Both the position numbers and the translations under genes were made by a program. From positions 52,576,001 to 52,640,000 of the forward strand of contig OX597819.1 in NCBI GenBank assembly GCA_951406725.2: a DNA stretch of 64,000 nt. The letters run 5' to 3'. Position 1 is the first letter of the stretch. The number at the start of each line of letters is the position of its first letter. Source of the stretch: Octopus vulgaris (lineage: Eukaryota). The notes beneath the pieces were generated by a model, which saw nothing but the letters and a program-made list of their open reading frames with translations, did no database searches and was not told where the DNA came from. Shown here piece by piece: positions 1-64,000 of this stretch.

Positions 1-8
1 ATCTATAT

Positions 9-163
9 GGTGTAAATGACTGTGTGGTTGAGAAGTTTGCTTTGCAGTCAAATGGTTTTGGGTTCGGTCCCAGTGTGTGGCACTTTGGGCAAGTGTCTTC
101 TACAAAAGCCTCAGGCCAATCAAAGCTTTGTGAATGAATTTTGTTGACAGGAACTTTGTAGAA
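9..163 (+). mobile_element. SINE family A (tRNA-derived, CORE-like octopus SINE), degenerate 5' half
   Basis: A-box-like TGACTGTGTGG, B-box-like GGTTCGGTCCC and CTTTGGGCAAGTGTCTTCTAC core; aligns by eye to the intact copy at 35239-35640. Confidence 0.8.
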
Positions 164-616
164 CTAGGGGCAATCTTGAAAGGGTTGGTATCAAAAGGGC
201 TAAGAAACCTATTTAGAAGACAGAACTAAACTGTTTGGGGGCAGCTGGCAGCTCATAGGATAGAACATAAAGGCCTTGTAAACAGTAGGCCAAAACCTTA
301 GCCATTGGTAATTTAAAAGAAAATGGACAGATCAGAGATAGATAGATAGAGAGAGAGAGACAGAGACAGAGAGAGTAATGAGATTACAAGAAATTGAGAA
401 GTACTTTAGCATTAAAAACAAATAGCCTCCAGTTGTGTCTATATAACAAACAGTTTTTGACTGCAGTCTTTGTAAATACAGACTAAGAATAGTAGTCTTC
501 TTAAAATGAAAGCACAGAAGGGAGAGTTTCATATCTTGGTCATTAGTAATTTATTTTGCCTGCATGCTAAATAACTTTAAGATGAATAACGAATCACTGG
601 CACAATTATCAGACTA

Positions 617-837
617 TGAGGGGGTGCTAAAAATTTCCTGGCTTTGGGTAAAAGAAAATACAGGAGGATCAGCAGTTAATTAGGATTTTATTCAATGTAT
701 TCTCCTCTCAGATTTGCACACTTATTGTAGCGGCCCTTCAGTTTTTCTAAGACCTGTAAAAGAACTCAGAAGGCTGGGCCTCCAACCAGGCCTTTCCCCG
801 TGACCCTTATAGGCAAGAACTTTTCAGTGCCTCCTTG
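617..837. mobile_element. Mariner-type MITE (non-autonomous, about 220 bp)
   Basis: TA then TGAGGGGGTGCTAAAAATTTCCTGGC on the left; degenerate inverted end GGCAAGAACTTTTCAGTGCCTCCTTG on the right. Resembles CGAGGG-type mariner TIRs. No ORF. Confidence 0.6.
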
Positions 838-1601
838 CACGTGTAATAGTTTGACTGTAGACTGAGGAGGTATGAATCACATGAAGCTGGAGGACATCAG
901 ATCATTTTTATGTGTAAGAGTCTAATTATGGCTGGTAACCTGAAAAAGTATGAGCTCTTTATATTGGAAACACATCAGTGATGTGACCATTTAAGTGTGT
1001 GTGATTATATATGTATGTGGAATGGCTACAAAGTGAAGACATATAAGCTCTATTAAGCTGGAAGATATCAGTGAATATTCCAATGATCCGATTTGTTAGG
1101 AAGCATTGGATCACATCACATTACATTATGTATATATTTGGACAGAATTCACATTACTGAACACAGTTTTGTTGTAGATATACTAGACAACATTTGTTCA
1201 GGAAGTAGGGGAATATGCTACACATTATATTAGAGCAAAATGAAAGCTCAATCAATGACTGTAAACAAAAAGCTCCACTGAGAGCATGAGAGAGAGAGTG
1301 ATCAAGTAGGGTGATGATACTGCGATGGTGAGATATTCAAGAACTGAATATTCAAAATGGAGTAAAAAAAAAGAAAGAAAAAAACAAACAAACAAACAAA
1401 AGTATTTCAAAATGTCATGTGGCAATGATAGTAAACGTAGTGGTGTTGATGGTGGTGTTGTTGGTAGTGGTAGTAATTGTGGTGTTGATGGTGGGAGTGA
1501 TGGTAATAGTCATAGGGATAGGAGTAACAATAGCAATAGTTGTGATTACAGAGAGAGTAAGTTTTATCAACACATGAAAACTAAAAGTGGAAACCAATAT
1601 A

Positions 1602-1643
<42 letters not shown>

Positions 1644-3324
1644 GCATAACAATGGCTACTTTATAATAACCCCCAAAAACACAATCATTTTCTCCAATTC
1701 TTTCTACTTTTACTACTCACGTACACATCAACTCACACACATTCTCATGCATTTCTTCTGTCCATATTTTCTTACTCAGATACACACTTTCTCTATTACA
1801 CACACAAGCACAGATTCCTTCCAACCCCTCTCTCTCTCTCTAATTCATACAAGCACACAAATTCTCTCTCTGCCTCCCTCACTCTCACACACACACCAGC
1901 CACAAGTGGTCAGTGGCCATGTATTTCAACATAAACATTATAGATTTTTCAACCACAATGAAGCAATGTGGTTCTCACTGGGTCATTTAGCACAGTAAGT
2001 TAGAAATATGTCTTATTGGCAGCGTTTTATTTATAGCTTCTGCATTTGCCTCTTTGGAACCAACATCTTGGAATTTATCTCATAATAACCTCACCTAACT
2101 TTAATATTTTCTATAGCTTACACAGATACACACACACACATATTTCTCACTCTATTCAACTTACATGTCTGTGTACATATGTTCGTACAAACACATACAC
2201 ACACATAATATGTATGAATGCATGTGTTTGTGTGTGAACCTGTAGTAAAAAAAAAAAAAGTTTGTAAACTAAGTACTTTCCAAAATTCAGACATGTGAAT
2301 TACACATATAACTGAATAAACGCAAGCATAAACATTTACGTGTGCATGCACACATGCATACACTGCATCATTTTCTCTCAATATCATACACACACATATA
2401 GACACAAGCACAGACATACATTCTCTCTCTCTCACACACACAAACACACACACCTGACCAAATAGTTATGTATCTACAATCATGCACCTATATATCACCA
2501 ACATAAACTCCTGTGTAATACGTAAGCCATACATACACAGACAGACAGTCTGAAACAAATTGACACACACACAAAGGTACAGAGAGAAAAAGACAGACAG
2601 ACAGACAGAGATGGAGAGAGAGAGAGAGACAAAGAGAGAAGAGACATTCAATGGTGAGCAAAATACATTAGTCATCTCAAAATAAGATGCTAAATAGATG
2701 TGCAAGAGCAATGGACGTCTGACAAATGTGAACAGTGCAAACATGTCCAGAAATATGCTTTAGCAAGAGCTTTGAGCCGGAGTATTAATGGGACAGCAAG
2801 GAGATAAGGATTGGAATATTAGACAGGACATACAAAGCATGCCTGGAAACGTGCACAAAGACATGCACAGATCCCTACCAAACACCACCACCACTACTAC
2901 TACATACACAATATTCAAAATTATTGGAATCCAAGAGCATTGGAATGGCTTTTATCAATAAGAATTGATAACTAAATTCAATTGAAAGGAGGGAAGGAGA
3001 ATTTGATGCTGATGACAATGATAATAATTATGATAATTGTGGTAGTGATGGAGATGATGCTGGTGACAACTATTTTGACAAGAATGATGACAGAAAATTA
3101 AGTAGGGGGCAGTACAAAAAGCCCCAAAATTAGTGTAGCAGAAGTCTCTGTGCAGTTTCTCAATTTGTTAGTCAGAGACATTGAATTACTCTCAAATAAC
3201 AATCTAACATCTTATAGATACTGTAGTACCCAATATAAAAAAAAGGCTGGAATGATCATGGCTAGAATGCATTTGAGCATAGGTCTACTCAGTCGAGACT
3301 GGCAAGAGGCTAAATAACAACAGC

Positions 3325-3660
3325 TACCTATAAAGAGAAAAGACTGGTGCTTCCAATGAGAACACAACCATATCTCTAAAGAGAACATGGTAATTCCAGA
3401 GAGAAAGCAATGGTACCTCTAAAAACAACACAGAACAGTACCACCAACGAAACCAAATAATGTCCCTGAGAAAAACGTAACAGTATGTCGAAAGATAATA
3501 ATAGTACCTGAAATATAAGATAACTGCTTCCAAAGAGAACAAAACAGTACACCTAATGATAACACAACAGTACCTCCAAAAACCACACAACTGTATCTTC
3601 AGAGGGAAAGCAAGCCTACCTAGAAGAGAACACAGCAACACTCCAAAAGACAACAAAACA
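3325..3660 (+). repeat. Degenerate minisatellite, unit about 23 bp (GAGAACACAACAGTACCTCCAAA-like)
   Basis: Recurrent AACACAACAGTACCTCCAAA-like units; a related array lies at 13090-13405. Confidence 0.65.
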
Positions 3661-5171
3661 TTAGGCCAAAAATTATCACATTGAGAGTGAAGCAAAGAGT
3701 TGAAAACAATAAACAACTGTAAATGGCTAAGAGATTTTAAAAACAAATCTGCCTCAGGCAGGCAATGCTATAACTAGATCTGAAACAATGATTGAATTCA
3801 CAATTTTACTTAGTTCAGTGACAAATTACAACAACATCTCCGAGCTAAAATTTCCAAGAAACAAATTAAATTTGTCTTCTTTTTTTAAAAAAAAATATAT
3901 ATAAAATATAAAATCAGATAAGCAGAGACATTGTTTGAATATAGAAAGAACATATAGATTCAAGCATGAAAATACATAGATATATGCATGCGCACACACA
4001 AAGACATCCATTTAAGCACATCACGTACACATGCATATACAAATATTCATACATATACACATTACTCAGTCATACATCCATTTAAGTACATTATACACAC
4101 ACACATCACAAACAGACATACACACACGCATTTGATATAAGTACCTGGTAAATACTAGAGTTGATTTAATTGACTGTCTGTCCCTACATAAGTATGGTTT
4201 TGTGTGAATGTAGGGGAACTAACATTTCATTTACCACATGTGAGGACCATAAATAGAATCAGCTAACCAAATTTTGGTATTCAGAAAATGGGAGGACTTC
4301 ATGGGTAAGGTGAAAAAGAAAGCGTGAATAAACATGTGTTTCTGAAGAAAATTACCATTAAATAACCCTCTTAGAGAGGTGGGAATGAGTATGGCTTTGT
4401 CAGAGGATAAATGGTCAGTGTCCATAACAATTGAAGGACTCTGAGGTTGGTAACAAAAGCAAAACAGAAACCATGACTTATCAAATACAGTCCATCAGAT
4501 AAGCGCTTCTACACAGTTTCTGTCCATTAGATTTCACTCACAAGGTCTGAGTTGACTAAAAATTTCACACTGAGGGACAAACTTAGAAACATGTGATTGA
4601 TAAGAGACCATTTTAACCACAGGGTCCATAGGGGGTGTAATTCTTAAAGTCCTGTAGTGCTTTTGTGTATAAATCTTTCAATCTTGTTAGAAACTAGAGA
4701 GTTTGATAAAATGCATTTAGTCCCTAAAGATGAAACTATTGTATGAATTTGAATGAAGTTTGCCAATACACTGTAACAATGGTTGGTACACACTGGGAAT
4801 GTGGTTTATACCTGTTGTTGATTTGTAGCTGTCGTCAGGTCACTTTCACCAGCCAAAGTAGGTTGAATACACTAAAGTTGAATGCTTTCATATATATTTA
4901 CAAAATATCTATTCCTGGACATCAATTTCAAAATTGAATGATTAATTAACCCTCACTGTACTTTCTATTACTCTTTTACTTGTTTCAGTCATTTGACTGC
5001 GGCCATGCTGGAGCACCGCCTTTAGTTGAGCAAATTGACCCCAGGACTTATTCTTTGTAAGCCTAGTACTTATTCTATTGGTCTCTTTTGCCAAACCGCT
5101 AAGTTACGGGGACGCAAACACACCACCACCAGTCGTCAAGAAATGTTGGGGGGACAAACACAGACACACAA

Positions 5172-5210
<39 letters not shown>

Positions 5211-5222
<12 letters not shown>

Positions 5223-5560
5223 TTCGAGACAAAACCACTATTTTGCAAAACAAACAAGGAAAGACTTAATCAATACATAAAAATTTTTTTAATATAAAGA
5301 AATAAACCGCCACTACAATCGTTTCATGTCTTCAATCCACCTGACGAATGTCATTGAAGACATGAAACGATTGTAGTGGCAGTTTATTTCTTTATATTAA
5401 AAAAATTTTTATGTATAGATTAAGTCTTTCCTTGTTTGTTTTGCAAAATAGTGGTTTTGTCTCAAATTAATATTATATAATATTTTACTATAAAATTGGA
5501 TTTAATCCTAAATCTGATTTTTCCCCTGTAAATTTTGATTTATTCCCTAATATTTATTAA
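5211..5560 (+). mobile_element. Penelope-like element terminal (pseudo-LTR) remnant with inverted partial copy
   Basis: Arms 5211-5336 and 5353-5478 (126 bp each, 3 mismatches) surround a hammerhead core. Inserted in (TA)n. Inverted truncated termini with a minimal hammerhead are known hallmarks of Penelope-like elements. Confidence 0.7.
5337..5379 (+). ncRNA. Minimal type I hammerhead ribozyme
   Basis: CCAC-CTGACGA-ATGTC(attgaa)GACAT-GAAA-C(gatt)G-TA-GTGG. Stem I is CCAC/GTGG, stem II is ATGTC/GACAT, the CUGANGA and GAAA core is intact, and the predicted GUA cleavage is after 5375. Confidence 0.8.
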
Positions 5561-5903
5561 TATATATATATATATACGACGGGCTTCTTTCAGTTTCTGT
5601 CTACTAAATCCACTCACAAGGCTTTGGTCAACCCGAGGCTATAGTAGAAGACACTTGCCCAAGGTGCCACACAGTGGGAATGAACCTGGAGCCATGTGGG
5701 TGGTAAGCAAGCTACTTACCACATAACCACTCCTGCACCTATGCACACAGCCATGATTAACTTTTCGATGGTGATGTAACATGGTAATTGTTTGCAAATC
5801 AGTTCTCGCAACCTCTTTCTAGTGGCCAGTAAATAGTAAAATATGAGTATCACATCATATGAAATGGGGGAATTCTGGAAAGTACCTCACTATCAAAAAT
5901 TAG

Positions 5904-5976
5904 TTAACACAGTTCCGGTGTGCTAAGTGCACATGCACATAACTGAGTATACTCAGTTACCACACAGTAAGGGTCA
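5904..5976. repeat. Short TTAA-type MITE remnant containing a perfect 20-bp palindrome
   Basis: TAACTGAGTATACTCAGTTA (5940-5959) is self-complementary. It is bounded by TTAACAC... and ...AAGGGTCAA. Confidence 0.4.
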
Positions 5977-6194
5977 ATAAATGATAAAAAATAAATTATT
6001 AATAATATCAGTGAATTCTAATTCCCTGCATGATGTATTAACTACCATTAACCTTTAGCATGCTGAAGGTGTATCATGCTGCTTACAGCACAAATATAGA
6101 AGACAACATATATTTTGAGTTAAAAGGAGAGCTAGAAAATTCAGTCCAATTACACATTGCTTATCCACATAAGTCCATAACTGGTAATACAAGA

Positions 6195-6625
6195 ACATCT
6201 TTCATGGTTACACAATGTACCTGAAATAGTAGCCAAATTTTCCTCAAATCAAATCCAACCATCTTTAACCCTTTTGGTACCAACCCAGCTAAAACCAGCT
6301 CTGGCTCTGTAGTACAAATGTCATGTTTCCAAAAGTTCCGAATTAAAATCTTTCACCAAACCTTAGTCACAATTTATGTTCCTAATACTAGCTTAATGAT
6401 AACTAAGTTATTTTACTAAATTATAATTTATATTTAAAATTAATTGAAAGAAACATATAGCATCTCAACAGAAATATCGTAACAAAAGAGTTGAATAGGA
6501 AGGAGACAATATTCTATGTACACTGTGGATCTAAGAAAAAAAAAAAAATGAAGTGTTGGTCATAGATGGAATGTTTATGATCATATATCAGCCCAGCCAA
6601 AGCTAACCTGGAGCTAAAAAGAATA
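6195..6625 (+). mobile_element. Dispersed about 250 bp repeat family D (ends in GGGCTAAAC(AAC)n-like tail), interrupted by a TTAA MITE
   Basis: GAAATAGTAGCCAAAT...CCTCAAATC head and GGTCAT...TGATCAT...GAGCTAAA tail. Related copies at about 3210-3322, 7245-7480, 30400-30630, 33860-34050, 35825-35990, 36815-36980, 43540-43765 and 60425-60680. Confidence 0.6.
6265..6494. mobile_element. TTAA-flanked MITE (piggyBac-like termini)
   Basis: TTAA-CCCTTTTGGTACC ... CGTAACAAAAGAG-TTGA. Same family as 28062-28282, 34964-35189 and 42992-43220. Confidence 0.75.
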
Positions 6626-6714
6626 GTATCTGGCATTTATTGGTGCTTTTGTTGTTGAGAGACCATGGTCATCTGAGATCAAGTTGACTTCTGGTTCAGA
6701 AAAAGTTGATCAAG

Positions 6715-6945
6715 TGTGTGTATGTGTGAGTGTGCGTGCATGTGTCTTTGTTGGTCACTACCACCACTTGACAACTAGCTTTATTTTGTTTTCATATACA
6801 TCCCTAACCTAGCTGTTCAACAAAAGAGACTGACAGAATAAGAACCAGACTTCAAATAAAAACTGGGTTTGATTTGGTCAACTAGCCTCACAAGACAGTG
6901 CTCCAGCATGGCCACAGTCCAGTGACTGAAACAAGTACAAAAAAA
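6715..6945 (+). mobile_element. SINE family A, 3' half, degenerate
   Basis: CACTTGACAAC...CAAAAGAGACTGACAGAATAAG...GTGCTCCAGCATGGCCACAGTCCAGTGACTGAAACAAGTA. Confidence 0.8.
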
Positions 6946-7757
6946 ACCTCAAATAAAAGCATATATGGTAATAAAGCTATTATAACTACTAAACATACTA
7001 CAGTTTTATATTTCATCTTTTTTTACTTTGTTTTTCTTTTTACTTATTTCTTTCATTGCTACTTGTTGAGTAGCTTCTGTTAGTTCTATTTGAGCTGACC
7101 AAGCACAAAGATAAACCAACTAAAACCAGCTAAGCATGGCATGGCGATAAGTAAATTTCCTCCTTTCTAACTTAACTTTTGTTTGTTTGTTTTTTTTTTT
7201 TCTCCCCTTAACACACTCAAATTCTCTTCCTCGTTGTTCTTGTTGTTGCTGTTTAGCCTCGAGTCAGCCCTGATCAAGCAGAACTATGATCAAAAGGTGT
7301 TTCAGCTGTGACCATCCAATCTTTTTTTTCTTCTTTTTTTTTCAAACCTTCAGACATAAGATATAATGTATCTAGGACTTAATTATGCAATATGTTCTTT
7401 TTATTTTCTTTCGGCAACAATGTGGTGTGACTTGATGAAGATTTAGTTGCTATTTCCAGCAAACTGAGTGACTATATAGACATGGACTATAAACTGGACA
7501 GAAAGCAAACTCTACCTTCTGCTCCATGTTCACCTTCCAATAGTTGAAATGCTGGTCCAGAGCTACACCAAGAGTAAAACAGAATGGATAGTCTAATCTT
7601 GGCTGCCTTGGAAAGCAATGAGATCCTCACTGCCAATGAATGCCTAAGGAGTGGCAAAAAGCTAAGGGGGTTAGCACTAATAGTAAATCAACTGATCACT
7701 GACCAAACCTATCCTAAAGAGAGCATGAAAATGCAATGACTATGTTACCTCTGAAGT

Positions 7758-7998
7758 GGAGGCACGTGACTTAGTGGTTAGGGTGTCAGCATCATGATTG
7801 TAAGATTGTGATTTTGAGTCCTGGATCAGGTGACGCATTGTGTTCTTGAGCAAAACACTTCATTTCACGTTGCTCCAGTCCACTCAGCTGGCAAAAACGA
7901 GTAATGCTGTGATGGACTGGCGTCCTGTCCAGCTGGGGAACACATACGCCATAGAAACTGGGAAACCGGGCCCATGAGCCTGGCTAGGCTTTAAAAAA
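7758..7998 (+). mobile_element. tRNA-derived SINE, family C-related head with a different 3' domain
   Basis: A-box TGACTTAGTGG, core GTGTTCTTGAGCAAAACACTT...GCTCCAGTCCACTCAGCTG shared with 60968-61240, then a TGTGATGGACTGGCGTCCTGTCCAG domain. Confidence 0.75.
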
Positions 7999-7999
7999 G

Positions 8000-8180
8000 T
8001 GAACACAACAATGCGAGGACATGGAACAAGTATAGTGTTATTGGACGCTAAGGAAAGGAAAGAAAGAAGGAGGATTTAACATTTCGAGTGGAGCTCTTCG
8101 TCAGAAACATAGAAAAGGGAAAGGTCCAAGGAAGGGAAAACGGAGAAAGAAAATCGCCAACAATACACACGCGGTCCATA
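8000..8180 (-). mobile_element. Penelope-like terminal remnant with hammerhead-like motif
   Basis: Minus strand reads GTTT-CTGACGA-A-GAG(ctcca)CTC-GAAA-TGTT-AAAT (about 8074-8108). Abuts a TA microsatellite. Confidence 0.55.
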
Positions 8181-8194
8181 CATATATACATATG

Positions 8195-8225
<31 letters not shown>

Positions 8226-8267
8226 ATACATACATATATATATATATACACATACACACACATCAGT

Positions 8268-8420
8268 ATCATCATTGTTTAACATCTGCCTTCCATACTG
8301 GCATGGCTGGGATGGTTTGACAGACAGCAGCCAGGCAGAAGCCAGCACCAGACTTCTGTGACAGTTTTGGCACGATTTTTACAGCTACATGCCCTTCCTA
8401 ACACCAACCACTCAGCAGAT
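8268..8420 (-). mobile_element. RTE-type LINE 3' tail fragment with (GAT)n end
   Basis: CATCATTGTTTAACATCTGCCTTCCATACTGGCATGG...GCCCTTCCTAACACCAACCACTC matches the LINE 3' end at 58071-58230. Confidence 0.7.
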
Positions 8421-9762
8421 ATACATATATATATATATATAGATATATATACATACATACAAACACACACACACAAACACAACTTTCCTTGTAAAAATTT
8501 AATATATATGTGTATGTGCATCTTTGTGCATCTGTACATATATGTGTATTACAACAAAGTTTGCAAAACAATTATATATGTATCTATGTATATAGACATA
8601 CATACACACACCTTTCTCTTTAAATCATTGTTATTTTTTCCCCCACAACATCCAACCCATCGCTATCAAAAATTAAGACTCTAATCACATATAGTATATA
8701 TAACAAGTGGCACCAACATGACAATATTGGCTGATTCTTGCAGACAATAACAGAGCATACAGACAACAATACAGTTTATAATGACTATTCTTACACAATG
8801 CTGAAACCTTAGTTCCACACACACACACACACAGTGAGAATGTGATTGTTGTAGCTGTGTCAGGAGAATATAGATTCATTTCTTAATAACAATCACAGAA
8901 ATAAACTAAAAATATCAAAATATTTGTTACCTACAAGAACAACGACAACAACAATATGTTCCAGTCGCAGTCTATCCAAACACCCATAGCCACAGAAGAA
9001 AAACAAAAATAAAGCAAAAACAATAATGACCTAACATAAAAAAAAAATGACAGATTGTTTTGTGTGTGCGTGTGTTTTTTTTTTAAAAAAAACCCAAAAC
9101 CTCGAATATTTGTTAGATTCTCATAGAATTACAATTACCGCTCTATTCTTAAGCAGCTTGTATATCTGAGTATACAAAAAAAAAAAACCAACTTATTTTT
9201 AACAATATATATAAAGAGAGAATCTAAATTAGATCAAGCCCGAATCTTAAACAAATCTGAACAATAAAAATTACAGAAGGAACAAAGAAGGAGGAGGAGA
9301 CGCAGAGCAGGAGGAAGAGGAGGAGATAAAATAAGACTACGTTAAAATAAAATAAAAATATATGAAAATCGTGAAAAAAGCCAAAAAACAAAAATCTATT
9401 TTTAAAAAGAAACATGAAAAAAAAATCTATCAAAACATTAAATACAAATGATGATGATGATGATGGCAGCAGATACTAAGAAGAAGAAGAAACAGGAAAT
9501 ATCAAAATGAAATGTGAAAGAAAATATTTAATCTACGAGTGGAAAGAAAGAGAATTCTAATGGTATTTTTTAATAAAACTAAATAAATTTATCTGTTTGC
9601 ACTCCACCATCTTAGCTCACCACCACTTCTGCCCCACTCTTTCTCTGTCTCTCTCTCTCTCTCTCCACACACACACACGCATGCGCGCGCAAATATATAG
9701 ATAAGTATATAGCTTTATACACTTACCTATCAACCTATCTGTCTATACATACATATATTTCG

Positions 9763-9795
<33 letters not shown>

Positions 9796-10621
9796 CATAT
9801 ATATATACACACACACACAAGCATGTAGCTCTATACACTTACCTATCTGTCTTCTATATATACATAGCATATATATATATATATATACATATATATGGAA
9901 AAAGAGAGAGAGAGAGGGTGTATCTATCTATATATATATATACACACACACATGATTATACACATGTACATAACTATATTCACACATCTCTCTCTTTCTC
10001 TCTCTCTCTCTATATAAATATACATACATATATACACATACACATATATATAGGTGTGTGCATACACAAATGCATGTATATACATGTAAATGTTTATGCT
10101 GGTGTGCATGCGTGTATATATTTGTAAGTGAATGTGCTTGTTTGTATGTATGTGTACACATGTAAATGATTTTGTGTGTTAACATGTGCTCACGCACATG
10201 TGTTAGTGTGTGCCTCTGTGTGTGTGTGTTTGCGCGCGCGTGTATGTGTGTGTATTAATATATTTCATGAAATCAGGGAATATTTAAGCCATTCGGTGCA
10301 GGCAATCATCAATTTCTAATCAAGATATCTTGTCTTCTCTCAGATTTCCGGAGGTTGGATGCAGTGGGTGAAGAGGTTTGAGAAGGGGAAGCCGTCTTGA
10401 ACACATTAAGAGCAATGGTGGTGGTGGTGGTGACTGTTGTGGTAGTGGTATTTAAAGCAAACAAAACTAATGTGTAAAAAAAAAACAGAAAGAAAATTAA
10501 GAAAAAAAGAAGTAAGTGGAAAAGCAGAAGAAAAATGTTGGAGATTACGACAACATGCTGTTAAAATAAATCTTTTCAGAGATACAAATTTGCAAAACTA
10601 AAGAGCTAAGCAATGAATAAA

Positions 10622-10668
<47 letters not shown>

Positions 10669-11120
10669 GTCACATGAAATAAATGGAATACATATTATAA
10701 ATAAAGAGTAATGAGGAGCAACACAATAGGGAAGTCAGAAGTATGAAACAGTGATGGCTATTATTAGTTTGAAATATATGTAAGTATAGTTCTGTGTTTG
10801 TGTGTGAGCAAGGAAGGGAGCATGATAATAAGAAAATTAGCAGAGAAAATTTGTTCCTGTGGCAACTGTCACAGATAGGCTACAACAAGACAATATAACT
10901 TAATAACATGTGTGACGTGACATATGACGTTGATATGTAACGAAACACAAATGACGTGAGTAATAAGCATAGCAACGCTGAGTGCGATATAAATGATGTG
11001 GCACATACAGTGTAGCAGCAACAAAGACGGTACGCTGGGACGAATACAGCACATGATGAGGAAAGAAATTTGATGATGATGCGATACATTTGACATAATG
11101 ACTTAAGTAATGTAACAATA

Positions 11121-11353
11121 CCTACTTCTTTACTGCCCACAAGGGGCTAAACACAGAGGGGACAAACAAGGACAGACATAGGTATTAAGTCGATTACATC
11201 GACCCCAGTGCGTAACTGGTACTTAATTTATCGACCCCGAAAGAATGAAAAGCAAAGTCGACCTCGGCGGAATTTGAACTCACAACGTAATGGCAGACGA
11301 AATACCGCTAAGCATTTCGCCCGGCGAGCTAACGTTTCTGCCAGCTTGCCGCC
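11121..11353 (-). mobile_element. SINE family B, young full-length copy
   Basis: Minus strand GGCGGCAAGCTGGCAGAAACGTTAGC...GAGTTCAAATTCCGCCGAGGTCGAC...TTCGGGGTCGATAAATTAAGTACCAG...; CpGs largely intact. Confidence 0.85.
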
Positions 11354-11440
11354 TTTGCCATCTCGATACCATAGGCAATATTATAAATGTAAAATTAAAT
11401 ACAATCAACATAAAACATATCAAGTGATAGGTGACCTTTT

Positions 11441-11663
11441 TTCTTTACTTCTTTCAGTCATTTGAGTGTGATCATGCTGGGGCACCACCGTGAGGGGTTT
11501 TTATTTAGTTAAACAAACTGACCCTAGGACTTAGTTTTTGTATTTAAGCCTCGTACTTATCCAATTGGTTTCTTTTGTCAAACCGCTAAGGGGACATAAA
11601 TATTCCAACACTGGTTGTCAAGTGGTGGTGGGAGACAAATACAGACACAAAGACACACACACA

Positions 11664-11731
<68 letters not shown>

Positions 11732-11946
11732 CATACATATACATGACAGGTTTCTTTCAGTTTCCATCTACCAAATCCACTTACAAGGCTTTGGTCAGCC
11801 TGAGGCTATAGTAGAAGACACTTGCCCAAGGTGCCACGCAGTGGGACTGAACCTAGAACCATGTGGTTGGTAAGCAAGCTACTTATACAGAATGGGACTG
11901 AACCTGGAACCATGTGGTTGGGAAGCAAGCCTTTTGCCACACAGCC
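11441..11946 (-). mobile_element. SINE family A, full length, with tandem duplication of part of the head
   Basis: Standard body and internal TA tract. GGGACTGAACCT(A/G)GAACCATGTGGTTGG(T/G)AAGCAAGC occurs twice (about 11843 and 11894). Confidence 0.85.
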
Positions 11947-12306
11947 AGGGCAGTGCCATGTAGAACATAAGACAATGATATATATATATATACATGTATA
12001 TATATATATATATATATACATGTATATATATACATGTATATGTATACAAAGAACATTAAAAATATAGACAAAACTGATGACCCATAGTGGGCCTTGAGTA
12101 GATGAAGCTATAAATAGTAAGGTGTAGAATACTGGGTAAAAAAGAAAGTATCCCTTGGATGAGAAGAATGTCAAAGGCTAGCACTATTTACTTTCAATTT
12201 TGCCGTTAAAAATGATTTTTCTAATAATTTATATCTTGATGATATATGTTTACAGGAATATATAAATGAAAGGGTGTGTGTGTGTGTGTGTGTGTGTATG
12301 TGAGTA

Positions 12307-12465
12307 TGCAGGTGTGGCCATGTGGTAAGAAGTTTGCTTCCCAACCACACAGTTGCAGGTTCAGTCCTACTGCAAGACACCTTGGGCAAGTATCTTTTAT
12401 AGCTTTGGGCCAATCAAAACCTTGTGAGTGGATTTGGTACCCAGAAACTGAATGAAACCTGTCTT
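12307..12465 (+). mobile_element. SINE family A 5' half
   Basis: GCAGGTGTGGCCATGTGGTAAG...GGTTCAGTCC...CCTTGGGCAAGTATCTT...GAAACTGAA. Confidence 0.8.
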
Positions 12466-12958
12466 GTGTGGGTGTATGGTGGATAAACTGACTCCAATAT
12501 GATAATGTTGGCTTCGGTGGAAACTGAACTTAGATCTTAAATAGACTTAACAATGTGAAGCATCAAATTTGTTGACGGTCAACCAATTCTACCATCAACC
12601 ACTGTTGATGAAACCACATATCAATCAAGACAACAGCATGAAACAATATATTGAAAGAATACTTCAGCTAATTGGCCATATGAGTAATAAAAGAGAGAGG
12701 TGGGGATGAATTATAAAGGGAGGTAGAAGACTAAGTGAGTGGAAAGATAGAGAGTTAGAGGGAGAAACAGAGTGAGGGCTTTGGTTAATAAAATGAAAAA
12801 TGGTGTGACGAACCAGGAAGGAAATGGATACAAAAGGCTAAGGATTGTATGAAATGAGAGAATAATGGAGATGAATGATAAGAGCAAATGGTGCAACACA
12901 AACAGAAATGGAAAGACTGAAGTTATAAAGACACAAAGAGATAGATAGATAGATAGAA

Positions 12959-13003
<45 letters not shown>

Positions 13004-13089
13004 CAGAGAAAGTACAAAAGGGAAATGATCTGAGGAAAGCAAAAGATCAGCACACTGATGAACTCAAATGGCACATATTACTTTGTGTG

Positions 13090-13405
13090 AAAAAGCAGCC
13101 ATACCTCCAGTGTTCCATAAGGAACACAACAATCACCCAAAAGGGAACCCAACAATACCTCCACATAGAAGACAACAGCTCTACCAAAGTACCTCCACAG
13201 AGAGAATGCAGTAAGTACTTCCAGACAGAACACACCAGGACCTCTAGAGGGAAAACACTGCAACGTTTCCAGGCAGAAAAACATCCAGACAAAGCACAGC
13301 AGTACCACAAAAAAAAAAAACTACAACAGTACCCCCAAACAGAATACAACAATAACAAAACCCCAAGAAAGAACACAAGGGCATTCCCAAAGACAACATC
13401 GCAGT
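13090..13405 (+). repeat. Degenerate about 23 bp minisatellite, same consensus as 3325-3660
   Basis: Units such as GAACCCAACAATACCTCCAC, CTACAACAGTACCCCCAAAC and GCACAGCAGTACCAC. Confidence 0.6.
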
Positions 13406-13524
13406 AGCTTTAAGCACTATAATGTTATTTTGTAGTTACCATTATTATGGGTTGACAATGGCCCCACTTTTTTTTTTTAAGCCTTTCAAAACTGAAGATA
13501 ACAATTACTGGATTAGATTTGTGT

Positions 13525-13710
13525 TATTAAGGTTCAACTTTCTTTTGGCTTTACATTCTGAGTTCAAACTGCTGGTGTCAAAATTGCTCTTCTCATCCTA
13601 TCAGGATCAATAAAATAAGCACCAGTTGAGCAGTGGAATCAATCTAATGAACTCTGTCACATCCCTCAAAATTTCAGGCACTGTACATATTGTAGAAAAG
13701 ATTATTAAAG
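13525..13710 (+). mobile_element. SINE family B, degenerate
   Basis: TTACATTCTGAGTTCAAA...TCATCCTATCAGGATCAATAAAATAAGCACCAG...AAATTTCAGGC...GTAGAAAAGATTATT. Confidence 0.65.
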
Positions 13711-13860
13711 TTCAACTTGTTCAACTGCATTTTTTCTTAGTATCAATAATTGTAATGTTAATTAAACCCTTCAATACCAACCTGGCTGAAACCACCTCAG
13801 CCCAAGCAATTGTACTGACAGTTATTCAGAGTCACCAAAATCAAAGGGCTTGAAGCTGCT

Positions 13861-14025
13861 TAGGAGTGGCTGTGTGGTGAGTAGCTTGCTTACAAATCAT
13901 ATGGTTCTGGGTTCAGTCCCACTGCGTAGCACCTTGGGCAAGTATCATCTACTATAGCATCGGGCCGACCAAAGCCTTGTGAGTGGAACTGATAGACAGA
14001 AACAGAAAGAAACCCATCGTATGTA

Positions 14026-14079
<54 letters not shown>

Positions 14080-14260
14080 TTGTGCATCTGTGTTTGTCCT
14101 CCCAACATTGCTTGCTAACTGATGCTGGTGTGTTTATGTCCCGGTAACTAAGCGCTTTGGCAAAATAAACCAATAGAATAAGTCCTGGGATCGATTTGCT
14201 CGACTAAAGGTGGTGCTCCAGCATGGCCACAGCCAAATGACTGAAACAAGTAAAAGAGTA
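13861..14260 (+). mobile_element. SINE family A, full length
   Basis: Head AGGAGTGGCTGTGTGG, B-box GGTTCAGTCCC, internal TA tract and tail GAAACAAGTAAAAGAGTA. Confidence 0.9.
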
Positions 14261-15338
14261 TTTACATATATATATATATATACACACACACACATATATA
14301 TTGAGCTGGAATAAGATGGAATATAATCCAATATGGAAAAACACACACACATACATATATATATATATAAAACATATATAAGATATATACAAAACATACA
14401 TATATATACATAACATATACATATATATATAATACACATACATAAATATATACATATATATATATATATGATATATACATAACACATACACCCACACACA
14501 CATATATATATATATATATATACACACACATATATAACATGCATGCACACACACACATATATATAGCACATGCATGCCAGATGGATAGACATGCATAATA
14601 CATACATAGATGTGTGTTGAATAAGGAAAGAGAAATGGGGAAGGGGAGGATCAAAGACATAAAGCAAGAATGCAAAAACAAAAAAAGATATTAGAAAGAC
14701 ACATAGCATAAAAAATGCATGCAAATAACTGCCGCTGGTCTCTAAGACAACAAAACTGTTTCGTAGAGGATGCGAGAAGGAGTGGAAATGAGGATGGCAG
14801 TTGGTGACAGATGGAGGTTTGCAGCCACACTATTGATGAAGAAGGTATTAATGATATATGTATATAAAGGCGTACATACAGAACCCACACATATAAGTAT
14901 ATATTAATATATATGTATTTATATATGTGTGTGTGTGTGTGTGTGTGCATATTTACATGTTTTTATGTGCACGTGTGTGAGTGCGCAAGCATGCTGTGCA
15001 CAGACATGGCTGTGTGGTTAAGAATTTCACTTTGCAACTGCATAGTTTCAGGTTCAAATCCAATGTATGGCATTTCCAGCAAACGTGTCTCTTTACAGTT
15101 TCGGGTTGGCTAACACATTAGCAAAGAGGGAAAAACAGTGTAGAGGCACATCACACATGCACACACACACACACACATGCACACAAAGTATGTATGCATT
15201 TGTGTGAATATATACCTGCCCCTCTGTTTAAGTCTATGTTTACCATCTAAGAACCAGTGCAGTTTATGTCAATATCCCTTTTATGATCCATAACTTAGCT
15301 GTCTGACAATTAGAGATTAACCAATAAATTAACCCATT

Positions 15339-15478
15339 TTAACCCACGTTAACCCTGTCGAAATTTTGAAGATAGTTATATAAATAGGGATAACAAACAT
15401 GCAGAATCATCCAATTAATCTGTATTGCAGTAAATAAACCAAATACAACTGTGCTCAAAAAGAAGGACCGTGGGTTAA
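15339..15478. mobile_element. 140 bp TTAA-flanked MITE (duplicated at about 16486-16623)
   Basis: TTAACCCACG ... CGTGGGTTAA perfect 10-bp inverted ends, including TTAA. Confidence 0.6.
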
Positions 15479-15887
15479 TATGAGTTAACTAGTAACTAAT
15501 ATGATAACCTAAGCTATATTAAAAGCAGTGACCCACCACCACCACCACTGCCACACAGCTACAATCCAATGACTGATGGAAGCAAAACTATAAAAAAAAT
15601 AAATAAGCATGTGTGTGTATATTACTCTTTTACTTGTTTCAGTCATTTGACTGTGGCCATGCTGGAGCACCGCCTTTAGTCGAGCAAATTGACCCCGGGA
15701 CTTATTCTTTGTAAGCCCAGTACTTATTCTATTGGTCTCTTTTGCCGAACCGCTAAGTGACGGAGACGTAAACACACCAGCATCGGTTGTCAAGCAATGC
15801 TAAGGAGACAAACACAGACACACAAACACACACATACATATATATATATATATACATATATACACACACATACATATATGTATATAT

Positions 15888-15961
15888 ATCATCATCATCA
15901 TTTAACGTCCACTTTCTATGCTAGCATGGGTTGGACGGTTCAACTGGGGTCTGGGGAGCCC
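15888..15961 (-). mobile_element. Very short RTE-type LINE 3' tail
   Basis: (ATC)n-ATTTAACGTCCACTTTCTATGCTAGCATGGGTTGGACGGTTCAACTGGGGTCTGGG; nearly identical to 36054-36130. Confidence 0.8.
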
Positions 15962-16282
15962 GATATATATATATATATATATATATGTCGTATATATGAT
16001 ATATATATATATATACATATATACGACATATGTATTGCATGTGTGCACTAATGATGATAAATAACTTAAATTATAATAAAAACTGTTATCTTTTATGAAG
16101 TGCGCGAGCATGCTGTGCACAGACATGGCTGTGTGGTTAAGAATTTCACTTTGAAACTGCATAGTTTCAGGTTCAATTCCACTGTATGGCATTTCCAGCA
16201 AACTTGTCTCATTACAGTTTCGGGTTGGCTAACACATTAGCAAAGAGGGAAAAACAGTGTAGAGGCACATCACACACACACA

Positions 16283-16320
<38 letters not shown>

Positions 16321-16969
16321 TACATACACACAAAGTATGTATGCATTTGTGTGAATATATACCTGCCCCTCTGTTCAAGTCTATGTTTACCGTCTAAGAA
16401 CCAGTGCAGTTTATGTCAATATCCCTTTTATGATCCATAACTCAGCAGTCTGACAATTAGAGATTAACCAATAAATTAACCCATTTTAACCTGCGTTACC
16501 CCTGTCGAAATTTTGAAGATAGTTATATAAATAGGGATAACAAAGATACAGAAACATCCAGTTAATCTTTATTGCAGTAGATAAACCAAATACAACTGTG
16601 CTCAAAGAAGGACAGTGGGTTAATAAGAGTAAACTACTAACTAATATGATAACCTAAGCTATATTAAAAGCAGTGACCCACCACCACCACTGCCACAATC
16701 CAATGACTGATGGAAGCAAAACTATAAAAAAATAAATAAGCATGTGTGTGTATATTACTCTTACTCTTTTACTTGTTTCAGTCATTTGGCTGTGGCCATG
16801 CTGGAGCACCGCCTTTAGTCGAGCAAATCGACCCAGGGACTTATTCTTTTCTAAGCCCAGTACTTATTCTATCGGTCTCTTTTGCCGAACCGCTAGGTGA
16901 CAGAGACGTAAACACACCAGCATCGGTTGTCAAGCAATGCTAGGGAGACAAACACAGACACACAAACAC

Positions 16970-17041
<72 letters not shown>

Positions 17042-17329
17042 ACATATATACGACATATGTATTGCATATGTGCACTAATGATGATAAATAACTTAAATTA
17101 TAATAAAAACTGTTATCTTTTATGAAGTGGGAATAACACCACATTTTTTTTCTCTCTCTTATTTTATATTTTACAGGAGTATTTTTCATGATTCCACTCC
17201 CCTTAGAATGTTTCATTGTATCAAGAGTTTCCTTCAGTATCATCTTACATTGCAGTGATAACAATTGAACATCTTCAACTTCACAGGTTCAGTGGAAACT
17301 GGAATTATCATCATTGATCAAGAGCATGT

Positions 17330-17363
17330 TCTTCATCTTTCTTTGTCTATTTATGTATGTATG

Positions 17364-17410
<47 letters not shown>

Positions 17411-17915
17411 ACACAAATAGATACATATATACTGATATAGATACTCAAGCACACACACACATGTGTGTGTGTGTGTGTGTATTGTATGTGTGTGTGTATA
17501 TATATATGTGTGTGTATATATATATATATATATGTGTATATATATATATATGTACACACACACACTCAAGAATTCATATACACACAGCCACACACACACA
17601 CACACACACAACTATAATTTTTCTTCTTCTAGTCTCTCTCTCTCTAGGAATCTCTTAGTCTCTCTCTATCCATATTGCATCTCCTTCTGTCCCCACCACT
17701 CACTTTCAACCTACCTACCTCTGAAGCTTACCAATATTCCCCCACCACTTCTCTTTCTCTCTCTCTCTCTCTCTCTCCCCCCATGTTTCTACAAATCTCT
17801 TACTCTCTTTCATCCTTTCACTCACTCTAAGTCAATCACTCTTTTGCACAAGCGTATACAGTTTCTCTCTGATGTATGTATGCATGCACACAAGCATATA
17901 TATATATATACATAT

Positions 17916-17962
<47 letters not shown>

Positions 17963-17980
17963 CATGTATACATACATACA

Positions 17981-18012
<32 letters not shown>

Positions 18013-18129
18013 CATACATATATACACATATATACATACATACATACATACATATATATATATACATACATACATACATATATATACATACATATATACA
18101 TACATATATATACATATATACATACATAT

Positions 18130-18161
<32 letters not shown>

Positions 18162-18842
18162 TAATGCACACATATACACACGCACACATACATTTATTGC
18201 ACACATGTGTGTGTGTGTCAGTGTGTACACATATATATATATATATCATACTCCATCTCTCCCCTTTAAATCCTACCCCATCTCCATATCTCTCACACTT
18301 CCCATACCAGCTCTTTCTCCCTCACCATCTTACTCCGTTCACTCCACACAACCCCTACATCACAACCACCATTACTGCTACTACTACTACGATATATATA
18401 TATATATATATCATATTTTACTTTCCTTTGTTTTTCTTTTTCTACTACTACTACTACTACTACAGCTATCATTAGTCGCCCCCTCCACCAACACCAGCTC
18501 CTGCATTACTTGTTACCGCCTCCTCATGAATCCCTTCATTATCTACAGAATAGTCATAATGAAGTTCAGAACATTTCTTTGCAAATAATTCAATTCCATC
18601 AATCAGATTTGTACAAGAACTGCTAAAGACATACAGGGCATGAAATAAATAAATAAATAAATAAATGGTGCTGGTGAAGAAGAAGAAGGTGAAGAAGAAG
18701 AAGAAGAAGAAGAAGAAGAAGAAGAAGGTGAAGAAGAAGGTGATGAAGAAGAAGAAGAAGAAGAAGAAGAAGGTGAAGGAGACAAAGAAAGTAAGGAAGA
18801 AGAAATGATGAGGAGGTTGATGTTAGGGAATGGGTGGGTGGG

Positions 18843-18878
<36 letters not shown>

Positions 18879-18897
18879 TATATATATATATATATAG

Positions 18898-18948
<51 letters not shown>

Positions 18949-18955
18949 TAGATAG

Positions 18956-18999
<44 letters not shown>

Positions 19000-19020
19000 G
19001 GATGGATTTATAGTTAATTA
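17330..19020. repeat. Compound microsatellite field: (TA)/(TACA)/(CA), (CTA), (GAA) about 18676-18804, (GATA)/(GA) about 18843-19000
   Basis: Directly visible simple repeats. Confidence 0.95.
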
Positions 19021-19388
19021 GAGGGACAGATGGGTAGATGATTGGAGAGATATAGAAACATAGAGAGAGAGATAGACAGGTGAGTACATAGAAGTAGGGA
19101 TCAGTAATCTGTTAGATGGGTGAGGGTTTGATGGCGGGGGGGGGGGGAGGTTAGCTAGCTAACTAGATAGATAGATGTATAGACAGACAGATAGTTGGAT
19201 AGATAGGCATGTAGGAAGATGTGTCTATGAGAGAATATAGGTAAACAAAATCAAAGAAATTGAAGATAAAAAGATTTCAGAAAACAGATAAGTTATAATG
19301 AGTTAATATAATACTGGGAAATAACTGCTTTATCTAATACAAAATGTAAGTATATATGCATGCATGTATAATGCACGTGTGTATACAC

Positions 19389-19442
<54 letters not shown>

Positions 19443-19900
19443 CACATTTGAGTGAGAGTGCATATGACTATGTTGTTTATGTACATGTATGCCTATACAC
19501 ACACACACACATACACATACATGTACACACATGGTCGAACTGACATAACATATAAGAAATGGAGAAAGGGATTTAGGCAGCCTGAACCAGGTTCATGCGA
19601 ACATATACACATCTACACACACACACAGATGTTTTGATCATAGAAGAAAAAAAACATTTCTCCCCTACCACCACCACCACCACCACCACCACACACACAC
19701 ACAAAAAAAAATGTCTTTAAATATTATTTAACCAGATAAATCATTTCTAAAATAAAATTTTTTCTAACTTTTATTTTCATTAAGCTTTGAAATTTTTTAA
19801 TTTTTTGTTGTTTTTTTTTATATTTTCTAAACTCTTTAAATGTAGCTCTTTCTAAAATAATTTTTATGTAAGTTTATTTAATTTATTTATTTAATAGTGC

Positions 19901-20209
19901 TTTCAAATTTTAGCACAGGGCCAGTAGTTTTTGAGGGGAAGGGAAAGTCAATTGCACTGACCCCCAGTGTTCAACTGGTACTTATTTTATTGATCCCAAA
20001 ACGATGAAAGGTAAAGTCAACCTCGGCGAAATTTGAACTCAGAACATAGTGACACATTTCGTCCAGTGTGCTAACTGGTACTTATTTTATCGACCCTGAA
20101 AGGATGAAAGGTAAAGATGACCTCAGCAGAATTTGAACTCAGAACATAGCAACAGGTGAAATATCACTAATCATTTCTTCCAGAGCACTAACAATTCTGC
20201 CAAATCGCT

Positions 20210-20240
<31 letters not shown>

Positions 20241-21295
20241 TGATGATGATGATGATAATACTCCAGAAGGTGCTCAAAAAATAAGAGGTGTTACCTTAGC
20301 TCACTTGTGAACAGCTGACACTGTAGTACATCTCCAGTATTAGAAGCTGTGCTAAGGCAATAAATGATAATAATAATGATTTCAAATTTTGACACAAGGC
20401 CAGTAATTTGGGGGGAGGGTATAAGTTGATTACATCAACCCTACTGTTCAACGGATACTTATTCTATCAATCCTGAAAGGATGAAAGGCAAAGCTGACCT
20501 CAGCGAAATTTGAACTCAGAATGCAAAGACAGACAAAATGCCACCAAACATTTTGCCCAGCGTGCTAATAGTTCTGCCAGCTTGCCACCTTATAATAATG
20601 ATTAATGATAGTGATTTCAAATTTTGGCACAAGGCCAGCAATTTCAGGGTAGGGGGATCAGTTGAATACATTGAACCCCAATACTCAACTGGCACTTATT
20701 TTATCAGCCCAGAAAGGATGAAAGACAAAGTTATCCTCGGCAGAATTTGAACACAGAACATAACGACAGACAAAATGCTGCTAAACACTTTGTCCAGCAT
20801 GTTAACAATTCTGCCTGCTCACCACCTTAATAATAATAATCTTTCCTACTATAAGCATAAGGCCTGAAATTTTGAGGGAGAGGATGAGTCAAATACAACA
20901 ACCCCAACACATAACTGGTACTTAATTTACCAATCCTGAAAGCATGAAAGGCAAAGTTGACCCTGGTGGCATTTGAACTCAGAACATGAAGACAGACGAA
21001 ATACCACCAATGATTCTGCCAGCTTGCCACAATAATAATAATAATGATAATAATAATAATAATAATAACAACAATAATAATAATCTTTTCTACTATAGGC
21101 ACAAGGCCTGAAATTTGTGGGGGAAGGGATTAGTCTATTAAATTGACCCCAGTGCTTCATGGGTACTTAATTTATTGACCCCCAAAAGGATAAAAGGCAA
21201 AGTCAACCTCAGCAGAATTTGAACTCATAGCAATGAGCGAAATACCACTAAGCATTTCATCCAGTATGCTAGCAATTCTGCCAGATCACTGCCTT
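19901..21295 (-). mobile_element. Head-to-tail array of SINE family B copies separated by (AAT)n
   Basis: Copies at about 19901-20209 (with internal partial duplication), 20379-20590, 20613-20827, 20840-21030 and 21082-21295. All are in the same orientation and contain CTGGTACTTATTTTATCGACCC...GGATGAAAGG...GAATTTGAACTCAG-like sequence. Confidence 0.9.
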
Positions 21296-22982
21296 AAATA
21301 ATAATAATAACAATAATAATAATAATAATAGTAACAACAACAACATCAACAACAAGAACAGCAACAACAGAAGTGGGTGGGGGCAGAGAAAAGAGGAAAA
21401 TCTCATGTAAGTGTTAGAGGATAAAAAAATAGCGAGAAGTGGAGTATTCGAAAAAAAGATGATGCTCAACTGATAGTTAACGACTGATATAACAGGGGAA
21501 GATGCTTACAACAATTTTAAGTATTTATTATTATCATTACAACTACTACTACTGCTTCTATTTTGGACCTTTCTCTCTCTCTCTCTTTCTTTCATCCCAC
21601 GACGACCACCAGCACCAGCTCTTACCAGCTGAGTACAAGACCGTCTGTGCAATGGCATTTCAGCTGAATCCACTCCATACGGACTACAGTAGAAAAGGGA
21701 ATCTGAACGACATCACTTGTTTCATACAACATCGACTAAAGGGAACTTGACAAGAATGTGACGGTTAAAAACTTTGTTGTAATAGCAACAACATCGTCAC
21801 CACCACCACCACCACCAATAATAACAATAATAACAACAACAATAGACATTCTGTTGCAGTGGTAGTGGTGTTGTCCAAAGCCATAACCAAGCCAATCAAG
21901 TAGACAGAAGTGTTCGCTGAAAACTATCATGGAATCAATAGAGATCTGCTACCATCAACATCACCATCGACCATTCTCATTTCTCACCGCTGCCACCACT
22001 ACCACCACCACCACCACCGCTATCCAGTGACACACCTCCGCCACTGCCATTATCATCCTTGTGTAATCGCAAAAGAAAATGTGAAGAGCATTCGATCACT
22101 TATCGTTGCCAAATAGCAAAGAAGAGGAAAAGAAGAGAGGAAGAGCAAATACAACTGTGTGAGAAAGAGAGAGAGAGAGACAGAAACAGAGAGAGACAGA
22201 AACAGAGAGAGAAGGTGGTGTTAGTGTTGGGGAGGGGGAGCATTTACAGAAGTACTTTGTTAAATTAGAGTGTTCTGTATAGGCAGAAAGAGAAAAATAA
22301 ATAGCAGATAGCAGTTCATATTCATATCATCTACGGCGATATCTGAGAAAGGACTTGATAAGTGGACAGTAGGAGCCATATTGTTTCGAGGCCTTTTTGC
22401 TGTACATTCTACCGATATGGCAGCAAAAGCAATAACTTCTTGAAGGCTGCAAACAAAGCACTTTGCAGAGTTTTCTTCAAAAGGACATTATGTTCTGTTT
22501 TCAAAAACTGTTGGGAAACTGACTAAAAAGAACTCCTTGTTGTGAGTTAACATTAAAAGATGATGGTGTGAGACAACGACAATAGATGCAATATAAATGG
22601 TCTTGCTTATAAAGCACGGTCAAGAAAGGACACTTGAAATTCTGAGAAAACTAGTAAAGAAACCAACCAAACGACTAAACCACATAATGTCGTTTAACTG
22701 TTGTCATTCTAAAGAATTGGAAGATAGGCGAGCGCACATTCCATGAAGTATAAAAATAAATAGAAAACGAACAAATAATAGAAACGCAGACCAGAAGCAA
22801 TCTATTCCATTTATACATCTCTGGCTGATGCACTTAGAGTAAATTAAAACAACAGTGCATATTGACAGTTTGCAAGTGATGCATCTAACTTATTGATTGA
22901 CTGGTATGAATTAACTGTGAGCTCATGCAATTAATAGCACCAACCCAAAACCACTTTGAGAACGATGGCATGAGATTGATGC

Positions 22983-23200
22983 GTCACCACCGCCGCCACA
23001 ACCATCATCATCATTGACGGCATCATAATCATAATCATCATCATCACCGCCACCACTATCACTATCATCATTGTCACCATCATCCTCATCACCACCACTG
23101 CCACTATCATCGTCACCACCGCCAACACCAATGTCACCACTGCCATCATCGTCACCAACACTACTATTATCATCATCATCATCAACAACAACAACATGTC
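22983..23200. repeat. Degenerate (CAT/CAC)n trinucleotide tract
   Basis: Directly visible. Confidence 0.9.
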
Positions 23201-23449
23201 CACTATTGCTATTATAATGATTTATTTATAATATCCTGCTTTGCTAAAACAGACTATTATTGTGAAGTGGACACAATAAAAAAAAAAAGAAAAAGAAAAA
23301 AAAAATCAACACTCACTACAAAGCATTTTCATCTCCCACACAAAGCATAAGATAGCAGTTTTAAACCCAATAATCAATTTGAATGTCTCTTCCCCTCTAC
23401 CCTTTATCATAATCATACTCATATGGCTGTCTCTCATTCTCTCCTTCTA

Positions 23450-23505
<56 letters not shown>

Positions 23506-23977
23506 CAATAGTTCTAACATATATGGCCATCCCTCATTAGGATCAAAAGCAGTAATCATTTTTCTCTATTAAAAATACCAATGGATTTACTGAAAGTCGA
23601 TACAAGGGAAAGCCCATCAGCTAGCTAGCTCCATTTCAGTGTATGTTCTCCATATTTAATTGGTTCTTTTGGTGTTGACTGTTCTAAACAACAACTCCAA
23701 TGCATGCCAATTTCTACCAAAATCCACCAACCTGCTTCTGTCATAGCTACTGCCTTGCAGTCAATGACATTAGTCACTAAATGTCACCCACCACCCACCA
23801 AAAAACAGAAACCAACTGAAGTGTAAAGATGTGTTCTAACAACATTGAGCTCAGTTTATTGTAACTTTGCCCAAATTGTATCATGGATACAATTCAGTAG
23901 ACCACGTATTGAGCTACGGAAGCATAGGTTGTGAGTTCAGATCCAAACAGAAGAAATTTGACACCAACTTTAAACAA

Positions 23978-24512
23978 GGCAAGCATGGCTGTGTGGTTAA
24001 GGAACTCGTGTAGCAGCCACATGGTACTGGGTTCAGTCCCACTGTACAGCACCTTAAGCAGGTGTCTTCTACAAAAGCCTTGGACCAACCAATTCCTTGT
24101 GAGTGAATTTGAAAGATGGAGACTGTGTGGAAGCTCCTCATATATATGTATATTTATCCATCTATGTATTTATCTATCTATCCACTCCATCTACCTATTC
24201 ATCCATCTATCTATCCATTTATCCAGCTATCCAAACAGTCACACACACACACACACGTGTGAATATATATACTTATGTATGTGTATACATTTGTCTTTGT
24301 TTTTGTTCCTCACCACTGCTTGACAACCAGTGTTGGTTTGTTTACATACCTATAACTTAGCAGTTTGGCAAAAGTGACCAATAGAATAAGCACCAGACTT
24401 TAAAAAAAAAAAATAAGTACTAGGTTTGATTTATTCATTTAAAACCCTTCATGACAGTACCCCAGCATGGCCACAGTCCAATGTCTGAAACGAGTAAAAT
24501 GATAAAACGATA
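23978..24512 (+). mobile_element. SINE family A, older full-length copy
   Basis: Head GGCAAGCATGGCTGTGTGGTTAAG, internal (TATC)/(CA) tract and tail CAGCATGGCCACAGTCCAATGTCTGAAACGAGTAAAA. Confidence 0.85.
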
Positions 24513-25848
24513 AGCCAGTTTGGTTATTCCGTAGTGTATGGTAAATAGGTAACAAAGACCTTTAGCGAAAGTTACTTTTGATAGACAAGCATCCGCTCAA
24601 TGCTTCTCAGAGCCAAGTACAGGCTTTATGAAACTGCAGATCATAGGAGGATTAATGCCTCGTTTTTCTTTCATTTCCTCTACTTTCTTTTATTTATTTC
24701 CCCCCTACCAATGTTTCCCCTCTTCAAAAGTGTATGTGTACCCAATACATCAGCTTAATGACATTTTATTTAGAAGGTGCCATGTTTACATCATTGCAAC
24801 TGATTTCTATCTTATTCATATTTATGTGTCAAAGAAGTGGTCTCTGATACAAAGTTAAGAAGTTTTACTTAAGCTGCTCTCTTTCTCTTTCAAGTGTGCG
24901 CACACATACACACACACACAGAAAGAAAAATGAAGAGCTTGTACATCTAAGAGTTAAACAGTAAGAAAAGGTTTTTCAAGAGTAGTTAGACCACTAAACT
25001 ATAGATATGGTATATTATATAACTGTTGCATTTAATCTGTATTTGTTTGTGTGTGTGAACATACGCACACCCATATTTGCAGATTTTGGTGTATAAAGAG
25101 GACATGAGTATTTAATATATGTAACAGAGTTTTATTTATCCATACCAAATTACTTACTCCAATACAGGAAACTCAGAGTAGAATCAGACTGAACCAATGA
25201 ATACACACTGTCAACCAATGAATACACACACATGAGAGTATCTTCCAAAAGTGATACTTAACATGAGGTTCTTCTTAGGTGGTCTAATTACTTTTAAAAC
25301 AAAAACACTTCACTTTATCTAAGCATGCATACACACAAACACACACACACACCACTTCAAGTACAAACACTTTATTCCTTTGGAAGTTTAATTGCAATCT
25401 TAGTGTGAAGCATCTGTCACATTCATATTACTAAGTAGATTTGTAAATCCTATTGTGTTAAGACCAGCATGACTGCCGGAAAGAAAGGGGGCAATATTAA
25501 TCAGTCTGCTCATTGCAAGGGCACAGGCAAGGTTGAGAGGTTAAGGAGTTTGGCTGGCATTCAAATGATTCCAGGTCCAAATCTCACAGTACAGCACTTG
25601 GAGCAGTTGTCTTCCGATCACAGCCTTGGTTTCACCAAATCCTTGAAAGTTGAATTTTGTAGAGCAAAATTGAGTTGAGTATCAATCAGTGTGAGTGTGT
25701 GCCTTGTCTACATAAATTCTATCAAGCAACCAAAATGGGATTTGCCCAAAGGGACCCTTGAGTAATGTTATTTGACAGAGGGCATAGCCCAGAGATTAGA
25801 GAGTCTCTCCAAGTCAAGCTGCTACTTAATTGCATTATGAGGTCATAG

Positions 25849-26176
25849 GATAAAGGGTAAAGACCACTTTCAATCATGTATGACCATGAGATTGCACCTA
25901 GAAAGTTACCCTCCGAGGCACAAGTTCGGGCAACCAGTCACCTATGCATACCAGTCTCCCCTCTCCATTTCACCGATGCTTATCCAAGGGAAAGTTAAAG
26001 GCCAATACAGCTTGGCACCAGTGATGTTACAACTCATTTCTACAGCTGAGTGAACTGGAGCAATGTGAAATAAAGTGTCTTGCTCAAGAACTCGACATAC
26101 AGCTCGGTCCAGGAACTGAACCCACTACTGCACAATTGTGAACCCAACTCTCTAACCACTGAGCCATGCACCTTCA
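25849..26176 (-). mobile_element. SINE family C (tRNA-derived), near full length
   Basis: Minus strand TGAAGGTGCATGGCTCAGTGGTTAGAG...GGTTCAGTTCC...TTCTTGAGCAAGACACTTT...; homologous to 60968-61240. Confidence 0.85.
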
Positions 26177-27033
26177 CTGTGAGGGAGGTCACAGCTCCAG
26201 TACTGTAGACATGTGGTAAGAATATCTCAGGAAAGTATAACAGTGCTAACTAGCAAGAAACCTTGGGATGGACAGTTAGGGTTAGGGTTAGGATATGGGT
26301 GATTAATTTCAGTTAGTTATTTATGTTTGGGGATCCAACATGCATGGTTGAGAGGTTAAGGAATTTGGCTGGCATTCAAATGATTCCAGGTCCAAATCTT
26401 ACAGTACAGCACTTGGAGTGTAATGACAGTTGCTTCTGATAGGATTCTATCGAGGAGTTGCTGAGGACTGTACCCACCATGTCCATCCCAGGAATAATGA
26501 TTGATGAAAATGAAAGAAAAAAAAACAGATGATGTTTTATGAGTGATGTCTCTTTCACCCGATTAGACATATTCTCATCAGATCTGTTGTCATAAATGCA
26601 GTGAGTTAGTGATTGGTCCATTGGAAACCTGTAACCAATAAGGCTATTGCCCACCAATTGTGATCTAAAGCAGAGAAGTATGAACATAAGTTATTCTTGC
26701 AGCTTATTTTTTAGTAAACAGTTTGTTAACAGCAGCGAAACAAATGGCTAACACATTCAACCATGGAGGGATTTGAACTGATGAAAGAAAAGCATCGTTG
26801 TTCATAGTGCCGTTACGAACTGCACAACCTTAAGTAATTGTGTGTGTATGTGTATCTCCAGGCATTTACATGTACATGTGAGCAACAGAGTTGTATACAC
26901 AAATGCCTTTTATCATCATCATCATCATCATCCATATTAACTATTTCTGTTCTAGTTTATACATGATTATACATATTCTCCTTAAGTATAGATTAGGATT
27001 TAAAATGAGACATCTACAAGTTTACTTATTTCG

Positions 27034-27076
<43 letters not shown>

Positions 27077-28061
27077 ATTCATTCTTTAGCATTTCAATTG
27101 TATTTTGTTCATCTTTAAAGGTAGGACATATCTAGATTCATAAGAAGCTGGTAGAGTAAATAAATAAAATAAAAGTAAATAACTAGATAAATAAAACCTT
27201 CATATGCTTGATTTTTAATCCTAATCCAGGATTTAAAAAGAAGTAAAAATTCTCAAGAGTTTCCAAAGGAACAAACATGGCAGAAGGAACCCAGCGTGTT
27301 ATCAGCTTTCTCTATGTATGTATATATGTATGAATGTATGTGTGGCCTGTGTGTGTGTGTGTGTGTATATATATATGTATGTATGTATATACATAAATAT
27401 ATCAATATATATATGAGTATATATTTATATATATGTATGTGTATATATATGTACATATTTATATAGATATATCAATATAAATGTATATAAATACATACTT
27501 GTGTGTGTGTGCCTGTGCATGCATGTGTGTATGTATATGTGTATATATAAGTATATATACACACGTACTCACACACATTAACTGACTCTATGCTCTTTCT
27601 CCAAAAGTATACACGGAGCACTCTAAATATCTTCCTCTTTTTTTTTCTTGTTACTCATGAGAACATCTATCTGTACACCTTTATACACAAATATGTGTGA
27701 GACAAAAATGGAAGAGGGTGAAATTTAAAAGTTCTGTGAATTAAACAGAGCATGCCATTCACATTTGCAAGTTTTACCATCTTCCTGCAGGGAAGGATAT
27801 AATGGAAATATGTATTGTGTCTTTCTATTTTGTTCTGGATCAAATTTTTTTGATAATTTCATAGTTGTTCTACACAAGATATAAAGGCTCAAACTTAGGT
27901 AATTTACACAGGAACAAAAGTTCTTACAAAGTGTACCAAAGATATATCTCTTTCCTTTATGAAATGAGATAATTTCACTCAATAATTTGGTGAAAAAGGA
28001 AGTAAGAGATCTGATTAAAGTAATTTTTCTCAAAATTTCCTTGTTCTACCATTGTCCATAA

Positions 28062-28282
28062 TTAACCCATTCATTAACAACCTGGCTGAAACTGGCTCTG
28101 GCTCTGAATACAAATGTTTTGTTTTCATAAGTTTCAAATTAAAATCTTCCACCAAACCTTAGTTATAATTTATGTTCCTAATACTAGCCAAATGATAACT
28201 AAGTTATTTTACAAAATTCTTTGTTATATTTAAAGCAATTGAAAGAAACACAGAGCATCTCAAAATAAATACAGTGGGTTAA
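28062..28282. mobile_element. TTAA-flanked MITE
   Basis: TTAACCC...GGGTTAA ends; internal sequence matches 6265-6494. Confidence 0.8.
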
Positions 28283-28889
28283 TCTACAGCACCAAGAAAC
28301 TATCATCATTAGCACTACATAGACAAGCCATCCATGTTCTAGCATATTTCTAGTCTTGTAATTTAACAGACTACTCAGCTATTCAAATCATTCTAAGACA
28401 AAGAGTAGAGATGATGCAGGAGGAAAGAGCAAACCAGAAAAGTAAGAGAATAGAGAAAGACTAGGCATGAAGAACAGGATAGGAGATGGTAGATATGAGG
28501 AGATATAAGAGAGAAAAGACAAGGAAAAGGAAACAGGTATAACAAAGAGTGGAATGGAAATGACAGCTGGAAGAAACAAAAAATTGACAGAGAGAAAAGA
28601 GGGCAGAGAAAAATAGAGAAGCCAGATATAGAAGGACTTATGGTTTATGGTTTAAAAGGAGTATGAGAAGTAAGGACTGTTCAAAAAGGACCTTGATGGC
28701 GGAAGGAGTATGGTGGCAATTTGTGTTCACAGTTGAAATGCATGTCCTCATCAGGAAAGATAATGAAGGTGAAGAAGGACGAGAAGGGACCAAAAGGAGG
28801 AAGATCTTAACACATGCAAAAATAAGACATGTAATAATAACTTGAAAGAAATAAAGATTGAGAATGTGTGAGTGTGCATATGTGCATAT

Positions 28890-28927
<38 letters not shown>

Positions 28928-29479
28928 TAGAGGGCGAGAGCAAGAAAGAAAATAGGACTGTATTAAAATTTAAACAGGGCATTATGATGGTGAAAGTGGT
29001 GGTGGTGGTGGTGGTGGAAGTAGTGGCAGAAGTAGTGGTGGTGGTGGTGGTGGTGATGAATGTAGTATCTGTAATGATGGTGGTGGTGGTGGTGGTTGTG
29101 TTGCTAGTGGTATTTATGACATTAAGTAAGTCTCCTACTTTCAAGTGACCATCTAAGAGAACCCACCACCAGCCAAATCAATGTGTCACAAGATGAAGTT
29201 TCTGAAGTAGGATTAAGTGGATTAGTTGCCGTGATTTCGTTCTTTGGTAGCCCAAGGGCAAGCATAAGTCTTGATCATAGATACAAACTGTAACCAAGGC
29301 TGCTTCTCCTAATTCAAGCGATTAACCACTTTATATAAAGCTAATAATATGTTAAACCGAAGCTAAATAATCCACATTCAACGAAAATGGGGGGAAAAAA
29401 AAACAAAGAAAGAAAGAAAAGTATGCTAAGTTAAAATTAAATTTTAAAATAAACATAAAAAACTTTTTGACAACAATAA

Positions 29480-29882
29480 GTACAGGCATAGCTGTGTGGT
29501 TAAGAAGAGCTTGCTTTGTAGCTATGCAGTTTCAGGTTCAATTCCAGTGTATGACACCTTGGCAAGTGTTTTCTACTATGGTACCAAGCTGACCAAAGCC
29601 TTGTGAATGAATTTGGTAGATGGAAACTGAGTGGAAGATCATATTGTGTGCACACACACACACACACACAATGAATGTGTGTGTGTGTGTGTGTGTGTTT
29701 ATACCTGTATTTATTCATCACCACCACTTGACAACCAGTGTTGGTTTCTTTGCATCTCTGTAACTTAACAGCTCAGCAAAACTGACTGATAAAATAAGTA
29801 TCTGATTCTTAAAAAAATAATAAGTACTGAGGGCAATTTTTTTGGACTAAATCCTTCAACATGGTGCTCCAGCATAGCCACT
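29480..29882 (+). mobile_element. SINE family A, older copy
   Basis: CAGGCATAGCTGTGTGGTTAAG head, CACCTTGGCAAGTG core and GGTGCTCCAGCATAGCCAC 3' motif. Confidence 0.8.
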
Positions 29883-30976
29883 ACATGGAAAGGTAGATGT
29901 TGCACAATGATGATGATGACTACTCACTTCAGCTCAAGCCAAGTTGAAGTACCTAATTTTTCTCCAATGACTACATATATTTTCACTCACTATCCAAACC
30001 TCTTCACTAAACAATTTAATCATTTCTTCCACCCTAGAAACACAATCTTCTGGAAATTCCCTCCAGCCACATTTTTCCCTATAGATGTCATCTTACAGAC
30101 GTTCAGTTTGTTTATCAACCACATTGTGGCTTTGCCAGTTTGGAATGACATCTGAAAGTTATGAACACTGCCTATGAGTAATTACTGTCAGAGGAAATCT
30201 ATTATACCAGAAGTTGTAGCAGATTCATGTTTAAAGATCGGATTCCGTCCTACAAACAATTATTACAACAGAATTATTCTGATATTTTTAGCCAGATGCC
30301 AACACTAGAGAAGTTATCTCCACACTTACAACCTTTTATGTGTGTAATATTAGTTACAAGTAGTGAATATAGTCCTAACTATTGTTGCCAATGCAGATAT
30401 AAAGTTGTTTAATCCCAAGATAAGCCCTTGCCAACGAGATGCATGACGAGAGATGTTCCAACTGTGGCCATCTCATCTTTTCTTCTAGATATAGTGTTTT
30501 TTGTATATATTATCCAATATCACTTATTTTTTGCACACACCCCCAAGAACAACCAATGATAGGGAGAAATTAATGGGACATTTGGTTTCCATTTCTAGCA
30601 GACCTAGGAACTATGCAGAGGTACCCTCCTTAACACAACAATACTAATATTCTTTATAATCACACTTGCAGCTCCAACATTGGTTGTAAAGCTCAATACA
30701 AATTATGGTGTGTGTGCATATATGTGTGTGTGTGTGTGTGCATGCATGAATACGTATGTGTGAACATGTGTGTAAGTATGTGCATGTGTGTGAATGTCTG
30801 AACATATGCGTATGAACACTTGTAAGCAAATGTGTGTGTATGAGTGAGAGTGAACATGAATGTGTGCGTACACAAACACCCCTTTTATTTTATTTTTCCA
30901 ACTTGAAGTAACGCAGTGTGCACAGTAGAGGGAGTGAGAGGTGCTAGCTGAAGAACTAGTTACAATCAATAGAAAA

Positions 30977-31011
<35 letters not shown>

Positions 31012-31479
31012 TTAAATGGACAGGCGGAATGATCAGATATTTTTCAATTAGGCCACTTGATCAATAGTGCAAAATTTCTTCTCTAATCTAACATCAGTCG
31101 GACAGAAGATTCCTTCAGTTAGATTGTCGACTTGTGGGAAGCCGATATTTCTTCCAGTGTATGTATATGAGTGCGAGTGACAATATGCACCAGCAACACC
31201 AATGGCTGCCAGCAGTGATTGGATACTAGAGACAATTCCGTTCCGTGATTGTTTCCTTGTGACAATGAAAGCTGGATAATATCTGCATTATTACATCAGA
31301 GTAAAAACCCTCCTGGATATACTTAGTATTGCATTTTGAATGGCTACAGCGACTTCCACACGTGTACTACCACTATGGCTATCGTCACTGCCAACAACAA
31401 CAACGACAACCACCACTGCCACCGCCGCCACCACAACAACAACGACAACTTAAAACATGACTAACGATATCACCACCAA

Positions 31480-31932
31480 AAGCAATAATACATCAATGAC
31501 CAAAGCCTTCACAGCTACCACAGCTGTATCATATATCATCGCATTTTGTGTGTGACTATGCGTGTGCATGTGTGCACTTGACTGTGTCTGTGTGCCCACA
31601 CATGCATATAAGACTGATGACACACGTGTGTATGCATGCACACATGCACACAAATATATATGCATGCATGCATGCAGGTATATACAGGCATATATCTGTG
31701 TATAAACAGGCAGATACATGCATATATTTGGGTGAACACAGACATATGTTGTGTGTGTGTGAAAATATGTGAGCATGTAAGTGTGTGCCTACCATTTATA
31801 CATGTATATATGAATGTGTACTAGAGCATATGTATTTATTATATGTATGTACACACGTGTATATAAACACACGTGCGCACACACGTACAGGCATGTGTAT
31901 ATATACGCATGCTCACATGTGTGTATAAATAC

Positions 31933-31968
<36 letters not shown>

Positions 31969-32039
31969 AACACACACAAATATACAAATACAATTTTATG
32001 TGTATATATGTACATACATTGTGTGAGTGTATGTGTGCC

Positions 32040-32081
<42 letters not shown>

Positions 32082-32175
32082 TACATACATACAAACACAC
32101 ACACATACATGCATATACATATATATATACACATATGCATACATACATATATAGACACACACACAAACATGCATA

Positions 32176-32229
<54 letters not shown>

Positions 32230-32255
32230 CAAACGTGAATATACATATACATACA

Positions 32256-32288
<33 letters not shown>

Positions 32289-32330
32289 TATACATACATA
32301 TATATATATATATAGACACACACACAAACA

Positions 32331-32377
<47 letters not shown>

Positions 32378-32425
32378 ATACACACACACACACACACATG
32401 TTCGTATGTGTTCATACACATATAT
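31480..32425. repeat. Compound (TA)/(CA)/(TG) microsatellite field
   Basis: Directly visible. Confidence 0.95.
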
Positions 32426-33064
32426 CAGACATACTGTCAAGTCCACATTGAATCCTACTTTCATGTGATTAAACAGATGTTCACAAATCAATGCTGGAAG
32501 TAGTCAGGAGAGAAAGAAGCAGAGTAAATGATCTTCTGCCAGACTTGACTGTCATTGATTACTGCCTGCTCTCAGCCTAATTGCTATTACTGCCAATAAA
32601 CAGTTAAAATGACCTAACCACACAACAATAGCCCCGTCTATTCTGGCCAGACCCGATCACACACCCACCCTCTCTCTCTGTTCTATTCCCTGCACACTGC
32701 CTACCACCGCCACTACCACCAGCTCACAGTACAACCATACTAAGTTAATACACCAGACCAGACCAGACCAAGCCACACAACAGTGGCCAATGCAAATCAA
32801 TATGTGGTGGGAATGGAGGGAGATGGACAGGCAGATAGAATGAGAGAGAGAAAGAAAGAAAAAGAGGGTGAAAGAAAGAGGTGGACTTAATTTTTAATCT
32901 TATTTTCACAGACTTTCCCTTTCATTTTCAACTAGTGGTCATTAAAAGGAATAATCACTTCAGTATTTAGATATGATGATGATCATGATAATGATAAGGT
33001 GGTAGACGAGAAGGAGGGAGTATAATGATACAAATAAAGAAAATGATAGTAATAATAATAATTA

Positions 33065-33455
33065 TCTCAAAATTTTAGCTCAAGGCCAGCAAGGTTAGAG
33101 GGAGGGGGGTTAGTACATCGGCCCCAGTAGTTGACTGGTACCTTATTTTATCGGCACCAGAAGGATGAAAGGTAAAGTCGACTCCCAGCAATATTTGAAT
33201 TCAGGACAGAAACCAGTTGAAGAAATACCACAAAACATTTTTCCAAAATGCTCTAACAATTCTGTCAAAGAATAATAATTTCTAATTTAGAGTCAATGCC
33301 AGCAATTTTCAGGTTAATTGATTAAACTGACCCCAGGTCTTGATTGGCACTTCATTCCAGAGGGATGAAGCAAAGTTGACCTCTGAACGTAGAAAGCCAG
33401 AACACATACTGCAAGCCATTTTGACTGATGCTTTCACAATTCTACCAATTCTCTG
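33065..33455 (-). mobile_element. Two degenerate tandem SINE family B copies
   Basis: CAAGGCCAGC...GACTGGTAC...GGATGAAAGGTAAAGTCGAC motifs, flanked by (AAT)n. Confidence 0.7.
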
Positions 33456-34963
33456 CCATCCAATGGCACACAGTCAGACATTTTGTGAAGGACAATGTAC
33501 AGTGTTGATTAAATCACACTCAGTACGCCACTGGTATTTATTTGATTAACCCTCATTCCATCCCAGATGGATGAAGAGCAAACTAGAAGCAATATGGTTG
33601 AGTGGATAAGGCACTGGACTACCTGCTCATGGGTTGTATGTTCAAATCTTGCTTTCGGTAACTGAATTTAACTAACTTTCGGGGAACAGCTCCTAAAAGG
33701 ACCAACATGCAGTACTTCAGCATCAGACTGCCTTGTCTTTGGATATGGTTTCTGGGTTTGGTAACAAACTGATATGACAGCCAGTGTGCATGTGCATTAC
33801 CCACTATTGTGCACATCCTCCGAAGATGCCAGAAATTACCTTCAAAAATGATTTTATGTTGTTGCTCCTCTTAATGGAAATAGCAACCAAATCTCCTTCA
33901 CATCACATCCTACTGTTTTAAAACAGGACACATCAGATAGTGCAGTCTGGATTATACTATACCTGAAAATAAAGGTTGGATGGTCATATATGGCATGCCT
34001 TTAATCAAGAGATCAGCTTGACCAGAGTTGACCAGGGGCTAATTAACAAGAATAACAGCAACAACAAGAATGGTTCCATACATAGATATATTGCCTATCA
34101 TGTATAAAAGAAGAGACAATGGAATTTGTGAAGTTCATGTTGTTATTATTAAAAGCTGGAGCAGTCACACATTGGACATTCATGCTACTTTTATTTAATG
34201 ACACTTTTGAACAACAGGAAGCCATTCAAACTGAGGCCTGGAACCAGATTCCATTGACAAAGAACTGGCCATTGCATCACGCATGGCAATGTAAATATTA
34301 TTAAATTAGTAGTGATTCAATTGGTTTTCAGACATCTGGGATGGAGAAGTAAGAAAGAAATCTTCCCACCAGAAGTCTAAAGTTAATTTGGTAAATGTTA
34401 TATCTCTTAAAACTTTCTGCATGAAGATTTCAGATTACTTGTGGTTGATTTAGACATGAAGTTAAGAAGAGTAACAGAAAAAAAAGCTTGCTGCCTTACA
34501 GCTACAAATTCCAGTGCCTCACAGACACTGTCATCACTACCGTCATCATCATTATACATCCACTTTCCATGCTGGCATGGATTGGACAGGGCCATCATGA
34601 CTGGTGTCAGCATGTATTCAGAGATGGGTCAGAGACTTTGACTCACTCACATTTCATTTTTGGCTCGATTGCATAATATAGAATGTAATGTGTGCATTTT
34701 GAGTAGCACCAGCACTAGAGATATGTCATGTCCTTGATAAGATTTAAAGGGCCTTCAATGCTTATACTTCCTGTTTCAAAGTTATCCAAATTAAAACCTT
34801 TTGTCAAAATTTCGTGTTAATTTATGTTCCAAACACCAGCTTAATAATAGTTATTTTTGTAAAGTCTTTTTCAAAACTATTTTCAAAACTAACTGAAATA
34901 CAGGGTTAAAATAAATGGAAGCTGTGACTATAATTCCTTTCTCAAAGATACTACACGAGAGGT

Positions 34964-35189
34964 TTAACCCTTTTGACACCAACCTACTCAAAATCACCCA
35001 GGGTTTTATAATACACATTTTCTGTTTTTTAAGTAATCTAAATTAAAAACTTTCATAAAAAATTTCATGTTGATTTATGTTTTAAGTACCAGCTTAATAA
35101 GTTATATTTACTGAATTTTCTGTCATTTTCAAAATTGATTGAAACACAAGCAGCGTAAATCAACAGAAACATGATAACAAAAGGGTTAA
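34964..35189. mobile_element. TTAA-flanked MITE (partial sister copy at about 34770-34909)
   Basis: TTAA-CCCTTTTGACACCA ... TGATAACAAAAGGG-TTAA. Confidence 0.8.
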
Positions 35190-35238
35190 AGAAAGCAAAA
35201 TGTTAAGATTTATACTTCCCAAAATCTTTACTACAATA

Positions 35239-35640
35239 GGCGCAGGAATGGCTGTGTGGTAAGTAGCTTGTTTACCAACCACATGGTTCCGGGTTCAGTC
35301 CCACTGCGTGGCACCTTGGGCAAGTGTCTTCTACTATAGCCTCGGGCCGACCAAAGCCTTGTGAGTGGATTTGGCAGACGGAAACTGAAAGAATCCCATC
35401 GTATATATGTATATATAAATGTGTGTGTGTGTGTGTGTGTATTTGTCTCCCCAACATCACTTGACAACCAATGGCAGTGTGTTTACGTCCCCGTGACTTA
35501 GCGGTTCAGGAAAAGAGACTGATAGAATAAGTACTAGGCTTACAAAGAATAAGTCCTGGGGTTGATTTGCTCGACTAAAGGCAGTGCTCCATCATGGCCA
35601 AAATCAAATGACTGAAACACATAAAAGAGAGAGAGTAAGG
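35239..35640 (+). mobile_element. SINE family A, young full-length copy
   Basis: GGCGCAGGAATGGCTGTGTGG A-box, GGGTTCAGTCCC B-box, CCTTGGGCAAGTGTCTT core, internal microsatellite and AAAAGAG tail; many CpGs retained. Confidence 0.92.
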
Positions 35641-36053
35641 AGTATGCAGAGTTATTTCAGCCCAAAACTGAAAGTAAGCCATAGATTCTGCTCTTAGAAA
35701 ATTTTCTTCTATAAGGCAGGCATTAATAGCGCTCAGACTGGGCCAAAACAGATCATTCAAATAAGCATAAGAATATTTTGTCCACTGGACAACATGCAAC
35801 TGTGTAAGGTATAAAAATGAGCTATTGTTAACCCCAAGTTGCTTCCTGATTGAATAGAGGAGCTATGATCCAGTGGACAACTATTTTGTGTATCTACGAC
35901 TTGATTGTCCAAAGTTATACCATTTTAAATGGTTTGGTGTGATATGAAGGCAATTTGGTTGCTATTTCTAGAAGATTGAGCAATGACAGTATCAGTTTTA
36001 CTTTTAAGTTCATGAACAAGTGACTCAACCTGATCAGTTCACCATCGTTTGTG

Positions 36054-36382
36054 ATCATCATCATCATCATCATTTAGCGTCAGGCTTTCCATGCTAGCAT
36101 GGGTTGGACGGTTCAACTGGGGTCTGGGAAGCCAGAAGGCTGCACCAGGCCCAGTCTGATCTGGCAATGTTTCTACGGCTGGATGCCCTTCCTAACGCCA
36201 ACCACTCCATGAGTGTAGTGGGTGCTTTTTACATGCCAGACGAGGCTGGCAAATGGCCATGGTCAGATGGTGCTTTTTACATGCCACCGGCACAGGGGCC
36301 AGGTGAGGCTGGCAACGGCCACGATCGGATGGTGCTTCTGTCAAACAGCCACAGTCGGATGGTGCTTTTTATGTGCCACCGT
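36054..36382 (-). mobile_element. RTE-type LINE 3' UTR fragment with (GAT)n tail and internal GGTGCTTTTTA repeats
   Basis: Homologous to 58071-58290. Confidence 0.8.
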
Positions 36383-37000
36383 GATGATTATATCATCTTG
36401 TCGATACACTATTACAACAGTATGGTTTGTGAAGAGAGTGTGTAATAAGGAACACACAGGGGGGGGGGGGACGTTACATGGTCTGGTGCACATACACTGA
36501 TACTACCTGATGGAACAAAAAATAGGTTCAACTCCCTACTTCAGTGTTGAGTGGTTAATGACAGGAAAAGCATGAAGATAAAAAGATGGAAAATTATTTT
36601 AACAACTCAGCTTATCAACTGCAAGCATAATATTTAAAACACCAGCAATGGATGTTAAACAATAGCCAGAAAATGATATCCAACACTGCAAACATGTTCC
36701 AGAGATTTGATAGACTGTGAAGGGGAGGAACAGGGAAAGAATCACAACTGAAATATAAGAAACATAAATGAAATAATGTAAAACATATTTTAAGTGTATG
36801 GATACGAGCTAATGAGAGACCCTTTTACATGGTCATTGAGCCTCTGAGAAATAGCAGTCAAGTTTCCCCCCAAATCAATATACTAGCAGCTTCAAAAAAC
36901 AGTGGATAATGTAGTCCAAGATACATAAAAAGTTGGGATTGTCATTGTCAGAAAACCTTTGAGCATAAATTTGCACAATTATATATTTATATATATATAT

Positions 37001-37180
37001 TCTCTTTTACTTGTTTCAGTCATTTAGTCGAACAAATCAATCCCAGGACTTATTCTTTGTAAGCCTAGTATGTATTCTATCAGTTTCTTTTACTGAACCG
37101 CTAAGTTAAGTGGACATAACCCCACCAACACTGGTTGTCAAGCGATGGTGGGGAGTACAAACATAGACACACAAACATGC

Positions 37181-37211
<31 letters not shown>

Positions 37212-37357
37212 GCTTCTTTCACTTTACATCTACCAAATCTACTCACAAGGCTTTGATCGGCCCAAGGCTTTAACAGAAGACACTTGCCCAAGGTGCCACA
37301 CAGTGGGACTGAATCCGGAACCATATGATTGGTAAGCAAGCTACTTACCACACAGCC
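37001..37357 (-). mobile_element. SINE family A
   Basis: Reverse complement of the 35239 copy, with a short deletion in the 3' body. Confidence 0.88.
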
Positions 37358-38399
37358 ACACACACACACATATATATATATACACACATATGCACAAGCA
37401 TATACATACAGATGCTACCATACATACACGTTTTGTTGTTTTTTTTTTTTTAACAGAGCTACAGGTAAGAGACTATTTTATTGTAATCTAATAGCATCCA
37501 GCAGGTCTGTGATATATTTACTGCAGAAGATGAGAAGCTAGTGGAACTGAAAGGAATTTACAAGCATACATTAAATATAACAGTACCTACTGCCAGCATA
37601 GAGCAGAACCAAATGGTCTTAATATTTCAACCACACACACATGCACGCACACATCCATCTGTGGTCATGTGAAGAGTAGTATGTGTGCGTGAATACATGT
37701 ATGCACACATTTCAATATGAGAACACAGAAAATATATATATATATATATAACACACACAGCAAATTTTTTTTTAAATGTCCATGTGTGACACTGTAAGCA
37801 TGACTATGCTTATATGCGTCTGTGCATGTGTTTGTATGTGTGTTTATATGTGTGTGTCAACACAGATCACATGTATACACACACACACATATATATAAAC
37901 ATATATACATGACACCTTTGATTGCACACATTCCAACCCAGCAACCTGTATAATTAGTGACATTAAACTGTAACATCTGTTGGAAGACTAGTTGCCTAAT
38001 GTTTTTAAGACCTCACATTAACCAGGAACTGCGCACACACACACACACACACACATATAACACACATGCACACGCAGAGGCACCTAAACAATAAGAAGCT
38101 TATGGTCAAATGAACAGGTATTAAAAATGAACTTCTTGCTTCAAGATGGGAAAGGAATGATAAAAGCTTTCTCCGCCTCCTTTATCACTACAAAGAACAC
38201 CCACTCTCTCTCTCTTTCTCCAGCAAGACCTCCATCACTACGACTACCACAGCCAGTGCTGCCACCACTACCACCACCATCAAGAAGTCTATAAAGTAAA
38301 AGAAGAAGAAAAAAATAGAACAGCTAAACAATACCAAGATGATGGTATGATAAAATGTTAGTTACTAAGTAATAATGACAGTAATAATAATGACAATAA

Positions 38400-38447
<48 letters not shown>

Positions 38448-39039
38448 CAGCAGCAGCAGCAGCAGTATGGGCAATAATAATGATGATGGTATTTTCTTGC
38501 ACAAGCACAAGACCAATAAAATGAATGACAATAAAAACAATATTGTTCGTTGTTGTTGTTGTTGTTTTCATTGAATTTATTATCATTATTGTTGTTGTTG
38601 TTGTTGCTGCTGCTACTTTTGCTTTTTCATTTCTATAGGATTTGAAAGAGAGAGAGAGGGAGAAGGGGAAGACAAAGTAGTTGGAGCCATTTTGCTGAAT
38701 TTATTTATTATTCATAAGAATACAAGAGTTAAATCAGCAAAAGACTATTATTATCATAGTAAATACATATCAGTGAAGTGAGATATGTTTTTTTTTAATG
38801 TTGTTTTTCTTTGGTTTTTCTATTTTATTTTTTTGTTGGCATCAAGTTTTTTATTTTATTTATTTTACAGTAAAGAGCTTCTGACCTTAACACACAATAC
38901 ACAAGAGACTGTGTGTGTGTGTGTGTGTAGTAGATAGAGAGGCATACAGACAGATGTATGGACATACATACATAGACACATATACACAACCATACATTTA
39001 TACATACAGGAACATGTATTTTATTTCCTTTTTTCCACA

Positions 39040-39150
39040 CTCCTTCCTTCATTCTTTCTAACTTATTGAAGAGGAGTTGAAGCTCGAAACGTCAAAGGCA
39101 CTTCCTTATTTTGAATCCCTCAGCAAGCGTCAAACTAATAATTACATTTT
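39040..39150 (+). mobile_element. Degenerate Penelope-like terminal remnant with hammerhead-like motif
   Basis: TTGAAGA-G-GAGT(tgaa)GCTC-GAAA-CGTC at 39066-39093; the first core C is replaced by T. Confidence 0.4.
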
Positions 39151-40150
39151 GTCTAGTGTGTGTGTGTACATTTAGCATGCATGTATAAACATACACTTGC
39201 ACATGTGTCTGTGTGTACATACATATATATTCACACACACATACAGATGCATACAAGCTGATGGTATGTAAGATCTGTACACATGGTAATTTATGAAGAA
39301 AAAAATGGCTGACATTGCAATAGAATATATGCATGCACATGCGTATACATATATATGCACACATACAAACAAAAGACAAATTGTCACATGCACATATAGA
39401 AACATGATGCAAAAGTATGTTATATAAATATACATCAAACAGACATACACACATTGCAGCACACACATCACACATATACCTACACACGTGCATACACACA
39501 GCACACATATACCTACACACAGGGTTTTATAAATACATGCATATGTAATGAACTGAAAATAGATAGGACCTCTCTCTCTCTCTTTCTCTGTATCTCTTTT
39601 TCTCCCTGCATTGTTCCCTCATTCTTTCTATTGGTGTTCACATACATCGCAGTTTTAGAGTGTATAGATTCAATATGCATAACCAAACCTTAAATGTCTC
39701 ATTAGATATTCTCTGCAAAAAGCGGAACCGCTGAAAAGCACACAATTATTTGTCTGCGTGTGCAGCCTTTGTGATCGATGATTTGTGACTTCTGAACTAG
39801 CTGCACAGATACCAATCATTATGGTGCTTGCCATACAATAAGATTTGGAACGTGGGTGAAGTGAAAAAGATAGATAGATAGAGACATAGGAGTATGTATG
39901 TATGCATGTATGTATATATATGTGCGTGAGTGTGTGTTTGTGTGTGCATATATGTATTTATGTATGTACACACACACACATATATATATATATACATATA
40001 TATATAATGCAAAAAAGGCATGAAAGTCAGAAAGATAAATCAGAAATGAAACAGAGATACAAAAATAAAAACCGGAGAAAAATGATAGATGGATAGATAC
40101 TATATATATATATATATATATATAATATGCTCCATGTATCTACCTTTATA

Positions 40151-40185
<35 letters not shown>

Positions 40186-41155
40186 GATATATATATATAT
40201 ATAAAGGTAGATACATGGAGTCAGATAGGGATAGATAAGTTTATAAGAATCAGAGTTAGAGACAAGAGAGAAAGAGAAGCAAGAGAGAGAGAACAGATAA
40301 GACAGAGATAAATACAATGCAATGAAAAAGAAGAAAAATGGAAAGAAAGGAGTAAAACAAATGAAAAAAAATACAAAAACAAGGAAGCATAAAAGAGAAT
40401 GGCAATGATTGGAGGAAGAGAGGGAGGGGGAAAAAGAATGTAGTAAATAAAAAAATATATATATAGAAACAAAGATATGAGTATAAAAATGGTAGGAGAA
40501 TAAATAAAAATAGAGAAAGAGACAGAGACGATGAAAACAGAAGAATAAAAAAAAAATGAAAGGAAAGCAAATCAGCATGACAAAAATAAAAAAAGGAAGG
40601 AAGGAAAGAATGAACCTGTAACCTAACACTGAATGCTGGTTTTTAAGTATGTAAGGCCCCCATTACAGAGGAGTGCAATTGGATGTTTCCTCAACAACTT
40701 TTTATTGTAGAACTTATGATAATCAGAAGAGAGAGACAGAGCGAGAGAGAGAGGCAGTGTCTGGAAATTTCCTACCTAATAAACGTACTCAAAGGAAGTT
40801 ACTGACATCGAGTTCAGTTTTACAGCTTCAGAAGAAAAGATGCAGCAAAGTGGTAGCTAAGGGGTTAAATTGCTGGGCTTCCACTGTCTAATTTCGTTTA
40901 AGCTATTACAAACTACAGCCTACGCAAAGAAATATAGCCCCCTTTGCTTATCACAGGTGGGGGTGGATATTTTGTTTTTGGCCTGATGGGTACAATAGGC
41001 TCTGCTCCCACCTTTGTCACTAGTAATTAGCAATCACTATGCAGTCAACTAAAAGGCAACAAACCATTTTTGTTCCTCCTTCCATCACATCCATGCTTCA
41101 GTTGAAAAGGAAGTGAAAATTTTCAAAATTTAATGATAATAATAATAATAATAAT

Positions 41156-41511
41156 AATCCTTTCTACTATAGACACAAGGCCTGAAATTTAGGGGTAGAG
41201 GACCAGTTGATTACATCAACCCCAATGTTTCACTGGTACTTAATTTATCAACCCCGAAAGGATGAAAAGCACAGTTAACCTCAGAGGAATTTGAACTCAG
41301 AACATAGCATTGGACAAAATACCACTAAGCATTTCGTCCAGCATGCTAACAATTCTGCCAGCTCACTGCCTTAATAATAATAATAATAATATTCCTTTCT
41401 ACTATAGGCACAAGGCCTGAAATTTGGGGGAAGGGGGTAGTCAATTACATTGACCCTAGTGTGTAACTGGCACTTATTCCATTGACCCCCAAAAGGATGA
41501 AAAGGTAAAGT
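41156..41511 (-). mobile_element. Tandem SINE family B copies in an (AAT)n tract
   Basis: Full copy 41156-41372, (AAT)n spacer, then partial copy 41393-41511. Confidence 0.85.
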
Positions 41512-41950
41512 CTTTATATGTGGCATCAGCACAAGAATAATGATAATCATAATAATAATTTATAACAAAGAATAGAATCACAAAAATGGGAGGAGGGAGT
41601 GGTCAATTAAGTAACATCATATCCACCCATCCTGCCCTCTTACCCCTGAAAATTCTAGTTATTTTATTAACCTCCAGTAAGATGGAAGGCCTAGGTTAAC
41701 CTCAGCAGGATTTTAAAAAAAATTTTTTATCAGGTGGTCGATTTGACTACTATTTCAAGTTGGTCATGCAGGTAACTATTCTGGACCTTTTATTTTGTTG
41801 AAACTGATTCACTCCTGGACATGAGTTTAAGGTCAATAGTTCAGGTTAGGACAAAAGTAATCGTGAAATTGTCTGAAAACTAACTAACCCTAGGACATGA
41901 AAATTTAGTGCTAGACCAATATTAAAGATGAGATGATTTTAAGAAAGACA

Positions 41951-42330
41951 TGGCTGAGTGGCTGTGTGGTAAGTAGCTTGCTTACGAACCACATGGTTCC
42001 GGGTTCAGTCTCACTGCATTGCACCATAGACAAGTGTCTTCTACTATAGCCTCAGGCTGACCAAAGCCTTGTAAGTGGATTTGGTAGACGGAAACTGGAA
42101 GAAGTGTGTGTGTGTGTGTGTATGTTTGTGTGTCTGTGTTTGTCCCCCAAACATCTCTTGACAACCGATACTGGTGTGCTTATGTGCCCCATAACTTAGC
42201 AGTTCGGCAAAAGAGACTGATAGAATAAGTACTAGGCTTTCAAAGAATAAGTCCTGGGGGCGATTTGCTCGTCTAAAGGCAGTGCTTCAGCATGGCCACA
42301 GTCAAATGACTGAAAAGAGTAAAGAGAGAG
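41951..42330 (+). mobile_element. SINE family A, full length
   Basis: Matches the 35239 copy throughout. Confidence 0.9.
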
Positions 42331-42991
42331 CCAAAGGTTGCCTTTTGCTAGTGTGTCATATGCATTGACTATAAGTGGCTTACTCTATCTAGGACAGTGA
42401 TGCTGAACCTATTTGTTTGCAACCTAAACTGGTAGGCATAATTCTGCAACCTAAACCGTGTCATGGCATAATTCTGAGAGGGTCACAAAGTCAAGACCTT
42501 TCAGTTGTGAAATATTTGACAACATGTAACGTGTTCATGAATATATGTTATGCAATAAGCTACAACCACAAGAGCCAAAGAACAACATATACTGCAAATG
42601 AAAAGGAAAAGAAAAAAAGAACTAAGAAATATTACTCTTAGAAATGCTTTAACTATTCATGTATTAAATTTTGAGAATATTATTTTCTAGTTAAACGTTA
42701 AAGACAGGGTCGCACAAGATGATTGATTTGATGAAATAGCTTGCAATGATGAAAGGTTTGGAAGGCTATAACCAATCTGAAGCCAAACAGTAGAATATAG
42801 GATATAAATTTGACCTGTCCATTTTGAATATGAGAGTAAGCAAAGCCAATGATTGGCTCAGTGGTAGATTACTGTTTTGCTATAAGAGTCAGGTCAGTCA
42901 GGGACAAGTATGTCAATTTGAGGCAAAGTTTTTTTCAGAGGAGTTAAGTGTAGTAAAAACAAAAAAAAAAGTTCAATTTGTGTATATAAAT

Positions 42992-43220
42992 TTAACCCTT
43001 TTGTAACCAATTTTTTGTTGAAATACTTTGACTTTATTTCAACTAAGTTTTAAAATAATGAATAATTTGTTTAAATAATTTTGTCACTATTAAGCTAGTA
43101 TATGGAACATAAATTAACAAGAAATTCTGATGGAAGGGTTTACTTTAATTCATTTTAAAGCATGAACTTCGAATCATAGAAACAGAGGCAGTCTCAGACA
43201 AGTTGATATCAAAAGGTTTA
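42992..43220. mobile_element. TTAA-flanked MITE, opposite orientation to the 6265 copy
   Basis: TTAACCCTTTTGTAACCA ... TTGATATCAAAAGGTTTA. Confidence 0.7.
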
Positions 43221-46140
43221 TGGTATGATATTATAAGTCTGAAGTAAGAGATTTACCATAAGACAAAATTAGAGTCAAGAAGTAAAGGACAGACTATTTA
43301 AAGTCCAAGACACAATACCAGATAGTGTCTCAAAGAAAAAATAAGCTTAAAAGGGATCAATGACTGCAAACAATATCTCAATTAAGAATAATCGTTTACT
43401 AAAGAGCATGTACTTAAGGTCTGTGATTTTGTTTGAAACTAAGGGGCCTTGGTGATAGATAAAAGGTACCACCACCATCACTACTTGAAAAACCACCATC
43501 ACTACCTGAGAAACAAATTCTATGTGATTCAACAAAGGAACCCTTATGAGGTAGCTAAACCTTCTAGAAATAATAGTGAAGTCACCCATAGATCACTCTC
43601 TAATATGTCTGGAAAAAAATTTTTTTTGATAACAAGGACACAATAGATAATGTAATCCTAGTTACAAGATGTCAGAAGATGATAAGAAAAGACAGGATGG
43701 TCATGGTTAGAACACCTTTGATCAAGGGACTGCTCAATCAGGGCTTCATTGTTACTAAACAACAACTTCAATTCCCAGATGAAATAGCTTCACACCAATG
43801 CTCTCTAACTTAACGCAATTCCTCCACATTTACCTATCCCCGACACACATATCATCTTCTTCCGCTAGTCCTTTCCTTAATGAAACACGGTCCCTTAACT
43901 TGCCATTTTCATTTCACACTCAAACAGCTCCACGCTTTTATCATTTACATTTCACACATTCTTCCGTCTTGCTGCCTTAGCAGAATATTCTTAATTGACA
44001 TTAGAGATTAAAATTTGTCTTCTAGGTGTGCATGCTGCTTCTTTGGTTGAATTCTATGAAGGCGACAGAAGAAGGAACCATTTTATATTAGAAAGAATGA
44101 AAGTAAGAGCAGAGGGGGAGAAAGAGAGAGAGTGAGGGAGAGAGGGAAGGAAGGGTGAAGTGGTTGTGGAGGTGGGAGGGCTTAATTTGTATGCAGATGG
44201 CTGTATATTATGGAATCTTCGATAAAGATGAAAAATTAATCTTTTATCAATTAAAGATGTTTGGAAAGAGAAGGAGAAGGAGAGAAAGAACGAATGTGAG
44301 TAAAAATAAAATAAAAATAAAACGAAAATAGAAAATAAAAAAAAACAACAACATCGGGCAAGTAAGTCAACACAAGAGATCAGAGTTACAAGTTAAATAT
44401 AAACATCACATACATACACAAAGACACATACACAGATAAATATATATATATATATAAAAACACATACATGCATTTATGCATGCCGGCAAACACACATGCA
44501 CACATACATACAAACACTCGCTCTTAAAATCTCTTAATCAGTTATATTAGATTGAATCAAGATAAATATTTTACTCTTCTGTCAATATAAGGATATGAAA
44601 ATTAGTTCAATATAATTTAATCTTTCAAATTATCTTTATTTTTACAGAACGGTTTCTAATAATAATGAAATTAATTCTATCAAACCATCAGTAATTGATC
44701 AAGTAATGAGTTACTGCTGCTGCTGCTCCTGTTGTCGTCATCGCTGCCGCTGCTGCTGTTGTAGTTGTTGTTGTTGTTACAGTGATCATCAATATTCATT
44801 TATAACCCTTTCACTATGGCAATAATGCAAACAAATAAAAACACCCCCTCCCCAACCCACTACAGGGCTGTATTTTTATTCCATTTCTAAGTCACAGTGG
44901 TTCTTGAGTTGCTGTTTTAGGCATATGGGGTGGGCTGGACACCACCTGATAGGAGATAAACAGCAACTGGATTTTGATAATGAAAATGTGGGGCCTTAGG
45001 TTGGAATAGAAAAAAAACTTTGCAACAGCAGCTAAATATGGTGGAAAGTTAGACATCACAGTGTCAAACCAAGACAAAGTGCATGTTTAACGCATTATTG
45101 CAGTAGACAAGCTTGCTTTTTATGCATGCATGTATACATGAATGTATGCAGATTTACCAAGCCTCAAAGTCAAAAGTCATGAGAATTCAAACCTGGAGCA
45201 AGAAAAAGTAGTGAGAAATGATAAAAAGTGGTGAGATGCCCTCAAATTTCTTTCCAGCTGTTTTTGAATAGCAACGCCAGGTAACTTATTTTGTTTTGTA
45301 GAAGACTGCCATTTTTCACTGCAATCATTTTCTTCATCACTACTGATTCACATGTGCTACTTGGTTGTCTGTCATATTAGAATAAGATTGTTTTATTTTT
45401 GAAGTTGTTAACCCCCATAATTTCTAGCTTCTATGCAGTGCAACAGTAGACTTGAGCCCTAAGATTCTGAGCCAGTGTGTTAACACCATCCACTGCAATC
45501 ATGGACTGCACACATAATAAAAATTTCCCAACTGCATGATGACTTGAACCAGAGATGCTGCTGCTACAAGCAGAGTGATCTACAAGTAGGCCAAAAATGT
45601 GCCTCAGGACTGTGATAAGTCAATAGATGTTTTGAATTTTTTTTTCTTGTAGTTTGTCTTTGAAGGAAGCATGAGACACTGCTTGTGAAAACATGAGATT
45701 ATGAGTAAAATTATGAGACTCAAGACTTTGTTGCAAGTCTTGGCAAACCCGATGTGTGTAGTGGTGAAGCTTATGAGTTTGGATAAGTTCATGTACAGTG
45801 TAAAGAAGCAGCAATTTGATGTTAAGGGGGCGGCCCTCCATATGAAAGGGGGACAAAATGGAATTTCATTATTTTCACCATCATTAATCTTGCTGTCATT
45901 GCATTCATCATTTTCATCATCTTAATGTACACTTTCCCATATTCGCATAGATCAAGTGGAATTTATTGTATATAGATAGCCTCCCTGTTACCAACCCTTA
46001 CCTGTTTCCAAGCAAGATAAAAAAATTTTCTCTTCGCTGGACAAGTTTAGAAATGGATAATAGCACTTGTGACACTCATTTACAACTATAACATGATGTC
46101 TAGACAAAGCAACACTAAAACACACACATATATATATATT

Positions 46141-46330
46141 CTTTTATTCTTTTACTTGTTTCAGTCATTTGACTGTGGCCATGCTGGAGCACCGCCTCTA
46201 GTTGAGCAAACTGACCCCAGGACTTATTTTTGTAAGCCTAGTACTTACACTATCAGTCTCTTTTGCCGAACTGTTAAGTTACAGGGACATAAACACACCA
46301 GCATTGGTTGTCAAGCATTGTTAGGGGAGA

Positions 46331-46368
<38 letters not shown>

Positions 46369-46543
46369 TACATATATATAAAAATATATATATACAATGA
46401 GCTTCTTTCAATTTCCGTCTATGAAATCTACTCACAAGGCTTTGGTCAGCCTGAGACTATAGAAGACACTTGCCCAAGGTGCCACACAGTGGGACTGAAC
46501 CTGGAACCATGTGGTTGGTAAGGAAGCTGTTTACCACACAGCC
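46141..46543 (-). mobile_element. SINE family A, full length (older degenerate copy follows at about 46575-46846)
   Basis: Reverse-complement match to the family A copy at 35239. Confidence 0.88.
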
Positions 46544-47869
46544 TTATGTATGTCTGCTTTTGATGCTGGTATTTATTTTTCAAATCTGATACTTATTCTA
46601 TTTGTCTCTTTTCTTGAACTGTTCCATTAGAGGGAGCAAGCAGTGATAGAGGACAGACAGAAAGACACACACACACACACACAAACATGACAAGCATCCA
46701 TAGAGTTTCCATCAACCAAATTCCTTCACAAGGCATTGGTCAACTGACCCAGGGCTCTGGTAGAAGACACTTGCCCAAGGTGTCACACAGGGGAACTGAA
46801 CACAAAACTCTGTAACTGCAAAGTGAGCTTCTTAACCACACAGCCATAAGTATCTTTACTACAGAAAGGAAAAAAAAAAAAAGAGAAAAAAAGCCGGCTC
46901 AGCATTGAAGTTGATTTACTTGTTTATATTCATCGATTAGAGCAGAGCAGGTTGTATGCATGCAACACAACATAGAGGGAACTGGAGAGCCTTCACAAGC
47001 TGACCCCTGGACACAAGGAGGGCCCTACATGATGACAGTAGGGATGAATAGGCAATAAAATCAGCACAAACAGGATTTGAACTTAAGATGTCACATCTCT
47101 TTGATTAATACCAGACAGACAGACAGACAGACTTATTAATGTAGACTACAGAATCGGTGGAAGAACAAACAAATAAAAACTCTTTGGACAAATTCCAGAA
47201 GATGGTAAGTGAAAGAAAGAGCAAGACTAATACAGAATATACACACACACACACACGCATGTATGCATATGTGTGTATTGTATTTACACAATGACTATAA
47301 AGACATTTATAAGAAAAAGTATGTGTGTGCATGTGTGTGTTTATGGTGGTAGGGCAGGTGGGTGCTTCGTAAAAGGAAATATTTTATCACTACAACTGCT
47401 GTTGACAGTATGCTAAATATTTGTCACAAAAATGGGAGAGAAGAGGATGTTTCTGAGGACATAAAAAATGTATTATTACCCATTAGCCAGCTCATAAAGC
47501 CCAACTGTTGCTTCTCAGACACACACACACACGCGTGCATGCATACACACACACATGCGCACACACACCAAGAGTAAGCAGCAAGCATTAAACATTTTTA
47601 ATAACTGTGAAATTTGGAGTTGGGATGGATTTAAATTCTGTCAAGGGGATTAATCTTGGAGAGAGAAGACAAAGAAGAAAGTGAGAATTAAATTTCTAAA
47701 CTACCCAAAAAATAAAAATAATAAAATGAATAAATAAAAACTAAAACAAACAGAAAAAACAACTAAGGAGTAGCATATAATAATAGATCTGTAAGAACAT
47801 ATAGTAATATAAGAACACAGAATCAACAGACCCCCCCCCAAAAAAAAAGATGAGGAACTAAAACAAAAC

Positions 47870-48650
<781 letters not shown>

Positions 48651-49477
48651 AACACTTGTTACAGAGATAGAGAGAGCAGTGGAGAGTGGGATGGACATAC
48701 ATACATACTTACGTACGTACGTATGTACATGTATATCTTTTGATGTATTTTAAACTTACCACTTATAGCTTGATGGCTGGGATAAGTTATTTGTTTTAAA
48801 CAACCATTTTTACAAAAGAACTAAAAAAAAATACATGATAGGCAAAGAACGGCAAACATCAACTTAAATGGTTTGTGTAAACAATCTACGATAACAATAA
48901 CACCAGCAAAAATGCATAATAATAATAATAAAGATGATGATGATGATGATGATGATAAGCAAGTAAGAAAAATTTTGAAAGTAGTAGAAATAGAACAGTC
49001 TGGAATATGAAAAAAGGGGGAAAAAAATTGGTCGGTGATAATTGGGAAAACTAGCAACAAAGAAAAGAAAACAAAATAAAAATGAAACTGTTTTTTAAAG
49101 ATCAAATTAGATTTCCCTTGAAAAAATCAAAAAAAAAAGGAGAAAAAACAAAAAAGAAAATAAAAGGAAGACTGAAAAAACAAAATTTTTTTTTTTATAA
49201 AAGAGGAATTGCTACCATAAACATCATCATCATCATCATCATCAGCTGCTGCTGCTTTAATATAATGATATAGGTTAAATGAATTTATGCTTGAAAGCCT
49301 CTCTATCACCTTGTTTGATATGTTGTTAACCTCACTTCTCTCAATCTCCCTCTCAGGTCAACAGTTACCTACCTTGTTCAATACTTTTCTTGGCCTACTC
49401 TCAGATTTTGGGTTATCGACAATTCTGTCTATGTTTACCAAAAAACAGACAAACAAACATATACATACACATGCAAT

Positions 49478-49513
<36 letters not shown>

Positions 49514-50371
49514 ACTCTTGTATTTGTGTACCATACTTCCTACTACTCTATAATAAACATCTAACTTGTAGCCACTGAGCTTGTTGTAAGGTGTCTGTAG
49601 GCTCGTCATTCAAAATGCCACTGTATCAAGACTTTGTTTGGCTGATACCAGTCAAAGAAAACAGTACATTAATTTCATGGATGAGTCTTAGAAGCAAAGA
49701 AAAGAATCCAATGGATAGAAGAGTAAGAAAGAAAATAAGGACACAAGGGAGGGACAGATAGCAAAGGAAGGGAAAAACAACTGAAAATGAAAATGCAAAA
49801 AGATTGAGAACCATTCAACCAGCACTAATATAGAAAAATAAATGTAACAGTATAAGGGCAAAACTAAATGCCAGGCTATTTTGACAACTGAAAATGAATA
49901 CACACACACACAAACAAACACATACACACACACACACAGGTTGTATACACTGGCTCACAACACCAAGTATACAAGTTCTGGTTTACTACGTCAGGTTTCT
50001 AGTGCCCTACATGATTATTGTGTAGACACTAAAAAAAATCCTAGAGGCCCTTGAAATCTTCCATTTATGTCAAGTTTGATTGTGGCTGTTGTTATTGTTT
50101 TAATATCCGTTTTTCCATGCTTGCATGAGTCAGATTCCCTGGAGCAGATTTCCTTTAGTTAGAAGGTTCTGCCTGCCACCAACTATCAACAATGCCAAGA
50201 ATGATGATTTTTCCCACTGGTCCTTCAAACATGATCAACACAATAGCCAGATATGTTTTCATGAAAGACTATACACAAACGATGCTGCCTTTTCATCAAC
50301 AGTAACTTTGTTTACAATCAGTGTGTAAATATCAAAACAAGAAAACACATACAGACATACACATATATATA

Positions 50372-51640
50372 CAGAGGTTGGACAAAATAATGGAAACACC
50401 TAGCATCATAGCATGATAATTTTGAAATATCTATAAAACCGTCAATAGCTTGCTTATTTTTGTTTTGTGATTTATTATTAGTGTTGCTTAATATGTTTTG
50501 CTAAAATTGCTGTTTCTTTTCAGATATTATCAGAAAAAGGTAATTAAAATTCATTAAAATGACAGATCTATCAGACTTTCAAAGAGGTCAAATTGTTGGT
50601 GCTTGTATGGCAGGTGGTAGTGTAATGAAAACAGCCAAAATGTTTGGGATATCAAAAAGTACTGTCTCAAAAGTAATGACAGCCTTTGAGAAAGAGGGAA
50701 AACCCTTCTTGTTGAAACAAAACTCCAGAAGAAAACCAAAACTTTCAGAGGGACCATCAGATTCTTACATAAATTGTTAGAAAGCATCACAAAAGTACAG
50801 CTCCCAAAATTACTGCAGAGCTTAATGACCACCTCGACAACCCAGTTTCCACAAAAACTGTTTGCCAGGGGCTGCACAAAGCTGGATTTCATGGGAGGGC
50901 TGCAATCAGAAAACCACTACTTTCAAAAGCAAACGTTGTAAAGCATTTAGAGTGGATTAAAAACCTACAGAATTGGTCCCTGGAGCAGTGGAAGAATGTT
51001 ATTTCCTCAGACAAGTCATCCTTTATCTTATTTCCGACCACTGGCCGAGTATACGTGTGGAGACAGCCAAAAGAAGCATTTGACCCAGACTATCTTCTTC
51101 CAACTGTTAAACATAGAGGAGGATCTGTGATGACCTGGGGACTATATCTTGGAAATCCGCTAGCCCAATGGCTTCCCTTCATGGCAGAATTAATAGTCAA
51201 GACTATTTAAGCATTTTATCTGATCAAATTCATCCTGTGGTTGCGGAACTGCTTCCGGAGGGAAACGCAATCTTTCAGGAAGATAATGCACCAGTTCACA
51301 CAGCTAAAGTTGTTACTGAATGGCACGAGGAACATTCTAGTGAAGTTGAACATCTTATCTGGCCACCACAGGCTTCAGATCTCAATATTATTGAACATTT
51401 ATGGTGCATTTTAGAAAAAAAAGTAAGGAGTCAATATCTTCCACCATCATCACTACAAAAAATAGGAAACTGTTTTAGCTGAAGAATGGACAAAAATTCC
51501 TTTGGAAACAATTCAAACTTTGTATGAGTCCATACCTCATAGAATTCAAGCTGTAATTACAGCCAAAGGCAGTTGTACCCCCTATTAAAATAAATTTGTT
51601 TGAAATTTTAGGGTGTTTCTTTTATTTTGTCCAACCCCTG
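50372..51640 (+). mobile_element. Tc1/mariner DNA transposon, full length (1269 bp), DD36E type
   Basis: TA target duplication. 29-bp TIRs: CAGAGGTTGGACAAAATAATGGAAACACC and, as reverse complement, CAGGGGTTGGACAAAATAAAAGAAACACC (26/29 identical). Internal decayed transposase. Confidence 0.95.
50559..51588 (+). pseudogene. Tc1-like transposase, frameshifted with an in-frame stop
   Basis: HTH N-terminus MTDLSDFQRGQIVGA..., then VISSDKSSF (first D), PTVKHRGGSVM, FQEDNAPVH...SDLNIIEHLW and C-terminus ...AKGSCTPY*. AATAAA follows at 51589. Frameshifts near 50750, 51140 and 51460. Confidence 0.92.
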
Positions 51641-51654
51641 TATATAAATATATA

Positions 51655-52170
51655 CAATAAGCTTCTTACAGTTTCTCTCAACCAAATTCACCCACTGCAG
51701 CTAGAACTGAAAACACTTGTTCAAAGTGCCATACAGTTTAACCAAACCTGGAGCTGTAGTATTGCAAGACAAAGCTCTTAACCACACAGCCATGCCTGCA
51801 CCAATGGCCAGGCATGCAATCCAAGATTTTTTGTTTTTGCTTGTTTCAGCCACTGGACTGTGGCCATGCTGGAGCAGTGCCTTGAAGGGTTTAGAGAATA
51901 AAATCAACACCAGTACTTATTCTGAGTTTGGCACTTAATCTATCAGTCTCTCTTTGCCAAACTGCCAAACACAGGGATGCAAACAAACCAACACTGGTTG
52001 GCAAGCAGTGAGAGGTAAACACAAACATGTGCACATACACACAACTGACTTCCACGCAATTTCCATCCGTAAATTTATTCACAAGACACTGGTTGGCTCA
52101 GGGCTATAATGGAAGATGTTTGCCCAAGGTACCATACAGTGGAACTGAACTCAAAACAATATGGTTACTT
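51655..52170 (-). mobile_element. SINE family A head (51655-51802) followed by an older full copy (51835-52170)
   Basis: CTTAACCACACAGCCATGCCTGCACC head; CTTGTTTCAGCCACTGGACTGTGGCCATGCTGGAGCA tail. Confidence 0.75.
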
Positions 52171-52402
52171 CATGAAGATACACATACTGTATGTAGTGCT
52201 TACAGAATAAGCTTTGCCTCTCTCAACTGCTGCAAACAATAATGATCGTTTATTTCAAAGAGGTTTAAGTAGGCAGCAACTCTGTATAATCTCAGAACAC
52301 TTAAGACAAAGATCTTGGAACCTAAGTGTATAAGTACCAATAGAAAACACTTGAAATGAAGACATACAACCATAAATTAGCTACACTGCACATATTCCTT
52401 GA

Positions 52403-52662
52403 TTAACCCTTTGATTGTGGAAATTGAATTTCATGGTTATTCCAATAATAATGTCAACTATCTACTAAAAACTAGAATTTGTATTTTCTGCAAGTCACAT
52501 TGCCTCGATAAACTTGATATCTCTCCACAAAAAAAAAAAAAAATAGTTTCAAACATGACATTCCTGAACAAAAAATAGATTGGCGTATAAAATTGCTTTC
52601 CACAGTTAAGGGCAATGGAATTTTGAGAGGATATATCTGATTTCCACAGTGAAAAAGGTTAA
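52403..52662. mobile_element. Putative TTAA-flanked MITE of another family
   Basis: TTAACCCTTTGATTGTGGAAAT ... ATTTCCACAGTGAAAAAGGTTAA imperfect inverted ends. Confidence 0.5.
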
Positions 52663-53585
52663 GGGTTCCCTACAAACACATACACGCAGAAAAAGCTAAT
52701 TCCAATGCCATCATCTCAAAACACACACCAGCACACTCCTTTCCTTATAATATTTCCCAACCAATCCCAGGCAAATCAGAGCCCCTCTTGCCCAATGCCA
52801 CCTTCATTAAATCTTACCTACTGCTTCTAGTCTTCTAGTGACTATATGTTGTCATATACGCTGCACTCTGGCTCTAATGTTCAAAATAGATAAATGAATT
52901 TCATGCCCAGAAATGACACTCTACTGCAATAAAATATAATAGCTTTAACACCACTTCATTTCATTTCATCTTATTGTCTACCATCTTTTCAAGAGATTGA
53001 AATAACACATCTGTTATTTCAATCTCTCTCTCTCTCACGCACGCACGCATAATCATCTATCATTCACAGCTTCTTCCCATCACTACCATTAGAACTTTTT
53101 TCTTCCCCCGCTAGAACTTCATTCCAGAATGTTACCCCCAGAAGTATCACACATAAATGTCAAAATTTTCAACATGATTTACTATTTAAAAAAAACTATA
53201 ATCTTTACAATGAATATATTTCCCACATTTAGTTCATTTACTCAGTGTTTCAGTCAATTCTATCTCCAAAGATCAGCAGGTATTTTATTCTTCTAAGTGT
53301 CTGACCAAAACCCCAGACTTGGATTTGAACTAAGGAACTTTGTCTCTAAACAAAGGGTAATAATGTACATACATCAGCAGACTAGCGAATAAGAATGTTA
53401 TAAAACAGTTTAGATATAATGTTTTAAAATAATGGTTTATAGTTCAAATCCAGTCTAATTCTACGATCAATATACAAAAGTAAAACCCTTGATAGTGATC
53501 AGAGGTCAAACTGATTGAAATGTAGCGTAGATGTAGATAAAAACTCATGAATTAAATATAATCCTTTATCAGATATTCAGACAAA

Positions 53586-54060
53586 GACACAGGTATGGCT
53601 GCACAGTAAGCAAGCTCAATTTGCAACCATATAGTCTCAGGTTCAGTCCTACTGTGCAGCACTTTTACTATAGCTCCTAGCCCAGTGAGGGAAGTTGTTA
53701 GAAGGAAACTTGTGTGCATGTGTTAGCATATGTATATATGTATGTAGTGTATGTGTAAGTGTGTTAGTGGATGCATATATGGATGTATGTGTGCATGTTT
53801 GTGTATGTACATATGTATGTTTGTGGGTGTATGTGTCTCTTAGTGTTTGTCCCTCCCCCACCACTTGACAACTGGTGTTGGTTTGTCTATGTCCCCCCTA
53901 ACTTGACAGTCTGGTAAGAGAACCCAACAGAATATCAAAGTTGAAAAGAACCTAAGTACTGGTGGTGGTGGTGTTAGTCTGATATGTTTGACTAAACCCT
54001 TGAAGATGGCAACCCAGCATGGCTCTATAGTCCAATGGCTGAAACAAGTGGGTAAAAAAA
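53586..54060 (+). mobile_element. SINE family A, old degenerate copy
   Basis: CAGGTTCAGTCC B-box, CCACCACTTGACAACTGG body and CCCAGCATGGC...CTGAAACAAGT tail. Confidence 0.75.
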
Positions 54061-54277
54061 AAAAGAAGATAATTTGAAAATCCAGAATTCTTTTCAAGTG
54101 AAAAAAACCCCCACCACAAACAGGAAAATTCTTGAAAGAACTTGGTAAAGAGGTGAGGAGGTGGCTTTGTAGGTGAGCATGAAATGAAAGAGCTGTATAA
54201 CTGTTATACATGGTTGATAGGCTGGAGTGAAACTGTAATAAGCAGAGTTCTTTTTTGCTGAAAAGTAAACCATTTCC

Positions 54278-54558
54278 AAAGTGAAACTCGGCAGAATTTG
54301 AACTTAGAACATAATGGCAGACAAAATACCTATTTCTTTACTACCCACAAGGGACTAAACACAGAAAGGACAAACAAGGACAAACAAACAGATCAAGTCG
54401 ATTATATTGACCCCAGTGCATAACTGGTACTTATTTAATCGACCCTGAAAGGATGAAAGGCAAAGTCGACCTCGGCAGAATTTGAACTCAGAATGTAGCA
54501 GCAGATGAAATACCGCTAAGCATTTCGCCTGGCGTGCTAATGTTTCTGCCAGCTCGCC
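54278..54558 (-). mobile_element. SINE family B full copy (54329-54558) running directly into a partial internal copy (54278-54328)
   Basis: Matches 11121-11353. The tail abuts GTATTTTGTCTGCCATTATGTTCTAAGTTCAAATTCTGCCGAG on the minus strand. Confidence 0.85.
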
Positions 54559-56221
54559 TACCAATACCCTTCTTGTCAATCCTCACTTGCTGCCAAGCAA
54601 AGTAACATTTCTCTATGGCCACGAATATTTGCATAGCTGATTTGAAACAAGCAACACTGCTTGTATGATGGTGGTGTTTGAGTACAACTGCTGTGCAATG
54701 ACAAGACAAATATATGTACACACACGTACACACATACACAGGGCTTGTTTCAGTTTTCATCAACCAAATCCAATCACAAGGTTTTGGTCAACCTGAGTCA
54801 ATTATTAAAGAAAAAAAAACTTGCTTAAAGTGCCACACAGTGGGACTGAACCTGAAATCACATGGCTGGGAAACAAACTACTTACCCACACAGCAATGAC
54901 TGTACTTGCTGAATTAGGAAATGTGGGAGGATAATTAGCATCAGAAACATTTGTCTTGGGGGAGGGAGAGAAAGAGAGAGAGAGAGACAGGATAGCCATG
55001 GTTGGAATGCCTTTGATCATAGGTCTATTCCAATCTGGAGCTGCTACAACAACAACAACACACACACACACAAACATACCTTACACATGTTTCAAAGTTG
55101 ATGAAACCAGATAATGCCGCCAAGTGAAACAGTTGGAAAGTTCCAAAGATTTATTCTGGAGATCATTTAGTTGAATGGATGAATGGACAGATGAGTGCGT
55201 AAATAGTCACAGCTAACTAACGGAAACCGCTGGAGTGTAAAATGAGAGGGGTAGGTACTCACTGCATACTTGGAATGGGGAAATGTGTGTGTGTGTGTGT
55301 GTGTGTGTGTTTGTGTGAAAGTAAATTGTGCCGTGATCAAGGGCAACATGTAATTAATGTATGTGGGCAAGGTTTCAATACAAACAGACATCAACTCTTC
55401 CAGTTTGTAATTAGCTGCATGAGAAATTGCCACAGAAGTAAGTAGCGAAGGTGTAGGAACAGATAGGGGTGGGTGGAGAGAGAGAGAGAGAGAGTGAAGG
55501 AAAGAAGTGATGTTAGAAAGTAGGAGTGAATGAAATGATAGAAGTGAGTGAGTGACTGAGTGAGTGAGTGTTATCTTCAAAAGGTATATTAGCTGTTCAG
55601 TCAGTCAATAAATAACTAATCACAAAGTAACTTCATCAAATTCAATACACACACACACACACACACACGCATAAATATAAATAAACAAATAAAGTAAGTA
55701 TTCAAAATCAGGAAACAACAACAGTAAACAAACAATTACCACCACCACCACCACCACAACAACAACAACAACAGCAACAGCAACTAGAAATTATAGCATG
55801 TCTGTAGTGGAAGTTATCAGAAATGGAAAGTCTGGGAGATTAAAAAGAAAGACAAGGAAATTCAGAGGAAAATGAAGGTTCTTAGAGTTGATAGCATGGA
55901 TTGTGCAATGAAGAAATGAATGGTATAAAAGATAAATGACTGTAAAGGAAAAAAAGGAGGGGGGTGTCTTGCTAAGGGGAGGGTCATGAGAGTGGGAGTC
56001 ATGGGAGAAGCAGAGGGTGATAAATATTAGAAAGTAAAAAAAAAAATTTTAAAAAACAATTGGAATAGGCCCGCATGTGTGTGTGTGTGTGTGTGTGTGT
56101 CTGTAGACGTGTGATTGTGTAAGCAAGAAAGAGTCTGGATGTTAAAAATCCCTTCCAGTGTCATGACAGGGGTCACAATAATAGGTGGGAAAAATAAAGG
56201 AGATATTTAATCTAAGAAGTG

Positions 56222-56255
<34 letters not shown>

Positions 56256-56517
56256 TGTACACACAAACACACATACATACATGTACACACACACACACAC
56301 ACACATGCGCAAGCACAAGAAAAGATGGATTAGACATAAGATATGCGGGAGAAAAGCTAATAATCTCATCCATAAGAAAGAAATCACAAAAACAAATGTG
56401 TGTGTGTATACATATATGTATACGTGTATGTGTGTATATATATATACACACACATATACACATATTCACACAAATATACACATCATATATATATATACAC
56501 ATATATATATATATATA

Positions 56518-56557
<40 letters not shown>

Positions 56558-58070
56558 CCACACATATCTATACTATATATACATATATACATATATATGT
56601 ATACACACATATACATATGTATCTATCTATATGTGTGTGTGTTTAGCAAACATATATGTGTATGTGATAGAAACAAGAGTGAATAATAAACATAGTATAT
56701 ATAAAAAGCAAGTATATCAGTGAATGTCTATAAATGTGTGTGTGTGTGTGTTTGTGTACTTGGGTTGTGTGTGCATGTACATGTAGACTGAAGATTTTGA
56801 ATAAGATAGCAGCAGGTCACAGCAGTAACTGGTCCATGATGTAGCATCAAATATGGCAAAAAGAGAAGTACAGAGAGATAGAGATAGATACAGACAGAGA
56901 GACACGGACTCCTTCCTTAGAATCTTTCATCATGTGTGTGTATGTGTATCACATGGATGAATGTGTGTGTGTGTGTGTTAGAAAGAGAGAGAGACAGAGA
57001 CAGAAAGAGAGTTTTACATTGTCACTCAGTCTCTCTCTCTCTCCAATAATAACTATGAAGATTTCTTAGCCAAGTCTATAAGGTCTTGGATATTTTTTGC
57101 AGTGCAGTGAAAAGAGGTGATGCAGGTGGAATATCAGTGGATTTGTTTTTAGGTCTAGTAGTCATGATGGTGGTGGTAGTTAGTAGTTGTAAGGTGGTGG
57201 TGGTGGTGGTGGGGTTTAGTAGTTTAGTAGTAACAGTAGTAGTAGTAGTAGTAGTAGCAGCAGATATCTTCTGAAGAAGGCATAAGGATAATAATGATGG
57301 TTTCAAATTTTGGGATAGGACCAGCAGTTTGAGGGGAGGGGGAAGCCAAGTACATCGCCCCCAGTACTTCACTGGTACTTATTTCATCGAAACCCCACCC
57401 ACCCAAAAAAAGGATGAAAAACAAAGTTGATTTAAATTGAATGGCAGATGGACAAATAGGCAGACGGATGGTCAAATGGATAGAGTGACCAACAGGCATA
57501 TGGTCAGAGAGAGAGAGAGTTGGTTTGATGAATAGTTAGACAAACAGACAGCCAGTTTGATGGACAGACAGATAGACAGATGGCCAGAATGACTGACAGA
57601 TGAACAGACAAGTGGTTCGATGGACAGACTGTCAGACAGGTATAGAAGAGGTCAGATGGTGAGACAAATAGACAGATAGGGTATCAGATGTACTGACAAC
57701 CAGACAGGTAGATAACCTGAGGAACTGACAGACAGTTGGATAATCGGTCAGATACATGAGGACCAATGGTAAGACTGGTACATTCACTACAGAATAAACT
57801 TTGCTTGTTGTGACTATCTAGACCCAGACCAATCCCAATCAAACAGATGACCTATCCAGCAAATACATTCCAGCCATGACTATTCCATTCTCTTTGTCTG
57901 GAATCTATTTATCTTATGTTCAAACCAAGCCAGATCCAGCCTCTCACACCTATCCTACAATGTCAATCTAAAAATATACAATCACATCATTGAAATCTCA
58001 AAGCTATGAGGAAATGCAATGATTAATTAAAAGCAGTGTGATTAAATAAGCATCACATTTCATAAAGTAA

Positions 58071-59793
58071 TCATCATCATCACCATCATTTACTGCCAGT
58101 TATCCATACTGGCATGAGTTGGACAGTTTGACCAAGGCTGGCAAGCTGGAAGGCTGCACCAGACTCCAGTCTGATTTGGCATGGTTTCTACAGTTGGATG
58201 TCCTTCCTAACACCAACCACTCCAAGAGTGTAATGGGTGCTTTTATATGCCACCAGCATGGGTGCCATTTGTGTGACACCAGTATCTGCCATGACTGATT
58301 TTGCTCAGCTTGATGTGTCTTCTTCTCAAGCACAACATAATGCCAAAGGTCTTGGTCATTGCCTCCATGAGGCCAAACACTCGAGCCAAAGGTCCTGGTC
58401 ATTGCCTCCATGAGACCCAACACTCAAAAGGAGCTCATCCACTTTGCCTTCATGAAGCCCAACACTCAAAATGTACTTCAAAGGTCCCAGTCATTGCCTC
58501 CATGAGGTCTATATCTGCCATGGCTGCAATTTTGCTCAGCTTGAAGGGTCTTCGTCTGAAGCATGACATAATGTCATTGCCTCTGAGAGGCCCAACACTC
58601 AAAAGGAGCTCAGCCACTTTGCTTCCATGAGGCCTAATACTTAAAAGGTGATTCAACGGTCTTGGTCATTGCCTCAGTGAGGCCCAACGCTCGAAAGGTG
58701 CTTTTTATGTGCCACCAGCACAGGTGCTAGTTACACAACACCAGCATCAACCATGACTGTGATTTCACTCGGCTTGACAGGTCTTCTCAAGCACAGCATA
58801 TCACCAAAGGTCTCGGTCACTAAACATTACCTCTGTGAGGCCCTTCACCACCTCGTCCCATATCTTCCTGGGTCTACCTCTACCACAGATTCCCTTCACA
58901 GAGATCGCATTTCTTTACACAGCTATCCTCATTCATACGCATCACATGATCATACCAGAGCAGTCGTCTCTCTTACACACCACAGCTGATGCCCCTTATA
59001 CCTCATTGAACATGCACACTGACACTGCACATCCAGCGAAGCAGACTGGCTTCATTTCTTTCAAGCCTATGCATGTCCTCAGCTGTCACAGCCCATGTTT
59101 CACTGCCATGTAGCACACAAACATCATACAATCTGCCTTTCATTCTGTGAAAGAGAGAGGCCCTTTGTTGCCTGCAGTGGTATGAACTCTCTAAACTTTG
59201 CCCAGCCTAATCTTATTCGCACAGCTACACTCTCAGAGCATCCACCTCCACTACTAACTAGGCCACCAAGATAATGGAAGCTATCTATTACCTCTAGCTT
59301 ACCCAGCTGGCAGTTGATGGAGTCTATTTTCTGTACATTTCCAGGGTTTAATGTACCTGTGCATTTTCCACATACAAAAGCTACTTTTCCTGTTAAGTTT
59401 CCTCTGATATTACTGCACTTTTTATATGTCCAAAGCTTACACTGGGTGCATCTTATGGAGTTTCTACTTATGCCTTTTCTATAGATTGAGCAGGGCCATC
59501 TACCTGAAGAGATTTGCGATTTGTCTGCCTTCCTACTTACTATGACTTTGGTTTTTGCAAGGTTAACTCTAAGGCCCTTCAATCCTAGACCCTGCTTCCA
59601 TACCTGGAACTTTTCTAGTTTTGGTAGTGATTCAGCTATAAGAGGAAGGTCATCAGCAAAGAGGAGCTCCCAGGAGCAGCCTGTCTTAAATTCTTGTTAT
59701 TGCCAGGAGGACTATGATGAACACGTGGGGGTTGAGGACTGATCCTTGGTGAACCCCTACTTGTACCATGAATTCTGTGCTGTACTCATTCCC
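58071..59793 (-). mobile_element. 5'-truncated RTE-type non-LTR retrotransposon
   Basis: Minus strand shows RT motifs GVHQGSVL(N)P, LLFADD, GLRVNLAKTK and FHYLG; C-terminal LHGSETW, LLRWMC and GRGRPRKIW; repetitive 3' UTR; (GAT)n tail at about 58071-58090. Confidence 0.9.
58770..59793 (-). pseudogene. Reverse transcriptase ORF, C-terminal half, frameshifted, with PHD-like insert at 59361-59492
   Basis: Includes track ORF 59124..59582. FADD at 59649-59660 and GVHQG at 59743-59757. Confidence 0.88.
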
Positions 59794-60764
59794 TTACTTG
59801 GGTCCATGAATAAATTTTGCTTCTATATGTATTAATTGCAAGAAACAGCAACTTCTTTAACATTTTACATGTTTAACATTCTTTAACATTTTACACTGAA
59901 ACATATTCTCTTAGAGAGTGCAATTGCAAATCCCACACAAGTGAACATGTGTAAAACAATACAAGAGTTTTGAAAGACATATATATATCTACAAAGCTAG
60001 TTTTTAAATATCAAGTGGCTCCAGTGGCAGGGGTGGGTTTCCACCAGATTTGAATAGTAATCAAAAGAGTCCATAGATGAAAAATAGCTGAGACCCACCA
60101 TTGTAGAAGGTCTTTGTGGTAGCAGGATACAGAAACAGTAGGGGTGAACCACAGTAGAGTCTCTGAGGAAAACAGAGACAAAAACCCCTCCCACTGACAT
60201 CTCCATGATGCTGGACTTGACTATACCAACAACAATAATGGTAATTTCTTCCCATGAAGCACACTAGAAGGAGAGGAATACAGTCTGGTGGGAAACAACT
60301 GCAACATAAGACTGCTATCTACTTTGTTTTATGTTCTATTACTTTAATGCTTCACCTGCTAACAATAATGGGTTTAGCAAATGCCGTTAACCAATGAGCC
60401 AAGAAGGGTAGGTACAGGTTGAGCAGTCACTAGACCCGCTAGAAACAGCAGCCAAATCTCCCTCAAATCATACTTTATTCAAAACAAAGCAAAGAAAAAA
60501 AATGAAAGGATGCACTCACTGGTTTTGGATAAGGTATTAATCTGGGATACATTAATTTTAAGACAATTTTGTTTTTAAATGAAAAAAAGAAATATATATA
60601 TATATAAAAGACAAGATTGCCATCCCTGGAACATGCTTGATTGTAGTGTTTGATCAGGAGGTGAGTTGGAGGCAGACAATGAAGTAGATAGTAGCAACAA
60701 TTAATGTTAACATTATCTCAAAGCAAGACATGTAGGAAATTAGTGTGTGTGTATGTGTGTAGAC

Positions 60765-60900
60765 ATAGGTGTGGCTGTGTGATTAAGAAGCTTGCTTCCT
60801 AAATGCATGGTCTCAGGTTCAGTCTCCTCAGGCGAGTGTCTACTATGACTGCAGGTTGACCCATATCATGTGAGTGAATCTGATAGGCAGAAACAGTGTG
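60765..60900 (+). mobile_element. SINE family A head, degenerate
   Basis: AGGTGTGGCTGTGTGATTAAGAAGCTTGCTTCC...CAGGTTCAGTC. Confidence 0.7.
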
Positions 60901-60967
60901 TCTGAGTGAGTGTGTGTATGCATGCATATGTGTGCGTGTGTGTACTTGTGATGATTTGTGAATAAGT

Positions 60968-61240
60968 TCATGGCTCAGTGGTTAGAGCACCAGGCTCGCA
61001 ATAATGAGGTAGGGAGTTCGATTCCCAGACTGGGCTGTGTGTCGTGTTCTTGAGCAAGACACTTTGTTTCACATTGCTCCAGTTCACTCAGATGTAGAAA
61101 TGAGTTGTGATGTCACTGATGCCAAGCTGTATCAGCTTTTGCCTTTCCCTAGGATAATATCGACGGCATGAAGAGAGAAGGTTGGTATACATGGGTGACT
61201 GTTGGTCTTCCATAAACAACATTGCCCAGACTTGTGCCTC
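60968..61240 (+). mobile_element. SINE family C (tRNA-derived)
   Basis: A-box TGGCTCAGTGG, B-box GAGTTCGATTCC and GTGTTCTTGAGCAAGACACTTT core; homologous to 25849-26176. Confidence 0.85.
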
Positions 61241-62475
61241 ATTCATAGTCTTTACACTATTGCTGTCATACAGATGGTGCTGTTCATTTCGGTCTTTTAT
61301 GGGGGAAGTATTATTATTACCTTATTTGGGAACTGGCACAGGTTGGTGGCAAAAAAAATCTTCCACAAGAATTTCCATCTAACCCATGTAAGCATGGAAA
61401 AGTAAATGTTGAATGATAACAATGATTATATTGCAAAATGCTGTGAGACCTATCAAAATCCAATCCATAACCAGATGCCATAGTGAAATGGACCCTAAGA
61501 TGATGATGATGCTGCCACTGATGAGGAAGATGTGAGTGAGATGATGATGATGATGATGTCTCATCCCTGGCCTATGCTTCACTCAAGAAGTAAGGTGACC
61601 ACAAAGGTAAGGTATGAATTTAAATGGCCATTTTTCTGCCCCAGTTACATTTGCCATCATTAAAATAGAGAAGTGAAAAATAAATGTTCCAGGGAAAAAG
61701 GATTTAGGTAAAGGAAGTGGGAAGAGAGAGGAAATTCAACAATTTTTGTTGGTAAAAAAGTGCACATGTGAGAGTATTTTGTAATGCAACCCTCTCCCTC
61801 CTTTTCACATGCTCAGTTCAACCCTCCAAGGCTGAAGCAGGGGGAAAAGAACCCCATTAGAAGTACTGAAGTTGGTGATATAATTAAGTGAAAATGATGG
61901 TATCCTTGCATGGACACAGTTCACTGACTGGAACGAGTGAAAGAAATAACAGGAATTGAGAGAGATTGAGAGTGATATACAAGAAGGAGAGGCTAAGAGA
62001 GAAAAGGGGCGACAGAAAGATGGGGAGAGAGATATACAAAGAGAAGAGGGTGGGAACAGAGAGAGAGATGATAAGGAGAAAGCAAATAGATAAAGAAATG
62101 GACAATTATAACAACATTATTGCCCACCACCACTAACCCACTAAATCTGAATTACATGGCCCCAGAAAATGATGAGAGATACAGCGACAAGGAAGATATA
62201 TATATATGTGTGTGTGTATATATATATGTGTGTGTGTGTGTATATATGTGTGTGTGTGTATATATATATATGTGTGTGTGTGTGTATACATGTGTGAGTG
62301 TGTATAAAACGTGTGAGTGTGTATAAAACATGTGTGTGTGTGTATATATATATGTGTGTGTGTGTGACGTATGTATGTGTATGTGCGTATGTGTATATAT
62401 GAGACGGTTCGGAAAAAAAGGGTTCTTATTCAATTTATGAAAAATAAGTGTGTGTGTGTGAAAATTAACTATATA

Positions 62476-62507
<32 letters not shown>

Positions 62508-62938
62508 CAGGTGGATTTTGTTCGCCCACCCACCGCCTCCACCACCCCACCCCATTTCTTGCAAAACGGAAAATAGATTTCGGATTTGTTAGGTGACACC
62601 CAACCCACCACCCGTGCATATATACACCCCACCACCCACCCACACCTGTTTGTTTTTGTTGCTTATATATTATATCCAAGTGTGTACGTGCATTTTTTTA
62701 ATACATACATACATACTATATATATATACATATATATACTACACAAGCATTATATACACACATATATATATAATGTATATATATATATTATATACAATGA
62801 TAATAATAACACTAATAATACTAATAATAAAGATGAAAAAAATAATTTATATTTCTCCAACTCCCCACTCCCACTTCTAAATTACTTTTATTTATTCCAT
62901 TTCCAAGAAAGAAAAAGAAAAAGCAAACAAACTAAATA

Positions 62939-62986
<48 letters not shown>

Positions 62987-63278
62987 GAAAAGATGTGTGA
63001 GACAAGCAATTTAGCAGTTAGGTTTGCCAAGCATTAAGTTTTGTGGTCGGTTGATTGGTGTAATGTATGGTGTGTGTGTGTGAGTGAGTGTGTGTGTGTG
63101 GTGAGGGTGTAATATTTGTGAGTGTATATGTTGATCGTGTGTGCGTGTGGTGAGAGGGTGGAGTGTTTGTGTGTACTGGTGTCTTTTACATGTGTGATGT
63201 GTGTGTGTATGATGGTGATGCTTTTAAGGTGCAATGTTTGTATATGTTGCACATAATGTGTGTGAATAAATGAATGAT

Positions 63279-63336
<58 letters not shown>

Positions 63337-64000
63337 TAATTGGACAGTGAAAGAGAGAAAGTGGGGAGAGTGGATGAAGAGTGAGGGGTAATAGAGAAAC
63401 ATATCAGGCCGGTTTCCAAATTCATTTCCTTCACCACCACCACCAGCCACTTCAGCTCTCTTCTTCCCTCCCCCACCTCCTCTACTTCTACAGTCCACTC
63501 CTCATCTCTCACCACCACCACCACCATCAAAGTCATCATCATCATCATCAACAACACCACCACCACCACCAATCCAGCACCACCTAAACAGTAGCAACCA
63601 GACTATACCACCTCCCGTCCGCTCCCCCGCATCACACAACATCCTCCATACGATTGAGTAAGAGAGACCCTTCAAAGCCCTTAAACCACCACCACCACCA
63701 CCACCCCTGCCGCCACTACTGCTCAAATTCTAGCCGATTTCCCCTCTCCCACCGCGCGCGCGCGCACACACACACACTCCCTCACTGCCTCATCTCTTAT
63801 ACACCCTATACTTTTAAAATAAACCTGTCACCCAACCACTATCTATCTATCTTCCTCTCCACACTATTTTCCTCTATATATCCATCCACGACACTCCACC
63901 ATCACCGCCACTATCATATACAACAAATAGTAACCACTACAATAACTATCGCTGCTTCACCACACAACCACCACCAACACCGCTGCTATCAGTCACAACA

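Follow-up and report, generated by a model that had tools for sequence, protein, structure and literature searches.

INTRODUCTION

Penelope-like elements carry hammerhead ribozymes, which Cervera and de la Pena (2014, PMC4209133) described as having a type I core, a short stem I and a tiny self-complementary stem III, with a predicted dimeric form. That study already noted hammerhead pairs lying 100-700 bp apart on opposite strands, placed the 3' end of the D. virilis intron next to helix I and found that dimer-type hammerheads with a tiny stem III cleaved poorly in vitro. In the Hydra clade (Craig et al. 2021, PMC8557442; statements on this source and on PMC11167929, PMC3846280, PMC2377424, PMC7229834 and bioRxiv 10.64898/2026.07.22.740005 refer throughout to the available portions of each), RWK-like, DKT, CxCX5C, CxxC and CxH motifs are combined with a C-terminal endonuclease. 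The units are shorter than 3 kb and have a hammerhead in the pseudo-LTR, (TA)n targets, an inverted 5'-truncated partner and a tail of 30-40 bp at one end. A related element, Poseidon PAc of Anolis carolinensis (Frangieh et al. 2024, PMC11167929), was found in vitro to cut and extend both strands of an AT-rich target, using uncleaved RNA as the template and starting reverse transcription at two adjacent internal sites that set the tail. The start site was the same between strands, and the priming site lacked homology.

Penelope of D. virilis (PMC2377424) and of Adineta vaga (PMC3846280) has an initiator in the pseudo-LTR (the available text of PMC3846280 mentions TCACT for A. vaga), inverted pseudo-LTRs and a 5'-UTR intron that is kept in ORF-bearing copies; the A. 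vaga element also has Asn-rich inserts. Both papers stress intron retention in genomic copies. Selection for retention is proposed in PMC2377424, and antisense self-priming in PMC3846280, the latter for both the head-to-head ends and the retained intron. PMC3846280 and PMC8557442 treat as unsolved both the origin of the head-to-head inverted ends of Penelope elements and the reason why introns are kept. Non-LTR retrozymes (PMC7229834; bioRxiv 10.64898/2026.07.22.740005) are short, non-coding, low-GC units with a type I hammerhead and kinship to pseudo-LTRs; they consist of head-to-tail 150-450-bp repeats yielding circular RNA.

Here we analyse an inverted repeat with a hammerhead motif in a 64-kb stretch of Octopus vulgaris DNA (the window). 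A first-pass annotation had described it as a ribozyme caged in an inverted repeat. We are highly confident that the locus is a head-to-head stub of a Penelope-like element. With good confidence, it can be further specified as an ORF-less head-to-head insertion of two 5'-truncated Hydra-type pseudo-LTR leaders, which would have arisen from an endonuclease cut in a (TA)n tract and reverse transcriptase (RT) extension on one sense RNA. The inverted repeat is likely a by-product of this insertion and not a cage for the ribozyme.

RESULTS

Alignment of the two arms confirmed the inverted repeat reported earlier. Positions 5211-5336 and 5353-5478 are reverse complements over 126 bp with exactly three mismatches (5225, 5272 and 5308), separated by a 16-nt loop (5337-5352). 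All three mismatches are private to the right arm, two of them representing CpG decay, and none is compensated. The right arm outruns 5478 and continues to about 5560. The repeated unit corresponds to pseudo-LTR exon 2 from a Penelope-like element, present in two 5'-truncated copies. Based on sibling-arm comparison, the short arm (5211..5336, minus strand) runs from +150 back to +26 and thus lacks the 5' strand of stem I, CUGACGA and half of stem II. The long arm (5334..5560, plus strand), which is ~97% identical to the parent copies L073 and L076, runs from +7 to about +231/235. The arms overlap by 3 nt, an AAT microhomology (5334..5336) that joins their 5' ends. An ~85-bp extension between two fixed 3' end points is found in one arm only (5479..5560, plus strand, again by sibling-arm comparison); we call it the tail, following PMC8557442 and PMC11167929. 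The 126-bp stem, the 16-nt loop and the 85-bp one-sided tail all follow from arm ends at +26..+150 and +7..+231. The promoter and exon 1 are missing from the window copy.

The insertion is flanked by a (TA)n target tract on the left (5176..5210, an expanded internal spacer of a SINE) and on the right (5561..5574). Beyond the tract lie the two halves of this abundant, tRNA-headed SINE, both on the minus strand: the 3' half (~4956-5175) is 89% identical to the uninterrupted copy L022, and the 5' half (5575-5745), delimited by comparison of SINE copies, carries a tRNA-Ser-like head (ARAGORN, relaxed threshold). The halves are ~30 bp apart in L022, and the SINE recurs many times within the window, in agreement with the earlier claim of an insertion inside a SINE. 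This nesting looks incidental, since a pseudo-LTR insertion between SINE halves was seen at one of 76 sampled sites, plus L007. Neither a host exon nor an element ORF was recognised near the inverted repeat, and tblastn with the element ORF detected no remnant of it in the window or in 9.9 kb upstream. Elsewhere in the window, 3324-3700 and 12970-13410 hold degenerate ACA-rich repeats (period about 23 nt) with no convincing ORF, and two frames at 50773-51479 look like a Tc1/mariner transposase remnant.

To place the unit, we searched the octopus genome. A DNA search with the unit gave 61 matches, most of them 96-98% identical and many in opposite-strand pairs; a pattern for hammerhead stems II-III had 366 exact matches genome-wide, and the corresponding sister-subfamily pattern 1229. 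In the parents L073 and L076, exon 1, a GT-AG intron and exon 2 are followed by an RT ORF, with the hammerhead at +10..+52 of exon 2 and an ATG at +289. The pseudo-LTR intron is 1095 bp in L076 and varies among copies (1.1, 1.6 or 1.8 kb). The RT ORF is broken in both parents, and among the copies fetched none from the window's own subfamily had an intact ORF, so that the subfamily may be mobilised in cis or in trans. An RT search gave 141 matches genome-wide. Fetched sister copies have uninterrupted frames of 820-860 aa directly behind a unit 88-92% identical to that of the window, often with a second unit ~6 kb downstream. The Penelope-like origin that had been proposed from the ribozyme is therefore borne out by parents and sisters that carry both unit and RT ORF, and the suggested check of copy number and RT linkage revealed a multi-copy unit linked to Penelope RT ORFs. 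In two places (L073:1300-4400 and L076:3190-4250), the intron and the 3' UTR are made up of degenerate GT-rich repeats, each a few hundred bases long.

Parent and sister loci carry a telomerase-like RT in a single ORF; one such ORF is 838 aa long and has a YRDD motif. The protein P0001 contains RIKWK, SDKT, YRDD, CTCRDKSNC, VVYKC...YIG, CYLC and CRH, and its structural model (pLDDT 79.6) has telomerase RTs as its top four Foldseek matches (E about 1e-9). Pfam searches with the parent proteins and 19 aligned relatives returned no RT or GIY-YIG match and nothing else meaningful, and PDB sequence searches gave nothing significant. VVYKC...YIG of P0001 aligns with IVY...YIG of its relatives, and on these motifs we assign a candidate C-terminal GIY-YIG-type endonuclease. 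By the motifs of P0001 and its relatives, the element matches the description of the Hydra clade in PMC8557442: RWK-like, DKT, a CxCX5C linker, CxxC, CxH, (TA)n insertion and a hammerhead are present, as are direct or inverted pseudo-LTRs with a tail at one end. It differs from that description in its ~6-kb repeat with a 1.1-1.8-kb pseudo-LTR intron, in its ~85-bp tail, in an Asn-rich insert of ~100 aa, a feature in common with A. vaga Penelope (PMC3846280), and in hundreds of spliced ORF-less stubs. The insert (P0001 residues 492-600, L109) lies between RT and endonuclease, is modelled with low confidence and is absent from most relatives. A more distant family (L123-L128) has an RT ~54% identical and frames of up to 955 aa; the descriptor found no hammerhead in its 9.9-kb loci.

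We then took a census of all 76 distinct sites behind the matches listed (100 of 366; contigs C1 to the start of C5). There were 54 head-to-head pairs, 21 sites with one arm and one tandem, the ORF-bearing parent; for most sites 1 kb of flank was taken, and arms below 25 nt were ignored, so some one-arm sites may be pairs. In 53 of the 54 pairs, one arm ends near +150 and the other near +235, the exception being a short+short pair (binomial p 6e-15 against independent choice at 0.5). Of the 131 sibling arms, 53 have their 3' end exactly at +150, and TA repeats adjoin 117 of the 131 arm ends. Together with the 54 head-to-head sites, this upholds the earlier statement that such elements leave inverted truncated ends in AT-rich targets. 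The arms of 27/54 pairs overlap by 1-5 nt at the junction, several junctions hold inserts copied from the leader, and short palindromes are often present. The window copy is a typical pair, with a short arm (+26..+150), a long arm (+7..+231) and AAT microhomology. In the sister subfamily (first 30 of 1229 matches), nine of 11 close head-to-head sites are long+short. The 21 one-armed sites, the short+short pair and the other two sister sites, which are three-armed, run counter to a uniform pairing.

Many of these stubs are spliced. Genome-wide, exact matches number 222 for the exon 1-exon 2 junction, compared with 59 for the unspliced acceptor and 11 for the donor. Of the 131 census arms, 73 are spliced and 20 are unspliced, and the other 38 are cut short within exon 2; both window arms begin inside exon 2, hence the window copy can be classed as neither spliced nor unspliced. 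With one exception, the 73 spliced arms begin no further upstream than -26, which is the A of TCACTT, presumably an initiator-like motif, and none extends past +245. Among copies that lead into an ORF, 11/11 distinct ones keep the intron (12 rows, two from one site; long loci only). A cap-derived G was looked for by eye at the census junctions and was not consistently present. One could argue that the spliced stubs descend from an intron-less non-autonomous master with its own promoter instead of being direct copies of spliced mRNA, and the one exceptional arm, at L170, does reach upstream of the common start (-41). We consider such a master unlikely, given the start of the other 72 spliced arms and the lack of any past +245, and given that the short copies of the sister subfamily are independently spliced, at a donor of their own (GTAAGT, intron ~1.8 kb). 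L170 itself may represent the splicing of a pseudo-LTR located downstream within a read-through RNA.

To ask whether the two arms of a pair had one template or two, we compared their variants (64 pairs, of which 11 were chosen by likeness to the window). Of 44 pairs, 37 had arms of the same homopolymer length class, versus 25 by permutation, and of the rare substitutions 18 were common to both arms and 50 private. Spliced and unspliced arms were mixed in none of 21 informative pairs, where ~6.5 would be expected if they were independent (hand calculation). The common variants could also reflect gene conversion or two RNAs of one locus. They would also be expected if the cDNA folded back, or primed itself on an antisense template as hypothesised in PMC3846280, so that the mirror arm copies the first, and the short palindromes and templated inserts at many junctions point the same way. 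Simple fold-back requires the short arm to be nested in the long one and is excluded by the 5' reach of 45 close pairs, in which the short arm goes further (by more than 5 nt) in 19, the long arm in 16 and 10 are tied. An antisense template is disfavoured because antisense RNA would not splice at sense GT-AG sites, and 73 of the 131 arms carry a junction spliced at just these sites. Taken as a whole, an origin by fold-back or self-priming is quite improbable. Spliced leaders and long/short pairing instead suggest that both halves were likely copied from a single sense RNA.

The hammerhead itself has an intact type I core at 5337..5379 (plus strand), supported by descriptor and alignment and confirming the claim that the loop and the start of the right arm spell out a complete motif. 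Stem I is formed by 5337-5340/5376-5379 and stem II by 5348-5352/5359-5363, with a 6-nt loop; CUGACGA occupies 5341-5347, GAAA 5364-5367, CGAUUG 5368-5373 and UA 5374-5375, and cleavage is predicted after 5375. CUGANGA, GAAA and UH are linked by stems I-III with every core residue present. The descriptor found this one motif in the 64-kb window, versus 0.01 per window by chance (100 third-order Markov simulations of the window). A proposed Rfam scan was run on the motif and detected no hammerhead family at the gathering score or at E<=10, where generic hairpin families were the only matches. The miRNA-like matches among them were rejected, being far below gathering scores and reflecting the hairpin only. 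Across subfamilies the core is invariant, and N7 and loop II vary. In a stem alignment of eight closely related rows, 100% of 88 cells were paired, with a single compensatory change (A-U to U-A in stem II). Covariation support for the hammerhead is modest because this change is a single event, and it is confined to close subfamilies because a relaxed descriptor found no motif in 18 loci of more distant RT copies.

As anticipated in the first-pass annotation, the tiny stem III is of the dimer type. Over 8/8 bp, including two G-U pairs, ACGAUUGU is predicted to self-pair at -5.8 kcal/mol, compared with -6.4 kcal/mol for the self-duplex of ACAAUUGU, and stem III of either form, CGATTG or CAATTG, gives the full 8-bp self-duplex. 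The predicted self-complementarity of the 2-bp stem III is consistent with the dimer mode of PMC4209133. The further suggestion that CGATTG is a decayed CGATCG did not hold up: among the 100 of 366 matches listed, 96 have CGATTG, two CAATTG, two TGATTG and none CGATCG, and the sister-subfamily copies that were read have CGATTG or CAATTG. In predicted folds of 5334-5390 alone, stem I pairs with a probability of ~0.5 and stem II of ~0.8, and the entire right arm (5337-5560) mostly misfolds (stem I p 0.01). The hammerhead is probably weak as a monomer. Arms start at +46..+48 in three of 131 cases and at +49, the cut site, in none. The cut site is spanned by 115/131 sampled arms, a figure inflated by sampling, which demands +23..+52 in one arm per site. 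Such read-through fits the uncleaved template of PMC11167929, and the arm starts suggest that the hammerhead in the template RNA is probably usually uncleaved. The hammerhead is a passenger inherited from the parent element.

These arms also bear on the earlier suggestion of a non-autonomous, retrozyme-like unit, which would make circular RNA from head-to-tail repeats. In the window's subfamily ORF-less copies do far exceed ORF-bearing ones, a descent of retrozymes from pseudo-LTRs has been proposed (bioRxiv 10.64898/2026.07.22.740005), and L077 combines five 69-bp repeats with a hammerhead core in two inverted runs. We nevertheless regard a retrozyme as very unlikely. An ORF-bearing element has this unit as its pseudo-LTR, and copies of the unit are head-to-head or single; the window and 75 of the 76 sampled sites are not head-to-tail tandems, the one exception being the ORF-bearing parent. 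Furthermore, copies start at the initiator-like site and read through the cut site, with none of the 38 truncated arms starting at +49. Compared with the head-to-tail 150-450-bp repeats of non-LTR retrozymes (PMC7229834; bioRxiv 10.64898/2026.07.22.740005), which are likewise short, non-coding, low in GC and related to pseudo-LTRs, the locus is a truncated head-to-head pair. Within the family, L077 (G000:C6:72319131-72319448) comes closest to a retrozyme. Each of its repeats covers the stretch from the acceptor up to and including the hammerhead, and two of them lie on the minus strand and three on the plus strand; judged by its sequence, this tiny head-to-tail array could form dimeric hammerheads. 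At L005:1260-1320 and 2060-2100, two more hammerhead-like motifs of other families were seen by eye inside and beside a head-to-head pair; one of them reads CUGUCGA instead of CUGANGA. Hammerheads seem to be carried by several families in this genome.

Finally, the idea that the antisense arm is kept as a functional cage, silencing the ribozyme in read-through RNA or feeding ADAR or Dicer as an RNA started in the loop cleaves, is borne out by prediction as far as the fold goes (5211-5478 forms a hairpin of -176 kcal/mol in which the stem I and II pair probabilities drop to 0.0) but is extremely improbable as a designed feature, because the opposite arm covers the ribozyme wholly in 25, partly in 16 and not at all in 13 of the 54 sibling pairs, as random 5' truncation would give, so that the geometry is not conserved, and because the uncompensated right-arm mismatches, the missing promoter and exon 1, the predicted misfolding of the whole right arm and the lack of a recognised host exon or element ORF nearby all speak against it.

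DISCUSSION

The pattern described here favours a sense, spliced, uncleaved RNA that was primed twice, as read from the genomic copies, and goes against antisense self-priming. In the full model, which we hold with moderate confidence, both ends of the cut would prime reverse transcription on a single sense RNA, one at each of two fixed sites, and splicing would decide the outcome. The element's endonuclease would cut both strands of a (TA)n tract, after which one 3' end would prime at +235 and the other at +150 on the same sense RNA. Each cDNA would proceed towards the 5' end of the RNA and halt at a variable point, those of the window at +7 and +26, and the two cDNA ends would be joined by microhomology repair. 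From a spliced mRNA primed within its own 5' UTR, nothing but ORF-less head-to-head stubs would result, with the transcription start as their limit, and ORF-bearing copies would come from unspliced RNA.

The in vitro behaviour of PAc (PMC11167929), with two adjacent internal start sites, cutting and extension of both strands, an AT-rich target and an uncleaved template, provides a precedent for several of these steps. The octopus family differs from the available account of PAc in that its two end points precede the ATG and resemble the target in being TA-rich, as opposed to a priming site without homology, and in that the genomic pairs are near-strictly one long and one short, an asymmetry absent from the in vitro data in that account. 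With D. virilis and A. vaga Penelope (PMC2377424, PMC3846280) it shares the pseudo-LTR initiator, the inverted pseudo-LTRs and the intron kept in ORF-bearing copies. In contrast to the intron retention stressed there, spliced copies are the majority of the ORF-less stubs here, and they therefore argue against an antisense template in the octopus family.

Inverted 5'-truncated partners, one-sided tails, (TA)n targets and opposite-strand hammerhead pairs are already published (PMC8557442, PMC4209133). Spliced head-to-head stubs and a near-strict long+short rule were not described in the literature searched, which comprised the main texts of open-access papers. Taken by itself, the locus is an unremarkable dead stub, and the family matters more. 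Through its stubs, the genome has acquired hundreds of scattered, near-perfect hairpins of 100-180 bp, which could be sources of double-stranded RNA if transcribed. With intact ORFs in the sisters and a defined leader of 260 nt, an in vitro test is feasible in a system such as that of PMC11167929. Overall, spliced stubs anchored at the start site and long+short pairing in 53 of 54 cases serve as a test at the genome level, and its outcome favours double priming on a sense template. If true, the sense-RNA model would explain both the head-to-head inverted ends and the retention of the intron without an antisense template.

Follow-up and report, generated by a model that had tools for sequence, protein, structure and literature searches.

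A true C4HC3 PHD finger, closest to that of Pygopus, lies inside the reverse transcriptase (RT) of a large RTE-type LINE lineage, where it is a family trait. Both the identity of the domain and its position are near certain. The copy that was analysed lies in the window, by which we mean the whole 64-kb stretch (64,000 nucleotides) of Octopus vulgaris DNA under study; this copy is dead, and the PHD claim concerns its family. With regard to function, we favour, at a probability of roughly 45%, the reading that the finger would serve as a target-chromatin docking module of the RT, with its basic surface on upstream DNA and its pocket on methyl-lysine.

On the minus strand, positions 59127-59696 of the window form a stop-to-stop frame of 190 residues that carries RT motifs 5, 6, and 7. 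Codon-by-codon translation revealed the pattern C59492-x2-Y59483-x10-C-x2-C-x4-Y59426-x2-C-x14-C-x2-C59361, confirming exactly the motif that an earlier note on this DNA had claimed between LRVNLAKTK and FHYLG. Both tyrosines (59483 and 59426) are encoded by TAT, a tryptophan stands two residues upstream of the second, and W-P precedes the first cysteine. A relaxed version of the pattern matched once in the six frames of the 64-kb window and in 0 of 200 codon-shuffled versions of 58001-60000. Translation, profiles, sister contigs, and a structure model together assign 59361..59498 (minus strand, like all parts of the element below) to a Pygo-like C4HC3 PHD finger (W-P-C ... C-x2-C) in which two zinc ligands have become tyrosine. 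The window copy itself scored 14.9 bits against Pfam PHD, below the cut-off of 24. Translation and alignment place the catalytic RT motif 5 at 59649..59660; it reads FADD in the window copy and YADD in 204/204 aligned relatives. RT motif 6, LRVNLAKTK (59547..59573), is the upstream anchor of the insert, as seen from translation and from the alignment of the family profile with Bombyx R2 (R2Bm), which extends across motif 6 up to R2Bm residue 668. The end of the motif-6 strand and a variable linker entering the PHD follow at 59499..59546 (mean top-residue share 0.45, P0187 residues 779-792). A second variable linker leaves the PHD at 59280..59360, together with the beta-hairpin preceding motif 7 (mean top-residue share 0.36, P0187 residues 839-860). 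RT motif 7 was located by translation and the family alignment at 59265..59279; it is FHYLG in the window copy and mostly FCYLG in relatives.

The remainder of the element confirms its decayed state. Searches by tblastn with P0002 and P0187 recovered the 3' part of a single RTE open reading frame (ORF) at 58768..59793, from RT motif 4 to the C-terminus, in four pieces across frameshifts, with additional stops and small deletions. The copy is 5'-truncated near 59790, within RT motif 4, and the depth of sister contigs collapses past 59787. Self-comparison and sister contigs identified 58090..58767 as a 3' untranslated region (UTR) enlarged by local duplications, and some sister contigs join approximately 58697 straight to approximately 58221, skipping some 475 bases. 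Several imperfect local duplications of 40-150 bases were observed within this UTR at 58283-58720. On its 3' side the element likely ends in an (ATG)n simple-repeat tail at 58070..58089. No convincing target-site duplication was found for the window copy, the best flanking repeat being 7 AT-rich bases, and no second copy of the RT region was found elsewhere in the 64-kb window. The 3' end of the element (58090-58260) recurs in the window at 36051-36380 and 8292-8413. Contig depth over this 3' end is far above that of the RT region, which would be expected of a tail shared with a very common SINE or short derivative. Elsewhere in the window, two overlapping plus-strand frames of 145 and 121 residues (50773-51482) carry motifs that resemble those of a frameshifted Tc1/mariner transposase.

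To read the two tyrosine positions in sister copies we used contigs of four public runs (X1, X3, X5, and X9); the values below weight each contig by its depth and do not represent numbers of copies. X5 may be an RNA run but is not taken as a sign of expression. The letter that yields TGT (Cys) at 59482 made up 97.1, 96.4, 98.7, and 98.9% of contig depth in X1, X3, X5, and X9, respectively, and at 59426 the letter giving CAT (His) made up 95.0, 93.8, 99.3, and 98.0%. Cys and His also stand at these positions in the three long relatives spanning this part of the RT: Octopus bimaculoides P0001 (71% identical to the window copy), P0002 (66%), and P0003 (37%). A fourth match, P0004, covers only the part downstream of the finger. 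Because sister copies read Cys and His (94-99% of depth in 4/4 runs), the two tyrosines of the window copy are the result of decay, and the restored C4HC3 pattern is the one that the earlier note had derived from the Tyr codons.

Several lines of evidence identify the insert as a PHD finger, which had also been suggested from the window copy. Two of the long relatives passed the Pfam PHD cut-off (P0002, 24.7 bits; P0003, 25.5 bits) and P0001 was just under it (22.5 bits); in a second set it was passed by 5/10 intact relatives (P0039, P0143, P0031, P0032, and P0034). When a profile of 21 relatives was compared with solved structures, the top matches were Pygopus PHDs (2vpe and others, E = 3.6e-6 to 6.5e-6). 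An AlphaFold model of a 134-residue relative had a pLDDT of 93-96 across the finger, the zinc itself being absent from the model. This model matched PHD fingers of TAF3, BPTF, and Pygo, and in a comparison with 48,161 chains its top six rows had Z 5.0-5.7; the matches included the BPTF PHD (Z 5.7, rmsd 3.6, 55 aligned residues) and the Drosophila Pygo PHD (Z 5.5, rmsd 2.4, 50 aligned). These fold scores are modest, with a best Z of 5.7, a best Foldseek E of 0.017, and no Foldseek match at 0.001. Each of the eight C4HC3 ligands is kept in 97-99% of 204 aligned rows. A RING finger (C3HC4) was rejected because the His is the fifth ligand, and a C1 domain (H-x12-C-x2-C) was rejected on Pfam C1 matches that were partial and below cut-off. 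An apparent subfamily with Tyr in place of His (15/137 rows) proved to be mostly an alignment artefact: 15 of 19 rows read again contain H-Y-K-K/E-C and keep the His. In other relatives (P0014, P0015, P0016, P0018, P0019, and their close kin, P0017, and L014) the spacing from the His to the following Cys is longer by one or two residues; these H-x3-C and H-x4-C subfamilies keep all eight ligands.

A search with the 190-residue query yielded 2783 representatives at E ≤0.001 and 635 at E ≤1e-10. The relatives inspected were the best 150 of the 2783, and weak matches may be RTs without the finger. With a query that contained the finger, an intact motif followed YADD in 119 of the 120 best matches. 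A control query without the finger (RT residues 470-760) gave an intact motif in 114/120. Of the six misses, four are proteins that stop or change frame within the finger, one shifts frame ahead of it, and one is a deletion that also takes out parts of motifs 6 and 7; no clean loss of the finger was found among these 120 nearest relatives. The alignment rows are clusters at 90% identity that are related to each other, and are not to be counted as independent events.

Full-length members have one ORF of about 1030-1100 residues, comprising an APE endonuclease, the RT with its PHD, and a thumb. Three proteins of more than 1000 residues contained both the Pfam endonuclease and RVT_1. The six complete metagenome loci (L001, L002, L003, L006, L007, and L008) each carry one long frame of 1076-1097 residues, and simple repeats begin within approximately 12 bases of the stop in all of them except L007, where none was seen. 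Tails differ between members ((TGA)n, (TGAG)n, or (TTG)n), and the 3' UTRs of several full-length members are very short. The single APE endonuclease-RT ORF and the simple-repeat 3' ends bear out the earlier assignment of the element to the RTE type. A full-length model (pLDDT 88, pTM 0.79) had human L1 ORF2p as its best match, and both the endonuclease and RT folds of L1 were matched.

PHD-bearing members have few named hosts: Octopus, two Branchiostoma species, the catfish Neoarius, and the nematode Acanthocheilonema. Further records, one to four for each group, come from atlas clusters of Mollusca, Cnidaria, and Nematomorpha. No relatives were found in viral contigs or in a first genome scan. 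PHD-LINE matches in bacterial metagenome-assembled genomes (MAGs) are best read as contamination: PHD-bearing or close LINE ORFs in such bins (L081-L086 and P0455) are likely host or other eukaryotic DNA. A decayed, PHD-less RTE-like RT (L080, 1501-3099) was observed in a record filed as an Alicyclobacillus plasmid (NZ_CP104070.1), which is almost without annotated genes and is likely eukaryotic contamination. In three public gene models (P0001, P0004, and P0461), pieces of the LINE are fused to a LETM1-domain protein, a myosin, and slc22a21; these are exonised pieces or gene-calling errors.

The placement of the finger inside the RT, between motifs 6 and 7, was confirmed in the window copy and in the family. 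The gap between these motifs is 87-108 residues in the PHD family, compared to 20-36 residues in the 9/13 PHD-less rows in which it was measurable; in the PHD-less L031 the loop is 29 residues. The finger thus adds approximately 60 residues, carried on linkers of approximately 12 residues each. Modelling predicts a normally folded RT to which the two linkers attach the PHD as a domain of its own. An insertion at the same place is known from the RT of R2. In R2Bm, loop 6a (residues 672-677) reads an upstream target motif and its deletion blocks nicking (PMC10499050, in part), and in bird and turtle R2 the loop is wedged into upstream DNA (PMC12180492, in part). By sequence alignment and analogy with R2, the motif 6-7 site of the RTE protein would, while target-primed reverse transcription proceeds, face the DNA on the upstream side of the nick. 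In R2, 6a is a short DNA-reading loop of a site-specific RLE element and is described as unique to R2, whereas the present family has a whole zinc-finger domain at this site, in an APE element without known target specificity.

In a tree without named RTE references, the PHD family formed one group (100/100) with the PHD-less L031 and L080, apart from the other LINE-like RTs. By their architecture, we presume L031 and L080 to be RTE elements. Two trees based on RT motifs 1-6 (62 and 39 rows) both placed L031 inside the PHD group. With a longer alignment from which the insert was removed (24 rows), the PHD group formed one side of a branch, with a support of 58/99 and 54% of bootstrap trees. 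A single gain of the PHD would fit this longer alignment; a gain followed by a loss would fit the position of L031 in the motif 1-6 trees. PHD fingers in CR1/L2 elements also match Pygo best (2vpb and 3zpv are often the best structural match; PMC4120745, in part), which makes capture of the PHD from another LINE plausible.

The chemistry of the finger was compared with that of the Pygopus PHD, with which it has in common the C4HC3 spacing, a start of aromatic-P-C, and the pocket residues V, A/S, I, and W. The Pygo PHD contacts K4me2 with Y341, V350, D352, A356, and W366; I357 and E360 are also needed, E360 for H3K4me3 binding, and the binding face is negative (PMC2726290, in part). In 204 relatives, the positions of Y341, V350, A356, I357, and W366 are occupied by [YFW] (85%), V (90%), S/A (97%), I (91%), and W (97%), respectively. 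All five are kept together in 162 of 199 fingers, and in the 204-row alignment the pocket positions are as conserved as many RT residues while the linkers drift. The hydrophobic cage of a Pygo-type reader is thus present; its acidic residues and negative face are not. Asp or Glu occurs at the positions of Pygo E349, D352, and E360 in 1, 3, and 5 of the 204 relatives, respectively, where the register at D352 is uncertain, the family loop being two residues shorter than that of Pygo. Loop 2 is shorter as well, and the EVND acidic motif is absent together with E360. The finger is net positive in 198/199 cases (median 8 basic and 2 acidic residues), whereas the surface of the Pygo finger is acidic. 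The basic charge and the lost acidic residues speak against H3 binding that simply copies the Pygo type, and the finger was not assigned as a plain Pygo-type H3K4me reader.

According to the docking model, the basic surface of the finger likely holds target DNA upstream of the nick, and its groove likely takes a methylated histone lysine, e.g. H3K4me as extrapolated from Pygo. The expected outcome would be that insertion or nicking is loosely biased towards chromatin that is marked and open, without sequence-specific targeting. Conservation of the pocket and the match with the R2 6a site favour, by analogy, the target-DNA or chromatin side over RNA. Several points weigh against the model, the modest fold scores among them. 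The H3 tail may be repelled by a basic finger, given that the Pygo finger depends on E360 and has a negative face; the path of the DNA may differ in R2, an RLE-type element; and transposition as such does not require the finger, since close PHD-less relatives exist, namely L031 (34% identical over its full length) and L080. The net charge in 198/199 fingers, the loss of the Pygo acidic residues, and the location at the R2 6a site would also suit a finger that only clamps DNA, gripping the target upstream of the nick as 6a does, without reading a histone mark. Full-length proteins end soon after the thumb without a further Pfam domain, and the clamp would perhaps take the place of a C-terminal zinc knuckle, which is missing from these RTE proteins. 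We hold this alternative possible though doubtful, as it leaves unexplained the joint retention (162/199) of the aromatic, Val, Ser/Ala, Ile, and Trp groove. The groove Trp is probably dispensable for the PHD fold.

A conserved pocket without the H3-type acidic contacts could also point to a non-histone peptide, from a host partner or from the element's own protein, that recruits or gates the enzyme. PHD-peptide structures with such ligands (PHF2-VRK1 and MLL4-TET3) were among the fold matches. However, no shared histone-like motif was seen by eye in the N- and C-termini of the full-length proteins, and a host partner would need to occur throughout the range from cnidarians to fish, as histones do; this explanation is unlikely. 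Binding of the element's own RNA (its 3' tail or template), which would confer cis preference, draws on the basic surface and on the very short 3' UTRs of several members, which imply that recognition from the protein side must be compact. We consider it quite improbable, given that the corresponding R2 site faces upstream DNA and that the tails vary among members while the finger is conserved. It is very improbable that the finger is a passenger which the element tolerates, having been captured a single time and persisting only since deletions break the RT fold. In favour, PHD-less relatives transpose, L031 has an open 1022-residue frame, and its position within the PHD group in 2/3 trees would mean a clean loss. 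Against this, conservation reaches 90-99% at surface residues as well as zinc ligands, in contrast to the drifting linkers, and the 120 nearest relatives contain no case of clean loss.

The element shares with RTE-clade LINEs (RTE-1 of C. elegans, SR2, and SR3) a single ORF for APE endonuclease and RT of about 1000-1100 residues and a short 3' UTR ending in simple repeats (PMC1291365, in part). It differs from them in the approximately 60 extra residues that form the PHD between motifs 6 and 7; none is described in the part of that paper seen. The occurrence of PHD fingers in ORF1 of CR1/L2-type elements, mentioned in the earlier note, agrees with PMC4120745 (in part). There, in Jockey-group elements, the PHD is in ORF1, or N-terminal in ORF2 or in the single ORF, whereas the family described here carries it inside the RT palm of an RTE-type element. 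The CR1/L2 PHD was proposed to help target the host genome, and the 2014 survey knew, in the part seen, of no functional study of any LINE PHD (PMC4120745). Among tethers of mobile elements, the PHD of RAG2 is likewise a reader domain on an integration machine (PMC3520747, in part). RAG2, chromovirus, and LEDGF/HIV tethers all serve DDE recombinases or integrases, while the PHD of this family is part of a target-primed RT. Chromovirus chromodomains and LEDGF with HIV integrase act as reader tethers of mobile elements.

A PHD inside an RTE reverse transcriptase was not found described in the open full-text literature, a search to which Repbase, Dfam, and key reviews are external; it was absent from the parts seen of PMC9115989, PMC9004415, PMC11203168, PMC3520747, PMC10294476, PMC5786205, and PMC13708176. 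The pair RVT_1 and PHD is plain in automatic annotations, and a brief prior mention is therefore quite possible. RTE-2_OV of Octopus vulgaris is described with a C2H2 finger and no PHD, and by that description we take it to be a different family. For O. bimaculoides, an active and polymorphic RTE that carries the label RTE8BF6ALB, an amphioxus RTE-8-like consensus, has been published with a table of insertion sites (PMC9115989 supplement 1, in part). If RTE8BF6ALB is PHD-bearing, this table permits a first targeting test.

How APE-type LINEs choose insertion sites beyond the weak preference of their endonuclease is an open question. In this family the elements have a single ORF and many intact copies, the PHD belongs to the catalytic protein, and a close relative without the PHD is at hand, which makes the targeting question directly testable with point mutants. 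RTE proteins are under development as gene-insertion tools (PMC13708176, in part), and the 60-residue insert that occurs naturally in the RT palm points to a site where a targeting domain is tolerated. We tentatively suggest, with less confidence than for the docking model itself, that an old and widespread lineage of animal LINEs may carry a working histone-mark reader in its RT palm that aims target-primed reverse transcription by chromatin state, and that the motif 6-7 loop may be a general plug-in site for targeting modules (6a in R2, the PHD here), which would be open to engineered readers in RTE gene writers.
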